Below are positions 1 to 64,000 of a stretch of DNA of 64,000 nt, piece by piece. A program made the translations under genes and the position numbers. The notes under the pieces are model-generated. The model was not told the origin of the DNA. It did not search any database and saw only the letters and a list, made by a program, of their open reading frames with translations. Source of the DNA: Adineta vaga (Eukaryota; Animalia; Rotifera); NCBI GenBank assembly GCA_021613535.1, contig CP075495.1, forward strand, positions 9,858,001-9,922,000, given 5' to 3'. Each line of letters opens with the position of its first letter. Within the stretch, counting starts at the first letter, position 1.

Positions 1-480
1 TAAATAATTCAATGTCATTCGTATTTCATCTCGTGTTAGAAAATTATCTTGATCTTTATCAACTCGACGAAATGCATTATGTAATTCATGAAATTCTTCA
101 ATTGTTAATATTTTCATATTACATTTGAGACATGATTGATGGACTAGTTGTAATGGAAATGATGATTGAACATTTGAAGAATTTGAATTCGGTGTTGAAA
201 CAATACTATTATCAATATTCTTCTCAAATGATGGTCGATGATCAGATCCATTTTCCGATATATCATTACAAGTCATCAAACGAAAAAGCATCTCAGTCAT
301 TTGTTCAGTGAGTAGTACAAGATATCGTTCAGGAACAAGTTCTCCAACTGAATATATACCATTCAATGAACTATTATTATCAACTATTGGTACATTGAAT
401 TTTGTCTTTTTTTCTTCTTCTTCTTCTTCTGTTGCTGTTTGAGAATTAAATTTTTGTTGAAACAAAGATGAACAACCCAT
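1..480 (-). CDS. EF-hand calcium-binding protein with N-terminal MGC acylation motif (5' part; runs off the window start)
   Basis: Open frame from ATG at 480 to base 1: MGCSSLFQQKFNSQTATEEEEEEKK...IEEFHELHNAFRRVDKDQDNFLTRDEIRMTLNYL. The EF-hand loop DKDQDNFLTRDE is preceded by a calmodulin-like helix. Not in the ORF track because there is no stop in the window. Confidence 0.8.
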   Translation of the reverse strand, partial: MGCSSLFQQKFNSQTATEEEEEEKKTKFNVPIVDNNSSLNGIYSVGELVPERYLVLLTEQMTEMLFRLMTCNDISENGSDHRPSFEKNIDNSIVSTPNSNSSNVQSSFPLQLVHQSCLKCNMKILTIEEFHELHNAFRRVDKDQDNFLTRDEIRMTLNYL

Positions 481-592
481 TTATCGACAGTTTACAAGAA
501 ATCTATTTATAGCGCCTTTTCATTTATATTCTAATTTGAATTAAAAAGGATGTTAATGACTCAAATTATCCATGATGGAAAATGAATGACTA

Positions 593-1789
593 CTAAAGAG
601 GACATTTTCTGTTTTCTTGTTTCAAATCAAAGACTAATTCATTTCGATATTTATCAAATCGAATAGAATGAATAGTATTGTTTTTATGATTGAACGATGA
701 GATAAGTTGTTCAATACAGTACGTTTCAAAACAATTTCGTTGTACCCAAGGATAATATGAATACAGTTCATGTGGTCGTGCTTGACCACTTGTAAATGAC
801 ATCGTCCGTTCATATTTATGTGAATAATTCTTTGCATAGTATAGTTTGTTCATTGTAGTCCATTGTTGCATTTCGAAAATAACTAATGGTTCTCGCGGAG
901 CCTATGAATCACGTATACAGAAATAAAATTCTATCGAAAATATGTTACATACTGGTAACCAAATTCGACCAAAAGGACGCCATACAAGTGGAAAGACATC
1001 ATGTTTTGCCATTGAACAATTCGTAATCAAATCTTCATCATAATCTGTTCGCCATATATGAGTTGAATTTTCATAAAAATAAAACACATCAATATAAGGA
1101 TACGACCATTTTTCAATGCCTGCTTGAGGTGACCATGAAAAATAGATTTTATCATAATTTCCTAATGAATCAGTAACATTCATGATAGTAATAATATTTC
1201 GAAGTTCTTTTTGCAAAAACTTGTACATTCGATGTCGATTATAAATTGAAATACGTAAATCAACATCATCATCCCATGGTAAAAAATCATGATGAGTATA
1301 ACTACCTGAATTGAGCTAGAAGATGAAATATAATTGAATCTAGTTTTTACCTAGTAATGTTCCAGCTACCATTAGATATTCAATTTGATGTCGTCGAAAG
1401 AATTGATCAAGAATACTGAGTAATTCTGTGTATACGTAATGATCACATGGAGTTAATCGACGTGGTAGATTAGGAGATGATTGCCAAGTAGAATAACGAT
1501 AAGGAATTTCATTCGATTGTTGTCTAGTAGAATTTAAAAATATCGGTAATGTTAAACGAATGTTTTGTTGAGAAACTAAATTTAATTGTTCATTCATTTT
1601 TTCATTTTCAATTCGTTGGTGAACTTTAAAACAGAAATAATTCGTTTCATATGTATTGCTGAATGATGGTTCTATATGATCATATTGTCTTCTATTGATA
1701 TCACTACTTGTTGATGGAAATAAATAGAATAACACAGCAAAACTGAAACAAAACAATGCAAATAGAATCGAATCGATGCGTCGTAGCAT
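593..1789 (-). CDS. LicD/fukutin-FKRP family nucleotidyltransferase-like type II membrane protein (3 exons)
   Basis: N-terminal TM (ILFALFCFSFAVLFYLF). Splicing the intron at about 1350-1306 joins YLMVAGTLLG to SYTHHDFLPWDDDVDLR, the LicD GTLLG...PWDxDxD signature. Later WSYPYIDVF and DVFPLVWRPFGRIWLP motifs. Second intron about 953-902. Confidence 0.85.
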
Positions 1790-2321
1790 TCTATTTCATA
1801 CAAAATATGTTGCTGAAAAAGTTGTATTTCATATTACAAAGTTATATGATAAATTATATACCGTCTTTTCTACACGTGGTTCTTATGTGATTGTTACGGA
1901 TGAATGCAAACGGCATGTACAAATGACCTTTCATGAAAAATAGAAACGAACAGTACGTATAATGATCTCAAAAAATATTGATATATGATAGTCTATATTT
2001 GATAGAGAATGATGAGACCAGTCATTTTTTCTATTACTCTTCTATTCAGTACATGTTATAGTAGTACAACTTTGATGATTCACATACATTCTTACATTAA
2101 TGAATGAAATTCGATGCTCATTTGTTTTTTCATTTACTTAATGTCATTGAATTGTTTTGAAAATAGATCGAGGTTTTATTCCATAATAAATGTTCATTAT
2201 TAATTTATTTTCCTTAAAGAAAGTAAATACTGCATATAAAAGAGAAAATAATCATTTTTTGAAAAATAATTCTTTACTTTATATTCATTCAAAATAAAAA
2301 CAAAACAAATAAGAGATGTTT

Positions 2322-3062
2322 TTAGAGAGTTCCAATTGTTGTTTTCTTTAGAATATCTTCATGTGGTTTCCAGTCTCCTCGATTACATAAAACATATTGA
2401 TATGAAATATTATTTGTCGTTTGAATTCGACCAAGAAGAAAATCTGCATAGGTAAGTGTAGTTTGTATTTTGAATAGAAGCATCTGTCGAAATATTCCTT
2501 CACAAGCACGATAAGCCATTGTATTTGGAGAAAAATCTAATTGAACAGTTAGATTGGATTGAAGAGTTCCTAATGGACGTAAATACATTTGATGATTGTA
2601 GATTTTCTGTGCAATTGGACCAATTGGTACAAGTTGATGTTCAACGGATGCTGTTATATTAATTAATCGTATGGGTACCCAATTATCTGAATGAATATTG
2701 GCTTGATGAAAAAATTTCAATTGATAATAACTTGAATTTCGAAATGAATCATCTGTCGCATCGATAACAATTGGATTTTGTAATGATAAGTGTACAGAAC
2801 GTGGAAGAATAGTTGCAATAACAGCCAGAGCAATAAGTGTACAAAAGATAATTGTTAATATAATCCATAAAAATGTATGTCGTCGTTTAAGACGAACGTC
2901 ATCAACAGGAATTAGAGCAACTAGACCAGGTGATGTTGAAACTGAACCAGTACCTTGACATGTTGGACATCGGCGATTAGTTGTAGTAGAATTATCTATT
3001 ATAGCAGGATTTAGAAGTGGTTCGTCGTCATCATTTGACATTGATGTTGTTGCTTCCGTCAT
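2322..3062 (-). CDS. TMEM106: TMEM106 family lysosomal type II membrane protein (intronless)
   Basis: CPTCQGTG followed by LVALIPVDDVRLKRRHT, one TM helix and an N-glycosylated luminal domain: the TMEM106 signature. Likely start is MTEATT at 3062. Confidence 0.9.
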   Translation of the reverse strand: MTEATTSMSNDDDEPLLNPAIIDNSTTTNRRCPTCQGTGSVSTSPGLVALIPVDDVRLKRRHTFLWIILTIIFCTLIALAVIATILPRSVHLSLQNPIVIDATDDSFRNSSYYQLKFFHQANIHSDNWVPIRLINITASVEHQLVPIGPIAQKIYNHQMYLRPLGTLQSNLTVQLDFSPNTMAYRACEGIFRQMLLFKIQTTLTYADFLLGRIQTTNNISYQYVLCNRGDWKPHEDILKKTTIGTL

Positions 3063-4004
3063 GTGTCTTGCGTAGTATTCTTCTGTATGCGTCTTTTTTT
3101 CCGTCGATTTTTTTTCCTTTCCTTCCAGATTTCTTTGGCCTGTTTGTATTTTCAGTTTCTTCTTTTTTTTTTCTTTCCCTACAACGCAATCCAACAACGA
3201 CAAATAATGTTTTCTTTTCTCTCTCTTTCTCTCTTTTGCTACATTCATCATCATCATCTGTGTAAGCTCACTCTCGCTCTCTTTTCTTATTGGTTTGAAA
3301 AAGTTCTTTTCTCATGCACTTTTCAACGACGATCTTGTTTTACTCAACATAGCTCATATGATGATGCGATAACATGCAACTGCACTCTCTGATGAAAAAA
3401 TGTAACACGCTGTTATTATTTTGTTACTTAACGATATTCTTTTATCTTCTTTTGTAAACAATTGTAGATTTACAAAATTGTATAAATTCATTTTCAAATG
3501 AAACAAAATACATATTAAAGGAAATTAATATTCTTGATGTTTTTTTTGTCTTTTAATTTCATAGATGTCACTTTAGTGCAATACTTTAAGAAAATACCAT
3601 TCTCAAGAGAAAAAACGCATTTCTATCAATCATTAATAAAAATGAATCTAACCTTAGCACTCATATTATTTTTAATGTACTTTTCAAGAATGATAAAATC
3701 TAGTTCATTATCATAGAACAATTCTCAACCTTATAATTGCTCTGATAGAAATACTTTCAAATATATGAAATAGTATCATAATTTTCTTTCTAATAGTTAA
3801 AATACCGAAACAAATTATATCGTATGTAGTTATTTTTTCATGTGAAAGTATTATTATAATAATATATTTGAATGAAAACATAATTTGGAAATGATTTTGA
3901 ATTTTTACAATAGTCTTAATTTTATTTACACAAAATTCGATTAAAATATTGTATCAATTCATTTTTTCTTTGTACATTTGAAAAAAGAAAAGAAGATTTC
4001 ATTA

Positions 4005-4920
4005 TTATGTATTCATTTCTCGTTGTTTAAGTAAACAAGCTCGTATTAAACATAAATGTTCAGCTGTAAGACTCTTGCTTTGTCGAATCATTGTATTAAG
4101 TGGAATAAATGATGGTAGACTTGGCATTGAATCAATAACTAAACGAATAAGTTCGAAATACTTTTTTCTTTTCAAATAAAAACTTACTCTTCCAACTATC
4201 TCCATTTCGACCATTGGCTGTTGATTCGAATATAACGAATATATCATGTGGTTTGAATGTTATTTGTAATTGTTTACCATCTAAATATTTAGTTTAAAAG
4301 AAAATGAAAGATCAAACTACATATGAAGCAAAAAAAAGAAACATACTACGTGAAAGATTAAAATCAGCTAATGATGAATATCGTTGTTTAATTAAATGAA
4401 AATTATCGATTAAATAAGCTTGATTATTGTTGATAAGCAATGGTGGTGGAATATTAGTTTCATTTTCAAGAGTTTTAAGTTGTTGTAATGATGAAAGATT
4501 TTCATTTTGTTTTTCATTATTCGTAATCAACGGCCATTTGACTTGAATTGTTTTTTCTTCTAATAGAAGAGAAGAACAAATGGATTTTATTAACAGAATT
4601 CTTGAAACAATTGGAAAGTATTTGATTTACTTACTGATTAAATTCGCGCTACGTACACGAAGATCTTCATCACGATATCGAGCTAAATTTGCTGAAAAAT
4701 AAACGATATCGACATTATTATATAAAGATTGTTCAGTTTATATAAACTAACCAGCAAATGTATCTTTCATCGTTGTGAGATATTTATGTTTAACCATATG
4801 ACTATGTGCACTAAGTGCATGTAATTGATTGAGTATTAATGAATGTTCCTCATCGATTTGAGCACGATAAGCTAATTCAGCATTTTCTAAGGATGCAAAA
4901 AGACGTTTTAATTCAGCCAT
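4005..4920 (-). CDS. Unknown protein (about 5 exons, helical N-terminus)
   Basis: Coding-like exons MAELKRLFASLENAELAYR..., ...KTIQVKWPLITNNEKQ..., GKQLQITFKPHDIFVIFEST... and IIDSMPSLPSFIPLNTMIRQ...EMNT*, separated by short GT-AG introns. Alternative start at 4977. No family recognised. Confidence 0.6.
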
Positions 4921-5074
4921 ATCACACTTTTTTCTATTCTTGTATTGTATGTGCGAGTGAAAACTCAACTGTTTCATCTATTGTCTTTGTCTTTGTTCCC
5001 TCAAAAAGAGTGAATTAACCAATAAGATTACGCGTGTCCGAAAGAAGACGCCAGTGGTCATCATCAATGCATTC

Positions 5075-7974
5075 TTATTTTAAATCAATGTTCTATTTTC
5101 GTTCTTCTTAGGCTTTTTTTATTTACGATAAGAAAAAAGAAAAGAGTTTTAAACTTGAATCTTATCATTAGTGACAGTACATTCCAAAGCTCCTCGTTGT
5201 CTCAAACGATTCCAAATGCAGACTATTTCATGAAGAGCAACATATTGTTCCTAAAATATAACCAAGAAATGTTCAAATAATTAGATTTGAATAAATGTGA
5301 TCTTACTAGAGACATTAAAGCATTCACACGTTGTTGACAAACATTAGTAACAAAGTTTTCAATAGCAACTCGATCATCGATTAATAAACGATCCAATATA
5401 TTTTGTACTATACAATAGAATGCGGCTTTCGTACCACCATTCCTAGGATATAGAGAAATAAATTTAAAAAAATAACTGTAGTTAGAATCGACAGCAAAAT
5501 CAATCATCACGATCTATCTCATATCGCTAATTCACTGTTTGTTCTATTTGCACAAATTGAATTAGAACAATATAGAGAAGTATTGTATAGAAATAAACAT
5601 TTGTCGAATTAAAATAATCAAAACCTGTGCTATTGATTTCTTAAATATTAAACTAACCGATCATGTACAACAAGTCCAAGTCGAGTAGGATCAAATTTCC
5701 TTTGATGATAGATGGATCGATCCACAAAACGAACAAATTGCTCTAAATTCTCCGGTACATATGTCTCATTATCCGTCCATTTACCAGTATATTCAAAAAC
5801 AAATATCTCCGATTCTCGTACAGTACTCTTGAAAGAAAAACAAATTCATTTGATCAAATCTTTTTAATTGACATACATGATTCACTTGTAGTTTATGTGA
5901 TCGATGACAACATCCAAATTTATTTTTCGATTTAGTAATAGGTAAAACATTCATTGAAATTTCATTTGTAGCAACAAATGCTGTTTCAGTATAATTTGAT
6001 GGTTCCATCTACAATGAAATATCTCATCTATTGTATTTTAAATCGTTTTATCTGTACAAAGATACCTGTTCGACTGCAATTATCATCGTTCTATATTCTT
6101 GTAAAAGCATTGAGAAGAATGGTTGTAAAGTAGATTTCAGTGGTTCCTGAGTTAAAATTGTACCTTTTGGTCCAATTACATTCTGTAATATCAGAAAAAA
6201 GGGTGTGTATCTATTCTATGAAACATCACCAATCTTACTGTAAGAGTTGATGCGTTAATATACATTGATTCACTAGGTGAATGAAGTATAACACGATTTT
6301 GATCATCTATAAAGAAGAAAATATCGAAAGATTTATTATTAAACAACAAAATCAAAAGCATACAAGGAACAAATCTTTGATCTCGATTATAATCTGAATA
6401 TTTTTTAGCCATAATTGTTGTAAAATATGTATCTAATTCAATACAATTATTTCGATTCTATCATACACAAAATATAGTGATCAGAAAAGACATTATCTAT
6501 CATAAGACAACTTACTTCATAGTCAGAATAAATAATACTATTTCTGGAATGTGCTGTTGGTAATGAACTTTGCCAATATTCAACAAAGTCATATACCGAT
6601 CGTCCATCACATGGATGTTTCGCAACTTCAGCCAAACATCGATATATAAATTCGTACTGTTCCTAAAACAAAACATTGTCAACATTATGAAAAACTCGAA
6701 CTACGAAATATGTACCACGGTTTGAACAAGATGTGCTCGATACAGACGCATTGTATCTACTAGTTGCTTTACATTTAACATTAAACGTTGTTCAAAAGTA
6801 CTGATTAAATAGTACAATGCAATAAAAACACCCGTTCGACCAATTCCTGCGCTAGAAACACAAATCTTATATTAATTATAATCAAAACGCGTGAATTCGA
6901 ATGAATCAAACCTGCAATGAACAAGTATTTGACTATTTTGATTACTTAACTCCCGTAATCTCATAACTAAACCAATCATTGATTGACAATCAGGTGGAAT
7001 ACCTTTATCAATAAAATGTGGATAATGAAATTGTTCACATTCATGAGCTATATTTGTTAACTGAAAAGATGATTAATTCATTTGTTAGTTAAGAATTTCA
7101 ATGCACTCTACTTTTGATTTAATACGTAATTTTCGACCGATATAACGATAAGCAGGAACAATTGCTGTTGTTCGAATTCGAAAATTTTTTGTCTCAATAA
7201 CTGAATTTGGTTTTTCAGAAAAATATGCTGCATGTTCTTCCTAGATTTTCGACGAACAAAAACTAATCATAAATAGAAAATAGACGAACTAACTGCATAA
7301 GTACGTATAATAGGATCATATGTATATGAAAGCATCACAATCACTGAAATTTCTTGCTCAACAATCATTCGAATAAAATCATCCAATGTATGATCAATGG
7401 GTCCTTAAAAACAAATGGAAAATTAAATTTTTCTTCAATGAGTAATCAATGACCTTGAGCTGCATAAAACATTCGAGAATTAGTTGCTTCACAGATATGT
7501 TCCTAAATTTAAAATTTGAATAAAAATATTTTTTAAGAAATATTTATATTTATTTCATACGGGAGGAATACAACGGATAATTGATGCATTAATATAATCC
7601 GAAGAATTAGTTGATTCTGTTTTTAAACGTACTCGACAATAGTCTTCATCATCTAAAACAAAACGAAAATTCATTCATAGAATTAATCATTGAAATCAAT
7701 CTGATTTATATCTAACATGGATGAATAGATGCATAACGGTTCTTTGGTTTATTAATTGGATTCGTTGCAATTGTTACACGATTGGTATCCATTTTTCGAA
7801 GACACTTGTGTGTAAAAAGCAAAAGAGCAGATTTTCTGATCAATCAATCATTTCAATACTCAAACATACATTGAATTCTTCTTCAAGAAGAAGACCATCA
7901 TCTGCTGTCAATGTTCGCCATTTTTTAACTGCATCATTAACTGAAAAATTATATGGATCTTGATATACGTCCAT
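5075..7974 (-). CDS. Tandem-domain (D1/D2) protein tyrosine phosphatase without signal peptide or TM; many short introns
   Basis: D1 has KNRYASIHPY, DYINAS, YAAQ/GP, QFHYPHFIDKGIP, ILVHCS/AGIGRTG and HLVQTV/EQY. D2 has YINAS, ILTQEPL and LVVHDR/NGGTKAAFYC (Cys to Asp). Start MDVYQDPY at 7974; the 3' end is approximate. Confidence 0.88.
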
Positions 7975-8887
7975 AGCAAATGCTTTATTTCGATAAAAAC
8001 AAAAGAATAAGAAAAGAAAGACACATGACACTTGTAAATCTTAATCGAACAACATTGATAAGCATATTTACACTGACAATATATATAGCAGAAATAATAT
8101 CATATTTTGCGTTCTGTTTTCTTTAGTTTTAATCAGTAAAATAAAATGAAATCCGTTATTCCTCGCAATAGATGACATTCGATATGTGTAAAGTGAATCA
8201 AGATAGTTTGTTTTTCTATAAATATATACGATGGATATAGATCATCTTTTGATCGCATTATAATATGTAAATAATAAGAAACAAGTTCATTCAAAAACAT
8301 TTTTCAATTCTTCTTGAACTTTCTCTTCATAACTAAGAAGAATTTCTTAACCTTCTCATGCAAACTTCCTATTTTTGCAACACAACAAACGTAATAATAA
8401 ATTCTCTTGTATCTTTAAATGTTTACCATTAGGATCTATTTATATATAGAGAATAATTGATCAAAACTATCCATTGCCGAGTGTAATCAAACCACACGGT
8501 TTTTTGTATCGTTCTTGTCACGAAATGTATTTTCTTTGATCAAATCAAATTTTCACAATTCTTTTACAATCGAAGAAACAAGTGGCAATTAACACATTTG
8601 TAGATAAAAATAAACTTGAACATCGATAGTATTTTCTTTGCTTCTTTTTTCTTAGATATTTCTTGTTACAAAATAAATAATCATCAATGTTTTCTTTGAG
8701 TCACCTATCGAAAATCACTTATTTTGTTTTATACAGACGAAATCAAATAGAAAAACTCCGAACATAAGAAAGAAAAAGAAACGTTATTTTCTTGTTTAAC
8801 TATCTGTAGGTAATATGTAGGAATATATTTTATTCCTGGACTTTTTTTCTCGCGTTCTATTCATTTACAAGCAAATTATATCTTGCA

Positions 8888-10598
8888 ATGTATTCGTTGA
8901 CTATCAGTTTGGTTCTACCATTGATATTCTGTCAAATCTATTCATGTCAAATCTCATCTATTCGTCTCGGTAATATTGAGATTAAAAGATTTAATTTTTA
9001 TTATGTTTTTTTTCTTGCATTTTTTTCTAGAACCGAAATTTGCAATATTGAATGCAACTACTAGTAGTACAATGAAATTTTTATGCTCAAAAAAACAAGA
9101 TGAGACACTTGAATTTGAAATTAGTCTATCACCGAATATATCTAAAGATGATGTCGAAATATCAGTGAAATATCTCGATCGTACGACGGTTGAAATAAAC
9201 ATGCAATCATTTGACTATATTGGTGCATTCCAACTTATTTGCACATTGAAAGAAAAGCAAAATTCCATTGCTCGTTCAGATATTCTTATTGGCAGTAGGA
9301 AATAATCAATTTTAATACTGAAATTTCATTTATTTATTTTAGAATCACCTGGTTCATTAATGCGTATTAAACGTTGTACTGTATACAATGATGAATATAT
9401 CGAATGTACAATAATGGCACCAGTCATGGTACAAGCTATGATGAATGGATTATCGAATGAAATAGACTTTCTTGAACTTCCTTTTTAGTTCGTAGATAAT
9501 TTTATTTTTATAATTTCTTAAAAGTTTTCTTTAGTTCACGACCAAGAATTTATCGAAGAAATCCAAAATTAGTTGCAATTGATTCTCTTAATCAAACATT
9601 GACATATCGATGGTATCCTGAATTTGTTGGTTATTTTCCATCAAAATTGAAAATGAATATTAGTGCAACAATACAACATTTCGGAACATCGACTTATCGT
9701 ATGGATATGACACCGAGTAAGATCTGTTTTTCTGTCGAAAATAATTCATATATTTTATTCTTTTGACAAAAACTAGTCTTTGAAATATCATCGAACTTCA
9801 ATGTAACAAATCTCACTTCTACAACATTTCAAATCGAATTCGATCATCGAAAATCATCATTCCTTACAACATGTCGTGGAAATATAACTAAGGAACAAAA
9901 TTTCGATTCAGATGTAATTGCTTGACGAATTCCGATTCTTTGAAATGAGTCATTTTTTTCTTCCGAGATAGGAAGTAGAAACCCGAATGCTTGGTGAATC
10001 GAATAATACAATTATTTATGCTAATGATTTATCTCCAAATACAGAATATCGATTATGTTTTCACTGTCGTCGTGAGAAACAATATGAGACAATAAGCAGT
10101 CACATCTGTCATCGATACAAAACGGCTGGATCATCGAGTAAATGTTATTTTGAAAAGTAATTCATTATTCATTGAAAATCATTCATTTAGGTTGGTTTTG
10201 GTTGGTTAATGCTAGTGTTATTATTGGTTGTTTAATATTAATTTGTATTGGTATATTGTGAGTATGAATTATTTCAATATGAATGTCTAATTTTGTTTTT
10301 CCTCAAAGATTATGGAAAAAATTGAACTGGAGTCAGGTGAAGAGAAAATTCGGACGATTATCTTTCGAAGTAAGATGTTTATTCCGAAAAATAAATCATA
10401 AAACTTTATAAAAACATATAAATCTGTAGAAAAAACCTGAGCATATCATTATTACGAACGCGAATCCTTCACCTTTGATATTACCTATGGTAATTTTCTT
10501 GCAAAAGAAAAAACAAATCATTTTTTTTTCTTATTATATATATTTTGTTCTAGATAACTGAAAATGAAGAAGAAATGATGATGAATTATTTGAAATAA
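8888..10598 (+). CDS. Single-pass Ig-like + FN3 receptor-like protein, paralog A (about 10 exons)
   Basis: Signal peptide MYSLTISLVLPLIFCQIYSC. Ig-like exon with two Cys (MKFLC...FQLIC). RCTVYNDEYIECTI module, FN3 signature DLSPNTEYRLC, TM WFWLVNASVIIGCLILICIGILLW and a short tail ending MMMNYLK*. Exons join in phase. Confidence 0.75.
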
Positions 10599-11484
10599 TG
10601 TGAATGTCTTATAATCAAGAAATCAAAATGATTCATATGTATTTTAATATCGTTTCTTTTTTTCATGGATTGAAATGGAATAAAAGACTTTCTTTCTCTT
10701 TCCCGAGGATGTAAGAGAAAAGAAAAGATCGTTGATTTCAATTACATTAGTTTACATTCAAAATAAAAGAAAGAAAAACTACAAAGACGAGAAAGAAACT
10801 TCTTTTTCCTCTCTAACAAGAGAAATACACTGAAGACAAGTCCTTTTTTTTGCTTGTGAATTTAATTACTCAAATTGATTTCTTCTGACAAAAAGTATTT
10901 CATCTACATATTGTTCTGAGCAATCGATGCAATACAAATGAAACAAATTTCATGAGAAGAAACATATTCTTGAGTAAATATTACCTCTAGAAAAAACTAT
11001 CCTATTCACTTTTTTTTAATTTCGTCGTTCTCAACTGAAATCGATGCACAGGTATTCCTACGTAAACATCATCGGTTTACAGGTTCTTTTTTCATCGTTT
11101 AAATAAAAGAAAAAAAAGTGTCGAATATTTTCTTTCCGTTCTTCTTCCTCAGTGTTTGGCAAATACTTGACCCTGAAGACAAAAGTACAGTGACGTATAG
11201 TTACTTTTTTCGCGGATAAACACAAACGATAATCGCTGAAAATACAATAGTTAATTTTAATGAAATTCCAATTAATTGTTAATATTCGACTGTCTAATCA
11301 CATTAGTTTCACTGTTGATTCTGTAAATAGAATAAAACTACATTAAATTCCTTTGACTCATTTAACTAGATGGTTTTCTTCTAGTTCATTTTTTTTTCTT
11401 CTATTAAACTCGTCGAAAAAGAAAATTGATGAAAACGAAAGAAATTGTATGTTTTCATTTTAAGTTCGTATTTCATAAAGAATA

Positions 11485-13266
11485 ATGTTGATTTGGAAGA
11501 AACGATCTTGTCCAATGTTTGCCTTCGCTTCGTTCATTTTTATTCAATTCTGTAAGACTCAAATCATAACAACGGCAGACTTTCGTCCATCAGATATTCA
11601 AATAAGTATGATGATCTTCTCATCGTTCGTTATCTCTCTTTTCGTTTTCTAGCACCCGATCTAGCTGTTATAAATTCCACCGATAAAATCAATTTTACGT
11701 GCATCAATTATCGATCAAATAATTCCATATTAGAAACTAATTTATCCAAAATAATTCCAACAAATGAAATTCAATTATTTACGAAGAAATTGAATGAATC
11801 CGCGCTTCATATTCGACTTGAATCTACAAATTATGTTGGAGTTTTTCATTTATTATGTTATTCCAAAGGCGAGCAAAGTAAAGGCAATCGTGCTGATATT
11901 ATCGTCATAGGTAAAGAAATAAAATTCGACTTCTACTGATATCATTTCTCGCCTGCTCTTTTTCGTTTCTTCAATATATATATATATTGACGGTCGCGAT
12001 AAAAAAATACTCAAAATGTCTTTTTCAGCTCCGCCAGGTGTACTTCAACTTGCTGAAAAATGCAGCGTTTATGATAGACAATATATCAAATGCGTAATTC
12101 GAGCTCCAAATATTGCACGTGCTGTTCAAAATGATTATCCACCTAAATTTGACTTTCAAGAAATAGCACATTCGTAAGTTAACAATCAAAGAAACGAAGG
12201 CAATGAATATATATATGTTCTGTTTCTTTATATTTCGATAGTGCCGATCGTTTGGCTTATCGACCACGTTTTGAATTTTTGAAAAATGAAAGTACAAACG
12301 AAAATTTAACATTTCGATGGCAACCAACGGTCGATGGAGAATTTCCTAATGGAGTACGAATGCATATGAAAGCAATGTTACCACATTTTGAAAATTCATC
12401 TTATTTTTTCGATATGACACCCAGTAAGTTATATATTTACAATAGATATTAAAACGTTTCTTGTTTAATTTCAAGTCTTTCGAATAACACCAAAATTTAA
12501 TTTACAAACGTTATCATCGAGTAAGATTCAAATGAATATTGAACCAATTGTTCCCACACCATTTTGTGAAAAAAGCAAAATGTCAAATCTTCTTTCAAAT
12601 ATAAATCAAGTAGATAGGAAATATTTTTATCAATAAAAATCATCTTATTTTCTGATCTTTAGACTTGGACAGTTGTTGATCCTGATCAAAATAAATCTGT
12701 TTTTACAAATCTTATTCCTGATTCTGTTTATCGTATATGTATGAAATGTCGACAGACTTATACTGATCCAGATGGTACTGAACAATGTCAAGATATACGA
12801 ACATTCAGTCGATTTCGTAAGATATTTCTATTTATTTTCTTCAAAAAACTAATTGATTATTATTATTTTATTCCTATTTCAGATTGGTTTTTTCAACATC
12901 AAATCTTTCTCTACTTGATGATCTTGGTCTTTGCTGTATTTCTTTTTGTTGGCTTTATCTTTTTGTAAGTATTTTGATATTTTCATTTCAAATTTATTCA
13001 TATTCTTTGTGTTTAGTTTGAGAAAAAAACGACCTAGTTATGCTAAAGTAAAACATTGTATATCACGCAAATCTTCGACTATTTTCATAGATAGTTCATC
13101 CGATGATACCGTTTCAGGAACTGAAGTAAATATAAAATAATATCGTATACTCTTTTTTATCCTATTGTATTCATTTTAGCAGGATGATAGACGATATCGT
13201 TCTATTGCAGATATACACAATGTTATCCAGCAGTGTGCTTCACCAGAAATGTTATTACCAATTTGA
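11485..13266 (+). CDS. Single-pass Ig-like + FN3 receptor-like protein, paralog B (about 9 exons)
   Basis: Same ectodomain exon layout as paralog A: INFTC...FHLLC, KCSVYDRQYIKCVI, LTFRWQP...FP...DMTP, NLIPDSVYRIC, then TM IFLYLMILVFAVFLFVGFIFF and a tail ending SPEMLLPI*. Alternative start at 11515. Confidence 0.75.
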
Positions 13267-13565
13267 TTAGATTTTGTTTTGTTTCTTTTTGAAACAAATT
13301 TCGTGTATAAATCTGGTCATGATCATTTGTATAAAGTTTGTTTTTATTTAAGAAAATAAATTGATTTATTTTAACATAAAATTTCAAATATGTTATTCTT
13401 ATTTAATCTCGTTAAAAAAGAAAATATCATATTCTATTGCTTTATAATTCATCAATGATCGATTAAATTGGAGTATTAAGTATCAGAAGAGAAGAAAAAC
13501 ATCAAAATGAAAATTTTATCGTAACGAAATCATATTCATTTTTTTTTCAAAGAAAATATATCGTC

Positions 13566-14438
13566 ATGATACTGATCACCTTTCTTTTCTTATGGATATT
13601 TCATTGTTCGATTGATCGTGTTTATACTGATCTACCAATATTGTCATCGAAACAAAATCAAGTATGGCTTGATGCTGTTTCACAAATCAATCAAATCACT
13701 GATGAACCATGGATTGTAATTCTTGAATTGGGAAATGCGATGGACATTCCTCTATATAATAATCGAGATGATAGTATCATTCAAAATCGTCATATATTCA
13801 AGCAAAATATCAATAAACGAATTGATTGTTATCTATTTGAAAATCAATTAACTTCAACAACATCATCATCATCAAATATCTATGATCTATGTCGTGAAGG
13901 ATTAGTAACACAAGAAATTCAGTCGAATATGGCGGGTATTTATGTATATATAGATGATGAGATGAATTCTGGTTTAGGTATCATTCTTGTTCGTATCACA
14001 AATTCATTTCAATGGTTTAATGGTACAAAATCTTATTCATTTCGAAAACAACCAACATTACAAAATGGCACTCAGCTTTCATTAGCATTTGAAACGACAC
14101 TTTATTATAATTCCAATAGTGATTTGATTTCTTATAATCAACATATTGACAGTATTATACAAGAAGCAACTATCTCTATAGAAAATAATGATCTTGCTAA
14201 TAATCTACAAAACTTCTTCTCAATGGATAAACTATCATGTCAACGACATGAACAAATTGTTGATGATAATTTACGTTTATTGACCTTTGTTTGCATAACT
14301 AAAGTTACATTTAAATGCCCATTGACAGTTGGTTCAACGTGTTGGATTGAAAATAAACGAATGTCAAATATTGTATTGAATATCAATTCATTAACTTTTG
14401 TCAGTGATAGAACAATTACTGTACGAATTGATGTTTAA
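13566..14438 (+). CDS. Intronless secreted protein of unknown function (290 aa)
   Basis: Long uninterrupted ORF in very AT-rich DNA, hydrophobic signal-like N-terminus (MILITFLFLWIFHCS), several Cys. No family recognised. Confidence 0.7.
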   Translation: MILITFLFLWIFHCSIDRVYTDLPILSSKQNQVWLDAVSQINQITDEPWIVILELGNAMDIPLYNNRDDSIIQNRHIFKQNINKRIDCYLFENQLTSTTSSSSNIYDLCREGLVTQEIQSNMAGIYVYIDDEMNSGLGIILVRITNSFQWFNGTKSYSFRKQPTLQNGTQLSLAFETTLYYNSNSDLISYNQHIDSIIQEATISIENNDLANNLQNFFSMDKLSCQRHEQIVDDNLRLLTFVCITKVTFKCPLTVGSTCWIENKRMSNIVLNINSLTFVSDRTITVRIDV

Positions 14439-14735
14439 AAGGCAAATCTAATCTAATCGGGATTGTTTGATTTTTCAAATAAATAAATAAAACAGATGAT
14501 ACACTAAGTTTTCTATTGAATTCAATGTAAATAGACCAGAATCTATAGACATCATTGAAATTTTCATTAGAACAGAGACATCTATATCTTGATTGATCAT
14601 TGGTATATTGAAGAAAACTAACTTTATTGAATGAATCATGTTGTAATGTTCTGTTATGTGGCACTTTTTTTCCTGCTCACTCACCGATTTTTGTTGTCAT
14701 TATCTTTGATTCGCAAGTAATATAACATTGTTAAA

Positions 14736-17103
14736 ATGTCTTGGTTATTAAAACAAGCAGAAGATATTCTTAATCGAGTCGATCAACAAGCAAATGCAAC
14801 TATTAATCAACATAATACAAAACCATTATCAGAAACATCAAATGAAGATTCTAAAACGGATTATTCATCATTAACTTCAACAAATAAATCAACTCGAAAC
14901 ACTACTTCTTCAAATCGATTAACTACTAGTAGTCGTCGTCAGAAGAAAAATGATGAAACTGATCTTATCGATTATCTAAATAGTTCAACATCAAGCAATA
15001 AGAATAATAATAATAAAACAACTCGTAATACTACATCAAATACTCTCCTTAGTGATTCAGCACGTACTGCTAGTACACCTAATTTAGTTACAGATGATAT
15101 ACCTGAATCGACAGAATTAACTGCATCGAAATCAGTACAGTGACACCACGATCGATCACACCTGCTGTATCATTTCATAACGATGAAGGTGATGATGAAG
15201 GTCTAGTTCTCGTAAGTTAGAGAAAAGAATCATGCATTTATTTTCTTTATGTTTTTTCGTATTTTCTTGTAGAATATTCCATCGATAAAAGATTTCTCAA
15301 ATGATAATAATACGGATACAAATTCGGGAAATGATTCGCATGTATCATCGAATTTAAAAGATGAAATAATTACTTCACTTCAAAATGAAATTCAAATATT
15401 AATGCGTGATAAACGTCAATATGAAAATGATTTACAAGTATATAAACGTCAACAAATTCAATATCAACATCAAATTGCTGAATCTGATGCATTATTACGT
15501 GATTTACGTTCACGTGAAACAGATTCTATTGAAGTTCTTTCTACCAAAGATTCTCAAATAGCATTATTACGTGTTCGTCTAAATGAATCCGATGAATTAG
15601 TCAAAACAAAAACATCGCAATGTGAACAACTACAAAATCAATGTGCACGTATTTTACAAGATCATACAGATTCTTCTGGTATACAATCTCAAGCATTTGA
15701 TTCTCTACAATCACGTATAACACAATTAGAACAAGATTTACAACAACGTAATAGTGAAAATGATCGTTTAATTGAAGAAAAACATCTTCTCGAAAAACGT
15801 TCAAATGATGAAAGACAACAATTACTTGAACAAATAAAATCTGCAGAAAAACGTTTAAATGACGAACGTTTACAAATTCATGAACAACAACAACAAACTA
15901 AACATGCAAAAAATTTAACACATCAATTAGAACAAGATATGAATGAATATAAAGCAAAAGCACAACGAATTTTACAAACAAAAGATAAATTAATTACTAA
16001 GTTAAAAGAAATTATACAACATAGAAATAATGTACCAACAATCGGTGATCAACAAGGTAAATCGAAGGGAAAACAAAACATAAAAACAATTTTACATATT
16101 TTGTTTTCTTGTAGATCTTGAAACGCTTGGTACGACGAGTGATGATTCTACTCTTCTTGATATTAATTTGGTTGGTAATTCGCCGACATTACCCACATCA
16201 ACTTCATCGAATTGGGCTTTCGCTCAATATGAAGAAATTAAAGCTGAAAATGAATTATTTAAACAAGAATTACAAGCACGAGAGTTAACAATTCATACAT
16301 TACGTAGTGAACTTCAAGAAGCTGAATTACTTATGCAACAAGCAGATGAACAATTACATGAACAAACCAATCATTTAAATGAACAATTGAAAGATGAACG
16401 TTCACGTTTAACATTATCAGAACAAGATTATCGTCGATTAAAACAAGAACTAACCTATGCACATGATGAATTACATAAACAAAAACAAACACATTTAACA
16501 CAATTAAACGAACGTGAACGAGAATTGGAACGTCTTCGATTACAATTAACAGCTAAAACAATAAATCATGTAAATGATGATGAATTAGAAAAACGTTTAC
16601 AAACATTAACAGAATCTTTAATACATAAACAAACAATTATTGAAACGTTACAAACAGATAAAAGTTCATTAACTATGCAATTAGAACGTTTAGAAAAACG
16701 TTTAGATGATTATGAAAAGATTTCTTCAACAACACCAAATCTAAGTCATTCTCATCAACAATCATCCAAACGTTTTCCAAATACTTCAACATCCGTCGCT
16801 ATTGACATGGATAATAATGGTATATATGATAATGATCAAGAGGAAAATTTACGTTATCGTATTCCATTACTACGTGAAACACCATATGATCCCGATATTG
16901 CAAAAAAAGTGAAGAGAGCTGCAAATGAACTTGATAAACTTGGAATTCGTTTAGGAATATTTTTAAAACGTTATCCAGCTGTACGATTAGGTGTCATTTT
17001 CTATGCGATACTTCTTCATTTATGGACATTAATTGTACTGTTTACATATACACCTGAAGTTCATGGAAATATGCATCCACTTGATTCGTCACATAAATTC
17101 TAA
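14736..17103 (+). CDS. GOLGA5: Golgin-84 (golgin subfamily A member 5)
   Basis: N-terminal MSWLLKQAEDILNRVDQQA vesicle-capture motif, long coiled coil, and C-terminal KRYPAVRLGVIFYAILLHLWTLIVLFTYTPEVH anchor. Apparent frameshift or weak splice donor at about 15135. Confidence 0.92.
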
Positions 17104-17366
17104 GACAGTGATATTATATAGAAGCTTTCAGACGTTTTTCTTAATGTGTATATTATTATTTTCCGGGAAATAAGGATAAGAAACAAAAAAGATATGTAGA
17201 TTGAATATTTATTGAAGTTTCCTGCTACGCCGATAGAAATTGTGTTATGTATATTCTTTTTCAATTCATCACGAAAAATAGTATTTCCGTTTCCTTCCTC
17301 ATAAGACTCGATTTATTTGACATATTAAAAGTGACAACAATGAATTATATTCAATGTCAGTTTCAT

Positions 17367-19002
17367 TTATACTCCATGTCGCATAATTTGATATTGACGT
17401 CGTAGTAGACGATAGAGCATTTCAACAAGTTCCATGATGGACAAGAAACTAATACCGATCCATAATCCTGAATGACCACCAACATTGGAAAGAACATCAA
17501 TTGCACTAATTGATGCTTCTTGAGTATAATTTTCAATCTGAATAGATTCACATACAACATCAATTGCAACGAAATTTTGTTCCACTTCAGTTAACCAGCT
17601 AGTATTCCAATTCGATGGTAATGGTGCAGAATTAGATTCAGCAAAAGCTTTACTTAGATAGGCATAAGAAGTTGACGGTGCTTTTGCTGAAGATGGAGTT
17701 ACAAGAAAGTCAATTTTCGTACATTCTTGAGTGCAACCAGAACAATATTCATTTCGAATTTCCGTGGAATTCGAAATTTCAATAGCAGCTTGTGGATAAC
17801 AAGGATCTGCGTAAGAACAAACTGACGCTTGCATAGTCGTATCTGTATCAGGTAGAACAATCGAACGAGCTGACCATTCCAACGGACTAACACATCCACA
17901 TTTTTGATAACTAAAAAAGAAAAAACAATGAGATGAGATATCAAATGGAATTTCACTTGCATATATGCTTGAGTACAAAGTGTAATACAGACACTTTGTG
18001 AATAAGTATAATCGGCACCTTCATATCGATCAAACATAGCTTTCATAGCTAGAGGTATTTTATCTGTGCAATCAGTATAGGGTGCAGATAAAAAATAATT
18101 CGCTTTCTTTCTATAACCAAGTTTATGCTTTAATCCCGGTGCTAGATTTATACCAGCGATATCAATTTGCGGTAATTGTGTATTATCATGTATCATTGCA
18201 ACGACTCCAGAAGACACTTCTATTGATTTTCAATAACAAAGAAGAATGTATTGCATTCGTTTTTTTTAGAAAGTTTTCAAAAACATACCTTCGGTAATAT
18301 ATGGAATATATAAATGACTATGTGTATAGAGACGTAATTGAAGTTGACCTGAACCACCACTATCACTTGTATATCGAACAGCATTACTGGATGTATCCTT
18401 CATTTTAGCATTGAATGTATAACACGAGCCATAATGAGAAGATAAAAATGAGATGAAATCATTTGCTGTACATTGTTGTCCATTATATGTACAGTTTATT
18501 AACATCGAATCGAGACTGAAAAAATATCCAGCCACAGAGTCATTTTCATTAAGCCTATATCGCAAAAATCTCGCACAGCAATTGCTTGTGCTAGAGTGAA
18601 GGTACTTGTATCATTTGTGTTTGTTATATTCAACGAATTTGTATAAGCAAGAAAAGAACGAATTACAAGATCATAACGAGCTGGTGCATAATTACAAAAT
18701 GTAACAGCAGGAAATGGTTGTGATTGTTCAACGACATAGGAGAGAGTTGTTTGTGTTGGATAAGTAAAATAGTCTTGAATTGATTTAGTAACAAAGAAAA
18801 CCATAATACCAAGAAAAATCAAAAATGAAATAGTCCAAAAGAAACGATTATGTTTACTTTGACTACGTGCTATACCAGGTAGACCATGAGTAGAAGTATT
18901 TAAAGCAAATTCTCGAATAATAGACCGACGTCGAGATTTTGGTGATCCTGGTTTCCATGCTTCATGACTTAGAGAATTGGTTGAGATTACAACGTTACTC
19001 AT
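17367..19002 (-). CDS. DEG/ENaC (ASIC-like) amiloride-sensitive channel subunit; apparent 1-nt frameshift at 18564-18568
   Basis: STHGL pre-TM1 motif, TM1, FPAVTFCN, GSCYTFN, Cys-rich thumb, and TM2 LSNVGGHSGLWIGISFLSIMELVE with a GxS filter. Two short introns. Confidence 0.92.
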
Positions 19003-20849
19003 TGCTATGAACGTTATTCTCCTGAATTATTTAGTAAGAATACGAATACACCATTTTGAAATTATTTTTCTTTTTTTATGAAAAGGATATTTTCGTCCCA
19101 AATCAAGATGACACTTGATAGGAAATTAGAAAATTTGACACCAGGATGATTGTTGCTATTAACAACTGTATATTACGTCGTAATTTAAAATATATTCTTT
19201 TTGAAAAATTACTTATATAATGGTTGCTAGTAGCCTAGTTTTCAATTTACATGAACTTGACGTTTAAAAAAATTAAAACTACATAGAAATAATTATTTAG
19301 AGAAACGTTTATACAGAACAATATTCTTGTTGACACAGACGATGCTTTTCTTCTATGATTGCAGTAATGTAATTGTTTTTTTTTGTAAAAATCTCATATC
19401 AAAAAGTTTATTTCAAGCAATTAATGATAGCATACCTAGAATAATTCGTTTTCTGGTCGAATGAAAACCACATAAGATACATTCTTCCAGATTTTTATTC
19501 AGTATAAAGTAAAAAAAAAGTTCCGAGAAGATGTTTTAGAAGACAGCAGACTGTCAAATGAAATGTATTAAAACTTAATTTTAATAACTATCTTCTTATC
19601 GTACAATGACAGTACCAATGTTTGCAGATCATTAGTAAATTATTCTCAGGAAAGTTTACAAGAATTGAAAGCAAAGATTTCAAATACAGCGTTTAAAATA
19701 ATGACCACATGAAAAGGAATTTTTGTCAATCAACACCTTCAAATTACACGAAATGACACTTCATCAATGTATCTTGTAAATTCATTTGTACAGAAAGCTA
19801 GTTTACACATAATTGTAAATGTAAACATAGAGATATTGGAAGTTTTCGAATTCATGAATATGAATTCTTTTCATTGATAAATTTTTAAAGAACAAGATTT
19901 CACAATTTTTTCACTGTATGTGTTCTTCTTGTGTATCTATCAACAATCATACATCACGTTATTTATCATTTGATAAACATGATTATAATTAATTATTATC
20001 GAAGAAAACCTATAAAATAATAATTTTGAAAATTATTATATATTCTTAGGCAAATATTTTTATAATACTCATTAGAAACGAACAATACGATAATGTCACA
20101 CTGTTCTGTTCTTTTCAAATTTCTCTTGATAACAACTAAAGTTTTATCTTGACTGTGAATATTGAATGAGAAATGACAAGAAAAAACTGTATATAAAATA
20201 TATCTTAACATATGGTAATAAAAGTTCGCGTTACAATCGTTAGTTCAACAATGAAACAATAGTATCTTTTGCGATACTTGTCAGTACTATTCTTTCTCCT
20301 ATAATCTTGTGAAATATATGATTTCGTAACTATATGATTCAATCATAATTCAAATTATAGATGCAAACGATGAATAAGTGTTTTAGTTTTTTCTCATTAT
20401 TATATATTAGTACTTTCTTCTTCTTGAAACAACAGTCATATGTAAAATATATCATTTGATCTGACAAGGTCACAGTATAATTATGAAAATGGGTTTAAAA
20501 AGCCTGCTATCAAATATAGCTTTTGTTTGAAATAATCTTCAATTCATTCTTGTCACTGTCATGTCTGAATTTTTTCAATAAAATAATCCAAATATTACTT
20601 GCTGTTTATTTCATTTTCTTTTTCATGAAATTGACAATGATATATTTATAACCATTATCTCATTTATTTTGTGTATCAGTGATACTAGACGACATTTAAT
20701 AATGATAAAGAAAAAAAGCTTTTTGTTTTGTATGACAAGATTGATCCCGCAAATCTTAACAAAAACAAATATATTGATAGAAATAAATGATTGTAGAATA
20801 TATGTTGAGATCAATTTATTCTTTTCTTGTTTGATATTCACTAGGACAA

Positions 20850-21143
20850 TTAACGTTCATCATTGTAAGGTAAGCATAATTTTCGATGGATACCCGATGC
20901 TGTTACACGTGAAAAATAACATATACGTGGCATTAATACGTTACGTCGTTGAATGTTTGTCGGAGGTACTGATGGTTCAACTCGAAAGATCTTGTTGAAT
21001 GCTTGATGATTGATATATGGCTGCATGTAGATTTCATTATCGTTTATAGAATCAGGTAAAGTCATAACAGGTAATCCATTGATGATTGATAGTATAGAAT
21101 AACAGATAAATATATAGAAAATGATCGAAGTATTAGCAGACAT
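20850..21143 (-). CDS. Small secreted prepropeptide (neuropeptide precursor-like)
   Basis: Signal peptide, spacer, dibasic RR site, then a 30-aa C-terminal peptide NVLMPRICYFSRVTASGIHRKLCLPYNDER with two Cys. TATA-like element upstream at about 21200-21207. Confidence 0.7.
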   Translation of the reverse strand: MSANTSIIFYIFICYSILSIINGLPVMTLPDSINDNEIYMQPYINHQAFNKIFRVEPSVPPTNIQRRNVLMPRICYFSRVTASGIHRKLCLPYNDER

Positions 21144-22431
21144 GGATGGTATTAATCAAGACGGAGTAGAACTGAAAATAATGCTAGAAATAAGCGTTTA
21201 AATATAAGAAATAAAATGAGCGAATGGAAACCATTTTTTTCTCTCCTCAAAATTTATTTTCATATACAACATACGGATATCAGCCAGATGTTATTCGCAC
21301 ACTTTGCATTTATAGAGAAAGCTGATTATATTTTCTATTTTTCTCGAGTTGCATTTCTTATGCGATGAATAGCATGATATTCTAATAAATTAGAAAAAAA
21401 AACTGTATAACTACATTTAAATAATAATATGACTCTATCAATTACGATATTCTGAAAGAACGTTTTCATCTATACTGATATTGGTTTAACTATCTACCTA
21501 ATTATTGTTTATTATACTGCGTTACAATAGAAAATCTTAGCAAAAATCAAATTATAATATAGCAAACGGATAGACTAGTTGTTAACTATGAAGAATACGA
21601 TATTGTGACTAATATAAAATACTTATCTAATACGGTGTATTAGTATCATACTATTTATTTTCTTTATGTCTCTTGATTATTAGTTCTCTCTCAATACGCC
21701 ATTCAAGACAACAATTTGAGCGCGTGAATCGAGAGAACGGAATGTCACTAAATTGTTGTTGAAGAACTTAAAGCTTGAGTATGGAACATTTTTATTTGAT
21801 TTTCAATATAATATTTCGTTTCTCCGTCATAAAACACAGGTTCATTGGTAAACTATGACTGTGAAGATACTTAAAATGAGTCCAAGCGCGAAAAAGATTC
21901 CTACTTAATTCTTTACAGATAGTTGAAAAGATAAATAGTTTACTTATCTATTCGATCTTTTAGAAATATATTTTTACTATACATGACGAGAAAGTTTTTG
22001 AAAAATAAAGATCGATTCAATCGTTAACATAGGAACTGTCCGACTTTTGTCGAAATCAAAAAGGTACTGAGTAATAAAAAATAGAAAGCAATGAGAGACA
22101 GTCGATTGGCAGCTGTTAAGAAAACTTTGACATATACTAAATTCAAAGAATAATCATGAAACACTAAGTATGATCATAAGAAATATCTCTTATAAGTACA
22201 TAATAATATTCAAAAGCTTTCAAAATGAATATGCGCCATCATCCTACGCATAAAATATCTTGTTGCAGATGTTTAGAAAGGAAAATTTAATTAGAAAATT
22301 AGAGTATACAGATGAGTGATGTTTGCAGTAATTTATTTAAAAGACGACAACAGTTAGTTTTCAAGAAGGCGAACGATAAATATTGACTAAGTACAAATGA
22401 AAACAAAATCTTTTATTTTTAGTCCTTTTAT

Positions 22432-25400
22432 TTATCCATTATGTCGAAGAGTTGTTCCAATAGTTGTTTTGATATTTGAACTAATCGCCATGTGTTTCTT
22501 TGTGGTTGGCGATATTTTCTTCGTTGATCCAAGTTGTTTTTTAGTTGTTTTTGTTGTAATTTTAGTTATCGGTTGAGTGTGAATTAATTTTGTTAGAGAA
22601 GTAGGTTTAGACGTTGTCGTACTCGGTTTTTGCAAACGAGTTGTAGTTGCAGTTGTTGCTGGTTTCTTCGTCGTTTTCGTTAATAAAGTTGATTTTTCGA
22701 CACGTTTAGTTGTTTTAGAAGTTTTTGTCACTTGTGTTAGAAAAACTTTAGTGTATAATGATACAGCAGTAGATTGTTTTGAGGCAGTATTTAATTTTTT
22801 ATGAATGGATTCATTTGGACAATGTGATGGAATACAACGACGAATTGATAAAGGTCGTTCGTGTTGATTACATATCGATGAGCTACAGGATACTCGTCGC
22901 GTGACTGTAGCATTGTGGCATGGTCCTGTACACTTTGCACGCAAAAAAAAACTCAGATTAACACAAATAAAAGAAATGTCATTCGATTAAATTTAGATCT
23001 AATAATTATTTAGAAAGTGCTTTGACGAAAGGACAGAATTTATGTCAATATTTTAATTAGATTTTGTCTATGTATCGTAGAATATTAAGTTTGATACGTA
23101 AATAGAATATTTTTTTTCATTTTCATTTAATAAATATTAGATCTTTGTGAGCTACTCATTGTCGGATGATAAAAGTGGGCGTTATGTCAGCGTATCTTCA
23201 TTACTACAACGTCACTATTTACCGGGAGAAAACAAATATTTTTAAATTTATTCTGAACTTTAGAAATGTTTTTAATTATTATGTCCTATATTGATAAAAT
23301 ATACTAACATTATCTGACCAATGTGTAACAATCCATTGACCACATAGAGCATTACATGGCCGTCGATCGATTGGTTTGGATTTTTCATCAGCTGTACAAA
23401 TTGAATTGATATCGTGTGAAATACATGTTACAAGACGATATTGCATCGCACAAGGATTTGATGATGAACAATTCTAAAGAGAATTTTTTTTCTTTTGTTT
23501 CTTTTTTAATAAAAATGTCAACTTACTCCTGTCCATTCACCCACATCCCATCGATTGTACGTTTTTAAAGAACTACATTTCGGTATTGTTGATGAGATAT
23601 TTTCAGGACATTGTCTTGTTATTTGTGGAATTGAAGAAAGCCAACGAATACATATACTTGTAGGAATTGTATGTATTTTATTATTTGATATAGTTCGTAC
23701 ACAGAGAAGACTTCGTCGTTGTATAGCTTCTTGAGGCCAGCAACGTCCTTGACAAGAACGCCATGCACCAGTATGCCAACGTGGAGCTGATGAAGTTGAT
23801 ATGGAACAATGCGTATGTCGACATTTAATTGGATGAGGTTTCGATTTCATATCACATAGTTGATCAGACACAACAATTAATTCATTTTGTTCCGATTTAA
23901 AAATACATTGTGGTTGACGCGTTGTACATGAACATTCATCATAGGTTTCATTTTCAAATGTCCATATATAATAATTACGAAATGATTTTGTTTTATTTAA
24001 TAAAGTATTATTCAATAATTCCCAATGAATAAATTTAATTTTTACAAGATCATTGTTAAGAATAAGAAGCATAATATTCATAGGTTCATTTAATGGAGAA
24101 CCACGACCTTCAATTATTTCTTGTTTTGATCCTCGTTCATACCATATTTTTGTTTCGCCTATCTGAAACGTTTTATGACTTATGATTGAATGATTTCCAT
24201 TTAAATAAAATCGATCTAAATTATATTGAATCGATGAATAAATTCATGTCTACAAATACAAAACTAACCTTTTATTTTAATTGCTAAAAAACTATTTGAT
24301 TGCGATGGTTTTTCAATTTGAAATGTACTTATACCTTTAGCTATACTACCAATTTTAACATATGATCCTAATGGAATTGTTTGAGTTTTTTTAAATGATA
24401 TTATTTTGATTATTTCCTGACAATGACTTCGATTTCCATTACATATTCCACATTCATCTTCGACAGCTTTGGAATATAATTGATTATCGCAACCTAATTT
24501 CTATTCAACAAAATTTCTTTAAAATTCAATTTATCAAAAAGCATAATCTTACTTGACATTGACCTGTAATACACATTCCATTATAATGTATGAAACTGTC
24601 ATCATTACTTTCAATAGTACATGGAGTTCCATCACGAAATTTAATCGATTCGATTTTGCCAACTTCATCACCTGTTAATGTAATATTCGAATTAATGGAT
24701 ATACTACTATTCGTATCAAGAGCTAATGATGAAAGAATTGGTGTACAAAAAACCATACAACGTAAAGAATTAAACCATGGTACAGTTTTCCATTTCGTTC
24801 CATTGGATTTCGAATTTAATTCTTCACAATTTAAATGAGATTCATGTTTATGATTTTCAACTGGTCGTTTTTTACAAGCCTAGTTTGAAACGAATTTCTT
24901 TTTTCAATATAAAAATTATAGAGAGAATAAAAGAACATCTTACAGCAAGAGTACAAGTACGATATCGTTTACGTGCACCTAAACAATGTTTCCCACCGAA
25001 ATCTGGTCTAAATAATCAAGAAAATTCGAATTCATTCATATGATAATTTAGTTTTCATCTTTTACTTTGGATTTGTACATTTTCTTTGCTGATATTCAAC
25101 ACCTAAACCACATGTATGTGAACATGAACTCCAAGGAGTCCATGGACTCCAGCCACCATTGATTGGTGGAGTTTCAGCACGATAATTCATTGGAGTACAT
25201 CGACCATGTAAACACCACTAAAACCAAATTCGAAAATTTATATTCTAAAAAAACTCTTTTCGTTTATAAAACACTTTATTTGAACCACATAGAGTTCCAT
25301 CAGCTGGTTGATTTGTCATTGATGATACACATACCGATCGTCCTTCATGAAGTCTTGTACACATCATATGATGACATACGTCCTAAATTAAAATATTTAT

Positions 25401-27123
25401 TTAATACATCTCTACATAGTTTCTTACAATCGGTGGTTCATCACCAAGAAAACAGTAAGTTGATTGTGGTCCTAATGCTAGACGACATTGTTCATCAAGA
25501 TCATAGATAATACCAGGTAATATATCATCAAATGGTAGACTGGTCGTTGGCTTATTATTGAGACATTGTGCTGAACCTTGACTAGAAAAAATAATTTCAA
25601 AAAATAAGTAGATTGTCATCGAAGTTAATGATCGATTCTGTTTTACTCAAAGAAATCCGTTAGATTATCACGACTACATTTTGACCACATCTTTATTGGT
25701 ACTGTTGAATAACTTGGCACCATAATTGTATCACTATTTCCTAGACCTGCATCTAATCGACAATGATCTTTATCACCATCATGACTCATTCCAAGACTAA
25801 ATCAATCAGATATAAATTCTCAACAGTCGTCAAACAATACGAAAGACCAATCGAAGATTCTTACTTATGTCCTATTTCATGTGCAACGGTAAAAGCAGAA
25901 ATAAGACCGAGATCTTGATTAATATTACAACTTCGATTTGTTACACACATTCCAGCCATATGAGCAAGACCAATAGTTGAACAACTTGAATTTTCATGAC
26001 ATAACGATTTCCTAAAATATTCTATGAAATATCTAAATCGATTGATATTCGATCATACCTTGTTAAAAAAACTGCAACATCATGATTAATTGTTCGATTT
26101 TTTTCCTTAGTCTTTTTCAAACGTTCTTGCCATTCACAAAAGTTATTCAATGTTTCATGTGATTTGGATGCCATTTGAAAATCCGACTAAATCAAAAATC
26201 TAAATTCTTATTTGCATTCAATTTTCGTTCATCGTACTTGATTTGTCAGCATTATAATTCGTGTAAGCACAATTTCAACGGGATACCCAAGACTGACATG
26301 TGAATAGATATTATTCACCATATTCATCATTGTTAATAGATATAGTTCAGTAATTTGAGGATGTGAAAAGAATTCTGTTACACTAGCATCAGCAACAAGT
26401 AATGTTTCAATGAATCGTTCACGAATAACAGAACGACGTTGTCGCTGATTATATGCATTCGAATGATTCATATTTAACGAAGAATTTACTTCACATTTCC
26501 AAAGATGATTTGAAGTGAAAAGAGTTTTACGTTGATAGGTAAGAATATATGATTCTCTCTGAGCATCGTTATTATCAATGATTGGTTCTAAGAAATAATT
26601 GATTCCATCGTGAGTATGATGAATTAAACCAGTCTACAATCACAAAAATCTCTTTTTTTCAATAAATAATCAAATAAATATCATCTTACTAAATCAGGAC
26701 AGATGGACATTGCAACCATCGATGTTGATTTTCCCCAATGACGTACTGAACCAGAATAGAATAAACATTTTGTTGTTTCACTCTCCATTCGAATTTCATC
26801 ATATTCTATTGAGATAGGTGATTTGAAATGTTCATTTAATTCAAGATCAAGAATAAATGATGTCGAATTTTCATTTTGTCGATAAATCATATAAGACATA
26901 TATGTACGTCGATAGTTCCATTGACCATCATCGATCGGTATAACTTTCACTGATTCGACAATCCAATCTTTATTTGTAGAAATCAGTTCTTAATACAATG
27001 ACAATTGAATTCAATCGATTTAACTAAAAATGATTTCATTTGCGTACCTGATGATCGAAAAAGTGACGATATAGTTGCACTTGATGACCAAATAAAAAAC
27101 AAGGGAACAACTGCATAGAACAT
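22432..27123 (-). CDS. ADAMTS-family metalloprotease
   Basis: Signal peptide, prodomain, furin site [15 protein letters not shown], zinc motif [15 protein letters not shown] with Met-turn TIMVP, disintegrin-like YDLDEQC, TSP1 [14 protein letters not shown], Cys-rich DGTPC, spacer, further TSP1 repeats and a Thr/Lys-rich tail. Confidence 0.93.
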
Positions 27124-27906
27124 GTTTCGTCTGCACTTCCTTCTCTGCCTATCGACTGAATGAATGAACACAACAAATCATGCATATATTTATTCTCTCG
27201 AGAAATACGTGACTAGAGTATTTTTTTAATCATATACATTCATGATTGTATACAAGTAGATAAAAAGAAACCAAATGCAATTATACATATACAGAATTAA
27301 TTTAGAATTGAATTTGATGACGATGATGGTAATAAGTTAGTAAGTACATGGTACTGATTTATGTAATAATACTTCACTTTCTGACTAATTGAAGATCTGT
27401 ATTTAGAAAGAGTTCCATATATTATTATCTACAAGTCGTTATGTAGATGTTGAAGAAACAAGTTCCTAACAGATTATAAATGAATGATTAACCTGTTTAG
27501 ATATCTGCTGATATCGAATTGATGAACACATGTGAAATCTTTCCATAAATCGATTACTTATAGTTTTTATTATTAGTGAAGATAACATACTGTTTCTGTC
27601 GTAATAGAAGATGAAAAGTAAAGACATCCTGTTACTTTTCACGCATGTATTCATTCAGTTGTCTAATTAGGATGATATACCTGTAGGAATGAAAACTATG
27701 AATTATTATGTTCAATAAACTAAATAGTTGTTAACATGATTATTTCTGTCAGTATATTAACGAAGAAGTAAAAAGAAATATTTTACTTCATGTGCTTTTA
27801 AAGTAATAACTTTTTATAAGTTCTCAAATACATATGAATAAAAAAATAAATAAGTTCTGACGAAATATATAAGTACAATTAAACAATAGTAGTTGTATAT
27901 CGTATA

Positions 27907-28456
27907 TTAATTTGAATTAGGCGTATTTGTATTACTCAATTCTGACGTTGGTTCTAAGAAAAAAAATACAAGATTCAAGAAAATATGCATACTAAACTTT
28001 TGCTCACGTAATTTAACGGCTAAGATAATACCAATTACACCACCGACAAAAAGTATGGCCAAAAGAACTAAACTGATGATCAGACAGCGTGTAGTATAGA
28101 ACTGTTTGCTAGAATAGAAATAGAGAAAAAAAACAATACAAATAATGATATTAATCGATTTGAATTTACTCTGGAATCGATTCTATATTCGATGGTTTGA
28201 TTGTAACCTTCTTTGGTTGTTGTAAAACTGTTCTTTGTTTTTTGCTTGGTACACTACTTAACCAACTGTCCACAGACTAAAATTCAAGATATTTATATGC
28301 ATAGTTTTGTCTAGTTTCTTCTCTTCGATGGATACAGACTGAACGAATAGGAGAATCGATAGATTCTTGCAATTTATTTACAAACGCTTTCGGTTTAACA
28401 ATACGTATAACTTGAGTTTGTCGAGTATTTCTTGAAATTTTTGATACTTTCGTCAT
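27907..28456 (-). CDS. Small basic single-pass (type II or tail-anchored) membrane protein, 4 exons, absent from the ORF track
   Basis: In-phase splicing gives MTKVSKISRNTRQTQVIRIVKPK...SVDSWLSSVPSKKQR...KQFYTTRCLIISLVLLAILFVGGVIGIILAVKL...NTPNSN*, with GT-AG introns of about 55-65 bp. Confidence 0.6.
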
Positions 28457-29255
28457 TGAATCAATTTTCGGCTAATGAAATGTTGTTACTACAATTTATG
28501 GGTTTTTTCAATACTTAAGAAATTCTTTTTATATCATGGTAAACAATGTAAAATAAAGGTTTCGTCTCTTTTGTATGATTCGATCATATAGAAATGATAT
28601 TTCACGTAGGTGCTATACACAATAAATTACTTGGAAGAAAATTACTTATCGAAATACAATGTGTTGACTTATAATCCGATGTAATGGACTATCGATTGTT
28701 CGATATAGTCGAGGGTCTATTGATTATTTTTGATTGAATGTACCAAACGACGAAAATACTAGATTTTTCTTTACAATATTTGATGAATTTTGAGGATTCA
28801 CTGATTACTATTCATGAGAAAAATTCATATTCAACATTTGTTTTTGAATGAATATATGTTAATCAAAGAAAAAAATAATATTGATCTTTTTGAAAATTAT
28901 TTTCTTTGAACATATTTGTAAGAAAAACGTACAAATTTGATAAAGATATTTATTGAATTTATAATCCAAATCATAATCATATATAATATTGTAGCTATTC
29001 AATGCATAGTTGAATAAGTTCGAGTTCATTTTCTCGCATGGTTTCTATTAAAAAGTTCAATTGATAATTGAAATAAAACGAATATTTTATTCGTAACTAT
29101 ACGTAGTGCGTATAAGATTACATGTGTGATGATGACGCGTATGAAAACAATGAAGATGTTTTGTTCGATTCTTTATATATGTGAATTATTTTCTCTCTCC
29201 ATTCTTCATCTTTCTATCTGGGCAATTTGTTCTCCGACCTCTATTTCTTTTCCAA

Positions 29256-30169
29256 ATGGATATTAATCATCGATTACATAATGTTGAACAATCATCGACA
29301 GTTCATGTTCATCAAGCTGAAAAATTTCATGCCGAAGCTACACATGTAAAATCAAAGTCCTTTTTCTTTGAATGAAAAATATATTTTGTATATCTTGTTT
29401 TTAGTTATCATCACTTTTGGAAAAATCTTTTCTTGAAGCCGAACAATTCATAAATAATCGTATGCAAATTTTAGCATCACAAAATCATGATACAAATCAA
29501 CGATTAGAAAATGAACAAGCACTTTTAGCAGCAACACGTTCAAAACTTGATACAACCTTGACAAAATTAACTCAATGTCATCAAGAAGCCATACGTTTAC
29601 AATCAAATACCGATGCACGTTTTCGTTTAATGATAAATACTGCTAAAGGTCGTTTGGAACAAGTTGAACGACTTAAAACGAAAATGATTCGTTATGAAAA
29701 TTCACTTGAAATAGCATCACCTATCAGTGAAGATACGGAGATTATTTTATCGAAATCAGAACATTCAACAACACGAAAATTTCAAGTAATAACAAAGACG
29801 AAATTTAATTTTAATTTCTCTACTTGTTTTTTTTTTCTTTCTATTCAGAATGAATTGAAACGCGTGACAGATCAATTAAAAAATCTTCTCGATCTAAGTA
29901 AAGAAACTCGCAATGAAACACAAATCTTACATGGACAATATGATACAGATGTAAACCGTCAAATGGCTGCATTAATGCGACATGATAAAACTGAACGAGA
30001 GCAATTGAGTATCCTGATTGAACATAAACAAAGTTTATTACGTGAAATCGATTGGATACGTGAACAGAAAAAGATTATCGATAATTTTATAACTAAAATG
30101 GCTCCAACACTCGATAAATGTTTATGTGATGGACCATCAAACACTCATATGAATCAGTCCATTCGATGA
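29256..30169 (+). CDS. Coiled-coil protein of unknown function (3 exons)
   Basis: MDINHRLHNVEQ..., introns at about 29346-29404 and 29786-29848, heptad-rich Q/E/K/L sequence. Confidence 0.7.
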
Positions 30170-30626
30170 TTGTACGATCGTGTTATTTTTAATAAATATC
30201 TAAACGATGAAAACGAAAATCCGAGACTTTTATTGATATTTTTTTCAAAATAATATAACATTAACTTATTAATCCGAAAAGACAGCGTAGTTGACTTAAT
30301 TTATATGTATCTAGTTTGATACATTATAGTGTGTGAATATATTTTGATATTTGTATCGACATATAAACATAAAACATTGACAAATCAAGCATGACGATCA
30401 TTTATACATATTTTACATGTGACTTTTGTTGTAAATAAATATTCTCTTTTTCATCGTCACACCTGCACAGCAGACATTACGTAGAAAGAATATTATTTGT
30501 GCCTCAAATGATGGAAAAACATACGATACGAAACTATTCATTTATTGTAAAATTTATTTATATATTTACAGCTAGCTTATTTTCTAGATATAGGTTTTTT
30601 TTTCGTTCAAAACTTCAGCAGTACTT

Positions 30627-32532
30627 ATGGTGACTGGGATGGAAACCAATACGTATAGCAAAGAAGAAGAGGAGGAAGAAAAAAATGCTGATGTACATCT
30701 TCTTCATGAAATGGGTTATTTGCAAGAACTTTATCGTGGCTTTTCACCGTTGATGTCATTTACATTTTGTTTCACCGCAGTGAATGTATTATCATCAATA
30801 TCCGTAGGTTTTAATTTCACATTGAATACGGGAGGTTCGGCAGTAGCTGTTTATTCTTGGTTAATTGGATCGATATTTACTATGTTTGTTGGTCTCTCTC
30901 TAGCAGAGATTTGCTCAATATATCCAAGTGCTGGATCGGTTTATCATTGGTAATCCTAATAAAACATTCTACTATTACAAATACATAACAACTATTTTCA
31001 TATCAATCAGGGCTGGTCAATTAGTATCTCCTCAACGAGCACCATTGGCATCTTTTATTTGTGGATGGTTTAATTTTATTGGAAATTTTGCAGGTATATA
31101 TCAATTCAAGATTTTACTCGTTGTTGTATTGTTACTATCTAATAGGTGATGTTGCATTAGCATCAGGTTTTGCAAAGCTCATCAATTCAGCACTTATTAT
31201 TAGTAATAAACCATCATTGAGTAATGAGACACAAGTGGCGATTGGTATCGGTATCTTATTTCTCTGGTGTTTACAAAATGCTCTTCGTGTCGATCAAAAC
31301 GGATGGTTAAATAATATCGCTGCACTTGTTCAAGTAGCATCTTCGATTATTGTGATCCTAGTTCTATATACAGCAAGTGGTCAACGAGCTACAGTTCACG
31401 ATGTATTTACATCAACATATAATGAAACAGGTTTTCCATTTATATATGTATGTTGTATTAGTCTTCTGTCCACATTATTCTCATTTTCGGGTTATGAAGG
31501 TAACATAGTACACTCTAAGATGACTTCAACTTAGAATTATATATTCGCTTCTATAGGTGGTGCTCATATGGCCGAAGAAACACGTGGAGCAAGTGTAGCA
31601 GGTTAGTTTAGCATGATAAAAACAAGCAATCGTCCCTTAATCATAGTTTTTTATTAGCTCCGAGAGGCATTGTTGCTACATGTCTATGTAGTGCTATTGT
31701 TGGTGCTATTTATCTATTGGCTCTTCTTTTTGCAATACCAAATGTTGAAACCTTTATGAAACGTTATGGTGAAAAGAGCGATACAATGAATTTAGCTGTA
31801 ATTGTCTATCAAACAGTCGTACCAGGATATGGTGCGTTGGTATTAACTATTCTCCTCATTATGAATCTTTATGTTGGTGGAATGGCTTCTGTTACAGTTA
31901 CTAGTCGTATAGGGTATTTCAAAATTTTACTTTGACCGAGAAATATCAATCTAAATTTCATTTATTACTTTCTAATTAGATTTGCCATGGCTCGAGATGG
32001 TGTCTTTCCATTTTCATCCTATTTACGTTGGATATATCAAGGAACTAAAACTCCATTGGGAAGTATTCTATTTGTATTTGTTATTGACAGTTCGCTTCTT
32101 TTAATGCAACTTGTATCTGCATCATTGTTTACGAATTTTATTGCTATTGGAACAATTGGTCTCCAAGTATCTTATTTACTACCAATTGTTTTTCGTTGCA
32201 CTTCAGCTCGAAAGACATTTCCATTAGGCGAATTTAATATAGGTCGATTTAGTTTACCAGTAGCGATTATTTCATCGATATGGCTAACTATAACATCAAT
32301 CTTTATGTTTTTTCCAATCCATTATCCTATAACAACGGACAATATGAACTATAGTATTGTAGTCTTTATTAGTGTATCGATACTGGCAGGAAATTATTGG
32401 TTGATATCAGCACGTCATTGGTTTGTTGGTCCTCCACGAGCAGAGCATAATACACCTTTGATACCACTTGGAGAAATGTCAAGCGGAAATAAATTTATCA
32501 AAGAATCTTTGTCAGACAAAATATTTCAATAA
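30627..32532 (+). CDS. APC-superfamily amino acid/GABA/choline permease (BAT1/UGA4/TPO5-like), about 6 exons
   Basis: MGYLQELYRGFS, GGSAVAVYSW, SLAEICSIYPSAGSVYHWAG, CGWFNFIG, FSGYEGGAHMAEET, SRIGFAMARDGVFPFS and SARHWFVGP are characteristic ACT-family motifs; about 12 TM segments. Confidence 0.9.
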
Positions 32533-33458
32533 TAAATTTCAATTTACGATACGAATATAATAAAACTCTTTTAGTTCAAATACTATAAATTTTAGTTAAT
32601 ATTTAATTGATTTAAAAGAATTCATTTCATTCTCACTGACTTATTCTAAGTGAATAGTTATGAAATGTAAATTTTATTTACTTTTCTTCAATGCCAAACT
32701 TTCTATTTTTTCCGCTTCAAACTTCTATATTCCATCGTTCATGAGAAAAAGGGAACTTTCTCCATATGGCGCTATTGATTCGCTTTGAAATAAAAGCAAA
32801 CTATTGTTTCTCATTAACTAACAATCTTCTGTTGCCATTTCTTATTCATTCTATAAATCATAAAAAATATGTTGACATATGACTCAAACGTCATTCTTTA
32901 CTTTTTCGAATGGTACAACAGCTTATAAGCAAATAGAACTCATGTCCATATTTACGAATGTGCTTCTACTGCAAAATAAAATATTTGTCGGACAAAATTC
33001 GTTTTTCTTCTATAATTCCTTGTTAGAGATTTATTTTCGTATTTTTATGCAGAACAAAACCATGCTTCGTTTTCTAGTGACAAAGAAGATGAAGAACGTC
33101 AACGATATCAAGGCCATCTGATGATTAAAACAATTCTTCTTATTCTTTTTCTTCTCGAAAAATTTATTCCTTTATTTATGCGAGAAAAATATCGTTATTT
33201 TACGATCGTATTGTATATTTTTCTCATAAATTATGATTAACTTAAAAAGGAAGAGAGAAAAAATACTTCCAAGAACATAAAAACTTACCGACAAGTGCAT
33301 TAAGCAACGAGAAAGAAACGTTGAGCATGTTGATAATAACAACATTTCTTGATTTTATCGATTAGTAATATATGTTTTTTATTCTCTTCTTTTACTGAGA
33401 TTCTCTCTTTTTCTTTTTTTTTCTACTTCATTACATCGTCTTTCATCATCATTTGATA

Positions 33459-34527
<1,069 letters not shown>

Positions 34528-34640
34528 ATCAACGATGATTTTTTCATTTCAATTTCCTGTTGATATTATATTTTTCTTTCAGTTATTAGTATTATGATGA
34601 AATGATTACAACCATTGTTAATTATCTTTTTATAATATAT

Positions 34641-35633
34641 TTATTGTTTGTACTCAACGAAATTTTTAACGAGGAAAAATACACAAAGAAAAGAAACTTG
34701 AATTATAATTCTGCGATGTAACATAGTTGTACTTGAAGACAAATCATTATTTGAATTTAATTGTTTTCCTTGTGAGGTAGATGACACATCAGAACGAAGT
34801 ATTTCTGTTATAAATGACTGATAATACGCAACTCTTGTATAAACACCAGGTACACCTGTACCACAACCATATTCTCCATAACTTGTTATACCTGCTAATT
34901 GCCATCGTCGATCTTTATAGAGCATCAATGGTCCACCACTATCTCCACGACATGTGTCCTTTCCGCCTTCAGGAAAGCCAGCACAAAATTGAAGAGTATC
35001 ATTAAAAATTGTATTTTGACATAATAAATCTGTTCGTGGTATAGCTTGAATAGTGACTTGTCGAAGTATTTGTGAAGGTATTCGTGACCAAAATTCAGTA
35101 TAACCCCAACCAATAGCAACAAGTTCCGCATCAGCAACAGGATATTCATTTTTATCTAGATCAAAATCTTTCAATGATGGTAAACATATTGTTGAGAGAT
35201 TTGAGTCGATTAAATTCAGTGGTTTATCAAGCCGTAGGATTGCTACATCATTTACATAAGTTCCAGCGCTATAATCTGGATGAACATATATTTTCGAAAC
35301 ATTTCGGAGTTGACCAATGTATGACAAATTTGTAATACCAAAATTTAACGATAAACGTGATAATAAAATAATATCGCTAACACAATGTGCTGCTGTTATA
35401 ACATGTAATGGAGTTAAGAGAGAAGCTCCACATTGATGATAATCATCTCGTCGCAAAGATGCTATCCATCCCCATGTGTGAGATACATTGACTGGTTCAC
35501 CACCGATGATCTTTGATAGAACAATTGTTGGGCGTTTCGAACAACCACATATTGCACGTCGATCACACGTATATTCCCTGGATGTCGTGACATCCCATAT
35601 TGAGCAAAGAATCAAGATAATAAAGATTTTCAT
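34641..35633 (-). CDS. Trypsin-like serine protease 2 (intronless) with GPI-like tail
   Basis: CGCS...K|IIGG, TAAHC, NDVA, DTCRGDSGGP, then a Ser-rich linker and hydrophobic C-terminus. Confidence 0.95.
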   Translation of the reverse strand: MKIFIILILCSIWDVTTSREYTCDRRAICGCSKRPTIVLSKIIGGEPVNVSHTWGWIASLRRDDYHQCGASLLTPLHVITAAHCVSDIILLSRLSLNFGITNLSYIGQLRNVSKIYVHPDYSAGTYVNDVAILRLDKPLNLIDSNLSTICLPSLKDFDLDKNEYPVADAELVAIGWGYTEFWSRIPSQILRQVTIQAIPRTDLLCQNTIFNDTLQFCAGFPEGGKDTCRGDSGGPLMLYKDRRWQLAGITSYGEYGCGTGVPGVYTRVAYYQSFITEILRSDVSSTSQGKQLNSNNDLSSSTTMLHRRIIIQVSFLCVFFLVKNFVEYKQ

Positions 35634-35899
35634 TTTAATATCAACTACAGTATGATAAACAAATGTATATTGTTTACTTCACATTATTCCTATCTATCTA
35701 TATACTATTGACAATAGCCTTGAAAATCAATTCAAGTCCTCATTTTGTTTTCGTATTTTTGCCTTCTTGCGTATTAGATTATTTCTATGACGTTGATGGG
35801 TAATTATCCCATCGGTGTAAAAGGGCACAATTGGTCGTCAAGGACATAAAGATTTAATTGAAAAAATAATAAACAATATTTCGTGTCATCGATTTTCAT

Positions 35900-36932
<1,033 letters not shown>

Positions 36933-38007
36933 TTTATTCGCACTAGTTCTCTATCGTTTCTGTCGATGTCTTCTTATTGACAACAGTGCCATACGATACA
37001 CAATGTATATATGTATATATATATATAATATTTAATGATGACTCTTTTTTTCTACACCTTTCGAACAGACGAGTTTGGAATATGAAATGGAGACGAAATA
37101 TAAAAAGAAGGAGAAAACTGAAGGTTGTCAGTCATTAAATAGCACACATTAAATACGCGAAATCATGATGTAGAAAAAAGAAATGACAAAAAAAATATTT
37201 CTTCTTTAGAAAGAATATTTCTTATTTTGTCGAAGCAAACATTCAAGTGGCAAATGTACTATTTCTATTCATCTATGACACAACTAGAATAATAGAAATA
37301 AATTATCCGTAATCGTTAAAAAGAATTTGATTTCCATCGATTTCTTACCTAATTAAATACTCAATTTAGAAGAATGAATAATTCAATTAATATCTCCTTG
37401 CAAATAAATTCTTTGTTTCTTTAAATCTATTTTTGTGTTCCTTTTTTCTGTTATGTCATTATTTGTCGATCGTGATATGTTCATATTTAATTTTTATGAC
37501 AGAGGATATTTTGTCGAGAAAACTTTAAGTCATGTCACTACAGTGTTTCAATCAATATTACCTTTTCAATGCTTTTTCTTTTGGACTTTTTGTTCTATAG
37601 ACAAAAAAATATCGAAATGTCAATAGAAACTTATTATGAATAAAGAAATTGATAGAAGAAAAGCAATCAAATGGGATGTATTCTTATTAAACAAAATCTC
37701 TTTTTAATCTAATCTTTTATTTTGAAAACATGTTTCTTAGTATATTTCTTTGATTTACTTCAATAATAGCGGAAAAAAAAGACATGTGACGTATTCAATT
37801 CAATGTTCGTGTCTATTATAAAACAGATTTGCTATTTAAATGCGCTAAAAGCGTGTTCTATCCAACTTCATTTATATTTAATCGGCCTAGCACGATACTT
37901 TAAAATAAGCATCATTTATAATTAGATCTAATAGATAAAATAAAGATATCACACGAGAAAAAAAGTAGATGAATAATTATTTTTCAAAAGCAACATAAAT
38001 AGTTGAT

Positions 38008-39082
38008 ATGCGCATCAACAATTATACACGAATATCAAGTATGTATTGATATCAAATTGAATTTTATTTCCATATTTAATATATCTAGATGAAATTTTCT
38101 CCTATGTGAATGTTTCAAATGCAGATTGTTTCATTTATCGTTCAATTTCGATGGGATATTTTATAATTTCAATTTTATCATTTGCTTTAAATATTCGTTT
38201 TATTTTGATTGATTATCATCGTTTAAATTCATTAATAATAAGTTTAATTATAAATTCATTTGTATTAATTATTTTTAGTTTTCCTTATGTTAGTTTTCAA
38301 GCAATTCAATGTTTACCAATTGAATCCTATTTTATTTGCACTTTCGAAGGTTTTATTTGTTTTACGTGTGGCATTTGCGTTATGTACACGATGTGTTCAT
38401 TATCATTGGCTCAATATGTACGATTATTTTACAACACAACGATAGTTTATCGAATGATCGAACATAAAAATAGTTATCTTATTCCAATTATCTGTTGGTT
38501 AATATCATTATCATGGTCATTACCACCGCTTTTCGATATTAATCCAGGTTTTATGCGTGAAGCACAAGGTTTTGATTGTGGATTAAATTGGAAAAGAACA
38601 GATAGTTATAGTCATTTCTATATTTTATTAGCATTTACAACTATCTATTTTGTACCATTCTTATGTTTAGTTATTACACATCTACATATTCTAGTTATCA
38701 TTCGTAAACTTGTTTCACGACAATATCCAGTCATATGAAAAGTGCAAGATCGATGTCTGTTGAAATGCATCATTGTCTTTTTTATAAATTCAATTTAGTA
38801 GAAAGTAATCGTTTAAAACGTCTTCGAATTGATAGAAAATTTGCACAAGCAACTATGATTACAGTATTATATTATGTCTTAGCTTGGACACCATACACAA
38901 TTTTTGCAATAATACAAACGATTGGTACAATGTATTCCTTTGATTATCAATTACCGTTCATGTTAATAACAGCGTCCGCTTTGACAGCAAAAATAGCTGT
39001 TATTGGACAATCTTGTGTATATTTTTATACTGTAAGACCATCGGATAAACGATCTTCGATTACATCCCCAACATTAAAATAA
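38008..39082 (+). CDS. Atypical opsin (7TM GPCR with retinal-binding Lys)
   Basis: Short exon 1 MRINNYTRIS spliced (intron 38039-38088) to a 7TM body: ICTFEGF (C110/E113), CWLISLSWSLPP, REAQGFDCGLNW (E181/C187), YFVPF, LAWTPY, LTAKIA (K296). Reading frame breaks at about 38728-38738. Confidence 0.8.
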
Positions 39083-39523
39083 AATTCTACAAATGTTTTT
39101 GTTTATTTCATGCACTTAGTTTTAATTATCCAATAATAATGTTGAATGATACTTATTGACTATAGCGTAGAAGAACGAAAAAGACATAAAACAGTTAACA
39201 TACACCTTCTCTTTGTTATTCGTTGAATATATGTAATTATTGAAGCGGAACTTTGTCTTGACACGAACATTTCTCTTTGTATTTTAATAAAGTAAAGAAA
39301 CAACGAAAAACATGTCGATTTAGAATATCAAAACGAATTTACTATAACAAAAAAGAAACAACCTTTCAATCCTGAATGCTTTTATTCAATTTATGTCAAG
39401 GACTTCTGTTTTCTAATCTGTTTATATTTACAAGACCGGTATGTCATTGCTTATCATAATAACAAGAAGAAGAAAAAGAACGAAAGGATAAAGCAGATGA
39501 AAACTTTCCTCTGTAGTTATTGT

Positions 39524-42500
39524 TCAATCATTAACACTTGTACGTCGAATATTTACTTCACCATCAACAGACCATTCATCAGTTGATTCTAATCTATGTA
39601 AAAGTAACCGTTCAGTTACAATTGAATCATTATTCACAGGTTTTTCTTCTAGAAATCGAGAAAAATAAAACATGTCTTGCGAATAATCTATTAATTCATT
39701 GTTTTTAATGTACTTTGTATATTATAAAATTTCAGAATACAATGGAAAATGATACCAGTAAGACATATGGATAGACCAATAATATTGATTGTATTCAATT
39801 CATTATTATTATATTCAACTGCTAGATAGAGCATCACGACTTCCTGAATAGTAAATGCATAGAATCATCATAGACAACGAATCCAATATGCAATGTATTT
39901 TACTTTGAAAATTCCTGATACACTCAATGTTAATGAAGATGTATTTGAGACTAATAGAAATTCACTAAATTCAAGACTAAATGCTAATAATGCACTGGAT
40001 CCAACTAATGACATATAAGGCCAAATATGTGCAAAGGACTTCTTATTGAGTAAATGTAATTCATATAATAAATGTTGACCTAAGAAATAAAACAAAAACA
40101 ATTACCCGAATAGAAAAAGCTAAAGTAAAAACAAACCTTCTCTGAAACACGCAAGCGGAATGATTACGGCAAGCATCCACGGTTGAATATAGTACATAGC
40201 GTCGACCGGATTGCTCAAACCTATAAGTGAACGAAAAAAGAAAGGCTTAGTCGGCATTAATTATTTGTTGACTAAGTTAGTTTCGTTTTCTTTTTCTTTT
40301 TCTCTTCTTTTCTTTCACTGTTGTTTTTATGTTAAGACAAACGAAATTATTACAGATGGTCGAATGAATGCACGGTTTGACCATCGTCAAGTCGCTCCTA
40401 GTGCGAGTGTTTCTTTTAGCTCATGGACTTATTTGTTCCTGGCGTGTTATTGATACGAATGACAATCAATATTGTTGGATTATTCTCATTGGTCTCGGTT
40501 TTTTACTTGTCGAAACAGGCATTGTTATATGGCTTCGAAATGGACATGAATTTAAAGTGTATGTATCATCTATTCAAAAAGTGAACTATTCATCTTACTA
40601 TTAATATGTCTTTTCTTCGATTTTTTAGAATTGCTTTTTGTATCATATTCTATTTGACTTGTACAACACCATCTCTATGGATAATCCATATCGAAACAGC
40701 AAATAGAAAACTATATCGTCTAGCAGAAAATAAATTAAATGCTCGAGCAACTGATACATCTATCCATCTTCGACGTCAACAGTATCTTTCTGCTAATTCA
40801 TCATCATCATTACCACAAACATCATCTGCGACGACACCACTTATTCAATCTATTGGACGTCTTGAATGTCACGATAAAGCATGGTACTACATGGATGAAC
40901 AACGTTGGCTTGATGCTATACAAGAAACAATGCTTGTTGTTTTAGCTATATGTCGATTATTGTTAAGTCGTGAACATATGACTGTGGAAAAAAGTGGTAT
41001 CCTTCTAATGATAACTCTTATCAATGGTGCTGATCTATTAGCGATGTCACATTCTTTACAATATCATGACGTAATCATTGAACGTCTGTGGATGTATATA
41101 GGCTTAGTTTTATTATCAATTGGTTTATTTCAAATGGCATTTATTGATACGGACGGTTTAACACCATCGACAAATCCCGATCGAAAAGGCAAAATAAAAA
41201 AACGCACTCATTTTCTCCAAGATCAAAATTTATGTCCACTTTTTCGAGTAAAATCATATACGAAAATTTTGTCATATAATTCTTTTTATTTATTAGACTT
41301 TATTTATTCATGATGGTCTTCTTCTTCTCTATCGAACATTATTAGCTGCTAAAGTTCAATGTAGTAAACCTACAATTATATTTTATATGGCAAAAAATGT
41401 TCTCATGATTGTCTTACATTGTTATCGTGCTTATCATGTGTCAAAGGAACAAGATCGAAAGAAAACATTAGCTGCTTATGAACATCTAATCAAGTCCTCA
41501 TCAATTTCACAAAAACAACATCGTCCATTACATGGACACGAACGAACGCGTCTAGGTAATCAACAACAACAGCAACAACAGAGATTATTACATCGAACTA
41601 TTCGTCGACCATCGTCAATAACACATCGACGAAAAACGAAAACTCCACGAGCATTACATTCATTTTCGAACAATTCGATATCCTATCCGTTTGCACGACG
41701 TCGAAATGACGGTGGTCGTGCTCGAACAGCATTTGCTCTCTATGGTCTACCTTTTGTTCCTCAGCAAGCTCCCCGATCAGCAACAATATCTTCAAGTGGA
41801 AGTCTTGTTGCCAAAGCATTAGTTCATTAAAAATAATAAATAAAAGAAATTTACTTTACCAAGTTCATGTTTTTGTGTAATTAACTGTGTAATTGTCCAA
41901 CGTAGGCCAGATAGAAAGGAAGCAACCATAACAAGAAGAAAACCAAATGCATGAAATTCCGTATAATGATATGTAAAAAGAAATAAACCACAAGCGATTA
42001 AAACAACAACTCCGATTAGAGAACAACGCTAGAAAGAAATATATATATATTTATTTGAAAGAGATTCGCATAAGAAATAAACATACAAATCGTTCAAGAC
42101 CAAATATAATACCAAATAAGAGAATATATATAATCACAGTTGATTTACACATGACTAAAGAAATTAATAGCATGAATTGAATTCATATTCGTTGTATTGA
42201 CTTACCATAAAGTGAAATTGTTATATATTGCAAGGACCAATTCGATAAACTGATATCAAGCGCAGCCGTAATACCTAAAATATATCAATTTTTGAATATT
42301 CATCTTCAATAAACTGTTTGATATACCAGTTGGAGCAACTTTTCTCCATAGAATAGGCCATGTTAATTTCACTCGATCCCGATCATTATTTTGTTGTTGT
42401 CCATATGTATTTGTATAACATGAACGAAAACAAAACCGATGTAGAAACCATCGAATAAGAGCAGCAAAGATGAATTTAATAGCCATGTGTGTTGTAGTTA

Positions 42501-42672
42501 TTGCAAGAGGAAATTCATAATCACGAAAAAGATGACGATTAAAGAATGTTAATGATATTGAGCAACACCAATACAAAAGAATAAAACCTAAGACTTTAAT
42601 CAATGATAAGAATGTATGAAATGGAGATGATCGATATCCATTGTGATAATCCATCATATTCTTTCGAGACAT
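39524..42672 (-). CDS. SLC35C2: SLC35C2-like nucleotide-sugar transporter family protein (8 exons)
   Basis: SISLTFFN, FPLAITTTHM, KVAPTG, ALDISLSNWS, LSGLRWTITQL...HEL/GLSNPVDAMYYIQPWM and EFLLVSNTSSLTLSVSGIFK. Large intron 40221-41859. Confidence 0.9.
40368..41830 (+). CDS. TMEM26: TMEM26-like multi-pass membrane protein nested antisense in an SLC35C2 intron (3 exons)
   Basis: VRVFLLAHGLICSWRV...LLVETG...GHEFK, FYLTCTTPSLWII, QETMLVVLAICRLLL, GADLL, HDG and YMAKNVLMIVLHCYR match the TMEM26 pattern. Confidence 0.85.
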
Positions 42673-43216
42673 TGTACTTGATTTGAAAACGAAAAAAACG
42701 ATGAGAAAATAGAAATTCTGTTGATATTAGTAGAATAAAACTTAGAAGAAAGAAAGAAACATAATCTAAAATGAGAAACAGCTGCTTTTAATGATTGTAT
42801 AAAGAGGAAAAGTTATGAGTATATTCAATCTTGTTGTGATTGATACATATTCATGTTTAGCTTGGAATTCAAATGAAATTGTTCAATCGAATTCATTCAG
42901 GATTAATTATTTAATATTATGTTATATCTTAAGAACTGTCGTCTTTTTTATACAAAAGTAAAAATTTGATAATATTCTCATAGATCAAAGCGAAAGGCTA
43001 GCAGATATAAAACTGCTTTGAGTACAAGCAAATTGTAATAAATACAAGCCAGCCACCCACCAACCATGCATTTTGTCTTTACTTTTGCAAAAAGTCAAAC
43101 TTTGACAGATTTTCCTACCATACAAGTTTCTAATTACCAAACATAATAGTATATCTTCGTTTTCTTCGATTTTAGATTTTTATTTCTCATTATCTTATTA
43201 CATAATGAAAGAAAAG

Positions 43217-43238
43217 ACACACACACACACACACACAC
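43217..43238. repeat. (AC)11 microsatellite
   Basis: Direct reading of the sequence. Confidence 0.95.
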
Positions 43239-43662
43239 AAACAACACAAATAGATATGTATATAAGAATGAATAACAAAATGGAGAAAAAATAAAGAATA
43301 AATGGATATACATTTTCATTTTTTGTTGTGACTCGTTTTCTTTTCTCAAGTTGTATCAATGTGCGTATAATGAACGAACAGGAAAAAAACCAATCTCGGT
43401 ATCTAAGCAAGAAGAAGAAGAGGAAGAAAAAGCATGACAAACTAAAACAAACCCACACAAAAAGAATTTCGAGCACCATTAACTAAATATAAGAAACAAG
43501 CATAAGCTGTGAGAGAAGTAGAAAGGATAAAGAAAATGAAAAATTTGTTAAAATATTAAGAAAGATGTAATATTCATATTAAATATTGGTGATTGATAAG
43601 AGATGTCTGCACATACGAATGGGAAAAAGAAAAGCAAAAAAGAATATTTTGGAATGTACAAG

Positions 43663-46600
43663 TCAACAGAATAGGTTCACTTGTTCGATTACTCGTCGAT
43701 ACGTACGAGGTGTATATGGTGGAGTTGATGATGATACTAAAATAAAAGAATAAAAGAGCTTTAGTTTGAGAATATGACTTTTTTTTTCTATTTGCACAAG
43801 AAAGAAAGCACACAAAAATCAGTGTAAGCATATTCAAAACAAAACTAGCGAGACACAATCTTACTTGAAGATATAAAAAAGAAAAATCTCTGTTTTTTTT
43901 AAAAACCTGGAAGTTATAGGAGGATGAAATAGAAAAATAAAGGAATTCAATTTTATTTATTTACTTGTCGTTGTATTCGTAGATGTCAGAGTTTTTTTAT
44001 CAGTTGGTGTCATTGCAGAAAGTGTTGTTGATAACATACGAGCGCGTTCTTTCACCGGTAATCCTAGAAGATATTTCAAGAAGAAATGAATGTTGTAGAT
44101 GAAAATATCAAGAGTACATACGTTTATACTGTTCAGTTTGATCGTCAGTATGGGATATTGATGGTGAAGAAGGAACAGCAGGTACTTCAACAGTATTACC
44201 AGTTTCTGATGGGCTCGTTGTTTCGGTCGAAAGAAGATTAATTGCAACAATAGCTGAAATAATATAGAGATAAATAAAGCTTGTTCGAAGAGAGATGTTT
44301 ATGAGCGTACGTTTTTTTTCGGGTTGAAAATGTCTTAATTTGACGGGTGGTGCATCTGTATTTGGATCGGGAACAGGAAGTACTCGAGTACCAAGAGCAA
44401 TTTTACCTGTTCGAGCGGATACGGGCGGTACTGGTGATGGAATTGATTCAGTTGAATTAGTGATTTCTTTTGGCTCGGAATTATTCGATGATATGATCGG
44501 TGAATATAAACTTGTCGACATCGAAGGTTGTGTTCGAGATGAACCATTGAATACATCAGAATTCATAATTGGGAGAGAGTCATTATCGACTACAGTCATT
44601 GACTTAGACATTGGATTGATTGGTGACGGGCGTGGTTGCGGTATAGGAATTTTGTTTATTGTAGGAGTATTGGGTTCATCATTGGAAGTTTTTGAAGGTT
44701 TTAATGCAGATTTCAGAAGTTTTGTAACTGCTCTAAACAATTGAAGACGAAAAAAGAAAATCAATCATTGCTAGAAAATAGAAATGAAATATAATCATGC
44801 GATAAGTGATTTTATTATCTTTAATACTCAAAAAGTCAGATACACTGCAAATTCATGCATTTTAATAACAAACTTTTTCAATTTGTTTGATTTTCTATGT
44901 ATAGATGATAGTTTTTATAAATTCGAAAAACTTCAATGAAGGAGAATTCATTTCAAAATTTTACTTACGATGCCGATGTTGTTTCATTTGTTTGAGTATC
45001 AGTGGATAAATTCATCGATTGTTCAATTGAGGATTGAATAGGTGGATCAGTTGTACTATTATCGTCATTATCATCTGTTAAAAGACCACCATCTGATGAA
45101 CTATCATTATTGGCACTATTTGCCGATCGTTTAATTGGTCGTCGAACATTTGCACGACGAGGACGATCTTTACCTAAACAGAAAAATAATGATTTCATCC
45201 ATTGAAGTCTTTTTTTCAAAATACCTGGATGAACTAATTTTACAGTTGGTTCAATATCAACATCAAGACTACTTTCTTGTCCATTACTTGTCGTTGTAGC
45301 AGTTCTTTTTTTAACAGGTAATTCAGGTGGTGCATCTTTAAGTTGTTCTTTTTGTTCTTCTTGTTTGACTAAATCAAGTAAATCATGTTCAATTAGATCA
45401 CCTTCATCTTCAACAGATGATTGTTTTGTTTTCAATCGTTGTGATACATGAACATTGCCATAGATTGATTCAGAAATAGTTGATACAGTTTCTGGATCAG
45501 TTGTATTCACTAACATTGATTTACGCCAAGCTGGTATTGTTGATGGTTTCGGTGAAACAGGTATTGGACCTTTGTTAGTTGGTACTGGTGTTTGAATACG
45601 ATGATCAGAATCATTAACTGTACGCAGTGCTCCTCGACTCGATTTCGGTGAAGGATCTAGAATGAAGATAATTTTTAAAACTTTTCATATACTTTTATCG
45701 AAGCAAATTGAAATACCAGTTATACATTCATTTGATTCAATCTGTTTGATTTGTCGATTATTCGATGTATCATCGTTTGTTTCGATCTGCGGTTGATTAT
45801 GTCGATGTGTTAAACGTTGTACAACATTCGTACCACGATTTACAACACGTTCAAGTGCTAAAATATTTTAAACAAGAAGATCCTGATAAGAAAACGCCAT
45901 AAAAATGAAGAAGAATAATATACTTGATGTTGGCGTATGCAGCTGTCCATCTATAAGTAGTGATCCTGGTTGAGGAGTATTTGTACGAAACATTTCCATT
46001 TCCTACAAGAAGATTAAATTATAAATATGAAGATTTTCACAAATTTCAATCATTATACTATTTGTTTTTGCATATCGGAAATAGTTTCATTAGTTGTATC
46101 GTATGCACGCTTTTGCAAACATGTTGTGACATTCATATAACACTCACGAGAATATTTCATTAATCTATTCGACATTTCTTTAGTTAATAACTGATCAATA
46201 TCTTCATTTGAATGTGCAAAAAATGTTCGAATTTGTTCTTGTAATTTCTAAATCAATTCAAAATTCATTATTAATCTTTTTCAAAGTAGAAAAATCAAAT
46301 CTATTTACATCATCATAATTGATAGTCGTTTGTTCTTTAAATAATTGATAGAATTTTCTAGATAAACGTTCATTTTTTTCAACGAATTTTTGTTTAAAAC
46401 TTTGACAGATTTCATTCCATTCATTTTTCAAATGTTCTTCTTCTTCAATATAGGCTTGATATAATTGAGTTGAAATCTAAGAAAATTCATTCATTTTATA
46501 TTTCAAAATCAAGAATATGTATGAAATTGTATACTTTTGTAATATTTGCTGTTCGTATTAACATGGAATTTAAATCATGAGTTGTAGCACTAGGATGACC

Positions 46601-49600
46601 ATTATTATTATTATTATTTAATCGATTTGAACAAGATAAAACATAATCCAATGATGCTTGATTACCAATCAATTGTTGTTGATTTTCCCATGCTAAATTG
46701 ACTTCACGAGTTAAATTAGCTGCTGTTGTTAGTAGTAAAGAATTTTCCACAGACACATCTCCTTTTTGTTGTTGATTTCGTGTACAAACTGTGTCAAGCT
46801 AATAAACGAGAAAATGGCATAAGAGAAAACACAATTTTGTTTTTCATGTCATTACTTTATTCATTAAAGATTGAACTTTTTCCATACGATCTTTTTCAGT
46901 GATTTTCATAAGAATAATATCAGTGATTGGAATAGGTAAGTATTGTATAGAATAATTTCTATAAAAAAAGAAAAAAAAATGAAACGTGCATTTCAAGACA
47001 AGTTCATCTATATATATATATATCCACTCAACTCAAAGCTCAAAATGCATTTACAATTCATAAGTTTCCTGTCAAAACTTATTACTAAAATTTGTCTATA
47101 TGTTAGAAAAATCACGAACAAATATGAGATGAATGATGGATGCAACTGTTCAAAATAGACGATACGTGAGAAATATACGATAAAAAGAACATGAAAAGTT
47201 TACTTACTGGTCCATTGCATTAACAATATCTTCAAAACTACTCAATGATAATTGATTGCGATCAAAAAGTATTGTATGTAGATGACGATTCATCTGTAAA
47301 ATATGTGTTATAATACGAGCACCTTGATCACCCATCATATTTCCTCTATTCATCATAGATAAATTCAAATCAATGGTAAGTTTTTAATTGATTTCTATAC
47401 ATACCGAATATCTACTAGTTTTAAAGGTGGACTATGGGTTAATGCAAAAAGAAAATCGATCGTATTTTCTTTTAATTTTGAATCAGCTATTGACAAAGAT
47501 TCCAGATCCTATTCAAGAGAATAAAAAACTATTATCGATAGAAACTCTTTTCTCTATCTTACACTGTCTAGGACAAGATCTTTCATTGCACTTATTGTTC
47601 TTTGCATATTTCTATCAAAGAAATTATCATATAGAGTTTTTATAGAAAGAAAAACAAGATAGAAGAATATACTTTTGTTTTATATTATTAAAGTTTCTTC
47701 CTAAATAAAGTGATTTTAATTTTCGATTCTTTTTTAATTCGCCTAATAATGTTGGAATTTCATTATCTATATCTAAACAATAAGAATAGAAAAGGATGAG
47801 ATGAATATGTTTTTCCAATGAAAATTTTCTTCATACCACATCCGCTGATATCTAACGTTATTAAACTTGGAATTGTTGCAAATCGAGCTGCATATTCATG
47901 AATGAATGTTTCCATTTGATTTCCACAAAGACGTAAATCAAGTTTATTTAAATGAACATTCGAATGTAGACCATCACATAATTCCCTAAATAAAAAATAT
48001 CTATTAGACAAATCCTATGATTTTTTCAATCTTTTACTTGAGAAATTCAACTGATAAATTTGCATTGGATATTTGAAGAGTTTCTAGGGTTTGACTTTTT
48101 GTAAAAAATAATTTGACACCACCTGTGACAGGAGGTAGAAGAGTTGATTTGACTGATGTAATATACAGTCGATGAAGTTTACACGTTGTCGTAGCCAAAG
48201 AATAGAAGAACTATGAGATAAATTGAATATGAAAGAAGAAAGCATCAGAACTTTTATTTACCGATTCAAGATTAAATTCTAAATCGCTTAGATATAAGTC
48301 TTCTAAGACATTTTCAGGATTATGGAATAAAATTGTTATACACTAAAAAGATCGAGAAATAATTTGCTTATCATCTAAGAAGAGTTCTTTCACATACATT
48401 TTCTTCTTTAATACGATTTCCAAATAAATTTAAAGTTCGAAGACTTTTTAATAAGTAAGTATTTGTTGTTAATGCAGTATGAAATCCATGTAAACCTTTA
48501 TGAGTTAATGAACATGATTGAAGATTGATTGATACAAATGGTAATTTACGTTGTTGTAAAGCTGAACTTAATATACTTAAGCCTAAAACGGAACATTTTT
48601 ATTAAATTTCAGTTCAATTGAACTTTACCTTTATCTTCAAGAGCATTATTTGATAAGTCAATATTTTCAACATGAGTAACAGGTATAGCATGAGCAAAGC
48701 GGGTACAAAAATCACTGGAAAATAGGAAAGAAAATATCTCTGAATTTTATCAAATTGAATGATAAACATACTGTCGAAGACCACAATTGATTAAAGATAA
48801 ATCTCGTATTGTTTTACATAAACGAATAGCTGTACAAAGTTCATCGACATTTTCCGATGTCTTTAAAAAAAAGATTCAAAGAAAAACATGGAAGAAAAGA
48901 TACACATGTCTAACGAACCAATTTAATATTTTGAATAGTAACTTTTGTGAACCATTCATTATGACGTAGAGCACTGATAATAGGTAGCCATTCTTTTTGT
49001 GTTAAAGTTTCAAATTCTTGAAATGTAAATTCACGTGATATTCGATGAGCAAATACCGTATCAACAATCTAATAAAATAGAAGATCAAGGAAAATGATGA
49101 AAGATTATTTCTTTACTTACATTTTGTACTGCTCTACTACATGGTAGTTGATAAAAATCACAAGCACATTCATAACGTAGAGAAAATCCTCCACATGGAC
49201 GTAATTCACTTGACATAATATTAATATCTTGACAATAATCATTAGATGCTCGTAATAATTTCTCATATTCATTCTCGGGTCGAATTTCAACACTAAATTT
49301 TGATAGATAAGTTATTATTTTTATTTATGAGAAAGATTATTTACATTGCTTGCAATCGATGAGGAAAAACAGCATGTAGATTTCGAATTAAAACAATTAG
49401 AAATGGTTCTAAAGAAGATTTATCATGGAGTCCATAAAGTGTATGGGATTGTTTTTCATCTGCTTCTATAAAAACCTAGATCGAAAGAAGTTTATAAATG
49501 AAATGAAAAATTTCGCATCTTACTTGAGAATCCGATATTCGTTCGATTAATTTTATAGAAAGGATATTGAATTGTGATTCAATCTGAAGAAAACAAATCA

Positions 49601-49943
49601 AGATCTTTTCTTCGAATCTAATCATTACAATATCTCACATACTTTAACAGGAGTTTTAATCGAACAGATATAGACTTTAACAGCATCCATACACTAAAAT
49701 TATACGATAAGAAAAATTAAGATAAACAAATAGAGACTCTATTTACCAGCAGTCGTTCTTCGACTTTTTCACCTTTTGTTCCATAACGAATACGTCCATT
49801 AAAATAAAAAGATGAACATTTCGTTACGCTTCGAGCACTACCTAAATAAACAAACAAACAAACAATATTTAGAATAAATTAATAATTCATTATTATTGAA
49901 TTTTCTTACCGACTAATTCAGCAAAATCGTCACGATCACTCAT
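43663..49943 (-). CDS. CARMIL: CARMIL (LRRC16) capping-protein regulator, many exons
   Basis: N-terminal non-canonical PH region, PCGGFSLRYECACDF, long LRR series, capping-protein-interaction motif KLVHP/GKDRPRRANVRRP and a Pro-rich tail. The last exon is uncertain: stop at 43957, or spliced to an exon ending at 43663. Confidence 0.85.
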
Positions 49944-50899
49944 CTAAATATGCAAAAGAAAAAAAAATATTCAATATAATACAAATCTTTCTTTCGTTTT
50001 TTGATTAGCTTAAAAGCTTAGAATTAATATGAAAAACAAATGTAATCGGTACATACACAGCCGACTTTACACCACATTGAAAACTAACATTCATGACATT
50101 TAAAGAAAGAATAATTGCACCAAGGAAATAAACATCTGCAAGATAGAATTTATATTGACATAAAATTGCAAATAAAGATATTTAACATACCTGATCGATT
50201 AATCATTGACACCAATGCAGACAAGCATTGAATTGAAGTAGGTTAACAAACAAAATAAAAAGAACTATGAAACACGAATCATGAGATAGATAAGCGAAGC
50301 AAAGTGTAGAACAAAACAAAACATGTGTGTGTCTGGATGCGTTCGTATACATGATAAGATGAATCATCAAACCACACTCATTGATCAATCAAAAATAATG
50401 AAAGCGAATATATATTAGATGTCACTCTATGTTCACTCTCTAAAATTTGAATTTAAATACTAAAATTTCGAAAAATATTCGCGATAGAGAAGATGAGATT
50501 TAGGAAAAAAAATCGTTATTGTTGATCATATTCTATTTATTAGGAATAAAATAAATATTGACAAATCTTTTACTTTTTTTTGATATCATAATCACGTTTG
50601 TATGAGTAATAAGCATTTCACTACAATATATTACAGTATAACGATTGTTGAAGATGTGAAAATGTCTGGTACAGTCATCAATCTAAGTATGACTATAAAC
50701 AACAAATTTCACTGAATAACAGTTGATTCATACAATAGTTCTTCATATTGGAATGTCTTTTTTTATCATGATAGAAAAATAGTCTGAATATATTCACTAA
50801 CAATAAAAAAAAAGTTTATTTCTTTCTAAAAAAAATGAATTATTCTATTCTTGACATCTCACTCAACAACTAATTTTATATTACATTATCAAATATGCA

Positions 50900-53022
50900 T
50901 TAGACTATTTCATGATTTGTTGAATCCATTTTGTTCATTGTTCCTAATAATCGAACACCACTATCTGAAGATTGTTTCAGATATTTGCGATTAGAATCAG
51001 TAGTTAGTTCATCTTTTTTAATAGGTAAAAACGTTCGTGCAGATATTTCACTTGTTGCTGATTGAAATCTATTTGTAGAGGTTCGATATGCAAAAAATTC
51101 ATCTTCAGCACGTTTAGCATCATTTTCACCATATTTCATTACATAGGTAGACCATAATTGTTCAAGAACTTCTTGAACAACGAAATCGGATGCATTAGCT
51201 GCTAATAAGCGTATGAAGAAATAACCATCAGCTTCAAGATACTCATTTAAGAATGCATTAATAAGTTTGTTTTGAACATGATCACCGACTTCAGCTGTAA
51301 CATATTTGTAATGGAAACGTAAACGTGGAATTTCTGGTCGTGATGCACGTGCAAGACGAGATTGAATAAAATCATACTGTTGTTGAGTATAACCAAGACG
51401 TATAGACCAAGAGATTAGTGCATATAGATTACATATCAATACGAAAATATACCAAATCCATAGTAATGTAAAAATTTGCTAAAATAAACAAAGAGAAAAA
51501 AGTATGTTTTGTAAACAGTAAGAAGAATGACATGATCGAATGAGAAAGTAAAAAATCTTTACTTATCTATGTAGATTTTTAAAATACTAACGTCATAAAA
51601 ATAAGAATTTTAGATACATATTTTTATCGTTTTACAATCAGTTAGAAAAACATATTCGAATAAAGCAGAAGAATTGGATAGTTACAAAATCGTTTATATG
51701 GGTTAATATTTGATTTATATACCTTCAGTTGTTTTCTACAATTAGTTTCAATAAGTACATAGTTATGAATAGTCATGATCATGTGGATCATATCAGATTT
51801 TCGAAAATTAATGTATAGTCATCATTCTTCATAACTTATTTTCAATCTTATAAAAGTAATTTTTATTTCTATCAACTAACTGCTGAAAAGGCTACTTTCA
51901 TCCTGTTGATTTCAACGTTAGTCTTCATCATCGTTATTATTTCTTTTCTTTGTAATTATACCTGATTGAAAAGATTCACAGTTAATACACATTGAACAGT
52001 AATTCTTTGTAATGGTTCTCCACCACGTAAAGGTTCACGAACATGAAAATCACAGAATGTTTCTCGAGGAAAATATATTGATTCTGGTTGATTGAGACCA
52101 AATCGAAATAATTTAACACTTTCAAAACCAAATTTTAAAAAGTTCGTTCCAAGAAAAAGGCCAAGTAACCAAATTTGTAACAAAACATTTAAGTATAATA
52201 AAGTCTAAAGAAAAATAAAAATTCGACGATATATAACACAAATTAGAAGTTGATTTTCTTCAGACATACTTGATAAATATATAAAGTGTAATGAAATAAT
52301 TTCCTAAGAATTTACCAGTTGCACAACAAATTAACTGAAAGAATTTTTTTAACAATGAAGTTTGTCGTTTTTCGGCATCTGCTTGTCGACGTGCATCATC
52401 AACATACATATCAATTGTATCAACCATATATTTAATCAATTGATCTCGATCATCAAAATCTTTGACTGTTCTTGTTTCACCAGCAGCTTCAATTATATCA
52501 AGAAGATCAATGCCTGATCGAACACTCAATGATCGCCAAAATAAACGTGGTAAATAAAAAAATAAAGCCATTAATAAGATGATAAATGGTGTCCATTGAT
52601 AATAATTTAATACACGAGTTTTCCTATTCATAAAAAAACAAAACAATGAGAATCTTTATAATTTATTCGAAACTTTTCTTTGAAATCTAACTCTTATAAA
52701 TATATATATATATTATAGAAATTAACCTGTCATTTATAGAATTTGGTATTGATTCATTGGAATCTAATCGATAGGTATTCGTAAGAAAACAAACATAATT
52801 TGTATATTTAATATAAGCAGAAGGAAAATTGGCTCGATTCCAACAAGATATTAATGATGATATGTTATTTGAATATAATCGTGATCCTGAGATAACTGAT
52901 AGTGCAATGAGCACATAAACAGTATATTTTCGATTTAAACGATCAAAATCGTCATCGTCGGATGGTTGAGTATGAAATAAAATTGTAATACAAAAAGTAA
53001 ACATATACAAATGATGATCCAT
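50900..53022 (-). CDS. Innexin (proximal first-exon isoform), 4 exons
   Basis: DDDFDRLNRKYT, ISCW...YTNYVCF, YYQWTPFI, FYLPRLFW, FPRETFCDF, VQCVLTVNLFNQQIF and YLEADGYFFIRLL: innexin signatures. Confidence 0.93.
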
Positions 53023-55021
53023 GGTCTGTGTTCTTTTTTTATTCTCGAATATGACTTGATAAGTAATAGAATAGAATAGAAAAGAAAAGACCTAATATTT
53101 GACAACAATGAACAACAAATAAGTGATATAAGCGACAGTACCAGATGGGAATTCCTCTCTGCTCTGTTACGTTTTATACTTATATTTTTTATTCAACGAC
53201 AATATTTATGTGTTAGTAATATTGCGAAGAATCGATCAATTGGGAGTTAAGAGAAAGTATTGCAATGAAGAAGAGAGTGATAGAGAGACAAGAAATTTGT
53301 TACATACAACTCAAGGACAATTTATATCAAATAGATTTTCTACTCTAACAAAAGCACATAATATTCAAAGATAAACGTGTTTAAAATGGCATTTTTTTCT
53401 CTTGACTCATGACATATACAAATACTTATTCAATAAATATTATGAGAATGAAAGAAAGAACAAGGAAAACAATAGAAATGATCAAACTATAAAGATTGAA
53501 ATATACGATAAACTGAAATATGCCGGAAAATCTATATCTTACGACCAAGTTGTTAAGAATTTCTTGAATGAAGGATAGTTTTGATCTTATTAGACTCTAT
53601 TCTATAATTTATATTCCATGCCATATGTCATTAAGAGTCATGTGTATTATCTATTGATGATTGTCTTTTATGAGTAGGAAGAAGAAAATTATCTGAACAG
53701 AAAAAAACCTTCTCTCTCTATTCGCTCTATTTTGTACTGTTATCATGAACATCTGACAAGGAAGTTAATTTAAATCATGAATATGAGAGAGAGAGTATTT
53801 TTTGTGGTTTATTATGCGAAACATCGAACGATTGAGTATCAGATATAAGAAGTCTAATAAAGGTTTGATTTAAAACCTATACAATAATACTTGTAGATAT
53901 CATCCTACTCTTTGAGTTAGAATGCCAGATGATATATATATATATATATATAATGTCAAAGTTATTTCTCAGAATTCTATTTTAATGATGATTCATGTAG
54001 TGGAAGTTAAGTTGATGAAGATAATTTTCATGCACAAGAGTTTTATTACAGGAAAGAACATTCTACGCAATAATTGCCAACAAGATTTCTTTCTTTTGTT
54101 GAATGTTAAAGTGGAAGTGTATAGACAATTATTTGATCTACTTTTAGCCACAAAAGAAATGTAAAATTTTCTTTTCCTAACATCATTCTTATTAATTGCA
54201 ACAATAAGTCAAATTCTATCAAAATCTTTAATCTGCTTCGTCTTTTATTGTTAAACATTACTATAGAAATTCTCTACGGTACATTTAAAAATCATAATTT
54301 GTTATTTTCATCCATTACTTATTCTAATCCCATATGGTTAGTATAGTACCAAGATAAAGGCAAGAGTTTTTACTATGAAATGTATTCCAGACTGAATAGT
54401 AAAAGAAAACGTTATTTCCATTCTCATAATTATACATTTTTCTCTCATGTAATTATTCCATAAAAATCAACAAACATGTTAGTCATCGGAAACAGAAATT
54501 ATTCATTTTGATGTTTTAGTTTTGTTAACAGTTGTACTAATTAGTTTCAAGGATGAAATTAACACTCTGCATTCAGAATATAAGAAAAGAAAATAATATT
54601 TATGTTCATTATACAGTACTAACATTCTTATATTTCACAAAAAAGTATTAATATTTGACATGGAACAACTGGTAGAATCCTTCAGATAGATATCAAGTTT
54701 CTTTTTACTTTACATCTCAAAGTTATTTGCATTATAACTTTTTATTAATACATGACTGAACAATAACTATTTTCAAAAGAATATGAATGATTAAATCCTT
54801 CGAAACAACACCAATAATAATTTTCTTTAATCAATCGCGTACTTTGCTTATATGAAAATAACTACGACATCATTATTCTTTCTATGTATTCTGAATGTCA
54901 CGTACACATTTAGTATAATAGAAATGAATTATATGCCTCAATTAAAACATTTTCTATCAAAATATAATCGTATAGAAAATAAGTACGAAATCTGACATTT
55001 TCTTTTCAAAGTTGTACTTAC

Positions 55022-55308
55022 CGTTCGTCAAAATTACTTGGTATTGTTTTATTTCTATCGATGAAATATGTTGATGATATATAACAGATTTGATTTGTAT
55101 ATTCAACATAGGGCTTAATAAAATTTGCTCGATTCCAACATTCAATTCGATCATCATCGAACTGTTTCGATGCCGTGATTGTCGAAAAGAGTATTAGTAA
55201 GGCAACAGTATATTTATAATTAATCATATCGAATCCATCATCATCCGAACGTAATGTTGATAAAAGCACCGTCGGTACAAGCGTTATTAAATAGAGTAGA
55301 TCGACCAT
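55022..55308 (-). CDS. Alternative distal first coding exon of the innexin (N-terminus, TM1, EL1)
   Basis: DDDGFDMINYKYT...IECWNRANF...YTNQICY ends at CG|gtaagt in phase 2, the same phase as the proximal exon (AG|gttaat at 52727). No other innexin exons were found between 53022 and 55020. Confidence 0.8.
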
Positions 55309-56884
55309 AATTATTTTATTTTGCTGTTGTTAGTTTAAATTATTTTTGTCTTCTAAGTTTCATCTAAACAAAACGAAATAGGATGTAACATATTGATTTG
55401 TATCATGGTCATATGTAAAGAATAGACAGCTTGAAAATGAGATACAGAAGGAGAAGAAAAAAATAACGGTCTTTTTCATAACGTTATGTCAAGTAACACT
55501 TGACTATAACATTTATCAACAAGTGAATCAATATTATTTTAGTCTTTTAAATTGAAATATCATAAAAAGCAAAAAGGAGATGTCTTACTGTTCATTTTTA
55601 TCTTAGTTAGAAAATGATTGTGATTAATTGCAAGCATATTATCTAATACAGAACAAAATAACAAACACACGTACGTGTACATACGACTTGCATCCCATTA
55701 ATTCTTGTGGCTTTACTATCCTTCTGAAGCGTCCTTTTTTTTCAGTATAAGGAAGAACGACAGTAGTAAAGAGCGAGAGAAGAAAAAAAGGAAAAAATGT
55801 CGAAGAAGGGAAAGAGAGAAATGTTCTTTTTACTATTGTATTTTGCCGTATCTAGGCATGTATTGATAGTATATATGTACGTCTATTCTCGTTTTAAAGC
55901 GAATATAATCGAAGAAAGAAAGCGAGAAGATGACTGAGAAGTAACCAGTAAGAAAGACATAAAGATGTGTCGTACTTTTACCTCTTTACTGATACTAATA
56001 CTAAGTTTCGTTATATATTGGACAAAAAATGAGATTGTTGAAAGTGGAATTACAATAATCGAATGAAATGAAATGTTATATGATAAGGATAAAAAACTAT
56101 CTTCATCCAAAATGACCTAAGAATACATAGAAATGATGTACAAAAATGCATGATAGAACTAAAATAGAAGAAAAACTGTCAATTATAACACTCTCCTCCG
56201 CTTTTGTTTGAATTCGATGCAATCAAAGATAATGAGCCATCAGAAAAATTGTCTTCTATAAGCAAAGCATAGAACATGCGGATGCCAGTTCCGAATGGTT
56301 TATTTGATCTTCTCGTCCTTCTTTGTACGAAAGGACTTACTGGACTATTCTTCCCACATTTCCTCTCATCTAATCTCAATAATATAATTCATAAGGTTAC
56401 GTCACTCTCTCTCTCTCTATATATATATATATGGTCCTTTTCTAAACGGAGATATTCCCATCTGTGTGACATAACAATTTCTACAATTGTTTCATTACAA
56501 TTGATGGCTAAGCTCATTGACAGCAGATATAAAATTCTTCGGATCAATAAAGATGAGAAACACAAAAAGAAAAAAAATGATTTATCATTTTATTCACCAA
56601 CTTCTCATTAACTGAATGGCAAAGAAAATCAATAAAATTCTAATATATCGGTTAATTACTTGAATTTTCTAATGACATTTTCTTCCAAATTTAGATGTCT
56701 TTTATTCATTGATCATTGTGAGATTCATAATAAGTAAGAAACAAAACAAGAGAGAAAAAAACACTAAGTTACAACTGAAATATCAAAAAAGAAAAAGAAA
56801 AAAGAGTGCATGACGTGAGCAGACAAGAACAACAGCAACGAAAAAAAAGCAAGGCATTTATTCATTTATATCTCTACTAATTTA

Positions 56885-59800
56885 TTACAAAGAACGTACA
56901 AGAATGTCACTGTGATTATCTTCTTCAGCAAAATCGTTACTTGTTGTATCATCAATTAAACGTAGTTGATAAGGTGAAGCAATTCGATTTGAATGATGAT
57001 GTAGTTGAGAATTACTTTCAGTCATGGAAGAGAAACAACCTGATGTTGATGAACGACATTCTCCAACATCGGAGCCTTCGAAGGATAGAGATGTTGGTGG
57101 CTCAATATGACTTAAAACACCATTAAGAACATGACGGGCCTAATCAATAGAATGAAACGTTGAGAAGAAAAATCCGAACAAGAAACTGTTTGTTTTACCG
57201 TTTCTGAAGATGTTTCATTGGAAAACCATATTGTTGGTTGTTCTCTATCTTTATCCAATAGGATATCATTCAAGCGAGAATGAATATCTTGAAAACTAAG
57301 TCGATTTTCTGGTATATAATGCCAACATGTTATCATCAATTCATATCTACGAAAGAAAGATCAGTTAAATATTGATTGTAAACAAAGGAAAATCCTTGCT
57401 ACAGCTTTAATCATCGAAAATTGCCATATTGATTGTATAGAATTGACTATACATCAAATTCGCTTCACCTTCGCTGACATTTTTTTGTATAGTTTTTCTT
57501 TTGATATCAAGTTAATGTTAGGAACAAATGTATAAACCTCTTAAAACGAAAAGAAAAGGTCGAAAGTACTATTAATATTCCTTCTAGTCAGTTTTTCGTG
57601 CACACGGCATGAATAATATGTTTTTAATATCATGTATAAAGTACTTGCAATGTTCTTTCTCTCTTTCTATAAAATTTCTACATTTACGAAGGTCACACAA
57701 CTTAATAAGATGTTGTTAAGTGTGATTATGACAAATAAATGAAACATTTATTTATCTTTTTGAGAGTTATTATTGATGCAACTTTTAAAGAAAGTTTTAC
57801 TTGTATCGACCTAATGTACAGTCTATTTGTATATAGAATGCTACTTAATCAGATCTTTGTTATTATATAATAGATGCAGAATTACGAAGAACATTTGTTC
57901 ACTGATTCCGATCTAACACAATTATACTATTAATCAAAAGCTAATCAAGAGTCAGTAACTGTCTCAAAACATCATCAATTCTCACGAATACATACAACGT
58001 TTGAGTACATTGTATTGGTTTTTGTAAAGTTCCTCGTGTTGTTGTAACTAATGAAATAACTTGTTGATTATTTAATGGTGAATATGGTACTTGACCTAAT
58101 GTAATAATTTCCCACATAACAATTCCAAATGACCTACAATATTTATATTTAATTTCGATATATCTTCTGATTTCATTCAAAATTTACCATATATCCGAAT
58201 GTGAAGTAAATAATGCATCTAATAAAGATTCGGGTGCCATCCATCGTACAGGTAAAAGTGCTTCACCTGTTTTTCGATAGTAATCTTGTTGACTTAACAT
58301 TCTTGCTAAACCAAAGTCGCCTATTTTAACCATCATTTTTCCATTGGTTTTATTTTCCAATGACGAAACAAGACAATTTCGTGCCGCCAAATCTCTATGA
58401 ATACAAAATAAACATTAACACTTCAATTCCACTTCAAAACATTGTACATACCTATGCACGTATGAGTTTTGTTCAAGATAACAAGCTCCATCTGCTATTT
58501 GTTTCGCAATATCTAAACAATCGTCATAAGATAATTGACATTGATTATCATTATCTTTTGTTGGTCTTGAACGTCTTAGATAATTTTGTAAATCTCCTTG
58601 ATTCATCAATTCAATGACAAGAAATTGTGGTTGATTATTATTTTGAAAACAAACACCAAGTAAATGTATTATATGTTCATGATTAAATTGATTCATTATA
58701 ATTGCTTCTTTAAGAAAATCAACACGTTGAGATGGTGAAGCTGTATTAAGTAATGTCTAGAAAATAATCATGAATAAAAGAGCATTACATGTTGAAAGAT
58801 GAAATCGTTTACTTTGATTGCAACTAATTGTTTCTCCATCATTGTTCCAGCATAAACTTCACCTAGAGATAAAGAAGAAACATTGAAGTAAAAAAATCTA
58901 AAAAGAAAATCATCGGACAAACCAAAAGCTCCTTTGCCAATTAATCGATCAAGTTTAATCATAGTTCGTTCAACGTTTGGTAATTTCGTTACATCAACAT
59001 TTGTTGGTGTATGACTAAAATATTTTTCAATTTAAAATCAATTTCATTGAAATCTATTATACTTACTTCCATGTATAAAGTATATTATCTTTTAATCCAG
59101 TCGGATGTGTTAATGATCGAAGATGTTCTAATTCTTTGTCAGAGATTTCACCATTTTGATAATATTTCTTTTTTAATTTACCATAGAGTTTTTTATTTCG
59201 TACTGAAAATAAAAATATTGAATTGCAACAAAGAATCGAACAAAAATAATTTTCTACTTACGATAACATCCAAAAAATAGAAAACCAAAAAGAAGAAGAA
59301 GTAAAAATGAAATTAAAATTGTAAAACTAACAATTTGATTGCTTGTATATGTACGTTGAATAGCTAAAGAAAATGAGATAAATTTAAATAGAAAATTTCT
59401 TTCACAAACCATCAATTTGTATGTTGATTTGTGAATAATTCTTTTCTTGTCGTCCATACCGATTACCCACATACAATCGAAAAGTTAAATTAGTCTTTTC
59501 AATTAAACTTTTGTTCAATTTGTAGAATGTCTGATTTCCGCTATAGACTATTGTCCAATTATGATTGAATCTACAGAGAAAAAAAAAAGAAAATTATCGA
59601 TTGAACATTCTATTGTATAATACGAGAAGAAATGTTCGATTGATTTTACAGACAATTCCTGTCTTTGGTGAAGGATACAAGATTAGAGGTGATGATAAGT
59701 ACCAGTCGTCTTTTGTCTTGACATTGTCATAAAGTATAGTCTAAACTCAATGTCATTAGCAAATACATAATGACAACGAAGATTCCGACTTGTTATTGTT

Positions 59801-61683
59801 AACGAACGCAATTTCATCATACTTTACATTCTTCTTCTTGTATTCATATCTCAATATCTACATTTTTTCGATAGATTTTCTTTGTTCAATTAATTATACA
59901 CATAGCATTGACAGTTATAGGATCGAGCTTACATAGATCTGTTCCCACTGGCATATTCTCGTTTCTTTTTAAAGGTCAACAGTCTCTTCGGGGAGTACTT
60001 ATTACTATATTAGAATCGTTCGATAGATCTAACGGAAGTGATTTATAAATCTCATCTAGCTTTTTCTCTATCAAAGTTATCAATATAGAAAAATCAATTT
60101 ACTTTGTTAGTAGTTCGTAGTAATAATCAGGACCAAGATAAGAGATATTTGTCGATGATTGTTTCCATAATAATGTTTGATTATTTTGAGAAAATGTTAA
60201 CAATACTGGTGTCTCATCTGGTAAACCACTCGTTGTTTGAAATGGAAAAATACGAGCATGATCATAGAAAACATAAGATGCTGATGTTGATGTTGTTATT
60301 GGACATGTTGCACGAATTGATAATGAATAATTTCGTTCAGGTTGAAGTTTATCAAATAGAAGTGAACATTGGCCATTTACGATATCCAAAAGAGAATTTT
60401 CTTTCTTATTTATATCACATTGACCACGAGCAGTGATTTCCTAAGAGAAATTTTTGAAATCCAACAAAACACTATTTGAAACAAGTTTCTATACTTACTG
60501 AATTGTGATAAACAATTGCTTTTACTTCAATATATGATGAACATAAATGACGTATTAGTACACGTATTGTTCGAGTTGAAATAGGGAAAATTTCAGTCGT
60601 GATTTGTTGTGGTGATTCAATAATAATAGGATGATCAATAATAGATTGTTTTTGATCATTTGAAAAGAATAATTGAATAAAACTTGTATAGTCAACAACA
60701 TTGTTTTCTTTCGATGGTAATTCAAGCGAAAATGCAATTGTTTTTGTTGTTAGTCGACCAAGATGAGAAATAACATTATTATCTAATGGTTTGACAAGAT
60801 GATGATATTGATATTGTTTTTCTATTTTGAAAAAATGATAATTTAATAACTAAACAAATGACTTGTCATTTTCATTCAATACTTACGATTAATGGAATAT
60901 GAAAGAGTGATATTTCCAAGAATTGTCGATCGACGAAGTTGAGATGGTATTGTAACAATATAGACAAGTATATGTGGAAGTAAAAATGCTTCGATGTGTT
61001 CAATCGATAGAAGATCTTCATTAGTTAAAATTTCAACTAAAATCAAATTTGAAAAATGGTTCATTATTCAAAGAACTTTGTTCGTTTCTACTTTGTTGAT
61101 TTGCTGCCAATGGAAGTGTTTGAAAAATATAAGTTGGTAAAACACGTGAATCTTTTTCATTCGATAATTTAATTAAAATTGAGTAATTTTTATGAGGAGC
61201 CAATCGATCAATTTGAAAAATATTAGTTTGAATATTCTATGGAAAAACAAAGGACACGTGGAAATTTCAGAGGAATGTTTGTTTCTGTATGATTTACTTC
61301 AATCGTTCTTTCGAGTTTGTTTGTTTGAATATTTGTTATAGCAACATCGATATGTACCGGTGGACATGTGACATCAGAAACATTATTTTTCAGTTGGATA
61401 GTTATTGAGGTTGAGGTTAATTGAACTTGTTCTATTTGACCGAATCCTTGTCGATGAATAGAACAGTATGATGATGAAGTAAAATGAGGATCTAGATGCA
61501 TCATTAGGTTTTCTTTTCTTTGAAGTGATTAGTTAATCGATCTTACTTGTTCGAACAAATTGTTCTTCACTATGAACAATTTCAAAGAAGATAAAAATCA
61601 CTAAAATCATAGAAGAAATTAAGAATCGAATGACGATTTTCAATTCGAAACGTACCGAAAAGGTGAAAACAACGAGTCATCAT
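56885..61683 (-). CDS. ROS1/Sevenless-like receptor tyrosine kinase with short FN3 ectodomain
   Basis: Spliced signal peptide [22 protein letters not shown]3 motifs [22 protein letters not shown] and WTIVYSG...[29 protein letters not shown]. Kinase [24 protein letters not shown] and [20 protein letters not shown], whose activation loop is ROS1-like. Confidence 0.88.
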
Positions 61684-63266
61684 TTGTATTGTTGATTGCC
61701 TAAAACAAAAAAATCATCGAACTTTCAATCAGGTTGTTCGTTCATGACACTCACTCTATTCTCTTCTTCACTCTCACACTACTGCTCTTTTGTACGGCAC
61801 CACATTCATTCATTTAATCGAGTGAATGAAAGAACTTCACTTCACCACTTATGGTGATTATGAAACAATAACGACACGATCGAACATATATACTACACAT
61901 ACTAAACAGACGCCATGCTCTCTATTTTCTTTTCTTTTCTTCTCTTTTTCTCTCGTCATCGTCGAGTGGAAACATGTAAAGAATCACAAAATACGGATTT
62001 ATACACACCTCAAACATTAACTACCATTATCACTTCGATTTCTTCTTCTTTATACTACTGTCTTTCTGTTCTTCTTCATCTTTTTTTCTTATACACTTAT
62101 AAAGATAATCAGTTGCATATTGAGAATGATGCTACTATAGTATACTGATGTTGTTGTGTGCGTAGATATGTTTATCCACTAAGCACCGCTTCTTTTCCCA
62201 ACACGTCATTAACGCCGTTTTCAAGTACGATCGAACGACTGTTATTGTTGTTTTTTTTTCTTCTTTTACGAAGGAAATATGTAGATCAATTACAGATTGT
62301 CTATATAATTATTTCGTCACAAAGAGAAACAGAAGTTCATCTCCAAAGTCAACCTTTCTATACTTTAGTTCTTTTTGTACAATGAAAATATTTGATCAAG
62401 ACAATAGATTGATATGAAAAGAAAAAAGGACGAATTCTTTCTAATTAACAAGAACCAGTTTGTCAATTGATCGAATCATGTAAATGAGACATGAATCGAT
62501 ATTGTTGATGTATACATGCATTTATATACTAGTGGAATAGTAATAGATAGAAGAGAGTAGTGGTAACGAAAAGCCAATTAACAAGAAGGAAAAGACACAC
62601 CATCTGGCAGTATCCCGATGATGAGAACAGGAGGATCATGTTATGATGATATATGAGCAAACAACAACTTTTATCATTTCTAAATGCACGAAGATCAAGT
62701 GAAGAAAAGAAAGAAAGAATACGTCAAGTCATTATCAACAATGAAAAGGGTCAGAAAAGCATCGTATAGTCTAGAAAATAAGACGTAATTCGAGCTTTCG
62801 AACTAGCCGATTGAACACATGTGTTTGCTTGTTCAGTAAGTCGTCTCAAGCATTATACAATATCTACATACCGTAAATGAAGAATGACATATATGATAGT
62901 AACAACAATGGATTTTACTAATCGACTCTGACAAGTAGTAGCAGTATTTCCTGTCGTCGTTATAGTTGTACTCTATCCATCTATCATTCAACGCAATGAC
63001 TGTTCATTAGAAGCTCTTTTTTTCCTCTCCTTTTCTTTTTGCTATGTCTTTTTTTATGATGTGCCTATGTGTAAACAAGCAACGATGATCTGTATCTGTC
63101 TTTTTACGTTAGTCGAAGTAGAGAAATATTGGAAGAAAAAGGAAGCTCAACCTTGGTACATATACAAAAGCCAGCAGTTACAGTGCCCAGTAACACATTT
63201 ATATTGATACAATCCTCATGTGTGACATTTTGTCAATTACAACATACTTTACAGTTTAGTACATAA

Positions 63267-63286
63267 ATATATATATATATATATAT
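63267..63286. repeat. (AT)10 microsatellite
   Basis: Direct reading of the sequence. Confidence 0.9.
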
Positions 63287-63959
63287 CGAAGTAGAAGAAA
63301 GTATACAAGGATTCTTTTAATAACTTTGATAATAGACTCATTTTCATAAATTAGAGAAAAACTAATTAAATAGATGGATAACAAATCACATACAGATGGA
63401 GTCAGATCTGATTCTTTTCATCCGAATAAGAAAATTGACACGATTACCTTGAACGTCGTCGATCTATGATTGTATCAATATGATAGAATTAGTCAAATAA
63501 CAGCACGGGTGTCAACATACGATGAAAATCCAAAGTGTCACTGAATATTGAGATACGACAGGACACAATTGTTAAAGAGAGAAAATGATATAACGATAAA
63601 ACTCCGCCCGTTCGGAAAAGAAATAACCAAATCGATGTTTCCACAAGAGAGAGACAGAGCAGTTGCACTCTATCAGCATCAACAAGAAAGAAATATAACA
63701 ACTGCTATTCTTTCTCTTGCTCTCTCTCTCTTTGTTCGTCTTCTTCTCCTTCTAACTAACTAACTAACTAGCAAGCAAACCATCAGCATATGCGTATATA
63801 TCAAAATGAGTCGAAAGATTGATCACTTTGAATACTCAGCATGATGTCTACAACTGATGATCATTATAAATCTAAGTTAGAAATCAAAACAAGAACAACA
63901 GTAATGTTCATCAAATATATTTCTAACATCGAAGAAAAACAATTTACCATTGATGAAGT

Positions 63960-64000
63960 TTATAATGATGTATCAACAGATTGAATTGCTGATGATTTAC
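63960..64000 (-). CDS. Possible last codons of a gene entering from beyond the window (…KSSAIQSVDTSL*)
   Basis: Minus-strand frame ends in DTSL*, a class I PDZ-binding motif, followed by about 2 kb of UTR-like low-complexity sequence. The evidence is very short. Confidence 0.35.
   Translation of the reverse strand, partial: KSSAIQSVDTSL

Follow-up and report, generated by a model that had tools for sequence, protein, structure and literature searches.

The innexin locus described here lies on the minus strand of the Adineta vaga genome, at about 50900-55600 of a 64,000-nucleotide stretch of DNA (hereafter the window; positions are counted from its first letter), and carries two first coding exons, 1a and 1b, ahead of a single set of exons 2-4. 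We consider it likely that this is one innexin gene whose two first exons are mutually exclusive, each starting with a separate ATG, probably having a separate promoter, and being joined to the shared exons. Such an arrangement would probably represent an alternative-first-exon system similar to that of Drosophila shakB, of independent origin and old within the bdelloids. The features of the locus are collected in Table 1.

Table 1. Coordinates of the coding and non-coding features of the A. vaga innexin locus within the window.
Feature	Position	Strand	Remarks
Conserved non-coding block upstream of exon 1a	55309..55575	-	Candidate promoter or 5' leader; blastn islands against L020, L024 and L025, and alignment
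Exon 1a, distal first coding exon	55022..55308	-	287 nt; ATG, 95 codons + 2 nt
Spacer, upstream part of the putative intron between 1a and exon 2	53023..55021	-	Mostly unalignable between species
Conserved non-coding cassette upstream of exon 1b	53130..53446	-	Candidate internal promoter; four-species alignment and blastn islands
Exon 1b, proximal first coding exon	52727..53022	-	296 nt; ATG, 98 codons + 2 nt
Intron between exon 1b and exon 2	52624..52726	-	103 nt; 3' end is the single acceptor, AG at 52625-52624
Shared exon 2	52266..52623	-	Starts with the third base of the Arg codon; TM2 and cytoplasmic loop; 3' end tentative
Shared exon 3	51962..52204	-	TM3 and E2 with both Cys (FCDF...VQCVL)
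Shared exon 4	50900..51478	-	TM4 and long, fast-evolving C-terminal tail; stop TAA at 50902-50900

The two first exons are both ATG-initiated and are 43% identical to each other (E 6e-29). Each encodes the N-terminal helix, TM1 and the E1 loop with both of its Cys, with exon 1b having a 3-residue insertion relative to 1a and lacking the acidic cluster ahead of the first Cys. Both end in a phase-2 donor (slashes mark splice sites), which reads CG/GTAAGT in 1a, with its intron side at 55021-55016, and AG/GTTAAT in 1b. The sole acceptor, ...aatAG/G at 52623, completes these to CGG or AGG respectively, giving Arg in either case, followed by KTRVLNYYQW. Against the Pfam Innexin profile (PF00876, curated cut-off 25 bits) the five exon translations score 41-65 bits and are colinear across the whole domain; 1a alone (56.6 bits) and 1b alone (41.3 bits) each correspond to positions 1-64, and exons 2, 3 and 4 match positions 83-167, 169-246 and 249-333, once each. 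The hallmarks of the family are present, TM2 opening with YYQW and both extracellular loops carrying two conserved Cys. With the orthologue P0205 as the query in an alignment to INX-6 (5H1Q; E 4e-29, residues 24-336), the junction between exons 1 and 2 falls just before YYQW, the boundary of the swapped portion being 8 residues ahead of that motif. Chance can be excluded as the source of an open frame of 95-98 codons, given that the unaligned spacer contains 5-9.5% stop codons per frame, which yields an expectation of about 1e-3 to 1e-4, besides the Pfam E-values.

Searches by tblastn (E<=10) and with an HMM built from the 1b profile revealed no further copy of any exon, whether in the stretch separating 1a from 1b or in the rest of the 64 kb, and no exon relics were found in the spacer between the two first exons. 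The first-pass annotation of this DNA had proposed two divergent, intact ATG exons, whose positions were matched base for base here. It had also assigned both the same N-terminal domains, had them restore Arg at one shared acceptor and seen no second copy of exons 2-4, all of which the profile matches, the reconstructed codons and the copy search bear out. As a positive control for that search we used contig C6, on which there are two N-terminal matches 2 kb apart, each with its own downstream exons. Considered as a second innexin locus with two first exons, C6 was rejected, as it comprises two complete tandem genes.

The same layout, in which 1a is followed by 0.7-6.5 kb, 1b, an intron of 75-118 nt and exons 2-4, occurs in five further distinct loci, from Rotaria sordida, "Rotaria sp. 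Silwood2" and three metagenomic contigs. The two-exon loci compared were L020, L024, L025-L027 (Rotaria sp. Silwood2), L033 and L040/L041 (Rotaria sordida). In every one of them both exons have an ATG, an open frame, a phase-2 donor leading to Arg and an AG/G acceptor (in L033 the aligned region begins a few codons after the 1b ATG), and the synteny of a kinase gene is conserved across them. Protein identity is 85-91% for exon 1a in the five other loci of this layout and 58-82% for exon 1b in other species. For exon 1a, pN/pS is 0.10-0.35 and neutrality is rejected, with P down to 1e-21; these values are as low as those of the constitutive exons 2-3. Values for exon 1b are mostly 0.19-0.72, and exon 4 has a dN/dS of about 0.5. 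Purifying selection maintains both first exons in several species, and the marks of a pseudo-exon (relics, stops or frameshifts, dN/dS near 1) are absent from them, the exons being intact in all species and neutrality being rejected. The comparison of synteny and dN/dS in other rotifers that the first-pass annotation had suggested is in line with its reading, and the decay of the distal exon, which it had named as evidence to the contrary, was not seen: 1a is open and its donors are intact.

Differences between the two exons are conserved across the clade and are sharpest at the border of TM1 and E1. Here, 1a carries QFDDD-RIEC, with a net charge of about -2.75, and 1b carries a neutral segment together with the 3-residue insertion, which usually creates an N-x-S sequon. 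At the splice sites, all nine of the 1a-type donors sampled, those of C5-type genes (see below) included, have the form GTRAG or GTAGG, and G occupies +5 in each. The intron side of the 1b donors departs from the consensus (GTTAT), and their exon side is CAG. An apparent gap in strength between a strong 1a donor and a weak 1b donor was considered as a sign of donor competition, and this was downgraded because the exon side of 1b is the consensus CAG.

A. vaga has another innexin gene, on contig C5 (I4U23_024697, P0219), with only a 1a-type first exon, which is 78% identical to 1a. This gene is a paralogue, probably an ohnologue, of the present locus. Together with its Rotaria orthologues (P0209, P0211 and P0213) it shares with this locus the exon structure, the phase-2 CG/GT donor and the Arg junction, but it has a single first exon, and no 1b-like sequence was found in intron 1 of the C5-type genes, whose length is 823 nt in A. 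vaga and close to 4.9 kb in R. sordida. In R. sordida, the downstream neighbour belongs to the same family at both loci, this type and the C5 type. Exon 1a has not been kept similar by gene conversion, since it has diverged from the C5 paralogue at synonymous sites as far as exons 2 and 3 have (dS 0.97, against 1.0 and 0.97). The junction of a 1a-type exon with exon 2 is annotated in the C5-type genes P0219, P0209, P0211 and P0213, and the intron-less cDNA contigs L034-L037, which derive from C5-type genes, contain it too.

We infer from the sequence that 1a is spliced to exon 2 at this locus as well. Existing annotations divide the gene differently. The annotated orthologues P0201, P0202, P0204, P0205 and P0207 all have 1b as their first exon, the joining of 1b to exon 2 being seen in the gene models of at least five assemblies, and no cDNA or gene model was found in which a 1a-type exon leads into an exon 2 of the type present at this locus. 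Exon 1a is annotated as a separate gene of 96-122 aa in every bdelloid genome examined; examples are A. vaga I4U23_008846 (122 aa) and the lone 96-98 aa 'genes' in Rotaria and Didymodactylos, and the expectation that annotation pipelines would call the distal exon a fragment was well founded. A HMMER search with exon 1a gave a single strong match, the short 1a-type cluster representative P0028, and exons 2-4 of this gene appeared in 0 of the 150 representatives. Scanning metagenome contigs for CGG followed by the start of exon 2 returned no matches, as did the AGG control despite a perfect match in the JGI contigs L020-L022.

Taken at face value, these annotations favour a reading in which 1a is not joined to exons 2-4 at all and is either a free-standing product of 96 aa, consisting of the N-terminal helix, TM1 and E1, or spliced elsewhere, with functional innexin made from 1b only. 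A stop codon (TAA, TAG or TGA) directly after the Arg codon CGG, conserved in all species when 1a is read unspliced, also speaks for it. We nevertheless regard this as unlikely. The separate models disagree among themselves, one having a single exon, one an implausible 30-nt intron (P0001) and that of Didymodactylos a different second exon, and they look like artefacts of ab initio prediction. Furthermore, conservation on the intron side of the donor extends past the stop triplet to the G at +5 in 9/9 cases, and the identical donor, phase and Arg are spliced in the paralogous gene, including in one cDNA of a relative. No other sequence in the spacer is conserved as coding; a small conserved block lies at 54355-54243.

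The conserved non-coding sequence in front of each first exon suggests that each probably has a separate promoter. In the block before 1a there is an invariant TAGATGA at 55366-55360, shared with the C5 paralogue, which could serve as the acceptor of an intron in the leader, as a conserved ATG ahead of the coding start, or as both; the 5'UTR of the cDNA L034 diverges from the genomic consensus exactly upstream of ATGA. The same block contains a palindrome, CAAGTGTYACTTG, around 55503-55489. The cassette before 1b includes the invariant elements CCCAATTGATC (53244-53234), TATAAGTATAAAA (53184-53172) and TTCCCATCTGGT (53151-53140), looks like a CCAAT/TATA core promoter in its sequence, with TSS-like as well as CCAAT/TATA-like conserved parts, and is separated from the 1b ATG by a poorly conserved leader of variable length. 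Spliced-leader trans-splicing occurs in bdelloids, and the layout would permit one transcription unit to give both isoforms, such that a transcript begun at one promoter upstream of 1a is either cis-spliced from 1a to exon 2 or processed upstream of 1b, for example by trans-splicing of this kind. An AG is found 4 nt before the 1b ATG in the window and directly before it in L025. However, the loci do not share an acceptor close to the 1b ATG, L024 and L033 having none within 30 nt, and the arrangement upstream of 1b, with an invariant CCAAT/TATA-like cassette at a distance of 120-220 nt and then a leader that is not conserved, has the appearance of a core promoter. A single promoter is, in our view, improbable.

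The boundary between exons 2 and 3 needs careful interpretation in this assembly. If the splice sites of its relatives are applied, a stop codon results, and the frame stays open only through the exon 2 donor TAT/GTCTGA, which places the end of exon 2 at 52266. There is, in addition, a net -1 indel in low-complexity sequence around 52195-52188. It may be that the locus is compromised in A. vaga, either by a frameshift at exons 2/3 or by the recent silencing of one first exon, in which case the design would be real in bdelloids and non-functional in this genome. We give this very little weight, since splicing at the in-frame alternative donor, which lies 4 nt further downstream, exactly re-establishes the reading frame, the remainder of exons 2-3 has a dN/dS of 0.04-0.2 against relatives, all five exons are open, and the indels fall in TATATA and AAA runs, which would be expected to be typical places for assembly error. 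Whole-gene tandem innexin duplicates do exist in this genome, as on C6, but the suggestion that 1a is the relic of an upstream gene copy in a collapsed or decayed tandem duplicate, or an assembly artefact, is hardly credible when exons 2-4 leave no trace between 1a and 1b, the layout is repeated in independent assemblies at no fewer than five other distinct loci, and 1a, the counterpart of the paralogue's sole first exon, is under strong purifying selection.

Returning to the reading that we favour, in which both first exons serve one gene, 1a and 1b would be the products of an ancient tandem duplication of a single first exon. Transcripts starting upstream of 1a would be spliced from 55022 to 52623, removing 1b within a 2.4-kb intron; 1b could not be included in these transcripts because it has no conserved acceptor. 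Transcripts starting at a putative internal promoter near 53150 would instead be spliced from 52727 to 52623. The two predicted proteins, roughly 488 and 491 aa long, would share all of their sequence from a point just ahead of YYQW/TM2 and would differ in the entire N-terminal helix, TM1 and E1, the parts of an innexin that line and narrow its pore and face the partner hemichannel. In INX-6, the pore is formed by TM1, the N-terminal funnel and the E1 helix (PMC6084585). The likely outcome would be two channel types, in different cells, that differ in charge profile and in gating and/or docking, and these may possibly form asymmetric heterotypic junctions, as with the ShakB isoforms. Hints of such differences in gating or docking come from the charge difference, the insertion and the sequon at the TM1/E1 border.

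A more speculative proposal, which we put forward tentatively, is that a ShakB-like switch, by which an innexin has its entire pore lining replaced, evolved in bdelloids separately from insects and before the bdelloid crown group radiated. The conservative 1a would keep an acidic ring at the TM1/E1 border, and 1b, which evolves faster, would no longer have this ring but would have acquired an insertion that places an N-glycosylation sequon at the mouth of the pore. The isoform made from 1b (B) might then be a non-junctional hemichannel, pannexin-like and glycosylated, or it might pair with the one made from 1a (A) as the asymmetric member of heterotypic junctions that rectify.

Comparison with the known systems places the rotifer gene close to shakB in its design. 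Alternative 5' exons for the N-terminus, TM1 and E1, combined in compatible phase with a single shared exon set, are what define a ShakB-like system, and in Drosophila shakB/inx8 (ShakB(Lethal) and ShakB(Neural+16)) the swap boundary is at the same structural place. In flies, two ShakB isoforms are found on opposite sides of a rectifying synapse (PMC4197764). The rotifer system differs in having an origin of its own, as among the A. vaga innexins 1a and 1b are most closely related to each other, cluster apart from the others (SH-aLRT 95) and have a lineage-specific CWNRANF motif in common, in keeping with the independent evolution that had been proposed for them. Its candidate alternative modules are also simple single-exon duplicates with their own ATGs. 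C. elegans unc-7 likewise produces several innexin isoforms through alternative 5' ends, and the choice of isoform determines rectification (UNC-7b with UNC-9; PMC7455501); in contrast to unc-7, the rotifer gene also exchanges TM1 and the whole E1 loop. In the literature on alternative-first-exon innexins and on rotifer innexins we found no description of this arrangement.

If both exons are used, this would be, as far as our searches went, the first case outside the arthropods of an innexin gene that swaps a whole N-terminus/TM1/E1 module, and would represent an independent exon duplication retained since before the split of Adineta and Rotaria. It would also provide convergent evidence that module swapping is a preferred route by which electrical coupling is diversified. 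The two isoforms, identical from TM2 to the C-terminus, would then form a natural chimera pair with which to relate structure to charge selectivity, rectification and docking. All the bdelloid genomes examined have the distal exon mis-annotated as a small gene in its own right, and innexin counts and isoform catalogues for these genomes need correction.

The two-first-exon structure of this innexin gene is real, old and kept by selection, and in the reading that we hold most likely it would constitute an alternative-first-exon, probably two-promoter, system yielding two innexin isoforms, so that the rotifer gene would join the known N-terminal module swapping of the ShakB type (ShakB being the Drosophila shaking-B innexin, with its Lethal and Neural isoforms). 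The locus holds one innexin gene, on the minus strand, in which a distal first coding exon (1a) and a proximal one (1b) precede a sole acceptor and shared exons 2-4, either donor completing with that acceptor an Arg codon (CGG from 1a or AGG from 1b) that is followed by KTRVLNYYQW. Translated alone, 1a and 1b each match positions 1-64 of Pfam Innexin (56.6 and 41.3 bits, against a cut-off of 25 bits), while exons 2, 3 and 4 give one match each, to positions 83-167, 169-246 and 249-333. Between 1a and 1b identity is 43%, and the cysteine pair of the first extracellular loop (E1) is present in each. Stop codons make up 5-9.5% of each frame in the unaligned spacer, so chance does not explain a pair of 95-98-codon open frames. 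Neither permissive tblastn nor a 1b-profile HMM found a further exon copy anywhere in the 64 kb, the spacer included. The structure described in the first-pass annotation, an innexin with two N-terminal modules, was borne out in every detail.

Features of the innexin locus and its flanks, in window positions
Feature	Position	Strand	Sequence or remark
Block matching 3' end of protein-kinase gene	56670-57369		Pkinase / PK_Tyr_Ser-Thr
Conserved blocks upstream of 1a	55575-55489		alignment A2
Invariant stretch upstream of 1a	55366-55360		TAGATGA, alignment A2
Exon 1a	55308-55022	-	ATG at 55308, 287 nt, 3' end ...GAC GAA CG/GTAAGT
Conserved mid-spacer island	54243-54355		no coding potential
Invariant stretch before 1b			GACACGT
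Invariant stretch before 1b	53244-53234		CCCAATTGATC
Invariant stretch before 1b	53184-53172		TATAAGTATAAAA
Invariant stretch before 1b	53151-53140		TTCCCATCTGGT, about 20 nt beyond TATAAGTATAAAA
Exon 1b	53022-52727	-	ATG at 53022, 296 nt, 3' end ...AAT GAC AG/GTTAAT
Acceptor, sole	52623	-	...tgaatAG/G
Shared exon 2	52623-52266	-	
Exon 2/3 boundary	52188-52270		
Shared exon 3	52204-51962	-	
Shared exon 4	51478-50900	-	stop TAA
C-terminal tail in exon 4	50900-51140		

Two features of the shared exons deserve mention. In relatives, exon 2 is joined to exon 3 through a phase-2 donor (AA/GTATGT or AA/GTAAGT) and the acceptor AG/A; applied to the window these sites lead to a stop, owing to a net -1 indel in TATATA/AAA runs. 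The sole frame-keeping exon 2 donor here is TAT/GTCTGA, 4 nt downstream of the relatives' site, which yields IKY-TLLYL-NV where relatives have IK-(I/V)YYIF-NV, and the anomaly may reflect a frameshift that has been compensated, a mistake in the assembly or a genuine lesion. The C-terminal tail is fast-evolving (47-62% identical, compared with about 90% for exons 2-3).

The arrangement recurs in other bdelloids. Word searches with each exon returned 30 1a-type and 21 1b-type proteins, mostly bare ORF calls from metagenomic rotifer contigs, and every fetched contig long enough has the order 1a, spacer, 1b, short intron, exons 2, 3 and 4, with partial-locus contigs (e.g. L021, L022, L028) consistent with it. 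Measured in coordinates between the final complete codon of 1a and the ATG of 1b, the spacer is 0.7 kb in L033 (ENA; the most diverged locus, dS saturated), 1.5 kb in L020 (JGI), 2.3 kb in L024 (ENA), 4.9-6.1 kb in L025-L027 (labelled Rotaria sp. Silwood2, from three NCBI assemblies) and 6.5 kb in L040/L041 (Rotaria sordida); introns from 1b to exon 2 span 75-118 nt. At all these loci both first exons keep an ATG, an open frame and a phase-2 donor giving Arg, with acceptor AG/G; in L033 the ATG of 1b precedes the aligned part by a few codons. In both Rotaria sp. Silwood2 and R. sordida, 1a has a protein-kinase gene as its upstream neighbour, and the kinase-matching block in the window therefore indicates conserved synteny. 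In Didymodactylos, the first exon of the orthologue P0218 groups with the 1b clade on a long branch (SH-aLRT 89, moderate), and a 1a-type exon lies on a different contig.

Within the A. vaga assembly (six chromosome-scale contigs, about 101 Mb), contig C5 carries a 78-80% identical copy of exon 1a. It belongs to a complete, probably ohnologous innexin gene (L013, annotated as I4U23_024697, P0219) with the Arg junction CG/GT...AG/G of the window locus, a single 1a-type first exon and a first intron of 823 nt; no 1b relic was found there. Its R. sordida counterpart, L042, likewise has a 1a-type first exon only, with an intron of roughly 4.9 kb and no 1b found, which makes this arrangement older than the Adineta/Rotaria split. 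Between the window and C5 loci, exons 1a, 2 and 3 all have a dS of about 1.0, so gene conversion is not homogenising 1a.

Gene models and cDNA bear on whether 1a is used as a first exon. Full-length models were recovered with a 324-aa ORF of L033 (it covers exons 3 and 4 and reads in frame through a short intron) as query. All recovered orthologues of the window gene begin with 1b (A. steineri P0205; R. sordida P0207; Rotaria sp. Silwood1/2 P0201, P0202, P0204), their exon 2 is 88-91% identical, and most have 491 aa, equal to 98+1+119+81+192 of the window exon model. N-termini of 1a type occur among the recovered models only in the paralogous gene type (P0219, P0209, P0211, P0213; also P0214). 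Exon 1a, to which the public A. vaga protein I4U23_008846 is identical, is called as a separate gene in every annotation examined. Such observations would suit the main rival, in which 1a is unjoined to exons 2-4 at the window locus, a reading that we consider unlikely. The separate models contradict one another (a 30-nt "intron" linking 1a to intronic sequence in A. vaga P0001, a 96-aa single exon in Rotaria, a 98-aa two-exon model for the 1a-type exon in Didymodactylos) and so look like ab initio artefacts, the kind of pipeline miscall foreseen in the first-pass annotation. In addition, the contigs that encode P0214 (1.5-1.6 kb; three JGI samples, one Logan run) have no introns and are hence cDNA, with the 1a-type exon running into exon 2 at the same Arg codon. 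Together with the paralogous models, this proves that the 1a-type donor, phase and junction work in the sister gene, and from that working junction the 55022->52623 junction is predicted at the window locus.

Most of the 2-kb spacer is unalignable with three species (dS to the window 0.55-0.67), and the block immediately upstream of each first exon does align with them. Ahead of 1b, four stretches are invariant in four species (alignment A1) and an unconserved leader of 35-120 nt separates them from the ATG; in layout this block matches a CCAAT/TATA core promoter with a start region, and it may be one. In every locus, the C5 paralogue among them (about 5062-5068 of L013), TAGATGA precedes the 1a-type ATG by 25-55 nt. 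A single promoter with alternative processing is a smaller rival than an unjoined 1a. The 5'UTR of cDNA L034 departs from the genomic consensus exactly at TAGATGA, which is therefore a possible 3' splice site; this points to a non-coding leader exon ahead of the ATG of 1a type. TAGATGA also supplies a conserved upstream ATG and a short uORF, the peptide of which is not conserved. The mid-spacer island aligns with L024 (113 nt at 75%), and has short marginal matches within it to L020 (39 nt) and L013 (38 nt); a regulatory role, for example as an enhancer, is possible.

Both first exons are constrained. NG86 dN/dS is 0.08-0.26 for 1a (all pairs), 0.08-0.40 for 1b, 0.03-0.25 for exon 2, 0.04-0.23 for exon 3 and about 0.5 for the C-terminal tail of exon 4; path-averaged pN/pS is 0.10-0.35 for 1a (two-exon loci) and 0.19-0.72 for 1b, one pair excepted. 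Neutrality of 1a was rejected in 15/15 pairs (P 4e-3 to 1e-21). The exception is Rotaria sp. Silwood2 / R. sordida: non-synonymous vs synonymous differences number 24 vs 4 in 1b (L025 13147-13437 vs L040 10001-10291), a ratio not significantly >1, and 4 vs 8 in 1a, which suggests episodic relaxed or diversifying selection on 1b in these two species. By these figures 1b evolves faster, 1a is the conservative module and neither is decaying. A compromised A. vaga copy, in which the system would fail in this genome, is likewise a smaller rival. Tandem-duplicate, relic and artefact readings are rejected, since no other exon copies were found in the 64 kb, the layout recurs and both exons are under selection.

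First-exon trees, which rest on 98 columns, unite 1a and 1b in a clade separate from other A. vaga innexin N-termini (support 95). The 1b sequences form a well-supported clade (96-99) on a long stem, and in a reduced tree the 1a sequences group without 1b (SH-aLRT 88), one remaining unplaced. This fits a history in which the first exon duplicated before the paralogues separated and the C5-type locus later lost 1b, an order not secure on 98 columns. Since 1a and 1b are mutual closest relatives and share CWNRANF, a derived motif absent from other A. vaga innexins, the system arose independently of shakB, as had been supposed. P0028, on a 522-bp ENA contig and also the 50%-cluster representative of 1a-type ORFs, has a chimeric first exon, 1a-type in its first half and, past the shared CWNRANF, 1b-type in its second; either the assembly joined two sequences across the 20 nt that they share, or the exon arose naturally by recombination or conversion.

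Aligned to the solved INX-6 channel, the orthologue P0205 has its exon 1/2 junction immediately before YYQW/TM2. TM1 of INX-6 is the innermost, pore-facing helix and the pore narrows at the N-terminal funnel and E1 helices (PMC6084585), so the swapped module would take in every element that lines the pore and half of the extracellular face. Of the columns compared over 28 1a-type and 21 1b-type sequences, 25 are conserved with the same residue in both types; another 8, conserved within each type but different between them, cluster at the TM1/E1 border. There 1a reads QFDDD---RIEC (mean net charge -2.75) and 1b L..n(I/V)SSLISC (-0.48), a 3-residue insertion giving 1b an N-x-S sequon in 16/21 sequences. 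Altered charge selectivity, voltage gating, glycosylation or docking is thus plausible. ShakB isoforms form a rectifying heterotypic synapse (PMC4197764) and have the same modular boundary; isoforms of the C. elegans innexin UNC-7 vary solely in the cytoplasmic N-terminus that precedes TM1 (PMC7455501). We found no description of a rotifer two-first-exon innexin system in the searchable literature. Elsewhere in A. vaga, C6:9805900-9809200 holds two complete tandem innexin genes about 2 kb apart and the paralogous C3:6712700-6714200 holds one, a whole-gene duplication that contrasts with the exon duplication in the window.
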